From assembly GCA_963717145.1 (NCBI GenBank), contig OY970325.1, positions 4,384,001 to 4,448,000 of the forward strand: DNA of 64,000 bases, in the 5' to 3' direction. The DNA is from an uncultured Armatimonadetes bacterium (lineage in GTDB: Bacteria; Armatimonadota; UBA5829; DTJY01). This document shows positions 1-64,000 of the stretch, one piece after another (the stretch's first letter is position 1; the number at the start of each line of letters is the position of its first letter). Below the pieces are notes generated by a model. That model saw only the letters and a list, made by a program, of their open reading frames with translations. It did not search any database and was not told where the DNA came from. A program made the translations under genes and the position numbers.

Positions 1-136
1 CACATCAGCCATCCGGGTGTATACTCCAGAGTGTTACAGAATCGTCACATTTGTACCTTTCAAACTGAGCCCGAAACCGGGCAGAGCGAGTTCCCCGGCA
101 GAAGCAGGTAAATTTACCTGATTTTGCGCCGAGGGC

Positions 137-165
137 TTGACAAGACGGTGGCAAAAGTGTATACT
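137..165 (+). promoter_or_regulatory. sigma70-type promoter for the PEP-CTERM gene
   Basis: TTGACA(137-142)-17 bp-TATACT(160-165); the inverted repeat AGTGTA...TACACT overlaps the -10. Confidence 0.75.
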
Positions 166-459
166 GCAAACGTACACTGAAGTACCAAGCCATCCATCCT
201 TCGTTCGACAAACAGAAAGAAAAACCGTAACAGGTTTTCTCCATTTTCGAGTAAAAGTTTCTACAACGAGAGGCTCAGATCCGCAGAAAGGTCCGCGTCA
301 GAGCTTTTCAAAGGAACCGAGGCAGTCGTTGCAGAAAATGGGTCCTGGTCCGTAGCCAGGAACAGGACCAGCGATGTGATCAGCCAGCGTGAGGCTTCGG
401 CACTCACCGGCAAGGTTGCATCCTAGCCGTGCTCAGAAGCCACGAAGGGAGGTGACATT

Positions 460-1176
460 ATGAAGAAGGTTCTTGCAATCACCCTAATGCTGTTGCTTGT
501 CGCAACAGCCGCTATGGCCGCTGAAAACAGTTGGCGCATTCTCCTGCTCGCCGATGACGGCTTTGGAAACAACGCCGGGTCCCGGCGCTACGTAGGCGTC
601 GCACCGACGGGTCAGGAAGGCCTGGACAGCCAGGACGGCGCCACCGCCTCGTACGGCACTGACACTCCGGGTACGACCAACCTGTTGTCGGCTGTCGTCA
701 CAGGTGCGACACCGCTCTACGGTAAGAGCATCAAGGCCGCGACGCTTCCCGTGCCTGAGAAGACATGGGATTTCTACGTGGCCGGCAATGCGAATGCCGT
801 AGGTGAGGGGATCCGCATCAAAGCCATGACAGTGGCGAACCAGTTGCCGACCCCGACATTCGCCGGGGCTCCTGCTCCTCTCCAGTACGCCATCAGAATG
901 GTCAACAACAGGGGCATGGTTGACGCACCGGCCAATGGTTCCTTGTGGTTGATTCCCACTCCGGCGGTCGGCACTGCGGGTAACGTGATGTTCTGGAGTT
1001 CGCCGATCAACCTGCCGAGGCTCAACCTCGCGGTGGGTACTTCGGCCCAGTTGGTAGCTAACGGCTACAAGCTCCAGTTCGTCCAGATGCCGCCGGTTCC
1101 CGAGCCGAGCGGTCTGCTTGCTCTTGGAGCAGGTCTCATGGGTCTGGTTGGATTCGTAACCAGACGCCGCAAGTAA
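460..1176 (+). CDS. PEP-CTERM sorting domain protein
   Basis: Signal peptide; C-terminal VPEPS, hydrophobic helix and RRRK; RBS GGAGGTG. Confidence 0.92.
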   Translation: MKKVLAITLMLLLVATAAMAAENSWRILLLADDGFGNNAGSRRYVGVAPTGQEGLDSQDGATASYGTDTPGTTNLLSAVVTGATPLYGKSIKAATLPVPEKTWDFYVAGNANAVGEGIRIKAMTVANQLPTPTFAGAPAPLQYAIRMVNNRGMVDAPANGSLWLIPTPAVGTAGNVMFWSSPINLPRLNLAVGTSAQLVANGYKLQFVQMPPVPEPSGLLALGAGLMGLVGFVTRRRK

Positions 1177-1230
1177 GTTGATATCCGAGAACGCGGCTGT
1201 AAGTTAGACCGAATTTCTTGGTGCACTATT

Positions 1231-1264
1231 GGCCGCCGGGTCATCGGATTCGGCGGCCTCTTTC
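1231..1264 (+). terminator. intrinsic terminator
   Basis: GGCCGCCG...CGGCGGCC stem followed by TCTTT. Confidence 0.65.
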
Positions 1265-1503
1265 AGATTATGGGGCAGCGTTTGCCCCAGCGGCGCCCGC
1301 CGTCTCTGAACTCGAAAAAGTGCCTTACAGCTTCTGACGTTGCTGAATCTTTGACAGTCTTCCAGGATGCATACATCTTCCACCAACCGGGGGGAGATGC
1401 ACAACCTGTATCAGCCCGACCTCGATTACTCCATTTGCAGGTATCTCCCGCGGAAGGAGCGATTGGAGCAAAGGGCATAATTCGGAAAGGGGGATTCACG
1501 TAA

Positions 1504-4500
1504 ATGCGCAAAACCACAGTTGGTCTTCTGATGGTAACGCTTCTGATCACCTTGGCAATCTGCGCGCATGCAGCGGTAGAGCTATACCAAGTCACAGCGA
1601 ATACCGTCGCGCCTGCGTTCGTAGACTACAAGCTGAACTGTCCTGCAGATGTGACCGTCAAAATCTTGCCGTGCGATGTGAACGGCATCATTTCCGGTCC
1701 CGCGATCAGGGAGGTCACCTTGCCCAAGCTAAGAGGTCCCAACAGATTCATCTGGATGGGGGACAAGGATGACCTCACTAATGCTCCGGTAGGCTATTAT
1801 GTCGCACAGGTCAGCGCGACGAGTAACCAGCAATACTGGGATCCGATCGTCGGTGTGTTCACCTATAATCAGATCCCTCCTACAACGGAGACGACTTTTC
1901 CCGCGCCGGGCATGGGGGATAGGAGCCTACCGGACCCACTTGATGGCCAGGGATTCTACGACATTGCCGTGAACACCCGCGAGGCAAGCCCGTACTACGG
2001 CAGAATCTATGTATCAGACAAGCAACAGACGGGTATCTTCATGTACGGCCCGGACGGCGAGTTCCTGGGTAAGTTGGACGACTCCCAAGTCGTCTGGCTG
2101 AGCGGCGACAGCTGCCCGTGGACTGTGTCGGTTGCGGATGACGACTTCGTCTATGTAACCAACCGATCGACCCGTAGGACCTTCTGCTTCAACGGCGCCG
2201 GTGCGCTGGTATCCAGCAGCCCCAACGTCACAGCTAGCCTGATGGACTATACCAAAGGCGCGTTCGCTCGCGTAGATGCAGCGACCGGCATCACCCATTT
2301 GTACTTCACCGGCGGTAAACCTTACGTTACCGGGACAACTCATTACACTGTCTCAGCCGACCATCTGACCTTCGCCTACGTCGGAGTCGCCTATAACAGC
2401 GGCACCAACGACGAGGCGTATGGCATGTGGGTTTCTCCCGACTTTAAGACCGCCTACCAGGCGAATCACGCGGGGGCCCTCGCCGGTGTCACCAAATGGG
2501 ATGACCCCGATCTCAATGGCGTCTTCGTGCGGGATGCGGCCTTCTTGAACGCTCCCAGCAGTCCTGCTAAGGATGTCACATTCGTCGACGGTCCCACTCC
2601 GTACCTGTGGGTCACCAGGCAGGTCCCCTACACAACCGACGACACCGCCACCACGGATGTGGTGGAGTATTCGAGATCCGTCGGTAAGTACGATCCGCTT
2701 ACCGGTGCTCTGATCGCTGACGCCCCGTATGACGTCGTCAGGCACGCTCACCTGAGCACCGTTGATGCCGTCGGAAACTTGGTTGTGACCTTCGCCAAGA
2801 ATAGTCCCACTTGGCCCCAGTACTACTGGGGTATGTTCGCTGAGGAAGGCACATACACTTGCTCGACTAAGACCACAGTCGTCTTCTATCTGTCGGCTCA
2901 GCCCGCGCCGGTAATAATCCCGAACAGCGCGGTATGGACTCCCGACAACGAGATCAAAGCGGACGACTCCGACTCCGCATCCGTCACCTTCAAGGTGCTG
3001 GACGTCAATGGTTATGCGGATATCACCAGCGTAAAGCTCGATCTGGCCCCGCTTGGCTATGCCAGCGACCAGGCATGCACGCTTGCGAAGGATCCTGGCG
3101 ATACCACAGACAAGATCAAGACTGCGACTGTGACCGGGATCAAGGCAAAGGTGGGCGCTCGCTGCACCACCAGTCCCGGCCAGGCGCCTCATTATCTCGT
3201 TGCAACGGCAACAGATTCGACGGCGCAGACTAACATTGACTCTAGTGAGATCAAGCTGAAAGTCACCGGTGTGCTGAGTGCCTCGTCCCAATTGCCGGCC
3301 CTTTCTGCCTACACCGTCCATTCGAGAAACACCGGTTGGAACATAGCGAGTGCCAACATCGTGGCAGTCGGTGGCGGCATCCCCGGCGCGACCGATCCTC
3401 GGGCAGCCGGTCCGTTCACCTACACCTCGCTTAATACCGTGGACGGCTTCCAGTGGCTCGAGACCAGTGCCGGTCAGTTTAATGTGGTCGGTAAGAAGGT
3501 CGGCTTCGGCGACTCAGAGGTGGTCCCCGTTGACACAGCGATGTACTCGGACCCGGAGCCTGCGAAGACTCTCTATCTGCAGCCACTGACGATCGCGGAG
3601 GCCAAGGACCTCGTCAAGACTCCGAACGGCACGATGGCCAACGTCGAGGCCGTCTGCTACGCACCGCCCATGGGCCTTAACCCGACTCTTGCGGACGGCC
3701 TGTACGTCAGGACGGATACCCAGGCCAAGCGCAACCAGTGGTACATGTGCGATCCGGACGATCCCGCGAACGGCATGGTGTTCATGGTCACACAGAGTGG
3801 CCCTGGGTTCTTTCCTCAGTGGGACAACGTTCTCGGCAAAGAGCCTCCCCCGAGAACGGCGTTCACGTCCTACATGGGCAAGAGGCCGGCTTTGGGCGAG
3901 ACCATCATGGTCACCGGTCTGATCGACATGCCGCCCGGCCACGAGCGTAGGGTGCTGCTTCAGAACACTGAGATCATCAACGCAATCAGGAATTCTCCGT
4001 CGACCATTACGCAGTGGTACTACAATGCTCAGCCGAACCCCGGCGTTGGACTGCCTACAACTCCGGTCACGTTGACGATCCCGCAGATCTACACGCCCAT
4101 CACGCAGAGCTTCAGCGAGCATTGGGGCAAGTTCGCCCAGGTCACCGACGCAACCGTCATCGCCTACAATGCGGCCGGCGAGGAGGTCGGCGTAGCGGTT
4201 CCGCCTACGACGGACCCTGTTCCCTACTTGACGATAGCGAACGTGGCCGGTAACACGACCATGGTTGCCATCGACATGCCGACAAGTCTGGGCAGTCCGA
4301 CGATCCCTGCAATCGGAGGGACGTACACATTCACAGGCGCCGTGGGCCGCAGGGCCAGGTATGGCGGTAGCGCTCTCCGAGTCAGAGGCGCTGGCGACAT
4401 GGTTCTGACGACACCTGCTCCTGCCGCTCCGAGTCCGTTGAGTGTGATTCGCACCTTGAACGACAACGATCCGGTCAATATCTCCGGTATCGTTGTCCAC

Positions 4501-5727
4501 AAGGCCGGAACCTCGATGTGGATCGAAGCTGCTGACAGAAGCGTCGGCATTCGCGTCAGGAAGAACTACTCATGGGTAACCTGCGACACAACTAACAAGG
4601 TTGGCGACATCATCCAGGTCGTTGGCACCATGGACCTGTGGGATGGTGAGATGACCATCGTCCCGACGCTGCCCGCGATAGTACTGAGCAGCGGTAACCC
4701 ATGGCCCGGCGTACTCGACATACGGTCGAGGGAGATCGGTGGAAACGCAAGCGGAACGACCCCGGGTGTGACCAACGGACGCGGCGCTCTGAACGTCGGT
4801 CTGAAGGTTCACTTCTCGGGCATGGTCACCGCAGTCGATCCCGCCGCTACCAAGACATGGTACTACCTGTGGGACGGCGCTAACAGAGCGGACCAGCCTG
4901 TCTCTGATGGCAGTGGCAACATCGGAATCCACGTCGAAGCCGCACCGCCTGCCGGCTGTGTGCCGTGGCAGACATGGGTCGACGTCACCGCTGTCGTAGG
5001 GACCGATGGGAACTTCGTTGCGGGGTCTGTCATACCGACCCTGCTTCCAACTGCCACGGCTACCAAGGTCACCGCGTTCGACACGATCACCGCTGCTTCG
5101 GGAACGGCACTGACGGCTCTTTGGAACCTGATGTCCGTGCCCGCAGTGCCTGCCGCAACTGGCACCGGCGGTGAGTGGGACGCCAAGTCCTTCGAACCGT
5201 ATGTGGTGTTCAGCCCGACCGCGGATCCGAACGACATCGACGGCCGCATGTACCGATGGGAGAACTGCACGGGCAGTCTCTACCTTTGGGATCAGTGGAG
5301 TGAAGTCGGCTCGCACGGCCCGTTCGGTGCAGTAGTGCTTGGCGATGGTTACTGGATGCAGCTCGACGCCGACAAGGCAGTCAGCTACAGTGGGAGAAAC
5401 AGTGCGCTCGATCAGTGGACCGGCATCTGCTCTCCCGGCTGGATGATCATCGGTCATCCCAAGGACCACAACGTCTACCTGGACGAGGTGAAGGTGCATG
5501 ACGGCGGCGCAGTCTACAGCATGTACGATGCGATAATGTCCAACCTGTGGATCGACTGCACAGGTTTCTGGTGGGATAACTCCACCCAGAGTCTGACGGA
5601 CGTCGGCATCCCTGACTGCTGGTGCAGCTCGGACACCCTGCTGCCGTGGCACGGTTACTGGATACAGACCTATCAGGGTGATCTTGCTCTGATCACTCCT
5701 GAGGCTACTGAGTGGCCCCGGCCATAG
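1504..5727 (+). CDS. large secreted multidomain protein (N-terminal FlgD-like Ig, NHL/beta-propeller, OB-fold-like repeats, Trp-rich C-terminal domain)
   Basis: 1407 aa with signal peptide; FIWMGDKDDLTNAPVGYY is FlgD-Ig-like; GRIYVSD and DDFVYVTN are NHL-like blades; repeated GIRV/GxVT modules. Confidence 0.75.
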   Translation: MRKTTVGLLMVTLLITLAICAHAAVELYQVTANTVAPAFVDYKLNCPADVTVKILPCDVNGIISGPAIREVTLPKLRGPNRFIWMGDKDDLTNAPVGYYVAQVSATSNQQYWDPIVGVFTYNQIPPTTETTFPAPGMGDRSLPDPLDGQGFYDIAVNTREASPYYGRIYVSDKQQTGIFMYGPDGEFLGKLDDSQVVWLSGDSCPWTVSVADDDFVYVTNRSTRRTFCFNGAGALVSSSPNVTASLMDYTKGAFARVDAATGITHLYFTGGKPYVTGTTHYTVSADHLTFAYVGVAYNSGTNDEAYGMWVSPDFKTAYQANHAGALAGVTKWDDPDLNGVFVRDAAFLNAPSSPAKDVTFVDGPTPYLWVTRQVPYTTDDTATTDVVEYSRSVGKYDPLTGALIADAPYDVVRHAHLSTVDAVGNLVVTFAKNSPTWPQYYWGMFAEEGTYTCSTKTTVVFYLSAQPAPVIIPNSAVWTPDNEIKADDSDSASVTFKVLDVNGYADITSVKLDLAPLGYASDQACTLAKDPGDTTDKIKTATVTGIKAKVGARCTTSPGQAPHYLVATATDSTAQTNIDSSEIKLKVTGVLSASSQLPALSAYTVHSRNTGWNIASANIVAVGGGIPGATDPRAAGPFTYTSLNTVDGFQWLETSAGQFNVVGKKVGFGDSEVVPVDTAMYSDPEPAKTLYLQPLTIAEAKDLVKTPNGTMANVEAVCYAPPMGLNPTLADGLYVRTDTQAKRNQWYMCDPDDPANGMVFMVTQSGPGFFPQWDNVLGKEPPPRTAFTSYMGKRPALGETIMVTGLIDMPPGHERRVLLQNTEIINAIRNSPSTITQWYYNAQPNPGVGLPTTPVTLTIPQIYTPITQSFSEHWGKFAQVTDATVIAYNAAGEEVGVAVPPTTDPVPYLTIANVAGNTTMVAIDMPTSLGSPTIPAIGGTYTFTGAVGRRARYGGSALRVRGAGDMVLTTPAPAAPSPLSVIRTLNDNDPVNISGIVVHKAGTSMWIEAADRSVGIRVRKNYSWVTCDTTNKVGDIIQVVGTMDLWDGEMTIVPTLPAIVLSSGNPWPGVLDIRSREIGGNASGTTPGVTNGRGALNVGLKVHFSGMVTAVDPAATKTWYYLWDGANRADQPVSDGSGNIGIHVEAAPPAGCVPWQTWVDVTAVVGTDGNFVAGSVIPTLLPTATATKVTAFDTITAASGTALTALWNLMSVPAVPAATGTGGEWDAKSFEPYVVFSPTADPNDIDGRMYRWENCTGSLYLWDQWSEVGSHGPFGAVVLGDGYWMQLDADKAVSYSGRNSALDQWTGICSPGWMIIGHPKDHNVYLDEVKVHDGGAVYSMYDAIMSNLWIDCTGFWWDNSTQSLTDVGIPDCWCSSDTLLPWHGYWIQTYQGDLALITPEATEWPRP

Positions 5728-5763
5728 GTACGGATCCGTCCGTAACTATACGGTAGATAGCAA

Positions 5764-5806
5764 ACGGCCCGTCCTCCCCAAGTGGGAGGACGGGCCGTAT
5801 CTCTTT
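5764..5806 (+). terminator. intrinsic terminator
   Basis: ACGGCCCGTCCTCCC/GGGAGGACGGGCCGT 15-bp stem with T-rich tail. Confidence 0.7.
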
Positions 5807-5881
5807 GGCTGCAGATCGAAGACTTTCCCCACATTTCTGCGCTTGACACCGAAAAACCACCGAAATCCTCCTTTTACGCTA

Positions 5882-5910
5882 TTGCCTATTCGAACGGCCT
5901 GATGTATAAT
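5882..5910 (+). promoter_or_regulatory. sigma70-type promoter
   Basis: TTGCCT-17 bp-TATAAT just upstream of RBS GAGGTG. Confidence 0.65.
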
Positions 5911-5926
5911 GTGCGAGGTGAGGCCC

Positions 5927-6289
5927 ATGGAGTCGGAACTCGAGAAGATCGACATCATACGCAGCAGGTTCAGGGTCGGATACGACGAGGCCGTCCAGGC
6001 GCTTTGCGCCACCGATGGCGATGTCGTCAAGGCTCTGGTCTGCTTCGAGAGGAAGAATGGGACTCGGCCCGATCTGCTGGCACTCGGGATGGAGATGATC
6101 GACGAGGCACAGCGGGTTGCTGCCGGCTCACCGGTCAAGCGGTTGAAAATCAGATATGGCGACAGGACTGTAACGGATACCCCCGTAACCTTGACGGCGG
6201 CCGCTGCTCTCGCTATCGGCGTGGCGGCGGTGCTGATCAGCAAGCTGGTTATCGAACTGGTCAAAGACGAGGAAGAGGCTAACGGATGA
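5927..6289 (+). CDS. DUF4342-type protein with N-terminal UBA-like helical domain
   Basis: EKIDIIRSRFRVGYDEAVQALCATDGDVVKAL followed by a C-terminal hydrophobic helix; ATG after RBS. Confidence 0.65.
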   Translation: MESELEKIDIIRSRFRVGYDEAVQALCATDGDVVKALVCFERKNGTRPDLLALGMEMIDEAQRVAAGSPVKRLKIRYGDRTVTDTPVTLTAAAALAIGVAAVLISKLVIELVKDEEEANG

Positions 6290-6978
6290 GTGACCTTGTG
6301 GATGATCTCCCGCTGCAGAAAGCCCGGACCTCGAGCATACTGTCCTCCCTTGCTCGACATGCGAAATACGACCACCTGCTCGACGCCGAAGTTGTAAGGC
6401 GGGCACAGACAGGCGCGGAGGACGCCGCCGAGCACCTGTTGTACAAATATCGAAACCTCGTTCGCAACAAAGTCAGATCATACTTCCTGATCGGCGCGGA
6501 AAAGGAAGACCTCCTCCAGGTCGGCATGATAGGACTCTGGCAGGCGATGGTCGATTACCGCGCGGACAAGGCCATCTCTTTCCCCGCCTTTGCCCGAATT
6601 TGCATCCAGCGGCACATTATCACGGCAATAAAGACGGCTACCCGGCAGAAACAGATTCCGCTCAACACGTCTCTTTCGCTCGAGTCGCCCTCCGATGAGT
6701 CCAACTCCGAATGGACCCTTTCCGACATACTGACATCGGAGGACACCGTCGATCCTGAAGAACTGGTTCTCAGGAGAGAGGACTCGCAGCAACTCCACGA
6801 CATGCTTCAGCAGGTGCTGAGTGACTTCGAGTGGCGAGTGCTCTCCGGGTACAAAGTCGGCAAATCATATCGAGAGATCGCCACCGAACTGCAGTGCAAG
6901 ACCAAGTCGGTGGACAATGCACTCGCGCGGATCAAGCGCAAAGTATCCGGCACACCCTTCGACATGATCGAGCACTGA
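6286..6978 (+). CDS. sigH: RNA polymerase sigma factor, SigH family
   Basis: YFLIGAEKEDLLQVGMIGL, IITAIKTATRQKQIPLN and KSVDNALARIKRK are SigH signatures. Confidence 0.92.
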   Translation: MSDLVDDLPLQKARTSSILSSLARHAKYDHLLDAEVVRRAQTGAEDAAEHLLYKYRNLVRNKVRSYFLIGAEKEDLLQVGMIGLWQAMVDYRADKAISFPAFARICIQRHIITAIKTATRQKQIPLNTSLSLESPSDESNSEWTLSDILTSEDTVDPEELVLRREDSQQLHDMLQQVLSDFEWRVLSGYKVGKSYREIATELQCKTKSVDNALARIKRKVSGTPFDMIEH

Positions 6979-7096
6979 CCGGTATCGTCCCCCTATGACA
7001 GCCGCGGGGAGGCCTTCAACGGCTCCCCGGTTGGGGCGGGCGTAGATGCCCCGCCACTATCTGATCGTCCCGACACTTTGCCAGGAGTCCGTCATC

Positions 7097-7627
7097 GTGA
7101 GCAAGAAACGCAGGCGCATCTTCAGAGAATTCGCCGAGACCACGCTGATGACCGTCGTGGTTTTCGTCTTTCTGATAACATTCGTGGTCCAGGGCTTCAG
7201 GGTCTACGGCAGTTGCATGGAGCCGAACCTGTTTACCGGCGAGCGGCTGCTTGGCAACAAGTTCGTTTACCGGTTTGAAGATCCGAGCCGTGGGGATGTC
7301 ATCGTATTTCGGTTCCCCCCGGATCCGCACAAGATCTTCATCAAGAGGATCGTCGGACTCCCAGGTGAGACCGTCGAGATACGAGAGGGCAAGGTCTACG
7401 TCAACGGCGATGTTCTCCACGAGCCGTACATGCGAAACGTCGCCCACGGCGATTTCCCGCCGCAGAGGATCCCGAAGGGGAACGTCTTCGTTCTCGGCGA
7501 CAATCGGGATTCCAGCAATGACAGCCGGTTCTGGGGAGACCTGCCCATCGAGAACATCCAGGCAAAGGCCTGGCTTCGTTACTGGCCGGTCGCGCGTACG
7601 ACCGTCTTCAGTGCGCCCTGGCGTTGA
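7097..7627 (+). CDS. lepB: signal peptidase I
   Basis: GSCMEPNL (Ser box), IKRIVGLPGE and GDNRDSSNDSR; GTG start after AGGAG. Confidence 0.92.
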   Translation: MSKKRRRIFREFAETTLMTVVVFVFLITFVVQGFRVYGSCMEPNLFTGERLLGNKFVYRFEDPSRGDVIVFRFPPDPHKIFIKRIVGLPGETVEIREGKVYVNGDVLHEPYMRNVAHGDFPPQRIPKGNVFVLGDNRDSSNDSRFWGDLPIENIQAKAWLRYWPVARTTVFSAPWR

Positions 7628-7656
7628 TTGTCCCGGTCAGGAGGGCGAAACCTGAG

Positions 7657-8748
7657 ATGTCTACCATCAGCACCGCGGCCATCCGACTGCAGCAGGAAGA
7701 CCTGGAGCGGCTGAACCTCTCCCCCTGCGCGGCTCTGAGCGCCGAGTCGCGGGGCAGGATGCGCCCGGAAGACAAGTGTCCGATCCGCACCGACTTCCAA
7801 TGTGACAGGGATCGCATCGTGCACTCCAAGGCGTTCAGGCGGCTCAAGCACAAGACGCAGGTCTTCATCGACCCCGAGGAGGACCACTATCGCACCCGCC
7901 TGACGCATACCCTCGAAGTCGCCCAGATCGCGCGCACGGTCGCCCGCGCTCTGAGACTCAATGAGGACCTCACTGAGGCGATCGCCCTCGGACATGACCT
8001 CGGACACACCCCGTTTGGGCACTCAGGCGAGCGGGCACTCGATGAAGTCTACGCCGAGTACGTCCCCGGCGCATCCTTTCGGCACAACGAGCAGAGCCTA
8101 CGGGTCGTCGATTTCCTCGAGCGAGACGGTCGGGGACTGAACCTCACGTGGGAAGTGCGAGACGGTATACTCCACCACTCCAAGGGCAGCGACGACATCG
8201 ATTTCGCCACCCGTGATCGGGAGGTTGGGGAGGGTGAGATCAGCCATACCCTGGAGGGCCGGATAGTTCGCATCTCCGACCGTATCGCCTACATCAATCA
8301 CGACATCGACGATTCCATCCGCGCCGGAGTCCTGCGCGAAGAGGATCTGCCTCAGGACTGCGTGGAGGTTCTCGGGCGCAGGCACTCCGAGCGGATAGCC
8401 ACAATGGTCGCGGACCTGGTCGAGAACAGCCAGGGGAGGCCTGAGCTGAGTATGAGCCGAGAGACGATCGAAGCGATGGACGCGCTGAAGGACTTCCTCT
8501 TCCGGCACGTATACAGCCTCGACAGCCGCCGGTTGGCGGAACTCGATAAGGCGGAGCGCCTCGTCAAGGAGCTTTTTCGCTACTACATGGCCGAGCCAGG
8601 GCACTTGCCGGCCTGGCGGACCGCTGAACTGAACGATACCCCGGGCAGGGCACGCGCTGTATGCGATTTCATTGCCGGCATGACCGATCGCTATGCCGAG
8701 CAGCGCTACGCGGAGTACTTTATGCCGGAGAACTGGCCTTCGTTCTAG
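7657..8748 (+). CDS. dgt: deoxyguanosinetriphosphate triphosphohydrolase (HD domain)
   Basis: RDRIVHSKAFRRLKHKTQV, RTRLTHTLEV, HDLGHTPFGH and DFIAGMTD. Confidence 0.95.
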   Translation: MSTISTAAIRLQQEDLERLNLSPCAALSAESRGRMRPEDKCPIRTDFQCDRDRIVHSKAFRRLKHKTQVFIDPEEDHYRTRLTHTLEVAQIARTVARALRLNEDLTEAIALGHDLGHTPFGHSGERALDEVYAEYVPGASFRHNEQSLRVVDFLERDGRGLNLTWEVRDGILHHSKGSDDIDFATRDREVGEGEISHTLEGRIVRISDRIAYINHDIDDSIRAGVLREEDLPQDCVEVLGRRHSERIATMVADLVENSQGRPELSMSRETIEAMDALKDFLFRHVYSLDSRRLAELDKAERLVKELFRYYMAEPGHLPAWRTAELNDTPGRARAVCDFIAGMTDRYAEQRYAEYFMPENWPSF

Positions 8749-8782
8749 GCAGCGAGGAGGTGGATCTACCTGTGAGCCGCCA

Positions 8783-8811
8783 TTTGCAGAACTTCGCCGC
8801 TGTGGTATAAT
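8783..8811 (+). promoter_or_regulatory. extended -10 promoter
   Basis: TGG-TATAAT (8803-8811) with TTTGCA 17 bp upstream of the -10. Confidence 0.55.
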
Positions 8812-8908
8812 GGGCACGGATCCACGACAGTGATCTCTCCCGTCCACTCGGACCATGGAGTGTACTGCCGATTGCTGTTCCCCAAACTGATCTATGGAGG
8901 TGGATGTC

Positions 8909-9280
8909 ATGAATGTCAAGCCGATGATCAAGTGCAACTGCGGCCAGCGAGTCGTCGCCAAGGATGTCATGCAGACCGGCTACTACCTGCGACTCTTCGG
9001 GCCCAGTTTCGTATATGTTAAGTTTAGATGTTCCCGCTGCAAGAAGCTCGGCGAGCAATTCGTCAAGCAGGATGAATGGGAGGACGGCATACTCAAGGAC
9101 CGCCCTTCCGAAGTGAACACCGACGAGCAGCACCGATTCCGGGCCATGGGCGGCATCGACGTCCACGAAGCTATCGACTTCCACTTCGCACTCGACGAGG
9201 GCAAGGCGCTCTCGAAGCTTGCGGAGTTCATGGAGTTCGACAGATCAAACGCAGCCGAGGCTGATACGGAAGCAAAGTAG
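8909..9280 (+). CDS. small putative zinc-ribbon protein
   Basis: CNCG...CSRC motifs; RBS GGAGG. Confidence 0.65.
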   Translation: MNVKPMIKCNCGQRVVAKDVMQTGYYLRLFGPSFVYVKFRCSRCKKLGEQFVKQDEWEDGILKDRPSEVNTDEQHRFRAMGGIDVHEAIDFHFALDEGKALSKLAEFMEFDRSNAAEADTEAK

Positions 9281-9301
9281 CAGGCGGCTCAGCAGATTTC
9301 C

Positions 9302-9346
9302 GCACGAGAGGCCCGGGGAACGCATCCCCGGGCCTCTCGTGCGTTT
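9302..9346 (+). terminator. hairpin terminator
   Basis: GCACGAGAGGCCCGGGGA/TCCCCGGGCCTCTCGTGC stem followed by GTTT. Confidence 0.65.
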
Positions 9347-9402
9347 ACACCGATGATGCCTTGTGATAGAATGCTCGTGGAGAGAGCATTCGGAGTGGAG
9401 CT

Positions 9403-10095
9403 TTGATCCCTTTACGTGATGAGAATCCTACCCGCACCGTTCCATATGTAGTCTTTGCGCTGATCATCGTCAACGCCATCGTCTTCGTCTACAATGGAAC
9501 GCTCGCCCCCGGGGCGCATAACCCGCTGGCGGGATTCGAACTTGTGCCGTCTGAACTGACGACGGGCCGGAATGTCGGGGTATCGACTTCGGTGCCGTTC
9601 TGGATGACGATCTTCACCTCGATGTTCCTGCATGCGAACTTGCTGCATATCGGTGGCAACATGCTCTATCTGTGGATCTTTGGCAACAACATCGAGGACC
9701 GGTTGGGGCATTTCAAATTCACGCTGTTCTATCTGGCCTGCGGGTTGGCGGCCGCTCTGGGCCAAGTGATGATGGACCCGGATTCCACCGTGCCGATGGT
9801 CGGTGCGAGCGGCGCGATCGCAGGGGTACTGGGTGCGTATCTCATGCTCTTTCCGGGGGCGAGGATCATCAATCTGGTGTTCCTTTTCTTCTTTATTCAG
9901 GTCGTCGCGCTGCCCGCCTACATTGTGCTCGGCTTCTGGTTCGCGCTGCAATTGCTCAACGGGCTCGTTTTCGGCAGCGGGATGACGCCGGGCGGCGGGA
10001 TCGCATATGCGGCGCACGTCGGCGGGTTCCTCGCCGGTGTGGTCGCGATATATCTGTTCGGCGGGAAGTCGCACCGGCGAATGGGCAATGGTTGA
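9403..10095 (+). CDS. rhomboid family intramembrane serine protease
   Basis: HANLLHIGGNM, GASGA and AHVGGF motifs; TTG start. Confidence 0.93.
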   Translation: MIPLRDENPTRTVPYVVFALIIVNAIVFVYNGTLAPGAHNPLAGFELVPSELTTGRNVGVSTSVPFWMTIFTSMFLHANLLHIGGNMLYLWIFGNNIEDRLGHFKFTLFYLACGLAAALGQVMMDPDSTVPMVGASGAIAGVLGAYLMLFPGARIINLVFLFFFIQVVALPAYIVLGFWFALQLLNGLVFGSGMTPGGGIAYAAHVGGFLAGVVAIYLFGGKSHRRMGNG

Positions 10096-10160
10096 TGGTT
10101 AATGGTGGATACGATTCCTTTCCCCATAAACCATCAACCATTCCCCATCAACCATTCCCA
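10081..10160. repeat. inverted heptamer tandem-repeat element (ATGGTTG/CAACCAT family)
   Basis: Runs of ATGGTTG-like units face runs of CAACCAT-like units; other copies at 17768, 23964 and 57290. Confidence 0.8.
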
Positions 10161-10173
10161 CTGGGGGTACACA

Positions 10174-12114
10174 TTGACTAAGAGAAACTGGCTGCTATGG
10201 CTCCTACTGCTGCCGGGGCTCATTTCGGCGTTCCTCCTGGCAGGCAACAGGTACAGGCTCGAATCGCGCAACAAGGCCGTCGAACTCGCGCTCGACTACG
10301 GCGAACTGCAGAGCCTGTCCGCATCGTCCGGAACCCCGGTGCCGGCGCTGCTCCAGCAGTTCCAGGCCGTTGGAGTGACGAGCGTCGCCGTCACCGAGAC
10401 TCTACTCGGCGATCTGGTTTCGACCGGCCAGGTTTCGTATCAGGGAGTATCATCTCTGAGCGGTCCGGTCACGATCGTGTATGTCCCGGATGCCCCGCTG
10501 TCGGAGCGGGTGTTTCGTTCTCTCGTCGAGCGTCTCGGGACCGATAAGTTCACCCTCGGCAATAGACCGAGCGATAGGTCTGTTCCCAGCGTGCAGGTGT
10601 CCGTCGCGCCCGCGACGCTCAATCTTATGGGGATCGGGCTCCCGCCTGACGAGGTCGCGGTCGTGAAGCATTCCGGCCTGCAGGTCGTCGCGCGCCTGCA
10701 GAACAATCCGGCGATGACGAACAGGGCGATCGGCGCCGCCATTTCGGAGATGCAGCGTGTCGGCATCCGCGAACTGATCTGTTCGGGCGATTCGGTGCTC
10801 GGATTCCGGGGGCTCGTCGAATCGGCGGCGGATCAGATCAAGTCCGCCGGGCTGGTATACGGCTCGGTAGAGTTCGCGAAACAGAAGGGCGATTCGGGAA
10901 TGTGTCGCTACCTTGGCGGGCGGTTTGTCCGGGTCCACAGCATACCGAACGCCGAGATGGCCACGATGGATCCGGTCGACGCCGTCGAGCGCTTCGCTCG
11001 CGGGGTGAAAGAGCGCAATATCCGGCTGTGTTACATCAGGCTCTTCGAGTCCGCCGGTGAAGACCCGATCAGTGTCAACAGGTCATTCGTGTACAACATT
11101 CGTCGCTCGGTGACGAGCGCAGGCTATACACTCGGCCCGGCGCACCCATTCGACGACACGAAGCAGTCGCCCGTGCTGCTGGGCCTGATCGCGCTCTCGG
11201 CGGCGGCGGGGCTTGCGCTTCTCCTTGGTTCGCTCGTTACTGTTTCGGCAGCCGTGCAGTTCGGGCTGCTCTTGCTTGCGTTCCTGGCGTTCACGGGCCT
11301 CACCTTCACGGCTGACTTTGGGAAGCAACTGACGGCGCTGGCAATCGCGATCACATTCCCGTCGCTGGGGATCATCCGAGTGTACGGCCCTTATTTCGGG
11401 CATGAGATCAAGGGCTCATACATACATCCCGCGCTCAGATCGACATCGAGGTTCCTGCGCGCCTCGGCATACTCGCTCACCGGGGCGATTATGATCGCCG
11501 GAATGCTCGGCACGCGGGCCTACATGATCAAGAACGAGCAGTTCGTCGGCATCAAGGCAGCTCACCTTCTTCCGCTCTTGACGGTGGTCTTCGTTATGGC
11601 CGCCGGACTCCCGCTCATGAACGAGTTGCTGCCAACCGTCTGGAAAAGGATCCGAACGAACCTGAGGGAGATCGTCGCGGGCCCGCTCTTCATCTGGCAG
11701 GCGATCGCGGTGGTGTTCGTGATCGGGATCATCGGGTTTGCGCTGATGAGGACCGGCAACGACCCCGGTGTGGGAGTCAGCGTCTTCGAGCTGAAGTTCC
11801 GCGCGATCCTCGACAGGATCATGGTCGTAAGGCCCAGGACAAAGGAGTTCCTGATCGGTCACCCGGCTCTGATCCTCGGCGCGGCATTCCTTTTCGCGCG
11901 GCGCAGATCGATCGGCTTGCCCCTGGTCGCTCTCGGAGTGCTCGGCCAGGTCTCTATGCTGAACACTTTCTGCCATATCCATACGCCATTGCTACTGACC
12001 GCATTCCGTGCGTTCAACGGACTGATTCTCGGCATGGTTATCGGTCTGGCCGCCTGGTGGTTTATTGGCAGACCGATCGTGCGCGCTACCGCAGAAAGAG
12101 CGGACGAGAAGTAA
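10174..12114 (+). CDS. DUF5693 family membrane protein
   Basis: ERFARGVKERNIR, RPRTKEFLIGHP and NTFCHIHTP motifs; directly upstream of csaB; TTG start inferred. Confidence 0.85.
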   Translation: MTKRNWLLWLLLLPGLISAFLLAGNRYRLESRNKAVELALDYGELQSLSASSGTPVPALLQQFQAVGVTSVAVTETLLGDLVSTGQVSYQGVSSLSGPVTIVYVPDAPLSERVFRSLVERLGTDKFTLGNRPSDRSVPSVQVSVAPATLNLMGIGLPPDEVAVVKHSGLQVVARLQNNPAMTNRAIGAAISEMQRVGIRELICSGDSVLGFRGLVESAADQIKSAGLVYGSVEFAKQKGDSGMCRYLGGRFVRVHSIPNAEMATMDPVDAVERFARGVKERNIRLCYIRLFESAGEDPISVNRSFVYNIRRSVTSAGYTLGPAHPFDDTKQSPVLLGLIALSAAAGLALLLGSLVTVSAAVQFGLLLLAFLAFTGLTFTADFGKQLTALAIAITFPSLGIIRVYGPYFGHEIKGSYIHPALRSTSRFLRASAYSLTGAIMIAGMLGTRAYMIKNEQFVGIKAAHLLPLLTVVFVMAAGLPLMNELLPTVWKRIRTNLREIVAGPLFIWQAIAVVFVIGIIGFALMRTGNDPGVGVSVFELKFRAILDRIMVVRPRTKEFLIGHPALILGAAFLFARRRSIGLPLVALGVLGQVSMLNTFCHIHTPLLLTAFRAFNGLILGMVIGLAAWWFIGRPIVRATAERADEK

Positions 12115-12117
12115 CTT

Positions 12118-13224
12118 TTGACGGCCCCCAAACGTATATTAATTGCAGGGTACTACGGATTTTCGAACACCGGTGACGAGGCTGTTCTGGCCTCGATTGT
12201 CTCCGGGCTTCGACGGCAGGCGGGCGACGACCTCGATATCGCGGTCCTCTCCGCGCGGCCCGAGGAGACTGCTCGTACCCATGGCGTCAGGTCCGTCGGG
12301 CGGATGGATCTTCGCCGCGTGAGAGAGAGCATCCGTGGGTGCGATCTGTTCATCAGCGGAGGTGGAAGCCTCCTTCAGGACGCGACCAGCTTCAAGTCGC
12401 TCGTGTACTATCTTGCTCTGATCGAGATGGCCGAGCGAGCAGGCCGGGAAGTGATGGTCCTGGGGCAGGGGATCGGCCCGCTTCGACGGGGTATCTCTCG
12501 CATACTGACCCGCCGAGCGCTGGACAGAGTGTCGCTCATCACCGTGAGAGACGACGAGTCGGCGGACCTCCTGGCGCAGATCGGGGTCAGGCGTCCGAGG
12601 ATAGAGGTCACGGCGGATCCGACATTCACCCTGCGTCCGTGTCCTGTTGAGGAGGCGCACCGGCTGCTGGCCGAGGCAGGCGTCGTTCCGGATGAGGATA
12701 TCGTTGCGGTGTCGCTCAGGGAGTGGCCGGAATCGCCGGAGATCGAGTCCGCCGCCATCGACGCGCTCGCCGATCTTGCGAACCGGCTCCCGGCGAGGCT
12801 GCTGCTCATTCCGATGCAGATGCCGGGCGATGTCGAGATGGCTCGCAGGATCCGGCGTGCGATCGGCGAACGGATCGCGGTCCTGCCCGATGGATGCTCT
12901 CCCGAGCAAGTGATGGGAGCGGTGTCCGTATGCGGAATGGTTGTGGCGATGCGCCTGCACGCGCTGATCTTCGCGGCGTCAGCGGGCATACCGGCGCTGG
13001 GGATCAGTTACGATCCCAAGGTAACGAGTTTCATCGCGGCGGTGGGCCAGGACGGCATCTCTCTGAGAGAGGTGACATCCGGCCTGCTGGTAGACCGTGT
13101 GATCGAATCATGGAACCGGCGGTCTGATCTCGCCGTCCGACTAACTGAGCGAGTCCCGAAGCTGCGGGAGCTTGCCGAGCGGAATTTCCGCTTGGCCGCC
13201 GAGTTGCTGGCCGGAAGACTCTAG
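12118..13224 (+). CDS. csaB: polysaccharide pyruvyl transferase CsaB
   Basis: GYYGFSNTGDEA, GGGSLLQDATS, MRLHALIFA and YDPKV. Confidence 0.92.
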   Translation: MTAPKRILIAGYYGFSNTGDEAVLASIVSGLRRQAGDDLDIAVLSARPEETARTHGVRSVGRMDLRRVRESIRGCDLFISGGGSLLQDATSFKSLVYYLALIEMAERAGREVMVLGQGIGPLRRGISRILTRRALDRVSLITVRDDESADLLAQIGVRRPRIEVTADPTFTLRPCPVEEAHRLLAEAGVVPDEDIVAVSLREWPESPEIESAAIDALADLANRLPARLLLIPMQMPGDVEMARRIRRAIGERIAVLPDGCSPEQVMGAVSVCGMVVAMRLHALIFAASAGIPALGISYDPKVTSFIAAVGQDGISLREVTSGLLVDRVIESWNRRSDLAVRLTERVPKLRELAERNFRLAAELLAGRL

Positions 13225-13295
13225 ACTCTCGACTTTGACCCCCCGGATACCGCCTCGCCCGGCGGATACTCTCGCAGAAAGGGTGTAGCCATACT

Positions 13296-14750
13296 ATGAA
13301 AAGAACATACCGCATTCCGATCCTCCTGGCAGCAATCGTCATTATCGCTGCTCTCATCCAGGGCTGTGGCGGAGGAAGCAGCAAGAGCAGCGCCGTTCAC
13401 GGCACTGTCGCCGACCTCGATCGCAATGTCGTAATCGACGCAGACGTCTGGATCGGCTCTCATCATGCCCGGAGCCTCGTCACAGGCGCCTTCGGCATTG
13501 AAAACGTCCCGAGTGGGTGGCAGACGATCCACGCCAGAGCGACCGTCGATGGCAGGCAGTGGGAAGGCAGCACGGCAGTCGAGGTGCTCAAGAACGAGCC
13601 GACGATGAATGCCAACATCGTGCTCGCGCCCGCCGCCGACCTGACTACGATAACGGGCACTGTCACCGCCGGTGGCAGGAGGATCTCGGGCGCGAGAGTC
13701 CTGGTCACCACTCGCATCCTGCTGCCGTCCGGATCATCCAGTCAGGATGGCGCTTACGGCTCGATCGTGGCAGTGACGGACGGCCGTGGGGACTACCGCC
13801 TGGAGGACGTCCCGATGGGCCGGAGCGCGGTTATCAGCGCCTCCAACGCAGGCTTCGACAATGACGAAGTGCAGGTGGATGAGATCACCGATGGCATGTC
13901 CATCGATTTCAACTTGATCGCCTCAACCCAGCAGATTCCGGATGCGCCGGAACTCACCGGTGTAGAGTCATGGACGATGCCGAACCCGCTCGTCAGATCG
14001 TTCTCGACGCAGGCGACCCAGGGCAATCCTTATGACGCCGTCAAGGCATTCACCTCGAAGAAGTTCCGGGCGTCGCTCCAGAATCGCAAGACATCAGCCG
14101 CCGCCGCTCCGATGGCGGTCCGGGCCGTTTCGTCCGGCTCGCTGATCGAGATCGATCTCTACTGGAACGCTCTCGACGTGAACCTCTCCAGGGACATCGC
14201 GGGCTACGGCATCTACCGCAGCGTCGGTTCCGCCGATTTCTTCGCGATAGACTGGGTACGCGATCCATACGCCAACTTCTACGGCGATATGGGCGGGGAG
14301 ATCGAGCCAGGCGTCAACTACGACTACAGCGTGTCGGCGGTGAACCTCGATTTCCTGGATAAGCCGGTCAATCAGACGGAGAGCAACTGGAGCAATGTGC
14401 TGGGCGTGACTCCGCTGGGGAGCCTTCAGGCCCAGAACCCGTCGAATGATGCTTCCGTCGGCGGAAACCCGATCTTCACCTGGCAGCCCGTTTCGAGAGC
14501 GGATTCGTACTCCGTGTACGTGTACGCGGAATTCCCGACCATCCCGCTCGATCCGGGCGGCGACTACGGCGGCAGTCCGCCCTCATACGGCGTATTCCCG
14601 ATCTGGACCTCGGACTGGGAGGACGTCGACTCGGTTCAGTACGCCGGCCCCGCACTCAGTGCGGGTCACAGGTACTACTGGATCGTGACCGGGCAGGATA
14701 CGTCGCAGAGCGCGTATTCGTACAGCGAACTCCGATCGTTCACGAGATAG
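13296..14750 (+). CDS. lipoprotein with carboxypeptidase-regulatory-like and FN3-like beta domains
   Basis: Lipobox LIQG-C; TDGRGDYRLEDVP; DIAGYGIYRS...YDYSVSAV. Confidence 0.7.
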   Translation: MKRTYRIPILLAAIVIIAALIQGCGGGSSKSSAVHGTVADLDRNVVIDADVWIGSHHARSLVTGAFGIENVPSGWQTIHARATVDGRQWEGSTAVEVLKNEPTMNANIVLAPAADLTTITGTVTAGGRRISGARVLVTTRILLPSGSSSQDGAYGSIVAVTDGRGDYRLEDVPMGRSAVISASNAGFDNDEVQVDEITDGMSIDFNLIASTQQIPDAPELTGVESWTMPNPLVRSFSTQATQGNPYDAVKAFTSKKFRASLQNRKTSAAAAPMAVRAVSSGSLIEIDLYWNALDVNLSRDIAGYGIYRSVGSADFFAIDWVRDPYANFYGDMGGEIEPGVNYDYSVSAVNLDFLDKPVNQTESNWSNVLGVTPLGSLQAQNPSNDASVGGNPIFTWQPVSRADSYSVYVYAEFPTIPLDPGGDYGGSPPSYGVFPIWTSDWEDVDSVQYAGPALSAGHRYYWIVTGQDTSQSAYSYSELRSFTR

Positions 14751-15314
14751 ATGTTGAAGCGTTTGGTTCCACTGCTAACGGTTGTCGTTCTGGTTGCAGG
14801 GCTTCTCTGGTCGTTCATGTACCTGAGAGCCCTGCATCCGTTCGGCTCGGCCGTCACCGATCTGGGCGACGAGCGCCTGCAGAACGTCGGACTGGTGTTC
14901 GACAGGGCGACTCTCGTCGGCTGGTCGAACCACAGTAAGGCTTGGCAGATTCACGCAAAGGCGGTCGAGGTGAGCCGTGACCGCCGGCTTGCGACATTTC
15001 GAGGGGTCACCGACAGTTACCTCATGAGCAAGGGCGAGCGGCTTGCATCCATCACGGCGAGTGAGGCTGTCTATAATACCATCACACGTAACGTCTCGCT
15101 GCCCGGAGCAGTGAAGTTGAGCGTCAAGGATGGGCCGGTGCTCAAGACGAAGAACATGTTCTGGGACGCCGCCCGATCGAGGCTCGCATGCTCCGGCGGG
15201 GTCATGGCGACGATGGATGGCAGCTCATTCCAGGGCGACAGTATGGTGGCGAACCTGGACAACAGGGAGCTGACCGTCACCAGGGTTCGAGGCGTCATCC
15301 GCATCCCGGAGTGA
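14751..15314 (+). CDS. lptC: LptC-like LPS export periplasmic protein
   Basis: Single N-terminal TM helix, WQIHAKAV and beta-jellyroll pattern; precedes an LptA-like gene. Confidence 0.65.
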   Translation: MLKRLVPLLTVVVLVAGLLWSFMYLRALHPFGSAVTDLGDERLQNVGLVFDRATLVGWSNHSKAWQIHAKAVEVSRDRRLATFRGVTDSYLMSKGERLASITASEAVYNTITRNVSLPGAVKLSVKDGPVLKTKNMFWDAARSRLACSGGVMATMDGSSFQGDSMVANLDNRELTVTRVRGVIRIPE

Positions 15315-15327
15315 CCGGAGGACAGCA

Positions 15328-16116
15328 GTGCACGGAATGGTTGAGAAGTTGAGACCCATGAGGCTTGCGGTTGTGCCGGCATTGGCGGCGCTTCTGCTCG
15401 CGGCGGTCGTGGTTGTCGCCCAGCAGGCTGAGAAGCCGCCCGCCGAGGTGAAGTACACCGAGATCAAGTACTCCGCCGATACCTCCTCATACCGCTGGGA
15501 CGGCGAGGACCGTATCATCGCGCTCAAGGGGAATGTGAAATTCGTCCAGGGCGACACGACCGTCACCGCGGACAAGGCCGATTACCGCGAAAGCACCAAG
15601 ACCGCTCAGGTGTCCGGTAACCTCAAGATCACCGACCCGCAGACCGATGCGACCGGCGAGCTGTGCACTGTGAACTTCCAGGACAAGAAGGCCATGCTGA
15701 CCGGGAAGGTACACATGACCGCGCGGCCGAAGCTCAAGCCCAAGCCGGAGAATCCCGCCGCCAACAACAAGCCGAAGCCGGTCAGCGCCGAGTGGAAGGA
15801 CGAAGTCGTGGTGACCTGCGACAAGATCGAGTACTTCTACAAGGAGAAGCGCGCGGAGGCGACAGGGACTCTGAAGATCGTCCAGAAGAACAGGATCATC
15901 ACCGCCGATGCGGGCACGTATCTCGGCAAGGAAGAGATCGTGAAGCTCACCGGCAACATCCAGGCAAAGGATGAGAAGGAGAAGCACACCTTCTCAGCGC
16001 CGAAAGTCACCGTCTCTCTCAAGCAGGACGACGAATGGGTCGAGGCCGAGAAGGCGACCGGCACGTTTTACATCAAGGACGAAGAGTCCCCGGCTGAGGG
16101 AACGAGCAAGCAGTAA
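15328..16116 (+). CDS. lptA: LptA/OstA-like protein
   Basis: Signal peptide; repeated OstA-type LKGNVKFVQGDTTVTADKA motifs. Confidence 0.7.
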   Translation: MHGMVEKLRPMRLAVVPALAALLLAAVVVVAQQAEKPPAEVKYTEIKYSADTSSYRWDGEDRIIALKGNVKFVQGDTTVTADKADYRESTKTAQVSGNLKITDPQTDATGELCTVNFQDKKAMLTGKVHMTARPKLKPKPENPAANNKPKPVSAEWKDEVVVTCDKIEYFYKEKRAEATGTLKIVQKNRIITADAGTYLGKEEIVKLTGNIQAKDEKEKHTFSAPKVTVSLKQDDEWVEAEKATGTFYIKDEESPAEGTSKQ

Positions 16117-16152
16117 ACGGTCAAGCCCCCTCCACCTACTGAACACGACGAT

Positions 16153-16245
16153 GATGCTTCGGTAGCAGAGCGAAGTGGCGCTGCCGAAGCGGATGTACCA
16201 GCGTGTGGCTTCGGCAGCGCCACTTCGCTCTGCTACCGAAGCATC
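16153..16245. repeat. REP-like inverted doublet (GCTTCGGTAGC family)
   Basis: Perfect 38-bp arms, each internally palindromic, between convergent genes. Confidence 0.85.
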
Positions 16246-16285
16246 GCGCTCTCCAGTCGAGACCACTAGATGCGTTCGCCCTGAC

Positions 16286-17746
16286 TCACTGCATCTCCGC
16301 CAGCGCCGTCACGATCTTGTCCTGTACCGCATTCACCTCTGTCGAGCTGCACAGATGATGGTTCATCATGATCGAGAACGCCAGCGGCTCGCCCGCCTTC
16401 GTCGTCACGTAGCCGGAAAGCGTCCTCACCCGGCTGATGTAGCCGGTCTTCGCCTTGCAGTTCCCAGCGGCGGCAGTGCCCTTCATCCGGCTGCGGAGCG
16501 TGCCGTCCACTCCCGCGATCGGGAGCGAATCCATGTAGAGCTTGCCGTCCTTGTGGCGGTACATATAAGCCAGCAGGGTCGCCAGGTTGCTCGGTGAGAC
16601 GTAGTTCATACGCGCGAGCCCGGAGCCGTCGATGATGCTCAGTGCGGTCATGTCGAGCCCCGCCTTCTTCAGGAACTCCATCTCGACCTCCGCGCCTTTC
16701 GCGGAGCTGCCTCTTCCATTGAACTCCGCCCCTAGCGCCTTGAGGAGCGTTTCGGCGATCAGGTTGTCGCTCGGCTTGTTCAGAAGAAGCAGCATCTCGG
16801 ACATCGGAACGGACTGGTGGAACGCCACCATCTCCGCGCCCTCCGGCTTGGCGCCCCGAACCGCCTTGCCCTTGACCACGATGTCCGCCCGTTGAAGCAT
16901 CTCTTTCAGCACGGTCGCGGCAAAGAGCGTCGGCTCCTCCATGGTGATCGCCTCTTCCGGGCTCTCCGGCTTGCCCTCAGCCAGGTTCGGGGCGAGGGGC
17001 ACACTGCCCGTCACGTGGATGACGTTTCGACCCCGGATCCTGTCGACCGAGATCGTCTTCTTTGAGTCCGCCTTGCCCGTCGTGGAGTCGTTCTGGACGG
17101 TCATATACGCTGTCGCCGGTGTTATCCACACCGTCGTCTTTGCGCCCTCTTTCACTCCGGGACGAACGTACACGTCCACGACGTTCTTGTTGAGGCAGAG
17201 CGCGCTGAGTTGGGCGGAGTAGTAGTACGGCTCGTCATCCCAGTTCCAACCCCAGCCCAAACGCACGTCGTCGAACCAGGTGTCATCGCCGATGATGTTG
17301 CCCTCGATGACCTTGATTCCCTTGATCTGATCGGCCATCTGCTGCAGTTCACCCGGCTTGAGCACGGCGTTGCCGCGTCCGACGAGGATCACGTCGCCCT
17401 TCAGGACACCATCGGAGGTGCGCTCGCCACTCGTGTACAGCTCAGTCTTGAAGCGGTAGTTCGGCCCGAACTTGTCGAGTGACGTGGCCGAGACCAAGAG
17501 CTTGAAGTTCGATGCCGGAATGAACACCAGGTCCCTGTTCTTCTCATAGATCGTTCGCCCGTCCTTGAGCGATCGAACGACGACGCCTGCCAGTCCGTGA
17601 GCCAGCGCCGGATCCGTCAGCGCCTGGTCGATGGCTTGCGCGACCTCGGGTTCTGTGGAGGCCTGAGCCATCGGAACGGCAAACGAGACTGCCAGGATCA
17701 GCAGCACCAGGTACTGCAGGTTTCTTCTGCGTAAGATCATGTTCAT
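16286..17746 (-). CDS. dacB: D-alanyl-D-alanine carboxypeptidase/endopeptidase (PBP4, peptidase S13)
   Basis: PASNFK (SxxK), SDN, DGSGL and KTG motifs; signal peptide. Confidence 0.93.
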   Translation of the reverse strand: MNMILRRRNLQYLVLLILAVSFAVPMAQASTEPEVAQAIDQALTDPALAHGLAGVVVRSLKDGRTIYEKNRDLVFIPASNFKLLVSATSLDKFGPNYRFKTELYTSGERTSDGVLKGDVILVGRGNAVLKPGELQQMADQIKGIKVIEGNIIGDDTWFDDVRLGWGWNWDDEPYYYSAQLSALCLNKNVVDVYVRPGVKEGAKTTVWITPATAYMTVQNDSTTGKADSKKTISVDRIRGRNVIHVTGSVPLAPNLAEGKPESPEEAITMEEPTLFAATVLKEMLQRADIVVKGKAVRGAKPEGAEMVAFHQSVPMSEMLLLLNKPSDNLIAETLLKALGAEFNGRGSSAKGAEVEMEFLKKAGLDMTALSIIDGSGLARMNYVSPSNLATLLAYMYRHKDGKLYMDSLPIAGVDGTLRSRMKGTAAAGNCKAKTGYISRVRTLSGYVTTKAGEPLAFSIMMNHHLCSSTEVNAVQDKIVTALAEMQ

Positions 17747-17767
17747 GAGCACTAACCTTTCGAATGT

Positions 17768-17864
17768 GGGAATGGCTGATGGAGAATGGTTGATGGCTGA
17801 TGGTCGATGGTTGATGCCGGAGTCTGCATTCCCCATCAACCATGAACCATCAACCATTCCCCAT
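17768..17864. repeat. inverted heptamer tandem-repeat element
   Basis: (ATGGYTG)n followed by (CAACCAT)n. Confidence 0.8.
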
Positions 17865-17911
17865 GTCCTGCCACCAGTATGTTCCGCCAAGGAGGGGTTC
17901 TTGTCCTTCTC

Positions 17912-17940
17912 TTGAACCTTGGCCGGGCGAGTGTTATAAT
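17912..17940 (+). promoter_or_regulatory. sigma70-type promoter
   Basis: TTGAAC-17 bp-TATAAT with TGn extension. Confidence 0.7.
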
Positions 17941-17967
17941 CGCATAGCTCAACCGCGAGGTGCAAGG

Positions 17968-19011
17968 ATGCAGATCAGCGCGATAACCGCATCGGTTTCC
18001 GATCTTCCGCTCAAGGAACCGTTCGAGACGGCGAAGGGGCGGAAGACTTCATCTCCCGCCGTAGTCATGGAGATGCGTCTCGCCAACGGCGTCGTTGGAA
18101 TGGGGGCCGCCACGCCGGTGAAGTACGTCACCGGCGAGGATATCCAGTCGGTGATCACGGCGGTCGGCATGTGCAAAGACGATCTGATCGGTATGGACCC
18201 TCGATCCTACCGAGCCATCTTCGACGTGCTCTGTGAGGCCCTCCCGGACGATCCATCCGCTCGCGCCGGGCTCAAGATCGCAGCCGTGGACGCGTTCTGC
18301 AAGCTGTACAACCTGCCGATGCACCGGTTTTTTGGCGGCGCGCTCAACGAGGTCGAGACCGACGTCACCATCCCGATCACCTCGCCCGAGAACGCTCGTG
18401 AGTTGGCTCGTCAGGCCGCCGCGAACGGGTTCCACAGCCTCAAAGTGAAGGTCGGGTCTGACGACGTCGAGGAAGACATCGCCCGTGTCCGCGCGATGAG
18501 CGAGGGTGCGCCCAAGTGTCTCATCCGCGCCGATGCGAATCAGGGATTCGTGCCGACCGTCGCAGTCGGCTTCGTTCACAAGCTCCTGAACGCCGGCATC
18601 AAGCTCGACATGCTCGAACAGCCGGTCGACTACAAGGACCTGGACGGACTGCGCTACGTCACGCAGCACACATCGATACCCGTGTTCGCCGATGAAAGCG
18701 TGCAGAAGCCCGCAGATGCCATCAAGCTCGTGGAACTCGACGCTGTAGACGGCATGAACATCAAGCTGATGAAATCCGGCATCTCGGGCGCGCTCGATAT
18801 CATTGCCATCTGTCGCGCCGCGCAGAAGCAGTTGATGCTGGGGTGCATGATCGAGTCCGCGTATGGGTTCTCGGCGGCGATTCATCTTGCGGCCGGCACC
18901 GGCGTCTTTGGCCGGCTCGACCTCGACGCGCACCTTCTTCTCGCCGAGCAGCCGGGAACGTCCGGGCTGTTCACGGCTGACGGCCCGATGCTCAGGCCCG
19001 ACGACGGCTGA
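17968..19011 (+). CDS. L-Ala-D/L-Glu dipeptide epimerase (enolase superfamily)
   Basis: KVKVG, DANQG, EQP, DES, NIKLMK, GCMIES and DLD motifs. Confidence 0.88.
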   Translation: MQISAITASVSDLPLKEPFETAKGRKTSSPAVVMEMRLANGVVGMGAATPVKYVTGEDIQSVITAVGMCKDDLIGMDPRSYRAIFDVLCEALPDDPSARAGLKIAAVDAFCKLYNLPMHRFFGGALNEVETDVTIPITSPENARELARQAAANGFHSLKVKVGSDDVEEDIARVRAMSEGAPKCLIRADANQGFVPTVAVGFVHKLLNAGIKLDMLEQPVDYKDLDGLRYVTQHTSIPVFADESVQKPADAIKLVELDAVDGMNIKLMKSGISGALDIIAICRAAQKQLMLGCMIESAYGFSAAIHLAAGTGVFGRLDLDAHLLLAEQPGTSGLFTADGPMLRPDDG

Positions 19012-19209
19012 TGTGCCTGCGGTGCATTCGAGTTGAAGTGGGTGGCGACCGTCTCTCGTTATGGTTTCCAGAGAAACCTACTCGAGACTAGACGGGGTTG
19101 GGGTCTGGGAAGCCTGGCAGACCTCCGACCGTTCTCCACGAGTAGCCACTCTGGTGGCATAACGAGAGGCCGACTCACTCTGCGGAAATGCACCCGATGT
19201 GCCTGCGGT
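19010..19209 (+). other. rod-folding 172-bp insert flanked by 14-bp direct repeats (candidate structured RNA or non-autonomous element)
   Basis: GATGTGCCTGCGGT at 19010 and 19196; nested stems with G-U pairs in between. Confidence 0.65.
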
Positions 19210-19212
19210 TGC

Positions 19213-19241
19213 TTGACAGGACACGAGTCATTCTGTATACT
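19213..19241 (+). promoter_or_regulatory. sigma70-type promoter of murA
   Basis: TTGACA-17 bp-TATACT. Confidence 0.75.
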
Positions 19242-19317
19242 TTTCCAGGCAAAGAGGGCCGCACGGCACGGATTGAGCCGTTCGCTCCCAAGCCAGCCAT
19301 TCGGGAGGACCCGTTAT

Positions 19318-20598
19318 TTGGATACGATCTATGTAGCCGGCGGACAGAGACTAGAGGGCGAATTTCGGGTCAATGGGAGCAAGAACGGCACCTTGGCGAT
19401 CATGGCCGGAGCATTGCTTGCGGAGGATGTGACGGTTCTGGAGAATGTCCCCCGGATCGGGGACATCCACACGATGGTCGAGATGCTTCAGCAACTCGGC
19501 GTCAGGACCAGGATCGAAGGGAATACCGTCGAGATAGACGCCTCCCGGATCGATACGAACGAAGCCCCCTATGAGCTTGTCAAGAAGATGCGCGCGTCGT
19601 TCTGCGTCGCCGCGCCTCTTGTCGCGAGACTCGGATCAGCTAAGATCCCAATGCCGGGCGGGTGCGACATCGGCGCGCGGCCTGTCGACTTCCACGTCAA
19701 AGGCTTGCAGGCCCTCGGCGCCAAGGTGAGCATCGAACACGGTTACGTCACCGCCGAAGCAGATAAGTTCCGGGGCTCGGAGGTTTACCTCGATTTCCCC
19801 AGCGCAGGAGCTACTCAGCACCTGATGACCGCAGCGGCCCTCGCGGAAGGCATCACCCGGATAGAGAACGTCGCTCAGGAGCCCGAAGTCGTCGACCTGG
19901 CCAACTTCCTGATCGCGATGGGTGCGAAGATCCGAGGCCATGGCACGGGCACAATCGAAATCGAGGGAGTCAAGAGGCTTCACGGTGTGACCTACCCGAT
20001 GATCCCGGACCGCATGGAAGCCGGCACATTCGCGATCGCCGTCGCTATCACCCGGGGTGATGTTGTTATGCGGGGCGCATTCGCCGAGCATTGCACGGCG
20101 GTGCTGCAGAAGCTGCACGAAGCCGGCATCAAGTGCACCTCGGGCGATGACTGGATCCGTGTGTGCACCGACCGACGACCCCGTGCCGTGGATATCAAGA
20201 CTATGCCGCACCCAGGCTTCCCGACCGACATGCAGCAGCCGTTCGGCGCTCTGCTCTCCGTCGCGGAGGGGACTTCCGTCATCAGCGAGAACGTCTACGA
20301 GCGCAGGTTCAGGTACGTCTCCGAGCTGCAAAGGATGGGATCGGACATCGTTCAGGAGGGTCGCACTGCCATCATCAAGGGCGTGCCCAAACTGACAGGC
20401 GCGGAGGTGACCGCCACCGACCTGCGCGCGGGCGCCGCATTGATCATCGCGGGACTCGCTGCCGAGGGACGCACCGAGATAACCGGCGTCGAGCATCTCG
20501 ATCGCGGCTATGAGGACATTGTGGGCAAGCTGGCAAGCCTCGGCGCGGAGATAGTCCGTGTGGATACCGAGGCCAAGCCTGCGGTGAAGGAAGCGTAG
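19318..20598 (+). CDS. murA: UDP-N-acetylglucosamine 1-carboxyvinyltransferase
   Basis: GSKN, MRAS, PGGCDIGARPVDFH, PGFPTDMQ, DLRAGA and HLDRGY; TTG start after GGAGGA. Confidence 0.97.
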   Translation: MDTIYVAGGQRLEGEFRVNGSKNGTLAIMAGALLAEDVTVLENVPRIGDIHTMVEMLQQLGVRTRIEGNTVEIDASRIDTNEAPYELVKKMRASFCVAAPLVARLGSAKIPMPGGCDIGARPVDFHVKGLQALGAKVSIEHGYVTAEADKFRGSEVYLDFPSAGATQHLMTAAALAEGITRIENVAQEPEVVDLANFLIAMGAKIRGHGTGTIEIEGVKRLHGVTYPMIPDRMEAGTFAIAVAITRGDVVMRGAFAEHCTAVLQKLHEAGIKCTSGDDWIRVCTDRRPRAVDIKTMPHPGFPTDMQQPFGALLSVAEGTSVISENVYERRFRYVSELQRMGSDIVQEGRTAIIKGVPKLTGAEVTATDLRAGAALIIAGLAAEGRTEITGVEHLDRGYEDIVGKLASLGAEIVRVDTEAKPAVKEA

Positions 20599-20624
20599 CT
20601 CCCGGTTCGATGTATGTACATTCA

Positions 20625-20654
20625 GACGCCCCGTCTCAGATGAGGCGGGGCGTT
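20625..20654 (+). terminator. hairpin after murA
   Basis: ACGCCCCGTCTCA/TGAGGCGGGGCGT stem. Confidence 0.55.
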
Positions 20655-20704
20655 CCTGTACCTCCGGCGACCCGTCGGAATCCTGTGTAGCGCAAAATTT
20701 CCTC

Positions 20705-20735
20705 TTGACTCTCCCGTTACTGGAAGGTGTATTCT
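20705..20735 (+). promoter_or_regulatory. MerR-type promoter/operator
   Basis: TTGACT-19 bp-TATTCT with an imperfect dyad in the long spacer, typical of MerR-controlled promoters. Confidence 0.75.
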
Positions 20736-20765
20736 GTATCTGCAAGCCCGGAACGAGGAGATGCG

Positions 20766-21602
20766 ATGTTCAAGATAGGCGATTTCTCCAAAATGGCCCG
20801 CGTGTCGGTCAAGACGCTTCGTTACTACGACGAAGTCGGCTTGATCGCCCCGGCGCGCGTGGACGAGTTCACCGGCTATCGTTACTACTCGGCCGATCAG
20901 CTGCCGAGGCTCAACCGAATCCTTGCGCTGAAGGACCTCGGGTTTTCGCTGGAGCAGATCGCCCGCCTGCTGGATGACGGCCTGCCCGCAGTGCACATTC
21001 GCGAGTTGCTCGCGCTCAGGCAGACGGAGATCCGCGAGCAGATCGAGGCCGACAAGCTCAGGCTCGAACTCGTAGAGATGCGTCTCACGCAGATCGAGCG
21101 GGAGGGTGCCATGCCGGTCCATGATGTGACCGTCAGGAGCATCGAGCCCTTCACGATAGCTTCGGTTCGCGATGTCATCCCGACGTATGACTACACCGGG
21201 CAGTTGTTCGGCGAGTTGATGGGATACCTGATGAGTCACAGGGTGAAGTTCGACGGACCGCCGATGGGGCTCTGCCACGATACGGAGTACAAGGAAGAGG
21301 ATGTCGATATGGAGGTCGCCACGCCGGTCGATCCTACCGCCGTCGGATCGGATCGGATCAAGGTCTATGAGCTTCCGAGGATCGAGACCGCCGCCTGCCT
21401 CGTCCACAAGGGAGACTATCATCTCCTTCCCGAGTCATATGAGGCTCTGATGAACTGGATCGGGGCTAACGGCTACCAGATCGCAGGCACTGATCGGCAG
21501 ATCTATCTGCGCACGTTCGCCGATGTCGCCGATCCATCGGATTGCCTCACCGAGATTCAGTTCCCAGTCGTCAAAGCTATGGAGGTGGAGAATGAGCGAT
21601 AG
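20766..21602 (+). CDS. MerR family regulator with GyrI-like effector domain (BmrR-like)
   Basis: FKIGDFSKMARVSVKTLRYYD HTH; C-terminal HKGDY...TEIQFPV. Confidence 0.92.
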   Translation: MFKIGDFSKMARVSVKTLRYYDEVGLIAPARVDEFTGYRYYSADQLPRLNRILALKDLGFSLEQIARLLDDGLPAVHIRELLALRQTEIREQIEADKLRLELVEMRLTQIEREGAMPVHDVTVRSIEPFTIASVRDVIPTYDYTGQLFGELMGYLMSHRVKFDGPPMGLCHDTEYKEEDVDMEVATPVDPTAVGSDRIKVYELPRIETAACLVHKGDYHLLPESYEALMNWIGANGYQIAGTDRQIYLRTFADVADPSDCLTEIQFPVVKAMEVENER

Positions 21603-22437
21603 GAGAAGCTTGCAGGACAGGCTGGAGGTTGCCACCAGGCGGTGGTGGTTCTGGCTGATCGTCGTCCTCATCCAATGCTCATGGCCGATCACGACGTTTG
21701 AGTACGACCGTGCTCAGACTCCGCAGGTCATCGGCGAGATCCTGCGCAAGGCATACTCGTGCAAGCCCGTGTTGCAGACTCTGTTCCCGATAGCCAACCT
21801 GACGGCGATAGCGATGGTAGCCGGAGCATTCATCTTCAGAAGCCGATGGGAACGACCCTTCGCGATCTATGCCGGCGTGTCCTATCTGCTGTTCAACTTC
21901 GTGCAAAACGTAGCCTGGTCGCCAAGAGGCGTGGGGATTGTGACCAACAACGTTATCATGTATCTGCTGGTGGCGCTGGCATGGTTCCTGGATGTGGGCG
22001 CGCGCAGGACCGACTTCCGGTCGATGAGGTTCACACCCGGGCGCGTCTGGGTGATACCACTCGCGATGCTGGCCTTCTGGTATCCGATCAGCTTTCCCTC
22101 TATGAAGCCGGACTTCAGTCCGCTGCATGCGATCCTCGGACCGACCGGGCTGGCGTTCTGCCTCATGACGCCGGTGTTTCTCGCCGTCCTGATCCTGTGC
22201 TATCCACGCGCCAACCTGGTGACGCTGAGAGTGACCGGCATCTTCGGTGTGATCATCGCACTATATAATCTCATGTTCATAATGATGCATCCGGCCACCC
22301 TCTGGTGGAACGGAGTCCTGCACGCACCGCTGTTCCTGATATCGCTCTACGCCACGATACTCGGATACAAGAGGCAGCCGGCAAAGGAGGAAGCTCATGC
22401 CAGCCAGATCGAAAGATCAGTCGCCCAGAATCTATGA
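21592..22437 (+). CDS. multi-pass membrane protein of unknown function
   Basis: About 8 hydrophobic segments; overlaps both neighbours; AFCLMTPV motif. Confidence 0.7.
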   Translation: MSDRRSLQDRLEVATRRWWFWLIVVLIQCSWPITTFEYDRAQTPQVIGEILRKAYSCKPVLQTLFPIANLTAIAMVAGAFIFRSRWERPFAIYAGVSYLLFNFVQNVAWSPRGVGIVTNNVIMYLLVALAWFLDVGARRTDFRSMRFTPGRVWVIPLAMLAFWYPISFPSMKPDFSPLHAILGPTGLAFCLMTPVFLAVLILCYPRANLVTLRVTGIFGVIIALYNLMFIMMHPATLWWNGVLHAPLFLISLYATILGYKRQPAKEEAHASQIERSVAQNL

Positions 22438-22915
22438 GAAGCTATACCAGACGATGGCCGTGGTCACCTCAAAGGGCGATCCGAACGTCGTCGGGGAGAG
22501 CATCTTCCCGGCGCTCTTCGGTTCGGTGTTCACGCTGAAGTTCCAACTCAAGAGGTCCGGGCAGCCTGACTTCAAGGTAACCGGACTGCGCGCGCGGTGG
22601 CCGGATGCCCACCTAGTCCCGAAGGACCAGTGGACCGGCCACTGGGGTCTTCCGATCCCCGACAGCACGACCGAGTTGCCTGCGAAAGTGCCGGAGCCGA
22701 AGGTCACGATCGAGCGGTGGGAGTACGGCACGGTCGCCGAGATCCTCCACCTCGGGCTGTACACCGAGGAAGGCCCGACCATCGAGCGGCTGCACAAGTT
22801 CATCGAGGAGAGCGGCTACGAGATCGCAGGCGTCCACGAGGAGGAGTACCTGACTCGTCCGGATGCCAAAGTGCCGAAGACGCTGATCCGGTATCCGGTG
22901 CGGCGGAAGGAGTAG
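22397..22915 (+). CDS. stand-alone GyrI-like small-molecule-binding protein
   Basis: LHLGLYTEEGPTIERLH...HEEEYL...TLIRYPV. Confidence 0.8.
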   Translation: MPARSKDQSPRIYEKLYQTMAVVTSKGDPNVVGESIFPALFGSVFTLKFQLKRSGQPDFKVTGLRARWPDAHLVPKDQWTGHWGLPIPDSTTELPAKVPEPKVTIERWEYGTVAEILHLGLYTEEGPTIERLHKFIEESGYEIAGVHEEEYLTRPDAKVPKTLIRYPVRRKE

Positions 22916-23019
22916 CGGAGTATGGGAGTATGGGAGTATGGGGGTATGGGAGTATGGGAGTGTGGGAGTGTGGGAGTATGGGCGACTTGGACTCCCACAC
23001 CCCCATACTCCCATACTCC
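22916..23019. repeat. inverted octamer tandem-repeat element (GGGAGTAT/ATACTCCC)
   Basis: About 8 GGGAGTRT units followed by about 3 inverted units. Confidence 0.85.
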
Positions 23020-23036
23020 GCCAGAGAGGAATCATT

Positions 23037-23957
23037 GTGTCTGAGAAGGTTGTCATACAGGTAGAGCATCTGCGCAAGACATATGGCTCGGTCACGGCCG
23101 TCGACGACATCTCGTTCGAGGTCTACCAGGGCGAGATCTTCGGCATCGTCGGGCCGAACGGGGCGGGCAAGACGACCACCATCGAGTGCATCGAGGGATT
23201 GCGTAGTCCCGACGGCGGCCGTATCAGGGTGCTCGGCCTCGATCCGCAGCGCGATGGAAAGGCGCTCTGGCCGCGAATCGGTGTCCAGCTCCAGCAATCG
23301 GCTCTCCAAGAGCGCATGAAGGTGTGGGAGGCGATCGATCTCTTCGCATCACTCTACCCGTGCTCGGTGGACTGGCGGGAGTTGCTCGAGCGGCTGGGCC
23401 TTACAGAGAAGCGCGACTCCATGTTCTGCCAACTCTCCGGCGGCCAGAAGCAGCGACTCTTCATTGCGCTGGCACTTGTGAATGACCCCGAGGTGGTGTT
23501 CCCAGATGAGTTGACCACCGGCCTGGACCCTCAGGCACGGCACGCGATGTGGGACCTCATACGCTCCATTCGCGATCGAGGCAAGACGGTGGTCCTGACG
23601 ACGCATTTCATGGAGGAGGCCGAGCGCCTCTGCGACCGTGTGGCGATCGTCGATCATGGGCGCATTGTGGCGCTCGACACACCCTCGAATCTGATCAGTG
23701 GCCTCGGGGTGGGGACGCGCGTGGTCTTTACGATGGAAGCGCCACTCGACGTCGATGCGCTGCGTCGATCAGTCGAGATTGACCGGATCGAGCAGGAGGG
23801 CGATAGGATCGCCGTGAACTGCCAGTCGAACCAGCAACTCGCACAGCTCATCAACACGCTTGTGTCGAATGGCTCGCGTTTCCGCGACCTGCGGACCGAG
23901 CAGCCGACGCTGGAGGACGTTTTCCTGGCCACGACCGGCCGGGCCATGAGGGACTAG
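23037..23957 (+). CDS. ABC transporter ATP-binding protein (DrrA-like)
   Basis: GPNGAGKTT, LSGGQ and LTTH; Walker B reads VVFPDE. Confidence 0.9.
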   Translation: MSEKVVIQVEHLRKTYGSVTAVDDISFEVYQGEIFGIVGPNGAGKTTTIECIEGLRSPDGGRIRVLGLDPQRDGKALWPRIGVQLQQSALQERMKVWEAIDLFASLYPCSVDWRELLERLGLTEKRDSMFCQLSGGQKQRLFIALALVNDPEVVFPDELTTGLDPQARHAMWDLIRSIRDRGKTVVLTTHFMEEAERLCDRVAIVDHGRIVALDTPSNLISGLGVGTRVVFTMEAPLDVDALRRSVEIDRIEQEGDRIAVNCQSNQQLAQLINTLVSNGSRFRDLRTEQPTLEDVFLATTGRAMRD

Positions 23958-23963
23958 AGGGAT

Positions 23964-24123
23964 ATGGGAGATGGTTGATGGTTGATGGTTGATGGTTCAT
24001 GGGAACCGGTTTCGCAACCCACCGTTCGGGAGGGAGTTGGACTCCCTCCCGCAGGACTCAATGGGGAGTTGAACTCCCAGCCCGGTATTGCGGGAGGGAG
24101 TCCAACTCCCTCCCGAACGGTGG
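23964..24123. repeat. heptamer run plus GGGAGGGAG-family REP doublet
   Basis: (GATGGTT)n at 23964-24002; inverted arms 24019-24123 around a degenerate third unit. Confidence 0.8.
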
Positions 24124-24146
24124 TTTGAAGATAGGAGACACGTGCA

Positions 24147-24890
24147 GTGCGTTCATTCTGGAAGCTAGCCTGGACCGAGATGAAGGTCGTCATGCGCGAG
24201 CCGATGTCCGTGTTCTTCACAATCGCGTTCGCCCCGTTGCTGATGAGCCTGTTCGGCATGATCTTCGGGAACAAGCCGATGTCCGATCACAGTCGGTTCG
24301 GCTACATCGATGCCTCGGTTGCCGCATACATCGGGATGACCATCGCCACCGCGGGACTCATGCACCTGCCCGTCACAGTGGCGACGTACCGGGAGAAGTC
24401 GATCCTGCGCCGGCTGAAGATCACTCCGCTCTCCCCTCAGGCGATCCTCGGCGCCCAGCTGGTCGTGATGCTTCTGATGACGATGTTCGGGACCGGACTG
24501 CTGGTCATCCTGGGGAAGGCGGTTTTCCACCTTCGATTCGCGGGGAACGTGCTGAGCGTGACTGCCGGTCTCATCCTATCCTGCCTGAGCTTTTTCACAC
24601 TGGGGTTCGTGCTTGCCGGACTAGCCAGGTCCGCGAGGATCGCGCAGACCGCCTCGATGATCATCTACTTCCCGATGCTGTTCCTGTCCGGCGCGACGAT
24701 CCCCAGAGACGCCATGCCGAAGACGATCCAGCACTTCTCGGAGTACCTGCCCCTCACGCATGTGGTCACCCTCCTGCGAGGGCTCTGGTTCGGTGAGGCA
24801 TGGGGCAAGCACCTCACAGAGGTAGGAGTCCTCGTCGGCATGCTCATCATCGGCGTCCTGATCTCCGCCAAGACCTTCCGCTGGGAGTAG
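24147..24890 (+). CDS. ABC-2 type transporter permease
   Basis: YREKSILRRLKITP, FLSGATIP, LPLTH and FRWE C-terminus. Confidence 0.9.
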   Translation: MRSFWKLAWTEMKVVMREPMSVFFTIAFAPLLMSLFGMIFGNKPMSDHSRFGYIDASVAAYIGMTIATAGLMHLPVTVATYREKSILRRLKITPLSPQAILGAQLVVMLLMTMFGTGLLVILGKAVFHLRFAGNVLSVTAGLILSCLSFFTLGFVLAGLARSARIAQTASMIIYFPMLFLSGATIPRDAMPKTIQHFSEYLPLTHVVTLLRGLWFGEAWGKHLTEVGVLVGMLIIGVLISAKTFRWE

Positions 24891-24989
24891 AGAGACAAGT
24901 CCTCGTATAGCATCTCCGGGTTTAGGCCTGTGCCCTCCGAGCCGATAATAGTGTATAGGTGTTGACAATGTCTGTCGTCTGCACTACTG

Positions 24990-25018
24990 TTGACAAAAGC
25001 CGATAACAGCGCTATACT
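24990..25018 (+). promoter_or_regulatory. sigma70-type promoter with overlapping inverted repeat
   Basis: TTGACA-17 bp-TATACT; CTGTT...AACAG dyad spans the -35 and spacer; second TTGACA at 24962. Confidence 0.7.
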
Positions 25019-25039
25019 GGAGCTGAGAGGAGGAGGAGC

Positions 25040-26161
25040 ATGGACACCAATACCATCGGCAGCAACATCCGCAGAATGCGTTTGGCGCGCGGGCTCACCC
25101 AGGAAGATGTGGCGGCAGGAGCGGCGGTAAGCGTCGCCGGATTCCGCAACTACGAATCCGGGCGAGCGATACCCAAGGTCAACACCCTGATGGCCATCGG
25201 CAGGCAGTTGGGCGCAGGCCTTAACGACCTGGTTGCTGAGCCCCGCCACCTATCCGCCGTGAGGTTTCGAGCGCACAGGAAGCTGAACACCCGCGAGCAG
25301 ATCCTGTTCGATGTCGCCAACTGGCTGGATGATTTCGTGAGTCTGGAGGAGATCACCCAGGACAAGACGCAGTGGAGACTCCGCGGTCTGAGGGCCGGGA
25401 CTCCGGAACAAATGGCGGCTCAGGTCCGCGCTGCGCTTGAATTGGCCGGCCAGCCTGTCAGGGATATCTGTGGCCTCATGGAGAGCTGCGGAGTCAAGGT
25501 CCTTCCCCGACCTGTAGCCTCCGAGTTCTTCTTCGGGTTGTCCATCGGGCCTGCTGATGGGGGGCCGGCGATCATCGTGAACACATGGGAGCGCATACCG
25601 GTTGAGAGATGGATATTCAGCGCGGCACACGAACTGGGCCACATCCTCATGCACGCAGAGTCCTTCGACGTTAACAAGCAGGAGGAGGTCGATCAGCAGG
25701 AAGACGAAGCCAATTGTTTTGCCTCTCGCTTCCTGATGCCGGATCAGCTTTTCGACCGGGAGTGGGCAGAGGCTTCCGGCTTGCCGTTTCTCGATCGCGT
25801 CCTCAAGATCAAGAGGATGCTTCGAGTGAGCTATGCAACCGTTCTGTACCGCCTCCACGAGCAAGGGTATCCCCGTGTCTGGGAATCGTTCTACGGCCAG
25901 TATCAGCGCCGGTATGGGCACTCTCTCTCCCGAAAAGACGAACCCAGGCCGCTAGGTCCTGAGGCATTCAGAAAGGTTGTTGAAGACAAGGCCTCGCTTG
26001 AGCCCAAGCGATTGGAGGACATTGACTTCACCGAGGACCGCCTCAGCAAGCTGGTGCGCCAGGCTTTGGAGAGAGAACTGATCACCCGGGATCGAGCTGC
26101 CGAAGTGCTGCGTCTCACGCCCGAGGAGATGGTTCAGCGCATTCAGGACTGGGTTGCCTAG
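25040..26161 (+). CDS. XRE HTH fused to ImmA/IrrE-family metallopeptidase (putative antitoxin)
   Basis: Cro/XRE HTH at the N-terminus; FSAAHELGH (HExxH); EDEANCFASRFLMP. Confidence 0.9.
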   Translation: MDTNTIGSNIRRMRLARGLTQEDVAAGAAVSVAGFRNYESGRAIPKVNTLMAIGRQLGAGLNDLVAEPRHLSAVRFRAHRKLNTREQILFDVANWLDDFVSLEEITQDKTQWRLRGLRAGTPEQMAAQVRAALELAGQPVRDICGLMESCGVKVLPRPVASEFFFGLSIGPADGGPAIIVNTWERIPVERWIFSAAHELGHILMHAESFDVNKQEEVDQQEDEANCFASRFLMPDQLFDREWAEASGLPFLDRVLKIKRMLRVSYATVLYRLHEQGYPRVWESFYGQYQRRYGHSLSRKDEPRPLGPEAFRKVVEDKASLEPKRLEDIDFTEDRLSKLVRQALERELITRDRAAEVLRLTPEEMVQRIQDWVA

Positions 26162-26163
26162 CC

Positions 26164-26647
26164 ATGGACCAGCCGTGTGTTCTGGACGCGTGCGTCCTCA
26201 TCGACTTCTGCCAGGAGGATAGCACTCTACTCATGCTGGCGGGCCGATGCCTCGGGCCCATTGTCGTGCTCTCGCCGATACTGGAGGAAGTGCATGAACT
26301 CGACGCTTCGGAGTGTGCCCGCCTCAACCTGGAGGTGGTCGAGCCAGAAGTCGAGTTGCTCCTCGAGGCCATCATACCGAGAGGCGGGCTTTCCTTGCGT
26401 GACAGGCTGTGTCTCGGCTTTGCGAGAAGGCACTCCTGCCGACTCTACACAAACGACAAGCCGCTACTGAATGCCGCGCTGGCCGATGGGATCGATGCGC
26501 GATGGGGATTGGAGATACTTGTCGAACTGGTCGCGCTTGGCGAATTGAGTTCGAGCTGACGCGATAGACACCGCTCAGGGGATTTGCGGGAGATCCAGGT
26601 TCCCGTCAGACCAACTAGTTGCGGAGTTCAGGCGCAGGCTCAAGTGA
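26164..26647 (+). CDS. PIN-like domain protein (putative toxin), frameshifted near 26551-26554
   Basis: VLDACVLID, LSLRDRLCL and LYTNDKPL; removing 1 nt extends the ORF through ADAIDTAQ...FRRRLK to TGA 26647. Confidence 0.7.
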
Positions 26648-26650
26648 CAG

Positions 26651-26680
26651 AAGGGGCAGCCGGATAGCCGACTGCCCCTT
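26651..26680. terminator. hairpin between convergent PIN gene and groEL
   Basis: AAGGGGCAG/CTGCCCCTT stem. Confidence 0.55.
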
Positions 26681-26704
26681 GACGATGTACCGATTCTCGA
26701 ATGC

Positions 26705-28401
<1,697 letters not shown>

Positions 28402-28686
28402 TTAGCTGCGGATAGCGTAGATGGAGTCTTCGTCGAGGATGATGTACTCCTCGCCCTCCACAGTGACTTCCGTGCCACCGTACTTCGAGTAGACGACGGT
28501 GTCGCCTTCCTTGACGGTCATCGGCTTGCGCTCGCCGTTCTCGAGTACCTTGCCGGGACCTACCGCGATGACGGTGCCTTCCTGAGGCTTCTCCTTCGCG
28601 GTATCGGGAAGAATGATGCCACCTGAGGTCTTCTCCTCCTCAGCCTTTGCCTTGACGATGACCTTATCACCGATCGGTTTCAGCAT
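28402..28686 (-). CDS. groES: co-chaperonin GroES
   Basis: [24 protein letters not shown] and [21 protein letters not shown]. Confidence 0.97.
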
Positions 28687-28730
28687 TGAACGTATCACCT
28701 CCTTGATCTATCGGATTGAAGTTACGAGTG

Positions 28731-28757
28731 CTGGCACTCACACCCGGAGAGTGCTAA
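28731..28757 (-). promoter_or_regulatory. CIRCE element (HrcA operator)
   Basis: TTAGCACTC-N9-GAGTGCCAG on the minus strand upstream of groES. Confidence 0.92.
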
Positions 28758-28769
28758 TGCCAAAGACAT

Positions 28770-28798
28770 ACTATACGCACGTTTGGTCGCCGTGTCAA
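28770..28798 (-). promoter_or_regulatory. sigma70-type promoter of groESL
   Basis: TTGACA-17 bp-TATAGT on the minus strand. Confidence 0.8.
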
Positions 28799-28979
28799 TG
28801 GGTCTGCTGAGGAATTTGCGCAGAAGGTTGGCAGCGCTGCAGCGGTTCATGCCCCGGCAGTCATTGCTGTGTCGGATTCTCCTTGTGCGCCAGAGAGTGT
28901 TCTTCCCAGAAAAAGCTCAGAAAACCAAGCAAGTCCAGAAAAAGCTATGAAAACTCACAGGAATGCGGTATAATCATTC

Positions 28980-29074
28980 TGCTAGGGACAAAAATCGGCT
29001 CCATGCCGTGTGGTCCTGACTAGCTCAGGAGACCCTATATCCCTAGCACTGCCGCGCTAAGCGGCTTTTCTTTT
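28980..29074 (+). ncRNA. candidate small RNA (three-way junction plus terminator), possibly of the DUF3800-associated class
   Basis: TATAAT at 28969-28974; 9-bp closing stem, two internal hairpins, then a GCCGC/GCGGC hairpin with a U-tract. Confidence 0.55.
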
Positions 29075-29187
29075 GTGTAATACACTCCTTCTTTGTCACC
29101 ACTGCTATCACAGTCCCACACGTTCTCGCGTATTGGCCGGATCAGCTCGATGAATCTGTCTTCGCGCTTTTCGTAGCAGCGCTGCAT
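29035..29187 (-). pseudogene. 50-aa remnant resembling the C-terminus of DUF3800 proteins
   Basis: MQRCYEKREDRFIELIRPIRENVWDCD...GVYYTKEKPL; in-frame stop just upstream; family call from recalled motif only. Confidence 0.35.
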
Positions 29188-29326
29188 ACCACATAGTTTC
29201 GAGACCGCATATCAGTCCCTGCTGAGGGGGTCGACGTAGCTCCCGATTTTGCTGGATGGAACCTCCTGCATCTGCTATAATGTACCTGGCTGTGACTGCC
29301 TCAAATCCACACAGCAGGGAACGACA

Positions 29327-31249
29327 ATGAACAACCGACTCCGATTTCTGACCGCGGCGCTCATCTGCACCGCGTACATATCCGGCGCCGCTTTCGCGGC
29401 CCAGGATGCCGACGTGAAAGCGCTACTGCAGAGCGCCCCATCCTCCTCTGACTACCCGAATGCCGGCTATATCAACCTCATTGACGAGGCCTGGTACACG
29501 ATTCGTGACGACGGAAGCTGGACCTCGAGGACGAGGACCACTCAGAAGATACTCAACGATCGAGGACGCTCGGCAGCCGACGTTCAGATCGGCTACAACT
29601 CGGCATTCGAGAAGATCAAGATCCTCCGCGCCAGGACGATCAAGAAGGACGGCACGGTGATCGATATCAAGCCGGCCGATATCCAGGAGGTGACCCCGTA
29701 CTCCGGCTATGCGATGTACTCGTCCGTCAAGGCCAAGGTGCTCATCATGCCGGCGATCGAGGACGACTGCATCATCGACTACGAATGGGAAGTCACCGGC
29801 AAGAAGACCATCATGGCCCCGCACTTCTGGAACGGTTGGTATTACCAGTCGAGCGAGCCGAGCGTTCTCTCCCGGTTCACGCTGCAGACGCCCGCGGACA
29901 AGGGCTTCGGAAGCCAGCCTTACAACACGGAGATCAAGCCGGTCGTGACGACATCGAAGGACGGCAAGACCAAGACCTACGTGTGGGAGGGACGCAACTT
30001 CCCAGAGGTCGAGTACGAGCCGTATATGCCTCCGCGAGGTGAATTCCTGCCGTGGTTCGAGATATCGTCGGTCACGTCATGGGACGATGTCGCCGCCTGG
30101 TACTGGAAGCTCATCGAGCCGCAGATGAAGTCGTCCCCGGAGATCGATCAGCAGGTCGCCGATCTGATCAAGGGCAAGCAGACGGATGAGGAGAGGGCCA
30201 AGGCGATCTACTACTGGGTCGAGGACAACATCCGATATGTCGGCCTCGAGTTCGGCGCATCCGCATATGAGCCGCACAGCGCCAGGGATGTCTTCGCCAA
30301 CAAGTACGGCGACTGTAAGGATCAGGCGAGTCTTCTGGTGACGATGCTGGAGAAGGCGGGCATCAAGGCGTATCCGGTCCTGCTGTCGGTCGGGTATCGG
30401 GGCGATCTGAACCGGCGGCTTCCCTCTCCTGGGCAGTTCGACCATTGTATCGCGCTGGCCGAGATCGGTAGCGCGCAGTACTGGCTCGACTCCACGGCTG
30501 AGGTGTGCAGGTTCGGCGATCTCCCGGAACAGGATCGGGGACGCGATGTCCTGGTCATCAAAGATGGGAAGGGCGAGTTCGTCGCGACAACCGGCTATGA
30601 CGCGAAATCCAACAATGTTGTCCAGACGGTCAAGATCGATCTCGATGCACAGGGCGGGATCTCATCGTCGGTTCAGTGGACTACCATCGGAGGCGCTGAT
30701 CTCTCAACACGGGCGATGTACAAGTACCTGAAGCCGAGCAAGGTCAAGGAGAGCTTCGAGGGGGTCGTGTCGAGCATCGCTCCGGACGCCAAGCTGGGCC
30801 CGTTTTCGGTATCGGATCATTCGGACAGGGAGAAGAACATGACGGTCGCCTATGAGTTCACGGCGGGAAAATGGGCGAACCGCACCGGCAAGTTCCTGAT
30901 GTTCAATCCGCAGCTCAATCAGAACCCCGCCGCCAAGACTCCGTTCTCGAAGTCCGACCGCAAGCTCGACATGTGGTTCTCCGGCGCATCGAGCAACAAC
31001 TCGGAGACGGTCGTGAACCTCCCATACGGCTTCACGGTCGAGGAACTGCCGCCCGATGTGTCGCTCAAATCCGACTTCGCCGTCTACGAGCGGAAGTGCG
31101 CGCTGGACGGTCGCACGCTGAAGATCAATGAGAACGTGATCCGCCAGGATGCCGTTGTGCCGATCAGCCGGTACGCCGAGGTCCGGAAGTTCTTCGAGGA
31201 CATCATTCAGGCTCAGAATCAGCAGGTCATCCTCCGCGCGACCGAGTGA
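29327..31249 (+). CDS. DUF3857 and transglutaminase-like domain protein
   Basis: Signal peptide; IRYVGLEFG, YGDCKD, FDHCI and WLDST (Cys-His-Asp triad). Confidence 0.9.
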   Translation: MNNRLRFLTAALICTAYISGAAFAAQDADVKALLQSAPSSSDYPNAGYINLIDEAWYTIRDDGSWTSRTRTTQKILNDRGRSAADVQIGYNSAFEKIKILRARTIKKDGTVIDIKPADIQEVTPYSGYAMYSSVKAKVLIMPAIEDDCIIDYEWEVTGKKTIMAPHFWNGWYYQSSEPSVLSRFTLQTPADKGFGSQPYNTEIKPVVTTSKDGKTKTYVWEGRNFPEVEYEPYMPPRGEFLPWFEISSVTSWDDVAAWYWKLIEPQMKSSPEIDQQVADLIKGKQTDEERAKAIYYWVEDNIRYVGLEFGASAYEPHSARDVFANKYGDCKDQASLLVTMLEKAGIKAYPVLLSVGYRGDLNRRLPSPGQFDHCIALAEIGSAQYWLDSTAEVCRFGDLPEQDRGRDVLVIKDGKGEFVATTGYDAKSNNVVQTVKIDLDAQGGISSSVQWTTIGGADLSTRAMYKYLKPSKVKESFEGVVSSIAPDAKLGPFSVSDHSDREKNMTVAYEFTAGKWANRTGKFLMFNPQLNQNPAAKTPFSKSDRKLDMWFSGASSNNSETVVNLPYGFTVEELPPDVSLKSDFAVYERKCALDGRTLKINENVIRQDAVVPISRYAEVRKFFEDIIQAQNQQVILRATE

Positions 31250-31389
31250 GTTCACCGGAACCTGGTATTTGTACCGGTCTTTCGCCATAGGGATTGACAA
31301 GAAGTCGAACCGGGTGTAACATCAGAATGTAAGTGATCCATTTGATGCAAGTCTGATTCGATGACTCCAAATGGATGGGGGGTAGGAAG

Positions 31390-32349
31390 ATGAAGCGCCT
31401 GTTGGTTATGGCGGCCGCAGTGGCCTTCGTCGCCGCACTCGCAGTTCCGGCGTGCGCGCAGTTTGACATCAACTCGCACGAGGATTTCAGTTGGGGTGTC
31501 GCTGGCAGCAATGTCGCCGGCAATAGAGGCTGGGTCCAGTGCGGCGGTACTGTTAGCGCCTCGCCAAGAGTCTCCATGGCCCCGACATCGGACGGCACCT
31601 CATGGAGTAAGGCGGCACTGCAGCTAGGCGGCTATCGGTCAGCGATGAAGAGGGATCTCACGCAGTTACCGTGGTTCTCGAACTTGTTTGATTATACGTA
31701 TTACACTGGCATGGTGTCCGCTTGGGTATATGATCCGTATCCTACAGACAGCAACGATGCGGTGCTCGCTAATAGGGTTGATACCCGAGTCGGCATGATC
31801 TCCAACACCGGCACTACCCAAGGTGATTCCGGAGCCATGACCTATGTAATGGCGGCAGGTATCACGGATACGCGTGGCCCGTACTGGACGGCCTACGCCA
31901 GTAGCGGCTCCGTTGTGATGAACGGTTCGGGTGCCGGCGCTGGAATATCCAGCGCTACCGGTTACACGCTGACCACAGCCGGCATGGCCCCCGCTGTTCG
32001 CCGACCCTATGCCGGATGGAACGAACTGCTGATCGCCTGGTACGGTGACCGCGTAGCGAAGACGATGAGCGCTGACTTCTACATCAACCCCGATTGGTGG
32101 GGTGCGACCGGCCCGATGCCGAACGCACGCTTGGACGCCGATAGCACCGGTACCAGGTACCGTAACATTGAGAGCTTCTCCGGGCTGTTCATGGGCAGCC
32201 CCTCAACCTTCTCGACCAATGCCTGGGTTGATGACATTGTCTTCTCAGGCATACCCACAGCAATCCCTGAGCCGTCGAGCCTTCTGGCTCTCGGCACAGG
32301 CGCGCTCGGCCTGATGGGCGTGATTCGTCGCAGGAAGCGTACTCGATAG
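31390..32349 (+). CDS. PEP-CTERM sorting domain protein (copy 1)
   Basis: Signal peptide; IPEPSS, TM helix and RRRKRTR. Confidence 0.92.
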   Translation: MKRLLVMAAAVAFVAALAVPACAQFDINSHEDFSWGVAGSNVAGNRGWVQCGGTVSASPRVSMAPTSDGTSWSKAALQLGGYRSAMKRDLTQLPWFSNLFDYTYYTGMVSAWVYDPYPTDSNDAVLANRVDTRVGMISNTGTTQGDSGAMTYVMAAGITDTRGPYWTAYASSGSVVMNGSGAGAGISSATGYTLTTAGMAPAVRRPYAGWNELLIAWYGDRVAKTMSADFYINPDWWGATGPMPNARLDADSTGTRYRNIESFSGLFMGSPSTFSTNAWVDDIVFSGIPTAIPEPSSLLALGTGALGLMGVIRRRKRTR

Positions 32350-32386
32350 GCCTCCCACTGATTGAACAGAAACAGCAGCCGATGTG

Positions 32387-32419
32387 AACCGCCGGGTTTT
32401 CGAACCCGGCGGTTCTTTC
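32387..32419 (+). terminator. intrinsic terminator
   Basis: GAACCGCCGGGTT/AACCCGGCGGTTC followed by TTT. Confidence 0.75.
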
Positions 32420-32674
32420 GTCTGCACCTGTCGCAAACCCCCTCGGCCCAGAGGCGTCGAGAGACGCCGGAGGCCGTCCCGAGAGGGACGCAGAGGCCGG
32501 TCCCCCTCCGCGTAAGGGGGACATTCACCGTAGCGCTCATCGGGAACCTGGTATTTGTACCGGTCTTTCGCCATATGGATTGACAAGAAGCCGAACCGGG
32601 TGTAGTATCAGAATGTAAGCGATCCACTTTATGCAAGTCTGATTGGACGACTCGAAACGGTTTGGGGTAGGAAG

Positions 32675-33619
32675 ATGAAGAAGCTGTTGGTTATGGCGGC
32701 CGCAGCGGCCCTCGTCGTTGCGCTTGCGGTCCCGGCGTCCGCGCAGTACCTCGTTCCATGGTACCCCACATGGTCGGACAATTTCGATTGGGTTGTCCCT
32801 GGCGGCAACATCGCCGGCAACAGAGGATGGGTCCAGTGTGGCGGTACCGTCAATGCCTCGCTGAGGGGCTCGTTGGCCCCGACTTCGGACGGCGTCTCAG
32901 GGAACAAGGCAGCGCTTCAGCCTAGTGGCACACGTGCCGTCATGAAGAAGGATCTCAGGTATCTGAACTACAACAATAGCTCGTATTATTCTGGCATGGT
33001 GTCCGCTTGGATATATGATCCGTACCCCACAGATAGCAACGGCGTGTTGCTCACGAGCCAGGTAGACACCCGAGTCGGCGTGCTCTCCGACACTGGTGGT
33101 TGGGCTATCGCGGGTGATGGCGGATACATGACCTATGCCCTGGCCGCAGGTATCACGGATACCCGTGGTGCATACTGGACAACCTATGCCAGCAGCGGCT
33201 TCGTTGTGATGAACGGTGGAGGCACGGGCGGAATAAGCACCGTCACCGGTTACACGCTGACCACAGTAGGCCTTGATCCCGCTCCTCGCAGACCGTATGC
33301 GGGCTGGAACGAGATGTTGATCGCCTGGTACGGCGACCCCGTAGCAGGAACGATGAGCGCAGACATCTACATCAACATCGACTGGAACGACCCACGGCCG
33401 AACGCCAGGCTGGACGCCGGCTCCGGTGTGCCCAGGTACAACAACCTGAAGAGATTCGTCGGCCTGTACGTTGGCAGCGGCAATACCTTCGGGACCAACG
33501 CATGGGTTGATGATATTGCGTTCTACGCCCCATTTCCTGAGCCTTCGAGCATTGTGGCTCTCGGCACGGGCGTGCTCGGCCTGATGGGCTTGATTCTGCG
33601 CAGGAAGCATACCCGATAA
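32675..33619 (+). CDS. PEP-CTERM sorting domain protein (copy 2)
   Basis: Paralog of 31390-32349; FPEPSS, TM helix and RRKHTR. Confidence 0.92.
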   Translation: MKKLLVMAAAAALVVALAVPASAQYLVPWYPTWSDNFDWVVPGGNIAGNRGWVQCGGTVNASLRGSLAPTSDGVSGNKAALQPSGTRAVMKKDLRYLNYNNSSYYSGMVSAWIYDPYPTDSNGVLLTSQVDTRVGVLSDTGGWAIAGDGGYMTYALAAGITDTRGAYWTTYASSGFVVMNGGGTGGISTVTGYTLTTVGLDPAPRRPYAGWNEMLIAWYGDPVAGTMSADIYINIDWNDPRPNARLDAGSGVPRYNNLKRFVGLYVGSGNTFGTNAWVDDIAFYAPFPEPSSIVALGTGVLGLMGLILRRKHTR

Positions 33620-33656
33620 GTCGTCCCACCAAGGGAACAGAAACAGCAAGTACTGT

Positions 33657-33689
33657 GAACCGCCGGGTTTTCGAACCCGGCGGTTCTTT
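33657..33689 (+). terminator. intrinsic terminator
   Basis: Same hairpin as at 32387. Confidence 0.75.
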
Positions 33690-33719
33690 CGTCTCGACCT
33701 CCCGGAAAACCCCCTCTGC

Positions 33720-33837
33720 CCAGAGGCCGGTCCCCCTTCGTAAGGGGGACATTATGGGAGCCCAGAGGCCGGATCCCCCTTCGTAAGGGGAACATCATGG
33801 ATGTCCAGAGGCCGGTCCCCCTTCGTAAGGGGGACAT
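33720..33837. repeat. three tandem 33-34-bp palindromic units (TCCCCCTT-CGT-AAGGGGGA) with 9-nt linkers
   Basis: CCAGAGGCCGGTCCCCCTTCGTAAGGGGGACAT three times; fourth copy at 32491-32524. Confidence 0.85.
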
Positions 33838-33842
33838 CCAGG

Positions 33843-33868
33843 GTTTAGAGGTCTACGAGAACGGGAAT
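33843..33868 (+). promoter_or_regulatory. SigB-like stress promoter
   Basis: GTTTAG-N14-GGGAAT upstream of a KGG gene. Confidence 0.6.
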
Positions 33869-33902
33869 CGTAAACCGAGAACAGCATGAAGGAGGCGGTG
33901 CC

Positions 33903-34082
33903 ATGCGTAAGCGCGAGTCGAAGCCGATGACCGTCGGGGAGGCCGGCCGCAAGGGCGGAATGCGCACCTCTCGGACTCACGGACACGAATTCTATGAGCA
34001 GATCGGGCACAAGGGCGGGAAGAAGGGCGGTCCCAGGGTCAGAGATCTGATCGCTGCGGGCAAGAAGGCCCTCGATGAATGA
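33903..34082 (+). CDS. KGG-repeat general stress protein (GsiB/Em-like), 59 aa, not in the ORF track
   Basis: MTVGEAGRKGG...HGHEFYEQIGHKGG; RBS AAGGAGG. Confidence 0.88.
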   Translation: MRKRESKPMTVGEAGRKGGMRTSRTHGHEFYEQIGHKGGKKGGPRVRDLIAAGKKALDE

Positions 34083-34092
34083 TGAGCAGCAA

Positions 34093-34210
34093 CCTTTGGA
34101 GTGCGATGGCTCGACATCGCTTTGACGAGCCGTGGCTCGACACGGCGGCTCCCCGGACGGCGTCAAGCCGCCGCAGAGCAAAGCGATGTCGAGCCATCGC
34201 ACTCCAAAGG
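34093..34210. repeat. TTGGAGTGCG-family palindromic element
   Basis: CCTTTGGAGTGCGATGGCTCGACATCGCTTTG arm and its exact inverse. Confidence 0.85.
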
Positions 34211-34218
34211 GGTTACGA

Positions 34219-35286
34219 TCATCCCACCACGCTTACCATCAGGTCATGCGCCCCGTCCGGGCGGGCCATCTCGTAGTAGTAGAAGATCCGTCCGTCCATC
34301 TGGACCGCATCCACATACCGAAGCGCTCCCGACGCGTGCGGTGACACGATCGCCGGACCGTCCGGAGTGATCCGGTCGAACGAGCGGAGGTCCGTGCTGA
34401 CCGCCAGCCCCGTCTTCTCCTCGTAGTTCCCCTCGACATTGGGCGTCCCATCGTAGAACGCGTTGAACACCGGCCCGGTGGCTGGGGAGGGAGTACAACT
34501 CCCTCCCCAACTACCCTCTTTCGTTGGGGAGGGAGTTGTACTCCCTCCCCAGCCACCGGTTGACAGGACAACCGCCGTGACGCGGCTCTCGTAGGCGTCC
34601 CAACCGGTCCCGACATCGAGCGCGCAGCCCTGCCACTGGAAGCTGAGGCCGTCGTTGCTCGTCGCAAGCCCGGTGTACGACTTCACGAGCCCGGTGTTGT
34701 AGGCGTCGGAGGTGCCATGCAGCTTCTCCGCGCCGGCCGAAGCTCCCTCCGGAGTGATCGCCGCGTATGAAATCAGCATGTGGTATGCGCGCCCGATCAG
34801 CACGACGTAGGGATCCTTGACCCCCTCCAGGCCGACCTCGCCTGCCGTGAGCACTGTCTGTCGGGTCGCCGGGTCGAAGCCACTTGGGGAGTCGGCCTCC
34901 ATCACGTCGATCCTCCAGCGGCTGTCGGCCGGATCGACATAGCTGACGTAGAGCCGCCAGATGCCCTCCGGCGACTTGAAGATGCTCGATCGCTCCATCG
35001 AAGTCGTCCCGAACTGGTCCTTCGTCGCCGACCAGATGTCGGTGAAGTGGATGCCGTCCTCGCTCTCCGCGATGCAGCACTTGAACCCGCGGTCGGGCTC
35101 GACGCCTCTCGGCTTCCGATAGCGGAAGTAGAGGTAGAACTTGCCCGTCGAATCGTCGTACGTCGCGCTGCACGCCCCGACCCAGTTGCCCGCGCCCGGC
35201 CCCGGAGCCTCCCTGACCACAACTCCGGTCGCCGGGTCAAAGATCGGCGCCGCCTTAGACCATTTTCTGCTCAATGAGTTATCCAT
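34219..35286 (-). CDS. five-bladed beta-propeller glycosidase-like protein with an in-frame 27-aa repeat-derived insertion
   Basis: FYLYFRYR, KDPYV, GLATSNDGLSF and ALRYVD; insert TGGWGGS...SPA. Confidence 0.7.
   Translation of the reverse strand: MDNSLSRKWSKAAPIFDPATGVVVREAPGPGAGNWVGACSATYDDSTGKFYLYFRYRKPRGVEPDRGFKCCIAESEDGIHFTDIWSATKDQFGTTSMERSSIFKSPEGIWRLYVSYVDPADSRWRIDVMEADSPSGFDPATRQTVLTAGEVGLEGVKDPYVVLIGRAYHMLISYAAITPEGASAGAEKLHGTSDAYNTGLVKSYTGLATSNDGLSFQWQGCALDVGTGWDAYESRVTAVVLSTGGWGGSTTPSPTKEGSWGGSCTPSPATGPVFNAFYDGTPNVEGNYEEKTGLAVSTDLRSFDRITPDGPAIVSPHASGALRYVDAVQMDGRIFYYYEMARPDGAHDLMVSVVG
34475..34559. mobile_element. intragenic GGGAGGGAG-family palindromic doublet (MITE/REP-like)
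   Basis: Perfect 37-bp arms and 11-nt loop; ACCGG direct repeat 81 bp apart on the coding strand. Confidence 0.8.
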
Positions 35287-35296
35287 CTCTTCTCCT

Positions 35297-37201
35297 CTAC
35301 TCCACTACCTTGAATGTCCGCGTCGCCGTCCGCGTGATGCCGTTCGACTTGGCGGTCACGACGATCTCCGGCGAATCCTTCGTGATGAAAACGAATCCGA
35401 CGAAGCAGCCGGTGCTCGTCATGTTCTCCGGGATGACGCGAGTTCCGTTGATCGTCACCTCCGCACCCGGAGTCGTCACTCCCCGCAGGTTGATGTGCGT
35501 CGGGCCCACTGGTGTGACCGAGCCGTCCGGCGGCGAAGTCTGCACGTAGAGCAGGGGTGACGCATCGAGCCCCTCGATCTCGTCCGCGATCGCCGCTCGC
35601 GTGTCGAAGAGCACCTGCGGATCGCGCGTGTGATCGTAGAACGACTGGACCACCCGGCGGCACAACTCGAGCGGACGTTGGCGCGGATCGAGCCAGCGCG
35701 CATCCTCGCCGATCCGGGTCTTCAGGTCACGCAGCCGGTTCTCGAGCGTCAGGAGGTACTCGTAGTCCTGCAGGCCGTCTCTCATCGCGCTCAGTCGAAT
35801 CGAGCCGAGGAATCCGGTGCGCCCCGGGTAGGCGACCTGCGAATCACCCGGCGGCAGGTTCCACTGGGTCGCTCCCTTCTCGGTATACGGGTCTTGGTCG
35901 GCCGCGAACCAGTTGAGCCCCCAGTGCAGGTAGCCGTCCAGCCCATACAGGTAGCTGATCCAGTGAAGCTCCCGCGCCTTGATCAGCGGCTGATCGAGGA
36001 ATCGGTTCGGATACCGCCCCTGAGGGTGGCAGCAGGTGTAGAACCAGACCTTCTCCCCCTGGCGCTTCAGCTCCTCGAAGTGCGGCCACCACAGGTTCAG
36101 ATGAGACAGCTTTGGGACGTAGATGTCGAGGTCGCCGAGGTCTTCGGTCTCGATCGCTTCGATCACCTCCACATCGGGAGCGACTTGACGCACACGCTCC
36201 AGGAGTTGGCGGTAAGACTTTTCGTGATAGATGAACGGCTCGTCGGCTAGGCTGGTCAGCACCCGTCCACGCCATCCGCGCTTCGCCACGACTTCCTGAA
36301 CCGCGGCCAGTCGTCCCATGTTGTCCTCGACCGCCTCGGTGCGGCTGTCAGGCTCGAGTTGACTCTTGGTGTGGCGACCGACGGCGGTGAACTGGACGGC
36401 CTGCAGCCCGGATTTGAAGACGACATCAGCGAACTTCTCGAAGAGCGATGTGTCCCACCGGTCCCCCTTACGCTCGATCAGCTCCCACCCGACGCGGACG
36501 TCGGTCTGGCGATGGCGTCGAACCAGTGCGCACATTCCCTCGAGGTGTTTCCAGTAGGCGTCTGTCCCCGGCTTCAGAGCCTCGAATCCGTGACCTGGGA
36601 AGTCCCACCACTGGATGACCCTCTGGTGGCGCTCCTCCGGCATGCGGAACGCACGCACGCGCACCGACATCGGCAGGCTGCACCGCCCGCCCGCGCCGGT
36701 GACCGTCAACTCGCCCCGGTACTCGCCCGGTTGAGCATCGGGGGGAATATCGACCTCGATCCACAGTGGCTGGGGGGAACCAGGCGCGACGGAGCGCTCC
36801 GAATCCTCCCAGAATGGATCCGGGATGCTGACCGGGGCGACCGCGACCAGTTCGTCTTTGGGGATCGTGGGTGAGTTGGCCGTAATCTCCATGTAACGCA
36901 CCCATTGGATCCGGACCGCGCGGGATGGAATGCTCGACTTGCCGTCCGAATGCCGGAGCGCCGAGACCCGCGCAGTCACTGTGTCAGGCGCATCAGCCGG
37001 AAGCAGGACGGCTTGCGCGCTGATCGTCTCGCCCGGCGCTCCATCCAGGCGCAATTCCTGACCGGCTGGAATCGCCGGCTGCGGGCTGAGTAGGACCTTC
37101 GCCAGTGGATGCGAGGGAATGAGTGTCATGGGTGCGCTCCAACAGGGTTGTATGAGGCCTACGGCGGCCATCAGCAGACAAATCCGAATCCTACATCTCA
37201 T
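35297..37201 (-). CDS. DUF4091-domain glycoside hydrolase (GH123-like)
   Basis: Signal peptide; QPLWIEV, ADEP, WFYTCC, GYLHWG and SIRLSAMRDGLQDYEYL. Confidence 0.8.
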   Translation of the reverse strand: MRCRIRICLLMAAVGLIQPCWSAPMTLIPSHPLAKVLLSPQPAIPAGQELRLDGAPGETISAQAVLLPADAPDTVTARVSALRHSDGKSSIPSRAVRIQWVRYMEITANSPTIPKDELVAVAPVSIPDPFWEDSERSVAPGSPQPLWIEVDIPPDAQPGEYRGELTVTGAGGRCSLPMSVRVRAFRMPEERHQRVIQWWDFPGHGFEALKPGTDAYWKHLEGMCALVRRHRQTDVRVGWELIERKGDRWDTSLFEKFADVVFKSGLQAVQFTAVGRHTKSQLEPDSRTEAVEDNMGRLAAVQEVVAKRGWRGRVLTSLADEPFIYHEKSYRQLLERVRQVAPDVEVIEAIETEDLGDLDIYVPKLSHLNLWWPHFEELKRQGEKVWFYTCCHPQGRYPNRFLDQPLIKARELHWISYLYGLDGYLHWGLNWFAADQDPYTEKGATQWNLPPGDSQVAYPGRTGFLGSIRLSAMRDGLQDYEYLLTLENRLRDLKTRIGEDARWLDPRQRPLELCRRVVQSFYDHTRDPQVLFDTRAAIADEIEGLDASPLLYVQTSPPDGSVTPVGPTHINLRGVTTPGAEVTINGTRVIPENMTSTGCFVGFVFITKDSPEIVVTAKSNGITRTATRTFKVVE

Positions 37202-37324
37202 GTCCGTACCTCTGTGCTCTCAGCACAGCCGATTATACTCCGCCTGACGATGCGCGATCAACACCACATATCTGCGAGCAGGGCTGAGCGCCCTGGTTGG
37301 CGAAAGAAACAGAGGGAGATGGAA

Positions 37325-38590
37325 ATGCCTATCATCGCTGTTCTCATATTCCTTCTCGGGGGAACCGCCATGGCCCAGACGAATCCGCTCGACATGACGC
37401 CGGCGATGGCGGTCCGTGTCCAGCAGGACATCGACAAGTACCGCAAGGGCGAGGCCGTCGTCACCGTTCTCGACCGCAACGGCCGGCCGGTCGAAGGCGC
37501 GTCGATCGAGGCCCGGCAGGTCACCCACGACTTCCTCTTCGGCTGCAACATCTACATGTTCGACCATCTCGATTCGCCGGAGAAGAACGCCCGGTACAAG
37601 GAGCTGTTCAAGCGTGTAATGAACTACGCGACGCTCCCGTTCTACTGGCGGTGGACCGAGCCGGAGCAGGGGAAGCCGCAGTACGAGCGCAACCACACGA
37701 TCGCCCAGTGGTGCAGGGAGAACGGCATCACGACGAAGGGCCATCCGCTCGTCTGGGCGTGCCACGATGCGGGAGTCCCGCCCTGGCTTCCGAAGGACAA
37801 GCCGGAGGAGGTCTGGCGGCTCGTGGAGGAGCGCATCGGGGAGATCATCCCGCAGTTCAAGGGCGAGATCGGCATCTGGGACGTGGTGAACGAGTCGACC
37901 CACGGCGAGCGGTTCGGCGAGAAGTCGGTCGTCGACTTCACGGGCGAGCCGGTCAGATGGGCGAGGGAGGTCGGGTCGGATGCCTTTCTGATCGTGAACG
38001 AGTATGGCGTGATCGGCGACCGGAAGGGCCACGCGCCGTTCTACCGGCTTATCAAGCAGATGAAGGCGGATGGAGTGCCGCTCGATGCGATCGGCATCCA
38101 GACGCACATGCACGGCGGCCCGTGGTCGCTCGCGAGCATCATCGAGACGCTCGACTGGTATCAGCGGCTCGAACTCCCGATCCATCTCACCGAGGCGACT
38201 ATCCTCTCCGGCAAGGAGACCACGAATCCGGCGCAGGAGAAGCTCCAGGCGGCATACATCGAGCGGTTCTATCGGATATGTTTCAGCCATCGCGCGGTGA
38301 AGGCGATCACATGGTGGGACTTCTCGGATGCCGGCGCATGGCAGGGAGTCGCGGCGGGACTCGTGCGCAAGGATATGAGTCCGAAGCCGGCGTACCTGGT
38401 GCTCGACGATCTGATCAACAAGCAGTGGACGACCGTCTCGGAGGGCCGGACGAAGAGTGACGGCGTGTACGCATTCCGGGGCTTCGCGGGCGACTATGAC
38501 GTGACGGTGACCGCTCCCTCGGGCGAGACGTCCACCGTCCGCATCCACATCCCCGAGCGCGAGTCGGTGCAGTCGGAGATGAGGCTGTAG
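37325..38590 (+). CDS. GH10 family glycoside hydrolase (endo-1,4-beta-xylanase-like)
   Basis: KGHPLVW, WDVVNE (acid/base), IGIQTH and HLTE (nucleophile); signal peptide. Confidence 0.88.
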   Translation: MPIIAVLIFLLGGTAMAQTNPLDMTPAMAVRVQQDIDKYRKGEAVVTVLDRNGRPVEGASIEARQVTHDFLFGCNIYMFDHLDSPEKNARYKELFKRVMNYATLPFYWRWTEPEQGKPQYERNHTIAQWCRENGITTKGHPLVWACHDAGVPPWLPKDKPEEVWRLVEERIGEIIPQFKGEIGIWDVVNESTHGERFGEKSVVDFTGEPVRWAREVGSDAFLIVNEYGVIGDRKGHAPFYRLIKQMKADGVPLDAIGIQTHMHGGPWSLASIIETLDWYQRLELPIHLTEATILSGKETTNPAQEKLQAAYIERFYRICFSHRAVKAITWWDFSDAGAWQGVAAGLVRKDMSPKPAYLVLDDLINKQWTTVSEGRTKSDGVYAFRGFAGDYDVTVTAPSGETSTVRIHIPERESVQSEMRL

Positions 38591-38738
38591 GGGCGTGCCT
38601 TGTGCCGCCCGTAACCCGACCACCGTCAGTCCTGAGTGCGCCGGTGAATGACGGCGTGTAACGAAGGACGGCTCGGTGCATCAAGGCCGTCCTTCGTTAC
38701 ACGCCGTCATTCACCGGCGCACTCAGGACTGACGGTGG
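38587..38738. repeat. GTAG REP half plus a 53-bp perfect inverted repeat
   Basis: GTAGGGGCGTGCCTTGTGCCGCCC at 38587; arms 38620-38672 and 38686-38738. Confidence 0.85.
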
Positions 38739-38840
38739 GGGCTCTGGTACTCCGGTCATGTTTCCCCGCGAAGTTGACACGGCTTCGGGAACCTGACATA
38801 ATACCCGCACGTAATCGCTCTCGGGAGTTGCGACGTCCGT

Positions 38841-39314
38841 ATGCAGAAAGCGCATGAAATCCTCGAGGCCGGCTCGACGAAGAGTCATGCCGAACCGATC
38901 CTCACCTGGAAGGTGCATCTGCTCCGGGAGCAGCCCAGGAAGCTGCTTCTGGTGATACCCGTCGCCGCCATGAGCCTGGTCGCATCCCACGTCTTCTTCC
39001 ACACCTTCACCTTTGGCCTCATCGCCATGTTTCTCATCATGGCCTCGCTCGCCGAATACCTGTTTCCCATTCGGTTCGAGATCGACTCGCAGGGCGCATC
39101 GGCACGGACACTCACAGCGCGCACTCGGATCGAATGGAGCCGGGTGAAGAAGTATTACCTGGACGACCGAGGCATCAAGTTGAGCCCGCTCTCCAGACAG
39201 ACCCGCCTCGAAGCCTATCGAGGCGTCTACCTCATGTTCGGCGACCGCAGGGATGAGGTCATCGAGGCGGTGAAGGAGATCAGAGATGCTGTTCAGACGC
39301 GGCGCGCAGACTGA
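38841..39314 (+). CDS. membrane protein with bacterial PH-like domain
   Basis: Two TM helices, then RIEWSRVKK and LSPLSRQTRLEAYRGVYL. Confidence 0.65.
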   Translation: MQKAHEILEAGSTKSHAEPILTWKVHLLREQPRKLLLVIPVAAMSLVASHVFFHTFTFGLIAMFLIMASLAEYLFPIRFEIDSQGASARTLTARTRIEWSRVKKYYLDDRGIKLSPLSRQTRLEAYRGVYLMFGDRRDEVIEAVKEIRDAVQTRRAD

Positions 39315-39600
39315 TCCGGAGGACTACGAGGACGACCAGCTCACTCGCGAGGAGCGCGATAAGTTGATAACCGAGCTTGCGCAGAAGGTCGTGGACAAAC
39401 GGATGGAGACGCCCGCGATCATGTTCCTCGAGATGCACAAGCCGGTGACGTTTCTCGCGAGCCAGTCAATGCTGGTGGCGAGCCCATTTCTCGTGCCGCT
39501 CTTCGGCGCGGAAGGCGTGCAGAAGTACTCCCGGCTGTTCGGATCGGTGGACAACGTGGAGCTTCTGATCGAGCGGATCGAGGAGCTTTCGGACAAGTAG
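39286..39600 (+). CDS. small conserved hypothetical protein of the DUF6754 operon
   Basis: LAQKVVDKRMETPAIMFLEMHKPV...NVELLIERIEEL. Confidence 0.7.
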   Translation: MLFRRGAQTDPEDYEDDQLTREERDKLITELAQKVVDKRMETPAIMFLEMHKPVTFLASQSMLVASPFLVPLFGAEGVQKYSRLFGSVDNVELLIERIEELSDK

Positions 39601-39609
39601 TGATGGAGG

Positions 39610-39676
39610 GCTGTAGGGGCGTGCCTTGTGCCGCCCGACATACGCTTGCCGGCGGCACAAGGCACGCCCCTACAGC
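39610..39676. repeat. GTAG-family REP doublet
   Basis: GTAGGGGCGTGCCTTGTGCCGCC arm and its inverse. Confidence 0.85.
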
Positions 39677-39696
39677 TCGTGACACTCGGGGGCACT

Positions 39697-40473
39697 GTGG
39701 AGCATGCGAACTGGCCCGTAGCGATCATGTTGGCGGTCTTCTGCTTCGTGATCCTGTACAAGATTCTGTCCGCCCGCCGGGGTAGGGACCTTTATATCCG
39801 CAAGATACCGGGGCTGAACGCCATCGACGAGGCGGTTGGCCGGGCCACCGAGATGGGCCGTCCGATCATGTTCACCCCGGGGTACGCGGTCTTGAGTCTG
39901 TCAACGCTGCAGGCGCTTTCGGTCCTGCGGCACGTGATGATCATTGCGGCGAAGTACCGGACGAGAGTGATCGTTCCAACCGCGGATTCGGTCGTCTACA
40001 CGATCGCCGAGGAGGTCAGCAAGGACGCCTGCGCCACGGCGGGCAGGCCGGAACAGCACCACCCGGAGGATATCAGGTTTCTCTCCGACGATCAGTTCGC
40101 ATATGCGGCGGGATGTGTGGGTATCCTGACCCGTGAGAAGATCGCGTCGAACTTCATGTTTGGCTCGTTCCAGGCGGAGGCGCTGATCCTGTCGGAGACA
40201 GGTCACAATGTCGGCGCGATGCAGGTCGCGAGTACGCCGGGTGTCATTCAGGTGCCGTTCTTCATCGCATCGTGCGATTACACGATGTTCGGCGATGAGT
40301 TCTATGCTGCGAGCGCATACCTGAGCCGGGAGCCGACGCTATTGGGGAGTCTCGTCGGCCAGGACTACGCGAAGTCGCTGCTGATGCTTATCATCATAGT
40401 TGGGATCATCACTGCTTCGGTGCTCGGCGCCGATCATCACGTGCTGAAATTGCTCGAGACAGGAATACCGTAG
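39697..40473 (+). CDS. DUF6754 domain membrane protein (copy 1)
   Basis: IRKIPGLNAIDEAVGRATEMGRP, QFAYA and GDEFYAASAYLS; GTG start. Confidence 0.85.
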   Translation: MEHANWPVAIMLAVFCFVILYKILSARRGRDLYIRKIPGLNAIDEAVGRATEMGRPIMFTPGYAVLSLSTLQALSVLRHVMIIAAKYRTRVIVPTADSVVYTIAEEVSKDACATAGRPEQHHPEDIRFLSDDQFAYAAGCVGILTREKIASNFMFGSFQAEALILSETGHNVGAMQVASTPGVIQVPFFIASCDYTMFGDEFYAASAYLSREPTLLGSLVGQDYAKSLLMLIIIVGIITASVLGADHHVLKLLETGIP

Positions 40474-40560
40474 GGGCGGGCTTCTACGCCCGCCCGACAC
40501 TGTAGGGGCGATCCTTCCACGGTCGCCCGACAGGGGAGGCCGTTGAAGGCCTCCCCTACG
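40470..40560. repeat. cluster of three GTAG-family REP units
   Basis: GTAGGGGCGGG..., GTAGGGGCGATC... and ...CTCCCCTAC. Confidence 0.8.
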
Positions 40561-40573
40561 GACTATAGTTGCC

Positions 40574-41353
40574 ATGGAACACGCGAACTACCCGATAGCA
40601 GTCCTGGAAGCCATCCTGGTCTTCCTCATACTGTACAAGATATTCTCCGCTCGGCGGGGCAGGCAGTTGTACATCCGCCGAATCCCGGGGCTCAACGCCA
40701 TCGACGAGGCCGTCGGTCGCGCGACCGAGATGGGCCGCCCGATCATGTTCTCTCCCGGGATCAACACCCTGAACCTGCCGACACTGCAGGCGCTCTCGAT
40801 CCTCCGGCACGTGACGGCGATTGCGGCCAAGTACCGGACGCGAGTCATCGTGCCGACCTGCGATTCGGTGGTCTACACGATCGCCGAGGAGATCAGCAAG
40901 GATGCCTACAACTCGGAGGGCAGGCCGGAGCAGTTCAATCCGGACGACATCAGGTACCTGTCGGATGACCAGTTCGCGTATGCCTCCGGGTGCGTAGGGA
41001 TACTGACCCGCGAGAAGGTCGCATCGAGCTTCATGTTCGGCGCATTCTTCGCCGAGGCGCTGATCCTTGCGGAGACCGGTCACAACGTCGGCGCGATGCA
41101 GGTTGCCGGCACGCCGAGTACGACGCAGATTCCGTTTTTCATCACATCGTGCGATTACACGATCATCGGCGATGAGTTCTACGCCGCGAGCGCCTACCTG
41201 AGCCGGGAGCCGACGCTTCTCGGAAGCCTCGTGGGCCAGGATTACGCAAAGGCGGTGTTGATCATCGTGGTCTTGCTGGGCATTGTGACCGCCTCGATTC
41301 CATGGGTGAGTCATCAGTTCCCGCATCTGCTTACGCTGTTCAGCGGATCTTGA
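40574..41353 (+). CDS. DUF6754 domain membrane protein (copy 2)
   Basis: Close paralog of copy 1 with the same motifs. Confidence 0.85.
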   Translation: MEHANYPIAVLEAILVFLILYKIFSARRGRQLYIRRIPGLNAIDEAVGRATEMGRPIMFSPGINTLNLPTLQALSILRHVTAIAAKYRTRVIVPTCDSVVYTIAEEISKDAYNSEGRPEQFNPDDIRYLSDDQFAYASGCVGILTREKVASSFMFGAFFAEALILAETGHNVGAMQVAGTPSTTQIPFFITSCDYTIIGDEFYAASAYLSREPTLLGSLVGQDYAKAVLIIVVLLGIVTASIPWVSHQFPHLLTLFSGS

Positions 41354-41367
41354 CATGCGTGACTTCG

Positions 41368-41452
41368 TAACGACCTGTTGGGGATGGAGTTGGACTCCAT
41401 CCCCACTAGTCCCTGGGGGATGGAGTCCAACTCCATCCCCAACGGGTCGTTA
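41368..41452. repeat. GGGATGGAG variant of the GGGAGGGAG doublet
   Basis: Inverted arms with a compensatory change in the internal stem. Confidence 0.8.
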
Positions 41453-41481
41453 GGATGCCGGGGGCGTTTTCGGAGGACTAG

Positions 41482-42297
41482 TTGTTTACACAATGGGTGG
41501 TGAAACCAGGCGCGCCCCAGTACTTGTGGCTGCTCGCCGTGCTGGGCGATTTCCTGATATTGGGCGGTGCGCTCTTCTTCCTGCTGAGGATGGTCCCGAG
41601 CAGGTTCAGGAAGACGCTCGTCGCCATAGTCACGTTCGCCGCGGGACTGATCTACTCCGTCGAGTTCTTCGTGCCGGTGCCTGCGGGCCGGGACGGCAAC
41701 TTCCTGACCAACTTCGCGCAGAAGACGGTCACGGACGTCGTGCTCGTGCTTTCGACATTCGCGCTCGGCCTCGGGATATACAGCCTGCTCCGATTCCACG
41801 GGCGCATTCTGGCTCGGCGGCGACCGGGATGGCACAACAGCTTCGCGCTGTACGTCGCCTTTTTCGCCATGCTGCTCACGGGCTTCTGGACTATGATGAG
41901 CAAGGCTCCTGCCGCCGAGAATACGTTCGATGCGCTCTTCCGCGGCATGGTCGCGGCCCCCGGCGCGACGATGTTCTCCATAATCGCATTCTATATCGTC
42001 TCTGCAGCCTACAGAGCCTTCCGCATCAGGTCCGCTGAGGCGACCCTCATGCTCGCGGCGGCGTTCGTAGTCATGCTCGGAAGCGTCCCGGTCGGCGAGT
42101 ATCTGACGAGCGGACTCCCGGCGACGGGCTTCTGGAGCAACCTCCGGATGGAGAACGTCAACCTCTGGATACTGAAGGAACCGAACATGGCGGCATGGCG
42201 CGGGATCTCCTTCGGCGTCGAGATCGGCGCGCTGGCGATGGCACTGCGCACCTGGTTGAGCCTCGAGCGGGGCAGTTTCTTCGAGAGAGAGTTGTAA
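41482..42297 (+). CDS. multi-pass membrane protein of the DUF6754 operon
   Basis: ATMFSIIAFYIVSAAYRAFRIRSAEAT...GSVPVG...LRTWLSLER. Confidence 0.8.
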   Translation: MFTQWVVKPGAPQYLWLLAVLGDFLILGGALFFLLRMVPSRFRKTLVAIVTFAAGLIYSVEFFVPVPAGRDGNFLTNFAQKTVTDVVLVLSTFALGLGIYSLLRFHGRILARRRPGWHNSFALYVAFFAMLLTGFWTMMSKAPAAENTFDALFRGMVAAPGATMFSIIAFYIVSAAYRAFRIRSAEATLMLAAAFVVMLGSVPVGEYLTSGLPATGFWSNLRMENVNLWILKEPNMAAWRGISFGVEIGALAMALRTWLSLERGSFFEREL

Positions 42298-42298
42298 C

Positions 42299-43181
42299 GT
42301 GGAAAGACAGAACCGATCTACAACTGACCGCATCCTTACGGCCTTCGAGAGCCTCCAGCACATCGACCGGCGGATCATGTATGCCCTCCTGGCCATCGTT
42401 GTCGCTATTCCGCTGATTCCGGCACTAAACATAAGGCAGCCGCTCGTGGTCACATGGCCCGTCAAGGGCGCATACGACACGATCGAGAAGATGCCCGCCG
42501 ACAAGCTGGCGATCATCGACATACTCTGGGATTCCGGCACCATCGCCGAGAGCCGCCCGCAGACCGAGGCGATCATACGCCACCTCATGATCCGGAACAA
42601 GAAGTTCGCCATCGTCGCCTTCATGCCTCAGGGGAACAAACTCGCATACGACTCGGCCAAGAAGATCGGCAAGGAACTCGGCAAGGAGTACGGCAAGGAT
42701 TGGATCCACTGGGGATACAGGCCCGGCGGCGCGATGATCCAGTTCATGATGGGCATTGGACGAGACATCCCCGGCACAGTCAAGTCCGACATCGAGGGCA
42801 AGCCGGTCACGTCCTACCCGATCATGCAGGGCGTCAAGAGCATCAAGAACGGCGACGTAGGCGCGATAGTGGAGGTTACTCCTTCCGGCACTCTGGACTA
42901 CTGGATCGCGTTCGTCTACGGTCCGTATCGCACGCCGATCATCTACTGCCCGACCGCGGTGATGGCGCACGGAGGGGTACAACCCGCTCGACGCCGGTCA
43001 GATCACGGGCATGCTGACCGGCATGAAGGGTGCGGCCGAGTACGAGTCGCTACTCGGGCGCAGGGACTTCGCCACTCGGGCGACCGGCTCCTTGTCCACG
43101 TCTCATCTACTGATTATAGTCTTGATTATCATCGGCAACATCGGGTACATCAGTTCCCGACGCCGACGAAGCGAAGGTTAA
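42299..43181 (+). CDS. membrane-anchored protein of the DUF6754 operon (1-nt insertion at 42969)
   Basis: Removing A42969 gives TAVMAPEGYNPLDAGQITGMLTGMKGAAEYE, a TM helix and TAA 43181; the 523-aa track ORF is an artefactual fusion. Confidence 0.8.
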
Positions 43182-43186
43182 CCAGT

Positions 43187-43870
43187 ATGCACACACTGAT
43201 GTCATGGCTGTCGAACAGCAGCATAACGGACGGCATAGCGCTCTGGCTCGCGGTGGGCGCGACGCTCGGGATCTACTCGATCCTGTATAAGGAGAACCCC
43301 GTCTACCGCCTCGTGGAGCATATCTACATCGGCGCGGCGGCCGGCTACTACTCCTACATCGGCTGGGCTCAGACGCTCAAGCCGCTGTGGTGGGATCGCA
43401 TCACGGCCGGACAGTGGCCCTGGATATTCGCCCTCATCGGCGGCTCGATGTTCTACTTCATCTACAGCCGGCGTCACGTATGGGTCAGCCGTATCATCTT
43501 CGGCGCGCTGCTCGGACTCGTTTCCGGCGCTGCCTTCAAGGGATTCGCGGGCCTGAACGTCGACCGGATCGAGGCGTCGTTCAAGCCGCTCTGGGGCTTG
43601 GGTGTGGAGTGGCCCCAAAGAATCAGCAACATCCTGGCGATGATCATCCTGTTGACCGTGATGATGTACTTCTTCTTCTCGTTCGAACACAAGACCCGCC
43701 TTCACCGAGCGCCGGCCAATCTGGGGCGCTGGTTCCTCATGTTCGCCTTCGGAGCGATGTTCGGCTCCACGGTCATGGCGCGCATGTCGCTTCTCATAGG
43801 CAGAGTCTTCTTTCTCATCTCCGAGTGGTACCCCGCCCTTCGTCACGTCTTCATGCGCATCGTGTACTAG
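43187..43870 (+). CDS. multi-pass membrane protein of the DUF6754 operon
   Basis: IYSILYKENPVYRLVEHIYIG...GRWFLMFAFGAMFGSTVMARMSLLIGR. Confidence 0.8.
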   Translation: MHTLMSWLSNSSITDGIALWLAVGATLGIYSILYKENPVYRLVEHIYIGAAAGYYSYIGWAQTLKPLWWDRITAGQWPWIFALIGGSMFYFIYSRRHVWVSRIIFGALLGLVSGAAFKGFAGLNVDRIEASFKPLWGLGVEWPQRISNILAMIILLTVMMYFFFSFEHKTRLHRAPANLGRWFLMFAFGAMFGSTVMARMSLLIGRVFFLISEWYPALRHVFMRIVY

Positions 43871-43891
43871 ACGACATGGAGTGCGGAACGT

Positions 43892-43972
43892 GCCCTCACC
43901 CCCGACCCCTCTCCCAGAGGGCGAGGGGAGTGTCCCCCATCGCCCTCTGGGAGAGGGGTCGGGGGTGAGGGC
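43892..43972. repeat. CCCTCACCCC/GGGGTGAGGG-family palindrome
   Basis: GCCCTCACCCCCGACCCCTCTCCCAGAGGGCGA arm and its inverse. Confidence 0.85.
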
Positions 43973-44102
43973 CGCGTTTCATCCCTCCTTCCGCGCATCC
44001 TCCCCGACACGTTTGGCGGCGCCCGCCAACATGGTACATAACTCCTGATTCTCAAGAACGGGGTCGGCTGCCGTGTGCGGCCACCCCAAGAAGGAGTTAC
44101 CG

Positions 44103-44456
44103 ATGACAACACAACAGATACCGAGAAACGAGTGGATAACCTACCTTACCACCTTTAGCGCCAACAACCAGACCAGGCCGGTGAACATCGATCTGGAGAG
44201 CAACGAACTCGGCCCGCAGCGGTTGGTGGAGGGCAAGCCTTTCATCGCGGCCGAGGCCGACACTGAGGGGAAAGAGAACGTGATCACGCTGATCGCGGGA
44301 GATCCCGAAGGCGGGGAGCCGGAAGCGCTGACACATGAGGTCGTCGATCCGAACGCGGTGTGGGTCAAGGCGGATGACGAGGGTCACGTCGAGGCCCTGG
44401 ACATCGAGAGCCCGGACGGCAGGACGATCATCCAGTTCATCAGCCGCGCGGCCTAG
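44103..44456 (+). CDS. DUF5335-like protein
   Basis: IPRNEWITYLTTFS...LTHEVVDP...ALDIESPDG; RBS AAGGAG. Confidence 0.7.
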   Translation: MTTQQIPRNEWITYLTTFSANNQTRPVNIDLESNELGPQRLVEGKPFIAAEADTEGKENVITLIAGDPEGGEPEALTHEVVDPNAVWVKADDEGHVEALDIESPDGRTIIQFISRAA

Positions 44457-44467
44457 TCGCCCGGAAC

Positions 44468-44534
44468 CGTAGTGGCCGTGCCTCAGCGCCGGCCAGCGGC
44501 GACAGGAGGCCGGCACTGAGGCACGGCCACTACG
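44468..44534. repeat. GTAGTGGCC-family REP doublet
   Basis: GTAGTGGCCGTGCCTC...GAGGCACGGCCACTAC; related copy at 50390-50486. Confidence 0.85.
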
Positions 44535-44555
44535 CGCCGCACGAGGAACAAGACC

Positions 44556-44999
44556 ATGAGAAACCCTGAGGATCGTCTGCACAAGGACTATGACGTCGTC
44601 GAGAACCTCGGCGATCTGATCGCGGCCAGGGAGGAGCGCGATTCGGCCATCGCCGATGATGTCGATGCGATGGAGGACATCGACTTGGATCACCTGGAGA
44701 TCGATCCGGAGAAAGAGCTGACCTACCCTCACAAGCACGGGCCTTCTGAGGATCACAAGCTCGGACTCGATGTCGAACTGATGGATACACCCGATCAACG
44801 GGACATGGGGGTCGACTGGCAGGATTCGGCCGAGGCGATGCTCCTCACCGATCCCGACCCGAACGAAGGGATGGGCGACGAAACCGTCATCGAGAGCTAC
44901 TCGTTCGTGCTGCCTGACGACGTGCTCGATCTCGAGCCCGCCGAAGGGAGCGTCGGAACCAACACGACCGCCACTCCCCCGGATTACGAGGAAACCTAG
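44556..44999 (+). CDS. highly acidic hypothetical protein
   Basis: 147 aa, strongly D/E-rich; RBS GAGGA; followed by a terminator. Confidence 0.7.
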   Translation: MRNPEDRLHKDYDVVENLGDLIAAREERDSAIADDVDAMEDIDLDHLEIDPEKELTYPHKHGPSEDHKLGLDVELMDTPDQRDMGVDWQDSAEAMLLTDPDPNEGMGDETVIESYSFVLPDDVLDLEPAEGSVGTNTTATPPDYEET

Positions 45000-45038
45000 G
45001 TCGGCCTGAGTCGACATTTGGACGGACGTTTCTGACAC

Positions 45039-45066
45039 GGACGGCGGTATCCACCGCCGTCCTTTT
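45039..45066 (+). terminator. intrinsic terminator
   Basis: GGACGGCGG/CCGCCGTCC followed by TTTT. Confidence 0.75.
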
Positions 45067-45148
45067 CCATGCCCCTGTCACATTCCTCGCTACGCTCGCG
45101 ATCCAGTTGATGCGTCAGGGCATTTACGAGATCTTCAGGCCTTAGAGT

Positions 45149-45174
45149 GTTTCGGCTTGCTGTCCAAGGGGTAT
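45149..45174 (+). promoter_or_regulatory. SigB-like stress promoter
   Basis: GTTTCG-N14-GGGTAT. Confidence 0.6.
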
Positions 45175-45238
45175 AGGGGTAACGGCCTACAACGTCTTCT
45201 GGACCACGCCAGGAGTGGCGTGAAATCCAGAGGAGGCA

Positions 45239-46234
45239 GTGGGTAGCACAGGCGCGCGGAAACCTGCACCTGTAATCCCAAATGTCGTTCCAGCACTAAT
45301 GGCGTCAATGCACAAAATCGGAATCGTTACGTCGAGCATCGATAGGGACTGGACCAGCCAGCAATTGCTGGGCGCCGCGCAGGAGTTATGCGCCGGTGGC
45401 GTCGTGGACCCAATGGGATTTGACCTCTCCGTTGACGGCCACTGCTCGATACGCATGCATGGCCAATCGCTGGATGACTATTCAGCCTACATCGTTCGCG
45501 GTCTCAACAGGCGTGGCGAGATCGACTACCAATACGAGATACTCGAGCTTCTGCTGAGCCAGGGGAAGCTCGTGATCAACACTCCGATGGGCCTTTCCAC
45601 CGCCGAGAGCAAGCCGCTCACTACGTATCGGCTCAGGGAGGCCGGCCTTCCCGTTCCCCGCACCGCCGTCACCCAGGATGTCGATGAGGCCAGGCGAATT
45701 GTCGCCGAGTTCGGGACCTGTGTTCTCAAACCGCTTTACGGCTCATATGGGATCGGGATCGAGCTTATCACTCCGGACACGCCCCCCGAGATACTCTTGG
45801 AGTTCATGCAGCACAACCGAGTCGCGTACATACAGGATTACGTTCCAAACGATGGGCAAGATATCCGCGCGTTTGTTGTGGGGGACGACGTGCCGGCCGC
45901 GATGCACAGGTTCGCCGCTGAAGGCGAGTGGAAGACCAACGTGCATCAGGGCGCCAGTTGCCGGCCGTGTGAACTGACGCCGGAGATGCACGAGATATGC
46001 CTGGAGGCAGCGCGTGTAGCGGGTCTGGACTACACGGGTGTCGATCTCATCGACGGCCCGGATGGGCCGACGATCATCGAGCTGAACGGGGCGCCTTCAT
46101 GGTATGGCCTGTCTGAGACTACGGATCGCAACATGGCTGCTGACATCGTAGGATATGTGCTGGATAAGCTCGCGAGCGGGCAGCCTGCGAGGCAGCCTGT
46201 CGCGTCTCAGTGTGCTGCTGCGTATGCCCTTTGA
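45239..46234 (+). CDS. RimK/LysX/MptN-family ATP-grasp ligase (start may be ATG 45308)
   Basis: KPLYGSYGIG, QDY, DIRAFVVG, WKTNVHQG, GVDL and ELNGAP. Confidence 0.88.
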   Translation: MGSTGARKPAPVIPNVVPALMASMHKIGIVTSSIDRDWTSQQLLGAAQELCAGGVVDPMGFDLSVDGHCSIRMHGQSLDDYSAYIVRGLNRRGEIDYQYEILELLLSQGKLVINTPMGLSTAESKPLTTYRLREAGLPVPRTAVTQDVDEARRIVAEFGTCVLKPLYGSYGIGIELITPDTPPEILLEFMQHNRVAYIQDYVPNDGQDIRAFVVGDDVPAAMHRFAAEGEWKTNVHQGASCRPCELTPEMHEICLEAARVAGLDYTGVDLIDGPDGPTIIELNGAPSWYGLSETTDRNMAADIVGYVLDKLASGQPARQPVASQCAAAYAL

Positions 46235-46303
46235 TGCCATCCGAGCTATGGCCGGGAAGGATAGAGGTGAGTTTCAAGAGGGGCAATATTATGCTGACAG
46301 GAT

Positions 46304-46329
46304 GTTTGGCAGGTTTGGCAAATGGTTAT
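46304..46329 (+). promoter_or_regulatory. SigB-like stress promoter
   Basis: GTTTGG-N14-GGTTAT, 25 nt before the first KGG gene. Confidence 0.55.
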
Positions 46330-46354
46330 AACGCGATTGAGGAGGTGAACCTCC

Positions 46355-46606
46355 ATGCGTGGGGAAGAAAAGGGCGAAATGACTGTCAGCGAGGCCGGGC
46401 GCAGAGGCGGCGAGAAGACCGCAGAGACCCATGGCCATGAGTTCTACGAGGAGATCGGTCACAAAGGTGGCGAGGCAGGTGGCCAGAAGGGTGGCGAGGC
46501 CACCAAAGAGAAGTATGGCCACGAGTTCTACGAGGAGATTGGTCACAAGGGTGGCCAGAAGGTTAGAGAGTTGATCAAACAGGGCAAGAAATCCAAGGGC
46601 GACTAA
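46355..46606 (+). CDS. KGG-repeat general stress protein (GsiB/Em-like) 1
   Basis: MTVSEAGRRGG; HEFYEEIGHKGG twice. Confidence 0.92.
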   Translation: MRGEEKGEMTVSEAGRRGGEKTAETHGHEFYEEIGHKGGEAGGQKGGEATKEKYGHEFYEEIGHKGGQKVRELIKQGKKSKGD

Positions 46607-46702
46607 GATTGTGATCGGGTCGCTGCCCGAGTCAATATTGCATACCAAACGAACCTGCGGCCCAATCCGCGTTTGGGCCGAAATGACTAGGAGGTGAGAT
46701 GA

Positions 46703-46870
46703 ATGGTCAAGGAGAAGAAGGGCGGAATGACCGTAAGTGAAGCTGGGCGCAAGGGTGGTGAGACCACCAGCGAGAAGTACGGTCATGAGTTCTACGAAGA
46801 GATCGGCCACAAGGGCGGCCAGAAGGTCAAGAGGCTGATCGAAGAGGGCAAGAAGGCTGCTAAGAAGTAG
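46703..46870 (+). CDS. KGG-repeat general stress protein 2 (55 aa, not in the ORF track)
   Basis: MVKEKKGGMTVSEAGRKGGETTSEKYGHEFYEEIGHKGG; RBS AGGAGGTG. Confidence 0.9.
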   Translation: MVKEKKGGMTVSEAGRKGGETTSEKYGHEFYEEIGHKGGQKVKRLIEEGKKAAKK

Positions 46871-46963
46871 TTTGACTGCGACCCTAAGAACATCAGGATG
46901 AGACAACACGCCCATCATGGGCAGTTCCATAGAGCCTTCCACATTACACAGGAGGTGAATGAG

Positions 46964-47194
46964 ATGGCCGAGGAAAACAAGGGTGGTATGACGGTAAGCG
47001 AGGCCGGGAGAAGGGGTGGAAAGCGCACCTCACAGACTCACGGTCATGACTTCTACGAAGCGATCGGTAAGAAGGGTGGGGAGACCACGAGTGAGAAATA
47101 TGGTACTCCCTTCTACGAGGAGATTGGCCACAAGGGTGGTCAGAAGGTCCGAGAGCTGATCGAAGAAGGCAAGAAGGCAACCGGCGAGAAATGA
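46964..47194 (+). CDS. KGG-repeat general stress protein 3
   Basis: MTVSEAGRRGG plus two FYE.IG.KGG units; RBS AGGAGGTG. Confidence 0.92.
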   Translation: MAEENKGGMTVSEAGRRGGKRTSQTHGHDFYEAIGKKGGETTSEKYGTPFYEEIGHKGGQKVRELIEEGKKATGEK

Positions 47195-47322
47195 CCGGAA
47201 GCTAGATGATCCCCCCTCCCCATCTCCCCCAACAAGGGATGGCGAGGGGGGATCGTTCGATCATGTGCTTGGTGGGCGACTTCTCAAGTGTCCGCACGGC
47301 GCGCTGTTGAAGGTGGACGAGG

Positions 47323-47562
47323 ATGGCAGGCCAACGCAAAGGCGATATGACTGTGAGCGAGGCGGGACGCAGAGGCGGCGCGAAGACCTCGGAAACCCAC
47401 AGCCATGAGTTTTGCGAAGAGATGGGCAAGATGGGTGGACATAAGGGTGGCGAGACCACATCAGAGCGCTATGGACAAGGATTCTACGAAGAAATCGGCC
47501 ACAAGGGCGGTCAGAGGGTTAAGCATTTGGTTGAAGAGGGTAAAAGAATAGAGAGAGAGTAG
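47323..47562 (+). CDS. KGG-repeat general stress protein 4
   Basis: Same motifs, more divergent. Confidence 0.88.
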   Translation: MAGQRKGDMTVSEAGRRGGAKTSETHSHEFCEEMGKMGGHKGGETTSERYGQGFYEEIGHKGGQRVKHLVEEGKRIERE

Positions 47563-47790
47563 CTTTCGGCAGGCAGTCGTCCGACCGAAGGAGTAAGGCG
47601 GCGGCACGAAAAAGCAGAGCCGCACGCGGAGATCATTGAGGAAGGTAACAGAGCCATAGATATCCGGCTCCGGAAGCCCCTCGAAAGTAGGACTTGCGGG
47701 TGATGGTATCTGAGGCTCATCACATAGAGGCTTCGGAAGGAATCCGAAGCATGGACATAAGTCGGTAATGAATGAAAGGAAGTGTTCCCG

Positions 47791-48072
47791 ATGGCCAAAG
47801 AGAAAAAAGGTGCAATGACCGTTAGCGAAGCAGGCAAGAGAGGTGGCGAGACCACCAGCGAGCGCTACGGCCATGGGTTCTATGAAGAGATAGGTAAGAA
47901 GGGTGGCAAGACCACTAGCCAGCGCTATGGCTCGCCCTTCTATGAAGAGATCGGCGCCAAGGGTGGCCAGACGACCAGTTCGAAGTATGGCCACGAGTTC
48001 TACGAAGAAATCGGCCACAAGGGTGGTCAGAAGGTCAAGGAACTCATCGAGAGAGGGAAGGCCGGAACCTAG
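47791..48072 (+). CDS. KGG-repeat general stress protein 5
   Basis: Three TTS.(R/K)YG..FYEEIG.KGG units. Confidence 0.92.
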   Translation: MAKEKKGAMTVSEAGKRGGETTSERYGHGFYEEIGKKGGKTTSQRYGSPFYEEIGAKGGQTTSSKYGHEFYEEIGHKGGQKVKELIERGKAGT

Positions 48073-48095
48073 GCTTTCCGCTTGGCTCTAGCTCG

Positions 48096-48130
48096 AACGG
48101 CATCCCGGGTATCCGGGATGCCGTTTTGTT
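48096..48130 (+). terminator. intrinsic terminator
   Basis: AACGGCATCCCGG/CCGGGATGCCGTT followed by TTGTT. Confidence 0.75.
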
Positions 48131-48144
48131 CTATACTCAGAACA

Positions 48145-48237
48145 CATCCAATCGCGTTGGGGAGGGAGTTGGACTCCCTCCCCGCCAACTGAGTTACCGG
48201 GGAGGGAGTCCAACTCCCTCCCCAACGCGATTGGATG
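48145..48237. repeat. GGGAGGGAG-family doublet overlapping the 3' end of the dehydrogenase gene
   Basis: Perfect inverted arms CATCCAATCGCGTTGGGGAGGGAGTTGGACTCCCTCCCC. Confidence 0.85.
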
Positions 48238-49297
48238 CGTTCCTTCGTATTTGCTCGATGTGCTCCTCGCTGACGGCCCTCTCGAAACTGCGGAAACCCG
48301 CGAGCTTGAACCCATGCTTATCGGCCAATGCGGAAATCTCGCGCACCTGCTCGACGCTCACATCCTTGCCGAGCGTGAAGCTCTCATAGCGGCCCTCCAG
48401 TGCGAGTATCATCGTCTCGGACATGCAGGCATAGGCGGTCTTGGGCGGAAATCCGAAGTTGAAGCCGAAATCCACGTCGCCCGGAACAGCGACCACGCCC
48501 CCTTCGATCACGAGCACATCATCGCGCTCCTTTGTCACCCGCCAGGAGACGTCCCGGGGGCGGGCGACATCACAAACGACCGCTCCTGACTTGATGTCGC
48601 TGGGATGGATGATCGCGTGTACAGCGCTCGTGACCGTGATCACGATATCGGCTTCCCGTATTCCTGTGGGAACGTCAGTGCAGACTTTCGGCGTCTTGTC
48701 GGTCTCGCCGGTGATCTCGGTGGCGACCTTGTTGATCGGCTCGAGACTTCTGTCGACGAGTGTCATCTCAGCGACCTGGGGAGCGAGTATCCGCGCGCAA
48801 GTTCGTCCGATCGATCCGCCCGCGCCCACGACCGCTGCTCTGGCCCGCGCCGGATCGATGCCCATCAGTTCCGCGGCCTTGATCGTCCCCTGGAGTGCGG
48901 TGGCGACCGTGTAGCTGTTCCCGGTGGTCACGGCGATTCCGAGGTTCTTGGCGATGGTGATTCCGCCGTCGCCGGCGACCGATGTGAACGCTCCGAGTCC
49001 GACGATCTTCGCCCCGTGCTCCTCTGCGAGACGCCCGGCCGCGATGATCTTTTCATACACCTGATCGACCGGCAGACCGACCAACTGCCTCGATGTAAGC
49101 GGGCAGCCGACGAACCAGCCCTCGGCCTCCGGCCCCGCGATCGATCTTACGCCCGTGATGTGTGAGATATCCATCGGGCCCTTGTGCTTGAGTCCCCATT
49201 CGACCCACCGCTCCGGGAGGTATTTGACAAACGGATACTTCCGAGCGACATCAGCCTTGGCCTGCAGGGGGTGTATTATGAAACCAAACTTTTCCAA
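48194..49297 (-). CDS. COG5322-type NAD(P)-dependent reductase (acyl-ACP-reductase-like/shikimate-DH-like fold)
   Basis: FGFIIHPL, VGLGAFTS, TTGNSYT, GAGGSIG, DVARPRDV and YACMSET. Confidence 0.78.
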   Translation of the reverse strand: MEKFGFIIHPLQAKADVARKYPFVKYLPERWVEWGLKHKGPMDISHITGVRSIAGPEAEGWFVGCPLTSRQLVGLPVDQVYEKIIAAGRLAEEHGAKIVGLGAFTSVAGDGGITIAKNLGIAVTTGNSYTVATALQGTIKAAELMGIDPARARAAVVGAGGSIGRTCARILAPQVAEMTLVDRSLEPINKVATEITGETDKTPKVCTDVPTGIREADIVITVTSAVHAIIHPSDIKSGAVVCDVARPRDVSWRVTKERDDVLVIEGGVVAVPGDVDFGFNFGFPPKTAYACMSETMILALEGRYESFTLGKDVSVEQVREISALADKHGFKLAGFRSFERAVSEEHIEQIRRNASNRVGEGVGLPPR

Positions 49298-49345
49298 TGT
49301 GTGTTGTCCTGCGCTGTATCTCCGTCGGGCGGCACGTGGATGCCG

Positions 49346-49405
49346 CCGTAGGGGAGGCCTTCAACGGCCTCCCGTCGGGCGGGCATGGAAGCGCCGCCCC
49401 TACGG
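49346..49405. repeat. GTAG-family REP pair
   Basis: GTAGGGGAGGCCTTCAACGGCCTCCC and inverted GTAGGGGCGGCG. Confidence 0.8.
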
Positions 49406-50383
49406 TATACTGTCTAGTTCACCGAGCGCCGCCTCCATTTCCTCCAATGATGCCGCTTCGGTGAGCTTTCGCCTGAGCACATGTGCGCCCGGCATGCCCT
49501 TGATGTACCATGGAAGCTGTCCACGTGCCTCACGAGCGCCGATCTCCGCCCCCAACAACTCGACCATCCCGGCCAGGTGCTCCCGGGCGACCTCGATCCG
49601 CTCGTGGAGCGTCGGCATCGGGAGCAGTTCGTCGGATGCGAGGTAATGGGCCGTTCGCCGGAAGATCCACGGATTCCCAAGGCACGCCCTCCCGATCATG
49701 ACGGCGTCGCAACCGGTCTCATCGATCATGCGCCTGGCATCTTCGGGAGATTTCACGTCGCCGTTGCCGATGATCGGGATACCGACGGCCTCCTTTGCCT
49801 CGCGGATCACCGTCCAATCGGCGGCGACTGAGTATGATTGTGCCGCGGTCCGCCCGTGGATCGCCACCGCGGAGATACCCACGCCCTCCGCCATCCGGGC
49901 GAGTTCGACCGCCGTGACCGTTGTGCTGTCCGGGCCGGTGCGGGTCTTGATTGTGACCGGCAAATCCACGGCGCGGACGACGGCTGCCATGATCCTGCCC
50001 GCAGTCTCCAGGTCGCGCATCAGGGCGGCTCCTGCTCCGGTCTTAGTCACCTTGGGGACCGGGCAGCCGATGTTGAGATCGATGACATCTGCGCCGGCAT
50101 CGGCGATCGCCCTGGCGGCTGTTGCCATCTTGTCCGGATCCGCGCCGAAGAGCTGGACCGCCACCGGGCGCTCGGGCGGCGTCCAGTCGAACATGTGGAG
50201 CGTCCTGGGGTTGTGGTAGTGCAGGGCATAGCTGCTGATCATCTCGGTGTAGACCATACCTGCGCCGAGCCGTCGGCAGATCGTGCGGAATGCGTGGTTG
50301 GTCGTACCCGCCATCGGCGCGAGCACGATCGGGGGGTCAACGGTGATGTTTCCTATTCGGAGGCTTTTGTACTTGATCTGCAC
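49400..50383 (-). CDS. dusB: tRNA-dihydrouridine synthase B
   Basis: LAPMAG, DLNIGCP, HGRT, GNGDV and MIGRACLGNPW. Confidence 0.93.
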   Translation of the reverse strand: MQIKYKSLRIGNITVDPPIVLAPMAGTTNHAFRTICRRLGAGMVYTEMISSYALHYHNPRTLHMFDWTPPERPVAVQLFGADPDKMATAARAIADAGADVIDLNIGCPVPKVTKTGAGAALMRDLETAGRIMAAVVRAVDLPVTIKTRTGPDSTTVTAVELARMAEGVGISAVAIHGRTAAQSYSVAADWTVIREAKEAVGIPIIGNGDVKSPEDARRMIDETGCDAVMIGRACLGNPWIFRRTAHYLASDELLPMPTLHERIEVAREHLAGMVELLGAEIGAREARGQLPWYIKGMPGAHVLRRKLTEAASLEEMEAALGELDSIP

Positions 50384-50389
50384 ACTCTT

Positions 50390-50486
50390 GTAGTGGCCGT
50401 GCCTCTGTGCCGGCCAGTGGCACCTAAGGCCGGCACAGAGGCACGGCCAGTGGCATCTAAGGCCGGCACAGAGGCACGGCCACTAC
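50390..50486. repeat. GTAGTGGCC-family REP triplet
   Basis: One forward and two inverted GGCCGGCACAGAGGCACGGCC units. Confidence 0.85.
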
Positions 50487-50490
50487 ATGC

Positions 50491-51255
50491 CTAGCCCCTC
50501 ACCCTTCCAAACAGCAGCCTCAGGCCCTCGAGGGTGAGCAGCGGGTTCACGATCTCGATGGACTTACTCACATCCGCGATGAGTTCTGCCAGGCCGCCGG
50601 TCGCGATCACCTTTGACTCGCAGCCGAGTTCCGCCTTGAAGCGGGCGACCATCGCGTCCACCTGGCCCGCAAACCCGAATACCGCGGACTGCATGCTCCT
50701 CTCGGTAGTCGTTCCGATCACCGTCGGCGGACGAACCAGATCGATTCTGGGAAGCCGCGCCGCCGATCGGAAGAGCGCCTCCATCGAGATGCCGATTCCG
50801 GGAAGAATTGCGCCGCCGAGGTACTCCCCAGTTCGGGAGATGGCATCGTAGGTCGTGGCTGTGCCGAAATCGACGACCACAGCCGGGCCGCCGTAGAGCG
50901 CATGAGTGGCGATCGCATTCACGATCCTGTCAGCGCCCACATCGGATTTGGGCGTGTATCGGACTTCTATCCCCAGGTCAGCCGAGGGATCGACCACGAA
51001 CGGCTCGACTTCGAGGTACTTTCGGCACGCACTGTGGACCTCCGCCATCGTGGGCGGAACGACGTTCGAGATGGCGACACCGGTTATGTCGTGGAGGTGG
51101 AGACCGGAGTACTCGAACAGCTCGCGAAGGAGCATTCCGTACTCATCAGCCGTGCGCCCGAGCTGCGTTCGGATCCGCCAGTCGGCGACGAGCGAGTCGC
51201 CCCGGTACACGCCGACCGTCATATTCGTATTCCCGACGTCTATGGCAAGAAGCAT
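50491..51255 (-). CDS. coaX: type III pantothenate kinase
   Basis: LAIDVGNT, GADRIVN, VDFGTAT, GGAILPG and ATGG. Confidence 0.95.
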   Translation of the reverse strand: MLLAIDVGNTNMTVGVYRGDSLVADWRIRTQLGRTADEYGMLLRELFEYSGLHLHDITGVAISNVVPPTMAEVHSACRKYLEVEPFVVDPSADLGIEVRYTPKSDVGADRIVNAIATHALYGGPAVVVDFGTATTYDAISRTGEYLGGAILPGIGISMEALFRSAARLPRIDLVRPPTVIGTTTERSMQSAVFGFAGQVDAMVARFKAELGCESKVIATGGLAELIADVSKSIEIVNPLLTLEGLRLLFGRVRG

Positions 51256-51308
51256 GGGTCGATATTAGCACACGATTCCGGTCCCGGTCAATCGACCGGG
51301 CGAACTCG

Positions 51309-51409
51309 GTAGGAGGGATTTGCCGGGATGATTGTGCCCGGTAATCCCGAACGCAACGCGCCGACCTTCGGGATTACCGGGCACAATCATCCCGGCAAAT
51401 CCCTCCTAC
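51309..51409. repeat. GTAG-ended perfect inverted repeat (about 43-bp arms)
   Basis: GTAGGAGGGATTTGCCGGGATGATTGTGCCCGGTAATCCCGAA and its inverse. Confidence 0.85.
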
Positions 51410-52065
51410 AGGAACAGCTCTTTGAGGATGAATGGAATCAGGAAAAGCAGGTTGTAGGCTTCGGCGGCTACCGACGCCTTGAGATGCTCCGTGACGAAGG
51501 CAGGCTTGTACCCCTTAGGCCACTTGGGAAGCCATCTGGGGATCTCCTTCATATACTCCACATACGGCTCGCCGTATCGCGCCAGCAGATACAGCTCCTC
51601 AAACCGCACGACGAACGTGAACGTCAGCATGCATACAAGTAGCATGACGGGCACGAGCCACAGCAGACCTGAGGCAACGACCAGCCCGATGCAGATCAGC
51701 GTGTTGCCGATGTATATGGGATTGCGCATCAGCGCATACGGGCCTGTGCTCGTCAGGCTCATCCCGACTTTGAGCCGAAAGTGAAGATGCTGCTGGGCCC
51801 AGATTCTTATCCACAGACCCACCGCGAATATGAGTGATCCTGCGACCCATGCGGCCAACTCGTTCCGGTATTCGCCGCCTCGCCAGAAGATGGCGAAGAT
51901 CACCGGCAGGCCGACGAGCAGGCCGCGATTCCTGTAAGCCAATTTGAGAAACGGCGGCACCGGTTCCTTGCGTTCGGTGCGCTTGATTGTCGAGTTGTCG
52001 CTGGTCATATTCGCTGGTGGTCGCTTTCTGGTAACATTCGAGGCGATCATCGCCTGGGAAACCAT
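51406..52065 (-). CDS. isoprenylcysteine carboxyl methyltransferase/PEMT family membrane protein (start may be 52008)
   Basis: GPYALMRNPIYIG...EELYL...YG..Y..Y...IPRWLP. Confidence 0.85.
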   Translation of the reverse strand: MVSQAMIASNVTRKRPPANMTSDNSTIKRTERKEPVPPFLKLAYRNRGLLVGLPVIFAIFWRGGEYRNELAAWVAGSLIFAVGLWIRIWAQQHLHFRLKVGMSLTSTGPYALMRNPIYIGNTLICIGLVVASGLLWLVPVMLLVCMLTFTFVVRFEELYLLARYGEPYVEYMKEIPRWLPKWPKGYKPAFVTEHLKASVAAEAYNLLFLIPFILKELFL

Positions 52066-52155
52066 TCGTCAAGCCGTGGTGTGAATCCTCTGTGCTTCCT
52101 TGAGAATCCCGGTTCGAGCGGGTCACAAATCTGCCCGAACCAGCTCTTTCGACAG

Positions 52156-52190
52156 CAAAAAGCCCGCTCCGAAATCTCGGAGCGGGCTTT
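52156..52190 (-). terminator. terminator after clpC
   Basis: AAAGCCCGCTCCGA/TCGGAGCGGGCTTT with T-run on the minus strand. Confidence 0.75.
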
Positions 52191-52220
52191 CGTTGTTCAC
52201 TATTCGATCCGGTGTGTGGT

Positions 52221-52250
52221 CTGCATTCCGCATTCCACATTCCGCATTCG
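52221..52250. repeat. heptamer tandem repeat (GCATTCC)
   Basis: Four units directly after the clpC stop codon. Confidence 0.7.
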
Positions 52251-54701
<2,451 letters not shown>

Positions 54702-54744
54702 TCCGCCGTCCCTCCTTTTCGCTGGAATGGTATTGCACTATCGG

Positions 54745-54853
54745 AACCCGTAGGGGAGGCCTTCAACGGCCTCCTGCGTGTCGGGCGGGCGTTGAAGCCC
54801 GCCCCTACGGCCATATCGTTCCGGGCGGGCGTTGAAGCCCGCCCCTACGGGTT
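54745..54853. repeat. GTAG-family REP triplet
   Basis: GTAGGGGAGGCC... and two CGGGCGGGCGTTGAAGCCCGCCCCTAC units. Confidence 0.85.
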
Positions 54854-54893
54854 ATGCTCTATCTGTATGACGTTCGGAATGCAAGACTGGTTC

Positions 54894-55967
54894 TCAGTTT
54901 TCTTCCGGGAGCGTCAGTTGACCGGCTTCCTCTTTTTCACTTAGTTTCGCGCGGATCAACTTCGCGCGCCTTGTGTCATCGCTGACACTACTCGTCGCTC
55001 CCAAGTGCGTGGAGACGAGCAGCTCGTTGAAATCTTTCAAAGACAGATCGTCGGAGAGCCCGAGCGCCGATGCCAGACGCAGGATCGACAAGCACATCGC
55101 GGCGTCCCGACTGCTCAGGCTTCGGGACTCCATTACCTTGTCCCGGGCCTTCTGCACGGCGTACAGCAACTCGCCGTCCCGTGCCAGGCCGCGCCTCACG
55201 CTTCTCTCCCTGGCTATGAGGTGATCGGCGGCCGCGCGTACCCTCGATGCTATCTCCTTCTCGGAGTAGCCGATCGTCGTCACGTTCGAAACCTGATACA
55301 AATATCCGATCGCGTCGGTTCCCTCGCCGAACAGCCCGCGAACGGACGTCTTCAACTCGGCGGCCGCTGTCAGAGTATCGGTCGCCTCACGGGTGAACCC
55401 CAGCCCGGCAAGGTGCATCAGCACCGAAAGCCGCAGACCGGTTCCGATGTTCCCCAGTGAACTTGTCAGGTATCCATAATTATCGGCACGCGCGTACCTG
55501 ATCTTTCCGCTTAAGAATGCATCAAACTCTCTGGCCATGTGCAGGGCGGTCATCGGTTGCAGCCCCGGCAGGATGCACTGGACCCTCAAATGGTCCTCTT
55601 CGTTCACCATAAGGCTGAGAGTGCCCGACTCGTTGACCACCACCAGGCGGTGGTTTCCGCTGCTGACGTGCTGCCTGCTCGCGACATGCGCATCCACGAG
55701 GGTCGCGCGTTCGAATCCCGACATACGCTCGGGATGGATGGTTCTCAACTTACCGAATCGTCCTTCGGAACCATGGACTGCGTGCGAGACAATCTCTGAC
55801 ACGCGCCTGAGATCGGCGTCCTTCATCCGGGAAGGGAACGGTATACCCTCCACATTTCGGGCCAGACGCGCACGAGTGGACAGTACGACGTCTTCCGCGG
55901 GTCCCTCATTGCTGACCCACGCGGGGAACGGTGTACTACTATGTACCCTCTGCGCCTGCATTTTCAC
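54894..55967 (-). CDS. mcsB: protein-arginine kinase McsB homolog (divergent active site)
   Basis: STRARLARN, VNEEDHLR, GTGLRLS and RGLFGEG; lies between mcsA and clpC. Confidence 0.88.
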   Translation of the reverse strand: MKMQAQRVHSSTPFPAWVSNEGPAEDVVLSTRARLARNVEGIPFPSRMKDADLRRVSEIVSHAVHGSEGRFGKLRTIHPERMSGFERATLVDAHVASRQHVSSGNHRLVVVNESGTLSLMVNEEDHLRVQCILPGLQPMTALHMAREFDAFLSGKIRYARADNYGYLTSSLGNIGTGLRLSVLMHLAGLGFTREATDTLTAAAELKTSVRGLFGEGTDAIGYLYQVSNVTTIGYSEKEIASRVRAAADHLIARERSVRRGLARDGELLYAVQKARDKVMESRSLSSRDAAMCLSILRLASALGLSDDLSLKDFNELLVSTHLGATSSVSDDTRRAKLIRAKLSEKEEAGQLTLPEEN

Positions 55968-56335
55968 CCTGGTTTCCCATGGCCGGGAACGTACCCGTGC
56001 AACTCAGCTATCAGCTCATCGACCTGATCCCTGAACGCGATGTAGCACATGCAGCATCCCAGCGTACCCGTCGTCCGCGCTTCCTCTATAGTATTGCCGC
56101 AACCGGGGCAAACCTTTGTTCGGCTTGATTGGTCATCGGAGAAGGAATCCTCCGCCAGCGTGGACTGCACCAGATCGGTCAAAGTCAGCCCCTTGTCGCC
56201 GAACCGGACCCTCTCGCGGTTTTCGGTGCAAGAAGCGCACAGACGGTGCTCCTGTCGGGTCTGTCCACCGACTACCCTGCTGACCGTGAACTCCGCAGGG
56301 TTGCTGCGGCACGACTCGCAGAGCCTTGCACGCAT
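55964..56335 (-). CDS. mcsA: McsA homolog (four CxxC motifs, no C-terminal UVR domain)
   Basis: CESC, CASC, CPGC, LGCCMCY and LHG...HGKP. Confidence 0.82.
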   Translation of the reverse strand: MRARLCESCRSNPAEFTVSRVVGGQTRQEHRLCASCTENRERVRFGDKGLTLTDLVQSTLAEDSFSDDQSSRTKVCPGCGNTIEEARTTGTLGCCMCYIAFRDQVDELIAELHGYVPGHGKPG

Positions 56336-57207
56336 CAGATCGGTACGCCTTCTGTCTTTGTCAAGGTACGGAACGCCGCTATCAGCCGGTTGGTCATCTC
56401 GCCGGGTCGGCCGTCGCCGATCGTTCGTCCATCCACCTTCACCGCCGGGATCACCTCGGCGGCGGTGCCTGTCAGGAAGCATTCGTCACAGGTGTAGACG
56501 TCGAACAGCGTGAAAAGCTTTTCTTTCACTTTGATGCCCATGTCGCGGGCTATCTGCATCACTGTGTTCCGAGTGATGCCTTCCAGGATGCCGGCATACG
56601 ACGGCGGCGTGGCGATCTTCCCGTCCTTGATGATGAAGATGTTGTCGCCGGTCGCCTCCGCCACGTAGCCCTGGATGTTCAGCATCAGGCCCTCGCCGGC
56701 GCCGACTCGGTTGGCCTCCAGCTTGGCCTGAATGTTCGCGACGTACTTGCCCAGCGACTTGATCCTCGGTTCGAGCGACTGAGCGGGGCATACGCGTGTT
56801 GACACGGTCACCACATGCAGGCCCACGTGGTACATCTCTTCGGGGTACAGGGAGAGCTTGTCGGTCATGATGATGACCGTCGCTTCCCCGCATACGCGAG
56901 GATCGAGCCCGAGACCTACGCCTCTGGTGATCGTGATGCGGATGTAACCATCTGTTATCCCATTCTTGCGCAGGGTTGAGAGAACGGCCTCGATCATCTC
57001 CTCGTGAGTGATCGGCAGGTCGATCATCAGTGCGTGCGCGGAATGATACAGACGGTCGATGTGCTCGTGGAGCTTCCACACCTTGCCGGAGTAGACCCTG
57101 ATACCCTCGAAGGCACCGTCACCGTACAGCAGTCCGTGATCGTATACGGTAATCTTGGCATCCTCGATCGGGACGTGTTTTCCATTGATATAGACTACCG
57201 GGCTCAT
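56335..57207 (-). CDS. ilvE: branched-chain amino acid aminotransferase
   Basis: DHGLLYGDGAFEGIR, EATGDN, LEGITR and FLTGTAAEV. Confidence 0.93.
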   Translation of the reverse strand: MSPVVYINGKHVPIEDAKITVYDHGLLYGDGAFEGIRVYSGKVWKLHEHIDRLYHSAHALMIDLPITHEEMIEAVLSTLRKNGITDGYIRITITRGVGLGLDPRVCGEATVIIMTDKLSLYPEEMYHVGLHVVTVSTRVCPAQSLEPRIKSLGKYVANIQAKLEANRVGAGEGLMLNIQGYVAEATGDNIFIIKDGKIATPPSYAGILEGITRNTVMQIARDMGIKVKEKLFTLFDVYTCDECFLTGTAAEVIPAVKVDGRTIGDGRPGEMTNRLIAAFRTLTKTEGVPI

Positions 57208-57289
57208 CTCTTCCCCCCTGGAATCCAGTATGAAAAGTATATCATAGCACCCGCCCCGACCGCAACTCGCAATGATGCCGGTTCGCGGC

Positions 57290-57447
57290 GGAATGGCTGA
57301 TGGTGGATGGTTAATGGCGGATGGCAGAACGGCAGAGGGGAATGGCTCTTGTGGGAGCAGCTTCCTAGCTGCGAACAGTGGCATCGCAGCTAGGAAGCTG
57401 CTCCTACAAGAGCCATCCCCCATGAACCATCAACCATTCCCCATCCG
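57290..57447. repeat. heptamer inverted element enclosing a GTGG/GTAG REP doublet
   Basis: ATGG heptamer flanks; inner palindrome at 57342-57416. Confidence 0.8.
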
Positions 57448-57449
57448 CC

Positions 57450-58418
57450 CTACGCCCAGAACGCCTCGCCGGGCTTCTGGGTGATGACCTGATGCTTTAG
57501 GAACGAGACCGCTTTCTCGAAGCCTTCCTTCTGCGACATCAGGCTGTCCTCGTGCTCGATCGAGAGAACCCAGTCGTAGCCGACCATCCGCAGGGCGCTG
57601 ATCATATCCTTCCAGACGTCCGGACCGTGGCCGTAGCCGATCGTGCGGAAGATCCACGAGCGGTTGATCTCGTCGGTGTAGTTCTTCGTGTCGAGCACGC
57701 CGTTGACCTTGGTATTGATGTCGTCGATCTTGCAGTCCTTGGCATGGAAGTGGTAGATCGCGTCGCCGAGCTTCCGGATCGCGTTCACCGGGTCGATCCC
57801 CTGCCAGAAGAGATGGCTCGGATCGAAGTTCGCGCCGAGCGCATCACCGCAGGCGTTGCGGAGCTTGAGGAGCGTCTCAGGGTTGTAGACGACGAACCCC
57901 GGATGCATCTCGAAGCAGACCTTGACGCCGTGCTCCTTCGCGAACTTGGCCTCTTTCCGCCAGTAGGGGATGACCTTGCGCTTCCACTGCCAGTCGAGGA
58001 TCTCCGAGAAGTCGGTCGGCCACGGGCAGGTGACCCAGTTCGGGGATTTCGCGTGCGGCGAATCGCCGGGGCAGCCGGAGAAGTTGACGACCCGCTCGAT
58101 CCCCAGCTTCTGGGCCAGCTCGACCGTCTGGCGGTGGATGTCGTGATTCTCCTCCGCGTATTGCCTGTTCGGATGCAGCGGGTTGCCGTGACACGACAGG
58201 GCGCTGATCACCAGGCCGCGAGACTCGATCGTTTTGAGGAACTTCTTGCGTTCCGCCTCACTGCCGAGGAGCTTCTCCATGTTGCAGTGCGCGTTGCCGG
58301 GATAGTTGCCGGTCCCGATCTCGACTGCCTCGACTCCGACCGAGGCGACGTAGTCGAGGGTCTCCTCCAGCTTCATGTCGCTGAATGCTACCGTAAAAAC
58401 GCCGATTTTCACTTTCAT
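57450..58418 (-). CDS. sugar phosphate isomerase/epimerase (xylose-isomerase-like TIM barrel)
   Basis: EMHP, NFDPSH, HAKD and SIEHED. Confidence 0.88.
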   Translation of the reverse strand: MKVKIGVFTVAFSDMKLEETLDYVASVGVEAVEIGTGNYPGNAHCNMEKLLGSEAERKKFLKTIESRGLVISALSCHGNPLHPNRQYAEENHDIHRQTVELAQKLGIERVVNFSGCPGDSPHAKSPNWVTCPWPTDFSEILDWQWKRKVIPYWRKEAKFAKEHGVKVCFEMHPGFVVYNPETLLKLRNACGDALGANFDPSHLFWQGIDPVNAIRKLGDAIYHFHAKDCKIDDINTKVNGVLDTKNYTDEINRSWIFRTIGYGHGPDVWKDMISALRMVGYDWVLSIEHEDSLMSQKEGFEKAVSFLKHQVITQKPGEAFWA

Positions 58419-58429
58419 ACCTCCTTCTT

Positions 58430-58636
58430 GAACACAGATCACACAGATGGCAGAGGATGACACAGAAAGAATTCATCAGGAAGCCAGGAAGGCAGGAAGG
58501 GAATGGGAGAATCGGAGACTCCGGATCCCCTATTCTCCCTTTCCCCCATTCTCCTGTTCCTGGCTTCCTTACTTCCTGGTTTCCTGATAACGAACTCATC
58601 CGTGAAATCTGTGTTTCATCTGTGCTATCTGTGTTC
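58430..58636. repeat. three-layer nested inverted tandem-repeat element
   Basis: Outer ACACAGAT/ATCTGTG units, middle CAGGAAG/TTCCTG units, inner GGGAGAAT/ATTCTCC units. Confidence 0.8.
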
Positions 58637-59700
58637 TACTTGAGCCTTACTTCCTTGCCGGTCTCGGCGGACTTGTAGATCGCGTTCAGGATGCGCACTA
58701 CCTCGAGGCCGTGCTCGCCGGTCGAGATCGGTGTCTTGCCGTTCACCAGGCAGTCTATCCAGTGGCGAATCTCCATCTCGTGGCCCGAGACATTGGGGAA
58801 GCCCGGGGTGATGTCCGCGATCGCGCCGTGCATATCCTTGTAGACGCGGAACGGCTCTACGTCCGCGCCACCCTTGGTGCCGATCAGGTTGGTGAAGATG
58901 AGATCCTTCTCGATGTGGGAAGCCCAACTCGCCTCGAGCATGAGCGACGCACCGGTATCGAGCTTGATGAACCCACACGCCAGGTCCTCGACATCGCATG
59001 TGCCCCCCGACTCGGAGGTACCCCAGTCGCCCATTCCCTCACCCTTGCAGCCGAACTCAGAGTAGGTCGAGCCGGTGACCGACACGGCCTTCGGGTTGCC
59101 CATCAGCCACAGAGCCAGGTCGAGTACATGGACGCCGATGTCGATCAGCGGGCCGCCGCCTGACTTGGCCTTCTGGGTGAACCAGCTCCCCATGCCGGGG
59201 ATTCCCTTGCGGCGGATCCATCCGGTCTTGCCGAAGTAGATATCGCCGAGTTCACCGTCCTCGATGAACTTCTTGAGGATCTGGGTGTCGCCGCGGAATC
59301 TGTTGTTGAAGGCGGTCATGAACAGCTTCTTCGCCTTCTTGGAGGCCTCGACCATCGCCTCGCCGTCTTTGGGATTGATGCAGAGTGGCTTCTCGCAGAT
59401 GACGTGCTTGCCGGCCTCGAACGCGGCGATTGCCATCTGCGCATGGAGGTAGTTCGGCACGCAGATGCTGACCGCGTCGATCTCGGCCAGCTGCAGCATC
59501 TTCCTGTAGTCCTTGAAGGTGTGCGGGACTGCGTACTGGGACGCCGCCCACTGCACGCGCTCATCGATGAGGTCACAGGCCGCTACGACCTTTACCTCGG
59601 GGCACTTCGCGTAGGCCCCGAGATGGACGCGCGCGATGCTTCCGACTCCGATGATGCCGACGTTCACTTTCTCGAGCTTGCTCTTCGACTTCGCTGCCAA
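58636..59700 (-). CDS. Gfo/Idh/MocA family oxidoreductase
   Basis: GIIGVGSI, CEKP and GGGPLIDIGVH. Confidence 0.92.
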   Translation of the reverse strand: MAAKSKSKLEKVNVGIIGVGSIARVHLGAYAKCPEVKVVAACDLIDERVQWAASQYAVPHTFKDYRKMLQLAEIDAVSICVPNYLHAQMAIAAFEAGKHVICEKPLCINPKDGEAMVEASKKAKKLFMTAFNNRFRGDTQILKKFIEDGELGDIYFGKTGWIRRKGIPGMGSWFTQKAKSGGGPLIDIGVHVLDLALWLMGNPKAVSVTGSTYSEFGCKGEGMGDWGTSESGGTCDVEDLACGFIKLDTGASLMLEASWASHIEKDLIFTNLIGTKGGADVEPFRVYKDMHGAIADITPGFPNVSGHEMEIRHWIDCLVNGKTPISTGEHGLEVVRILNAIYKSAETGKEVRLK

Positions 59701-59919
59701 CTTCGATCTCCTTGTCCGCTGCCTGCCATGAAGATATCACATGTAGCCTAGCCCCTTGTGGGCGTACAAGACGGGGACAAGCCCCTAGGCTACCATGCTA
59801 ACCCGCCGGCAGGCGCTTGAAATACAAATAAAAGGCCTTTCAGCCATCGAATCCGGGGGCATTTTAGCACAACACAATGGCGGTGTCCAGACGGAGTGGA
59901 TGGCGAAACAGGCGGGAAC

Positions 59920-60012
59920 GGGAGGGCGAGGCTCCGTCCGAGCCGTATGCTTCGGTAGCGCCACCTCGTTCTGCTGCCGAAGCATACGGCTCGGACGAAG
60001 CCTCGCCCTCCC
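59920..60012. repeat. GGAGGGCGAGGCTCC-family doublet with a nested GCTTCGGTAGC unit
   Basis: Outer arms match 62311-62369; inner unit matches 16153-16245. Confidence 0.85.
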
Positions 60013-60052
60013 AGTCGGCGGAGGCCGACTTCGTGCCTTCGTTGCCGCGATT

Positions 60053-60487
60053 TCAATCGCCTGGCAGAAACCGGTGGATCAGCGCAGAGGCCGCGAGGGA
60101 AATGAGAATGACTCCGGCGAGGATGCCTGTCGGGATCTCGAGTCCGCCGATGAGCGAGGCTGAGGTCACGAGGACGGCTGCCTGTGCGATCAGAACCAGG
60201 CACGCCGCTGCGACCCACGCGCTGTCGAAAACAGCGAGGCCTGTGATCGCAGACAACGCTCGCGATGCCCTGGTTCGGTGATCCGCTGCAAAGACGATTG
60301 AGCCGAGCATCAGGAATGCGGCCAGGCAGTAGACAGGTGGCAGAGCGGTCCGCTGCGTTATCCAGCCGCATACGATTCCGCCTGCGAGTGGAACCGCCAG
60401 CGCTCGAAGGAGCCGCGCCCGACTGCGTGCCAGCAGCCGCACCTCACGAGTTGTCAGCGCACATACTCTCTCCGCCGTGGACAGCAT
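60053..60487 (-). CDS. small membrane protein, possibly a reduced ABC-2 permease
   Basis: Four hydrophobic helices; ALTTREVRLLAR start; coupled to the upstream ATPase. Confidence 0.5.
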   Translation of the reverse strand: MLSTAERVCALTTREVRLLARSRARLLRALAVPLAGGIVCGWITQRTALPPVYCLAAFLMLGSIVFAADHRTRASRALSAITGLAVFDSAWVAAACLVLIAQAAVLVTSASLIGGLEIPTGILAGVILISLAASALIHRFLPGD

Positions 60488-61396
60488 CACTCAGCCCTCC
60501 CGGGTTCCGACTGGGCGATCAGTTCCTCGAGCACCACGTCCAATCCTTTGGGGCGCAGGCGCACGGCGGCGGCGCTGGCCGGATATCTCGCGCACGAGTT
60601 CAGCCGGCCTCGAATCAGGGCTCATCTCGACTACCAGCGATCCGTCCTGCTCGCCCATTGTGATCGCTCGCTTCTCGGCCCATGCGCCTCTCCCGCCGGG
60701 CCTCTTGAGCCCGATCGGCTTGATGACCACCGCCTCCGGTCCGACCATGCTCCGAAGCTTGCTGATCGTGCCGTCCGCGAGCGTTCGGCCCCTGTTCAGG
60801 ATGGTGATCCGGTCGCACAGTTCGGCGTCGTCCGGACGCGAGGTGGCGATGACGATCGTCTTGTGCTCGATCGACTTCAACATGAGCAGGTGGTTCCAGA
60901 CGCGCTCCCGGACGATGTTGTCGAGGCCGGACATCGGCTCGTCGAGGAGCAGGACAGCGGACGGGGAGAGAAGGACTCGGGCCAGCTCGACCTGCTTGCG
61001 CAATCCCGATGGCAGTGTGGAGGCCTGGGAGTCCCGTGCTGAATCGAGATCGAGCAAAGCGAGCGTCTCCCTCACGAGGCCTCGGCGCTTCGGCCTCGGG
61101 ATGCCATAAAGTATGGCGTGAAGGTTGAGTATCTCCAGCGGGGTGAACGACTCGTCCAGGGCCGGGTCAGCGAACGATATGGCAGCCTTTCCGTCGGTGC
61201 AGGAGATCGTACCGGAGTCCGGCGTCTCGATCCCCGCGACCATTCGAAGGAGTGTGCTCTTCCCAGAGCCGGTGGGCCCGAAGACGCCGCAGACTTCCCC
61301 TCGCAGGGCCGTGATAGACACCTTATCGAGCGCGGCGACGTGGCCGTACCGCTTGCTCAGGTTCTCAGCTCTGACTCGCTCTTGCATGAGGAACAC
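60487..61396 (-). CDS. ABC transporter ATP-binding protein, degenerate (1-nt insertion near 60577)
   Basis: GPTGSGKS and LLLDEP; corrected tail VRLRPKGLDVVLEELI ends in a TGATG overlap. Confidence 0.75.
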
Positions 61397-61572
61397 CCAT
61401 GGGGGCGAAGCATTGGCTGCTGATATCGCACAGAACGCTGATCATCGATGGGCCAATGCTTCGCCCCTACTCTGTTGTGCGTACCATACCGACAGATTAT
61501 ATCACGGCTTCGGATGGACCGGCAATCGCTTCGGGTGCAAGAAAGAGTTCACGATCGTTGATACTGCAACCC

Positions 61573-61652
61573 ACCGGCTGTCATTCTGAGCGTAGTGAAG
61601 AATCTGTCTGCGCACGGCCAGATTCTTCACTACGCTCAGAATGACAGCCGGT
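61573..61652. repeat. GTCATTCTGAGC-family REP doublet
   Basis: ACCGGCTGTCATTCTGAGCGTAGTGAAGAATCTG arm and its exact inverse. Confidence 0.85.
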
Positions 61653-61681
61653 AACCCTGATCGTGAATTCTTACGGGAGCA

Positions 61682-61713
61682 AGAAGAAAGCCCGGGGCCA
61701 TTCGACCCCGGGC
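61682..61713 (-). terminator. intrinsic terminator
   Basis: GCCCGGGG stem followed by TTTCTT on the minus strand. Confidence 0.65.
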
Positions 61714-61728
61714 ACGGTGCTGCGAAAT

Positions 61729-62172
61729 CTAAAGTCTCACATCTATGATGGCGCTCACACCGACGCCGGACACGCGCTTCAGGTCCTTAACTACGTCCTT
61801 CGACTCGACCGGGACCAGCACCTTGACGCGGAACATCTTGCCGTTCACGTTGGTCTCGAGCTGTGCGACGGCTTTGACCTTGTCCACCAGGTGAGCCGGG
61901 CCGCTGATCTGCGCCGCGCCCGCATATCCGCCCTGTCCGACGCTGATGATCGGCACGACCGCCGTCCTGTCCTCCACGCCGACGCCCTTGTTGGCGGTCA
62001 GCTTGTTGATGGCCTTGTTGATATCGTCGCCGAACCTATCTACGAGCAGGACGATTCCCGCTCCCTTCAGGATGTCGCCGATGCCGGCCCGTACCGGGGC
62101 GACGGTCGCGAGTGACGCGGCCATCAAGACTACGGCAAGCACCAGTGTGATCTTTCTTCGTCTGTTCTTCAT
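61729..62172 (-). CDS. secreted hypothetical protein
   Basis: Signal peptide; VVPIISVG.G.Y.GAAQISGP...VKAVAQLE; RBS AGGAGG. Confidence 0.75.
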   Translation of the reverse strand: MKNRRRKITLVLAVVLMAASLATVAPVRAGIGDILKGAGIVLLVDRFGDDINKAINKLTANKGVGVEDRTAVVPIISVGQGGYAGAAQISGPAHLVDKVKAVAQLETNVNGKMFRVKVLVPVESKDVVKDLKRVSGVGVSAIIDVRL

Positions 62173-62296
62173 GTTAGCTTCCTCCTGATCTCGACTCGAC
62201 ATGGTTATTATCGGTATCCGGCGCCGATCCTGGAATGGCCCGGGTAGACTCATCTGTACGTCAGTGTATACGATGGAGGGAAGCCTGGGGTTTCGT

Positions 62297-62383
62297 TTTG
62301 GAGTGCGGAAGGGAGGGCGAGGCTCCGTCCGAGCCTGGTTGGGTGGCTCGGACGGAGCCTCGCCCTCCCTTCCGCACTCCAAA
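62297..62383. repeat. TTGGAGTGCG wrapper enclosing a GGAGGGCGAGGCTCC doublet
   Basis: Perfect 39-bp arms composed of two repeat families. Confidence 0.85.
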
Positions 62384-62384
62384 G

Positions 62385-62420
62385 AAAAAACCCCGCCTCG
62401 AGAAGCTCGAGGCGGGGTTT
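62385..62420 (-). terminator. intrinsic terminator of the surface protein gene
   Basis: AAACCCCGCCTCGAG/CTCGAGGCGGGGTTT with T6 on the minus strand. Confidence 0.8.
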
Positions 62421-62447
62421 GTAGCAACTTCAGGTTCGCGTCAGGTC

Positions 62448-64000
62448 CTAGAACTTGACGGCGAACTGTGCAGTAGCAACTCCACCGTGGAAGTTGTTGC
62501 TTACTCCGTACGGAGTCAGTGTTCCATCCTCGTACTCAACAATCTGGTAGAGGAGTTTCATGCTCGCGTTCGGGTTGAACGTGTGGCCGAGACCGAGGGA
62601 GATGTATCTCTCCTCAGTGTCGGTTGTTCCGGCCCCCGTCGGCTCCCATGTTACCTGCTCGAAACCAAGATCAACCGTGTTGGAGCTGGTCAGTCCGTAC
62701 TTCAGACCGGCCTTCCAGTAGGTGATCTTGTCCAGGGCGTTGGCAGCAACGCCGACGGTTCTGCCCTGCGTGGTCGCAGTGCGGCCGTCAACGCTGAGTC
62801 CGGCTGTGTCGTCGTTGGGATCGAGCCACTGGCCCTCAGCCGACAGCGAGATGTTGTCGGTCAGCGCATAGGTCAGATTTGCCATCGGACCCTTGACGTT
62901 GACCAGGTTCGCCGCTGCGCCGAGTCTTGACCAGTTACCAGGAGCGTCGTAGTTCTGCTCGATGTCGGAGTATCCGCCCTTGATGCCGAGGCTGCCGGCC
63001 TGGAATGCCAAACTCGCGTTCCATGCCGTGTTGTCGTTATCCAGATCGGCCGCAAACAGGCCGTTGAGCGTATCATCCGGACTCGTCTGAGCCCACTCGC
63101 CCATCAGCCCGATGCTGCCGAACATGAGGTTGATATCAGCTCCCATGACGTCGGTCGTGGCATTGACACCACCGACGCCAACGCCCGCCTGGTACCAGGT
63201 CAGGCCCAAGCCACCATCGGCCGTGATGCCGATGACCGCACGAGCGCCACCGATCTGGCTGACGTCGACGCCACCGGCGCCGCCGAGCAGCAGATCCGGG
63301 GTGATCAGGTCAGCAATGACGTTGTCGCCGACCTTCGCCGCGAACGCGGTGAGCGAGATCTTGCTCCAGTTGAACATGATGTTGCCACCGTCTAGCACGA
63401 AGTTGCCGTCGTCCAGCTTGCTCACGTAGGTGTAGCTGTCCGTATCGACGAGCTTCAGTGTCAGAGGTGTCAACTGGAACGGGAACCGACCAACAGTCAC
63501 CTCGCCCTGGCCCAGAGGTCCGAGCTTCATAGCTGTGTTCAGCGTGAGCTTCCACAGTGTGAAGTCATCGACTCCCGGAAGAGCGAAGTCCTGCAGGTAG
63601 TTACCTGCCGCGATCTGCGCATCCACGGATGTGTTCTCAGCGACCTTCCCAACGATTCCGAGCTGGAAGTCGTTGAAGAAGGAGGAGTTGGAGAGCGGAT
63701 TGTCCCGCTCATTGGGATTGCCGTTGTTGCCGATGAGTCTGGCATCTTTGTCGAAAGTGGGCCGGACGGGTCCGTTGGCCACTTCGCCGCGGACGATCAA
63801 GCTCGTGTCGGCATTGATCTTGACACGGGCCTGTTCCTCTTCGATGATACCGACTCTCTCGGTCAGCGCATTCAGGTCTCTGCGAACGCTTTCGACCTGA
63901 ACGCCCAGGGAGGCTAGCTCATCCTGGAACTCATCCATCATCTTCTGGATGGATGCAAGCTGCTCTGCACCGACTCCGGGCTCGCCCTTGTCACCCTTGA
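62448..64000 (-). CDS. OmpM/SlpA-like outer-membrane beta-barrel with coiled-coil stalk (5' end outside the window)
   Basis: EFQDELASLGV coiled coil typical of SLH porins; alternating beta-strands; C-terminal Phe; frame open to the window edge (KGDKGEPG). Confidence 0.8.
   Translation of the reverse strand, partial: KGDKGEPGVGAEQLASIQKMMDEFQDELASLGVQVESVRRDLNALTERVGIIEEEQARVKINADTSLIVRGEVANGPVRPTFDKDARLIGNNGNPNERDNPLSNSSFFNDFQLGIVGKVAENTSVDAQIAAGNYLQDFALPGVDDFTLWKLTLNTAMKLGPLGQGEVTVGRFPFQLTPLTLKLVDTDSYTYVSKLDDGNFVLDGGNIMFNWSKISLTAFAAKVGDNVIADLITPDLLLGGAGGVDVSQIGGARAVIGITADGGLGLTWYQAGVGVGGVNATTDVMGADINLMFGSIGLMGEWAQTSPDDTLNGLFAADLDNDNTAWNASLAFQAGSLGIKGGYSDIEQNYDAPGNWSRLGAAANLVNVKGPMANLTYALTDNISLSAEGQWLDPNDDTAGLSVDGRTATTQGRTVGVAANALDKITYWKAGLKYGLTSSNTVDLGFEQVTWEPTGAGTTDTEERYISLGLGHTFNPNASMKLLYQIVEYEDGTLTPYGVSNNFHGGVATAQFAVKF

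Follow-up and report, generated by a model that had tools for sequence, protein, structure and literature searches.

An imperfect palindrome bracketed by a 14-nt direct repeat between two cell-wall genes: a candidate foldback insertion in an Armatimonadota genome

Between the stop codon of an L-Ala-D/L-Glu epimerase-like gene and the promoter of murA lies a 172-bp non-coding imperfect palindrome, which is bracketed by two exact copies of a 14-nt sequence. As the most likely reading, with a probability of about 0.5, we propose a MITE/REPIN-like foldback DNA element, orphan and non-autonomous, whose insertion would have been accompanied by a 14-bp target duplication and which would now persist as a passive hairpin in a 3' UTR. 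By analogy, the element would work like MITE and REPIN elements, and it is not a proven member of either group. The direct repeat, the alternative folds, the compensatory changes in two small sub-hairpins and the absence of the element from two syntenic relatives are the observations from which we start. The features of the locus are given below in coordinates of the window, that is, the whole 64-kb stretch of DNA that was analysed (G+C content of 60%).

16286-17965, minus strand: PBP4-type D-Ala-D-Ala carboxypeptidase gene, part of the cell-wall gene neighbourhood
17968-19011, plus strand: L-Ala-D/L-Glu epimerase-like gene, assigned by family match
19010-19023, no strand: left direct repeat GATGTGCCTGCGGT, exact; putative target-site duplication or att core
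19021-19062, no strand: left half of the basal stem, which pairs with 19159-19194 and holds the perfect core helix 19051-63/19158-70
19024-19195, no strand: 172-bp foldback element (the insert), imperfectly palindromic and non-coding
19063-19078, no strand: sub-hairpin 1 (left arm), with a 6-bp stem, GGTTTC-CAGA-GAAACC, unique in the window
19079-19144, no strand: apical stem-loop, with a 10-nt loop inside the closing pair 19107/19118
19145-19158, no strand: sub-hairpin 2 (right arm), with a 5-bp stem, GCCAC-TCTG-GTGGC, unique in the window
19159-19194, no strand: right half of the basal stem, from the minimum free energy (MFE) fold
19196-19209, no strand: right direct repeat GATGTGCCTGCGGT, an exact copy 186 nt from the left copy
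19213-19241, plus strand: murA promoter-like site TTGACA-17-TATACT, with 11 of 12 matches, 3' of the insert
19318-20598, plus strand: murA (UDP-N-acetylglucosamine 1-carboxyvinyltransferase), with a TTG start behind GGGAGGA

The element is located between two cell-wall genes, with the epimerase stop on one side and the murA promoter on the other. The epimerase open reading frame was listed as 17842-19011 and its family match begins at residue 43, indicating that the ATG at 17968 is the likely start. Its TGA stop codon (19009-19011) overlaps the left repeat, and the first base of the repeat is the second base of the stop, confirming the preliminary description of this DNA, which had the repeat starting inside the stop codon. 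The murA promoter-like site was the only such site found when both strands were scanned from 18700 to 19500, and it is conserved in two relatives, designated L001 and L004. No intrinsic terminator was found near the element, and a tRNA/tmRNA scan of the window returned 0 genes. The longest ORF inside the insert has 44 codons, and the insert is without convincing coding capacity. The murA frame is open from 19033 on, across the insert, so that murA could be mis-called with a false N-terminal extension of 95 residues.

The flanking 14-nt repeat is exceptional for the window and very unlikely to have arisen by chance. An exact repeat with a spacing of 186 nt had been described beforehand, and we indeed found GATGTGCCTGCGGT to be identical at 19010-19023 and 19196-19209. 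The best flanking direct repeat of the other palindromes of the window measures 4-7 nt in 19 of 19 cases, against 14 nt here, and we estimate the probability of a chance 14-mer across the 52 x 52 search space at about 2e-5. Elsewhere in the window the 14-mer has one site with two mismatches (7107-7120), and its near-matches amount to 3 where 0.93 were expected, a number reached in 4 of 100 shuffles and thus near chance. The last bases of the right repeat together with the following TGC (GCGGTTGC) resemble the bases that precede the -35 box in L001 (GCGATTGC), suggesting that each repeat copy keeps its ancestral context, the promoter for the right copy and the stop codon for the left one. The hexamer CTGCGG is present at 19017, 19180 and 19203, close to both junctions.

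The RNA MFE structure of positions 19021-19194 (174 nt) is a single unbranched rod with 63 pairs and an energy of -84.6 kcal/mol, and all six helices from which the preliminary description had assembled the rod are present in its pair list. The z-scores of the 200-nt stretch, which had been proposed as a check on both strands, were -3.68 for the plus strand and -3.83 for the minus strand, and 0 of 200 dinucleotide shuffles folded as well on either strand. When the right arm was reverse-complemented and aligned to the left arm, there were 63 matches, 12 mismatches and 24 gap columns, which corresponds to an identity of about 84% over ungapped columns, with many indels. Two half-units of about 86 nt make up the element; they are inverted relative to each other and have diverged, and each has its own short stem-loop. 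The inverted repeat at the very ends is short, about 8 bp (GGTGCATT/AATGCACC), and overlaps the direct repeat by its first three bases, while complementarity continues inward. The direct repeat is perfect whereas the arms are imperfect, which suggests that the palindrome was imperfect on arrival; this in turn would imply a donor copy somewhere.

Each arm carries a small hairpin that competes with the rod. The one in the left arm (GGTTTC/GAAACC, 19063-78) had been noted before and is real, but its mirror in the right arm (GCCAC/GTGGC, 19145-58) had been overlooked. The two sub-hairpins occupy mirror positions, 66 nt apart and 42 nt inside the element ends and, when read as homologous units, have common flanks (TATG...CTACTC) and a common loop (CAGA). 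Their stems differ by three double changes that preserve pairing, T-A to C-G twice and T-A to A-T once; in addition, one pair was lost on both sides, and there are zero pair-breaking changes. For six differences in ten stem positions, we calculated a neutral chance of about 0.002 for this pair-preserving pattern. When both sub-hairpins are formed, a four-way junction or "clover" results in which every base at the junction is paired. With DNA parameters the junction is the MFE structure on both strands (-42.2 and -38.8 kcal/mol), whereas RNA parameters place it 3.4 kcal/mol above the rod. According to these models, two folds are open to the single-stranded element, the rod and a four-way clover without gaps at the junction.

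The genes of the window assign it to Armatimonadota. For comparison with relatives, we used 80 MurA-anchored loci (1.33 Mb) from a species-representative genome collection, in which there is no genome identical to that of the window. The best loci belong to Armatimonadota metagenome-assembled genomes, L001 with 75% and L004 with 74% MurA identity, and only these 2 of the 80 keep the epimerase-murA order (tblastn), with the rod present in neither. In L004 the conserved murA promoter has a TTGACA that contains the TGA of the epimerase, leaving no rod between them. In L001 the spacer from stop to promoter is about 125 nt long, shows no sequence similarity to the element and has no comparable fold. 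When the insert and one repeat are subtracted from the window, GGC-TGA is followed by TTGACA 13 nt later, a compact arrangement like that of L004. The 14-mer was found in 0 of the 80 loci, and an alignment of the three epimerase-murA spacers showed that only the promoter aligns. Two resemblances in L001, to the repeat or to the left end of the element (GCATGTGCCGCAG, GCAATTCGAG), were dropped as being, by our estimate, at chance level.

The search for an empty site has two sides: L004 offers an empty-like junction, but this relative is fairly distant and the spacers do not align outside the promoter. Half of what the preliminary description had named as speaking against its own proposal was also found: there were no other copies in the collections searched and no cross-species covariation. 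Taken at the level of sequence comparison, the data support an insertion in the lineage of the window, as judged against syntenic relatives that are distant (74-75% MurA identity). As to the original proposal, the part that invoked insertion, with either a long duplication of the target or an att core, is supported by the exact and exceptional repeat, by the compact junction left on subtraction of the insert and by the rod-free syntenic relatives.

A second copy with different flanks, which had been suggested as a check, was not found in any collection searched. Within the 64-kb window, blastn and nhmmer (E <= 10) recovered the element itself only, and among the 80 loci (1.33 Mb) the same two programs found it in 0 of 80, also at E <= 10 for nhmmer. 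The only blastn match in these loci, 21 nt in L008, was discounted (E 0.2). A distant blastn search of the PLSDB plasmids and the INPHARED phages gave no match to the element. Protein collections were also searched with the translated frames of the element, to catch spurious ORFs annotated over other copies. The 66-aa plus-strand frame, compared with proteins of near length, had 1 candidate and the 95-aa plus-strand frame, compared with longer proteins, had 190, none of which scored. The 44-codon ORF of the minus strand obtained 2 phmmer matches among 1.84 billion representatives, both of which were rejected as low-complexity matches, because the proteins are long and repetitive and each was matched in 8 stretches.

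The ORFs of the window were scanned for an enzyme that could have moved the element, 44 of them against Pfam and 15 against NCBIfam, and 23 of 44 and 6 of 15, respectively, remained without any family. No transposase, integrase, Cas1 or reverse transcriptase was among the families matched, and neither a RAYT gene nor PolB was found among the ORFs scanned (44 + 15 for RAYT). Integron attC, retron and dif-like sites, inspected by eye, were rejected, as there were no GTTRRRY/RYYYAAC cores and no reverse transcriptase or integrase nearby. Searches of the literature found nothing on a MITE with a 14-bp target duplication, and nothing relevant on palindromic intergenic repeats in Armatimonadetes.

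Among the known systems, REPINs share several structural traits with the element. Bertels and Rainey describe REPINs that either form one long hairpin or adopt a "clover" of lower stability in which each unit folds on its own, with compensatory changes that keep the pairing (PMC3116915). REPINs are extragenic and non-coding and have two inverted short palindromic units around a spacer, as the element does, and the dual rod/clover fold given in the legend of Figure S11 of that paper was computed for the element too. The differences concern copy number, enzyme and architecture: REPINs are multi-copy and tied to a RAYT gene, whereas the element is a single copy with no RAYT in the window; its small hairpins are not terminal but set 42 nt inward from the ends; and it has an extra apical stem, which gives rise to the four-way junction. 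Furthermore, transposition of the IS200/RAYT type (IS200/IS605-like) is not known to make a target duplication. A REPIN should accordingly be free of target-site duplication, but the element has a perfect 14-nt direct repeat, which does not fit a true REPIN. In a family distinct from the element, the motif GGGAGGGAGT-NNN-ACTCCCTCCC occurs in 6 copies, arranged as 3 REPIN-like doublets, in the window, where 0 were expected, and this family is absent from the loci of all 80 relatives. These doublets show that the host genome carries palindromic repeat families of the REPIN kind.

Bacterial MITEs, of which Correia, ERIC and RUP are examples, are the other group that the element resembles. Like them, it is small (172 bp), non-coding, built from an inverted repeat, able to fold as a rod and intergenic beside a promoter, and it is flanked by a direct duplication. 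Unlike them, it comes without a copy family and without any parent IS that we could find, its 14-bp duplication is long for a MITE, and the inverted repeat at its very ends has only about 8 bp, with complementarity extending over the full element.

According to the MITE/REPIN-like reading, the insert 19024-19195 would have entered between the epimerase stop and the murA promoter, and its integration may have either duplicated 14 bp of the target or recombined through a 14-bp core. The two small hairpins would have been read by a transposase or recombinase acting in trans and encoded elsewhere in the genome. Transcription of the epimerase probably runs on into the element, which would then form the 3' UTR of this mRNA; there the rod would most likely be only a passive stabilising or insulating hairpin, and murA would retain its own intact promoter.

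Hairpins are common in this DNA, and the rod could instead have evolved locally, as a structured 3' UTR or intergenic hairpin that serves as a stabiliser, insulator or terminator substitute, the repeat being the product of slippage or coincidence. Long intergenic hairpins are in fact the rule in the window, which has 51 inverted-repeat pairs. In a scan of 4255 sliding 180-nt segments, at least 22 distinct regions folded better than the element after GC correction, and the element ranked 23rd among distinct regions with a GC-corrected energy z of -2.25, although its 63 full-span rod pairs were the highest number in the scan. The preliminary description set the rod apart from the perfect REP palindromes elsewhere in the window, but it is not the only imperfect rod; others are one of about 207 nt at 58430-58640 (z = -8.4) and the palindromes at 57314-57444 and 17779-17864, which are 79-82% complementary. 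The element stands out in the window only by its length and its 14-nt flanking repeat. A local origin would also agree with a rod that begins at the stop codon, upstream of the murA promoter, and with the failure to find an intrinsic terminator nearby. However, an exact bracketing 14-nt repeat is unlike the flanks of 19 of 19 other palindromes and very unlikely by chance, and the rod is missing from the two syntenic relatives. We consider a local origin unlikely, while recognizing that it accords well with the general character of the window.

An insertion could also have taken place without any transposase. A polymerase that switched template during replication or break repair may have copied a palindrome of about 172 nt and returned 14 nt upstream of its exit point, which would by itself create the flanking repeat and would leave a one-off copy. 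The single copy in all collections searched, the perfect repeat beside imperfect arms and the absence of a transposase from the families matched in the window are all consistent with templated insertion, and the CTGCGG hexamers at 19017, 19180 and 19203 could supply the microhomology. On the other hand, no donor sequence was found within the 64-kb window, and the sub-hairpins with their compensatory changes and a four-way junction without gaps look designed, although a REPIN-like donor that was copied in this way would match them too. Templated insertion is thus improbable in our judgement, but it keeps a real share of the probability.

The length of the duplication brings to mind a further system. 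Integration by the casposase generates target duplications of 14-15 bp adjoining the terminal inverted repeats, and artificial mini-casposons that have only the repeats are able to integrate (PMC5137440). The 14-nt duplication of the element falls within the casposase range of 14-15 bp, and the target is the 3' end of a gene for casposons and for the element alike (PMC5137440). Casposons differ in being large and gene-carrying, and neither Cas1 nor PolB was matched among the ORFs of the window that were scanned; the casposase link is a lead only. A bolder proposal would be that the element is a first example, in Armatimonadota, of a class of miniature foldback elements not described before, in which a folded four-way junction is recognised and integration has a fixed 14-bp stagger, carried out in trans by, for example, a casposase-like or ruler-type integrase; less likely within the same proposal, it could be the DNA copy of a rod-like RNA replicon. 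We regard such a class as a long shot.

The preliminary description had favoured an RNA, with selection at the RNA level and a retro-inserted, viroid-like or RNase III-processed molecule, and the evidence does not support an RNA-centred reading of the rod. A stand-alone structured RNA, either a 6S-like sRNA or a viroid-like, rod-shaped RNA replicon copied into DNA, would explain a size of about 174-186 nt and a rod shape that resemble 6S RNA and viroid-like rods. The RNA fold of the plus strand is 9.7 kcal/mol more stable than that of the minus strand, and alternative local hairpins are present on either side of the rod middle, as such an RNA might have. The Rfam check, with 6S RNA included, nevertheless found no match to any known family: the entire window gave 0 matches at gathering scores, and the region 18900-19350 gave no 6S and no ribozyme family even at E <= 10. 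A single match in that region, uc_338 (E 8.3), was rejected as an unrelated family at chance level.

Other evidence points in the same direction. No promoter-like site reading into the rod was found on either strand, and the internal loops of the RNA MFE structure are small, about 3-5 nt per side, with no large central bubble. By z-score, the two strands fold equally. The G-U pairs reported for the plus strand are present but not specific to it, with 6 on the plus strand and 5 on the minus strand, and the 5 G.T-type against 2 A.C-type oppositions in the plus-strand arm alignment do not represent a significant bias. Compared with 6S RNA, the element is similar in length (about 180 nt) and overall rod shape; it differs by having no Rfam match, no large central bubble, no promoter of its own and no conservation at the locus in the 2 syntenic relatives, and 6S genes are not bracketed by direct repeats. 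It likewise differs from viroid-like, ribozyme-bearing circular RNAs in that no ribozyme family matched near it at E <= 10. A retro-inserted, viroid-like or processed RNA has no support from Rfam, from a promoter or from a second copy in the collections searched. A stand-alone RNA is consequently very improbable. An assembly artefact in a metagenome-derived contig is hardly credible, because the palindrome is imperfect and unique, so that no repeat was collapsed, and both flanks are intact and functional-looking (a stop codon and a conserved promoter), even though the nearest relatives are all metagenome-assembled genomes, as the source of the window may be too, and repeats can mislead assemblers.

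If the MITE/REPIN-like reading is true, the element would be one more lineage-specific hairpin insertion in a palindrome-crowded genome, and recognizing it would be useful for annotation. The compensatory changes inside the element provide a small and clean example of hairpin constraint that is visible in a single sequence. Mobile elements of Armatimonadota have hardly been studied. If the full genome had a family of such elements, each between 14-bp duplications, this would point to a hitherto unknown integrase that recognises the folded four-way junction and works with a long, fixed stagger.

The window is rich in long intergenic palindromes, perfect or near-perfect, with arms of 34-53 nt and 100% complementarity, and the inverted-repeat search returned 51 inverted pairs in total. 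None of the other palindromes examined in the window (n=19), that is, those besides the 172-bp foldback insert between the epimerase and murA genes, was flanked by a direct repeat longer than 7 nt. Certain palindromes have motifs in common; motif GGGAGGGCGAGGCTCCGTCCGAGCC, for instance, occurs at both 59920 and 62282, and motif TGTAGTGGCCGTGCC at both 50389 and 44468. Three REPIN-like doublets (paired inverted palindromic units) were also identified.

Intergenic palindromes (examples; further ones are present) and REPIN-like doublets of the window
16153-16245, long intergenic palindrome
34475-34559, long intergenic palindrome
38620-38738, long intergenic palindrome
51309-51409, long intergenic palindrome
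61573-61652, long intergenic palindrome
24028-24114, REPIN-like doublet
34485-34549, REPIN-like doublet
48160-48222, REPIN-like doublet

The unit of the three doublets is the nested palindrome GGGAGGGAGT-NNN-ACTCCCTCCC, present in the window in 6 copies versus 0 expected, and the inverted-repeat search showed that longer palindromes enclose all three. Since the motif was found in 0/80 MurA-anchored loci of relatives, this palindrome family is, on motif occurrence and as judged against these loci, probably restricted to the window's own lineage.

Hairpins of another construction were observed as well. A second long imperfect rod, of ~207 nt, lies at 58430-58640, flanked on either side by a - strand gene; it folds at -100.9 kcal/mol (z = -8.4) and is composed of mirrored short tandem repeats of the types ACACAGAT, CAGGAAG and GGGAATGGGAGAAT. 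Mirrored short tandem-repeat arrays also form hairpins at 22915-23021, where (GGAGTATG)n stands opposite its own complement, and at 17768-17864, where ATGGTTGATGG-type repeats occupy the divergent region separating the PBP4 gene from the epimerase.

In L004, an Armatimonadota metagenome-assembled genome that keeps the epimerase-murA order, the murA 5' leader (7795-7950) carries the hairpin module ATTATTCACG...GTGAATAAT twice, with a spacing of 110 nt and 78% identity, and this module is not present in the window. The surroundings of the murA promoter seem to gather lineage-specific hairpin insertions.

Starting with a TTG at 19033, the murA frame continues uninterrupted across the entire insert and the promoter and ends at 20598. 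A gene caller could therefore lengthen MurA spuriously by 95 residues at the N-terminus, from 426 aa to 521 aa. The ATG of the left copy of the insert's direct repeat overlaps the epimerase stop codon as TGATG. It begins a putative 26-codon ORF (19011-19091) that enters the insert, and the right repeat likewise supplies an ATG, opening a longer, out-of-frame putative ORF.

Family matches at 12118-16116 showed that LptC- and LptA-like genes adjoin the CsaB pyruvyl transferase, a neighbourhood that suggests an outer-membrane-bearing cell with anchoring that involves a pyruvylated cell-wall polymer.
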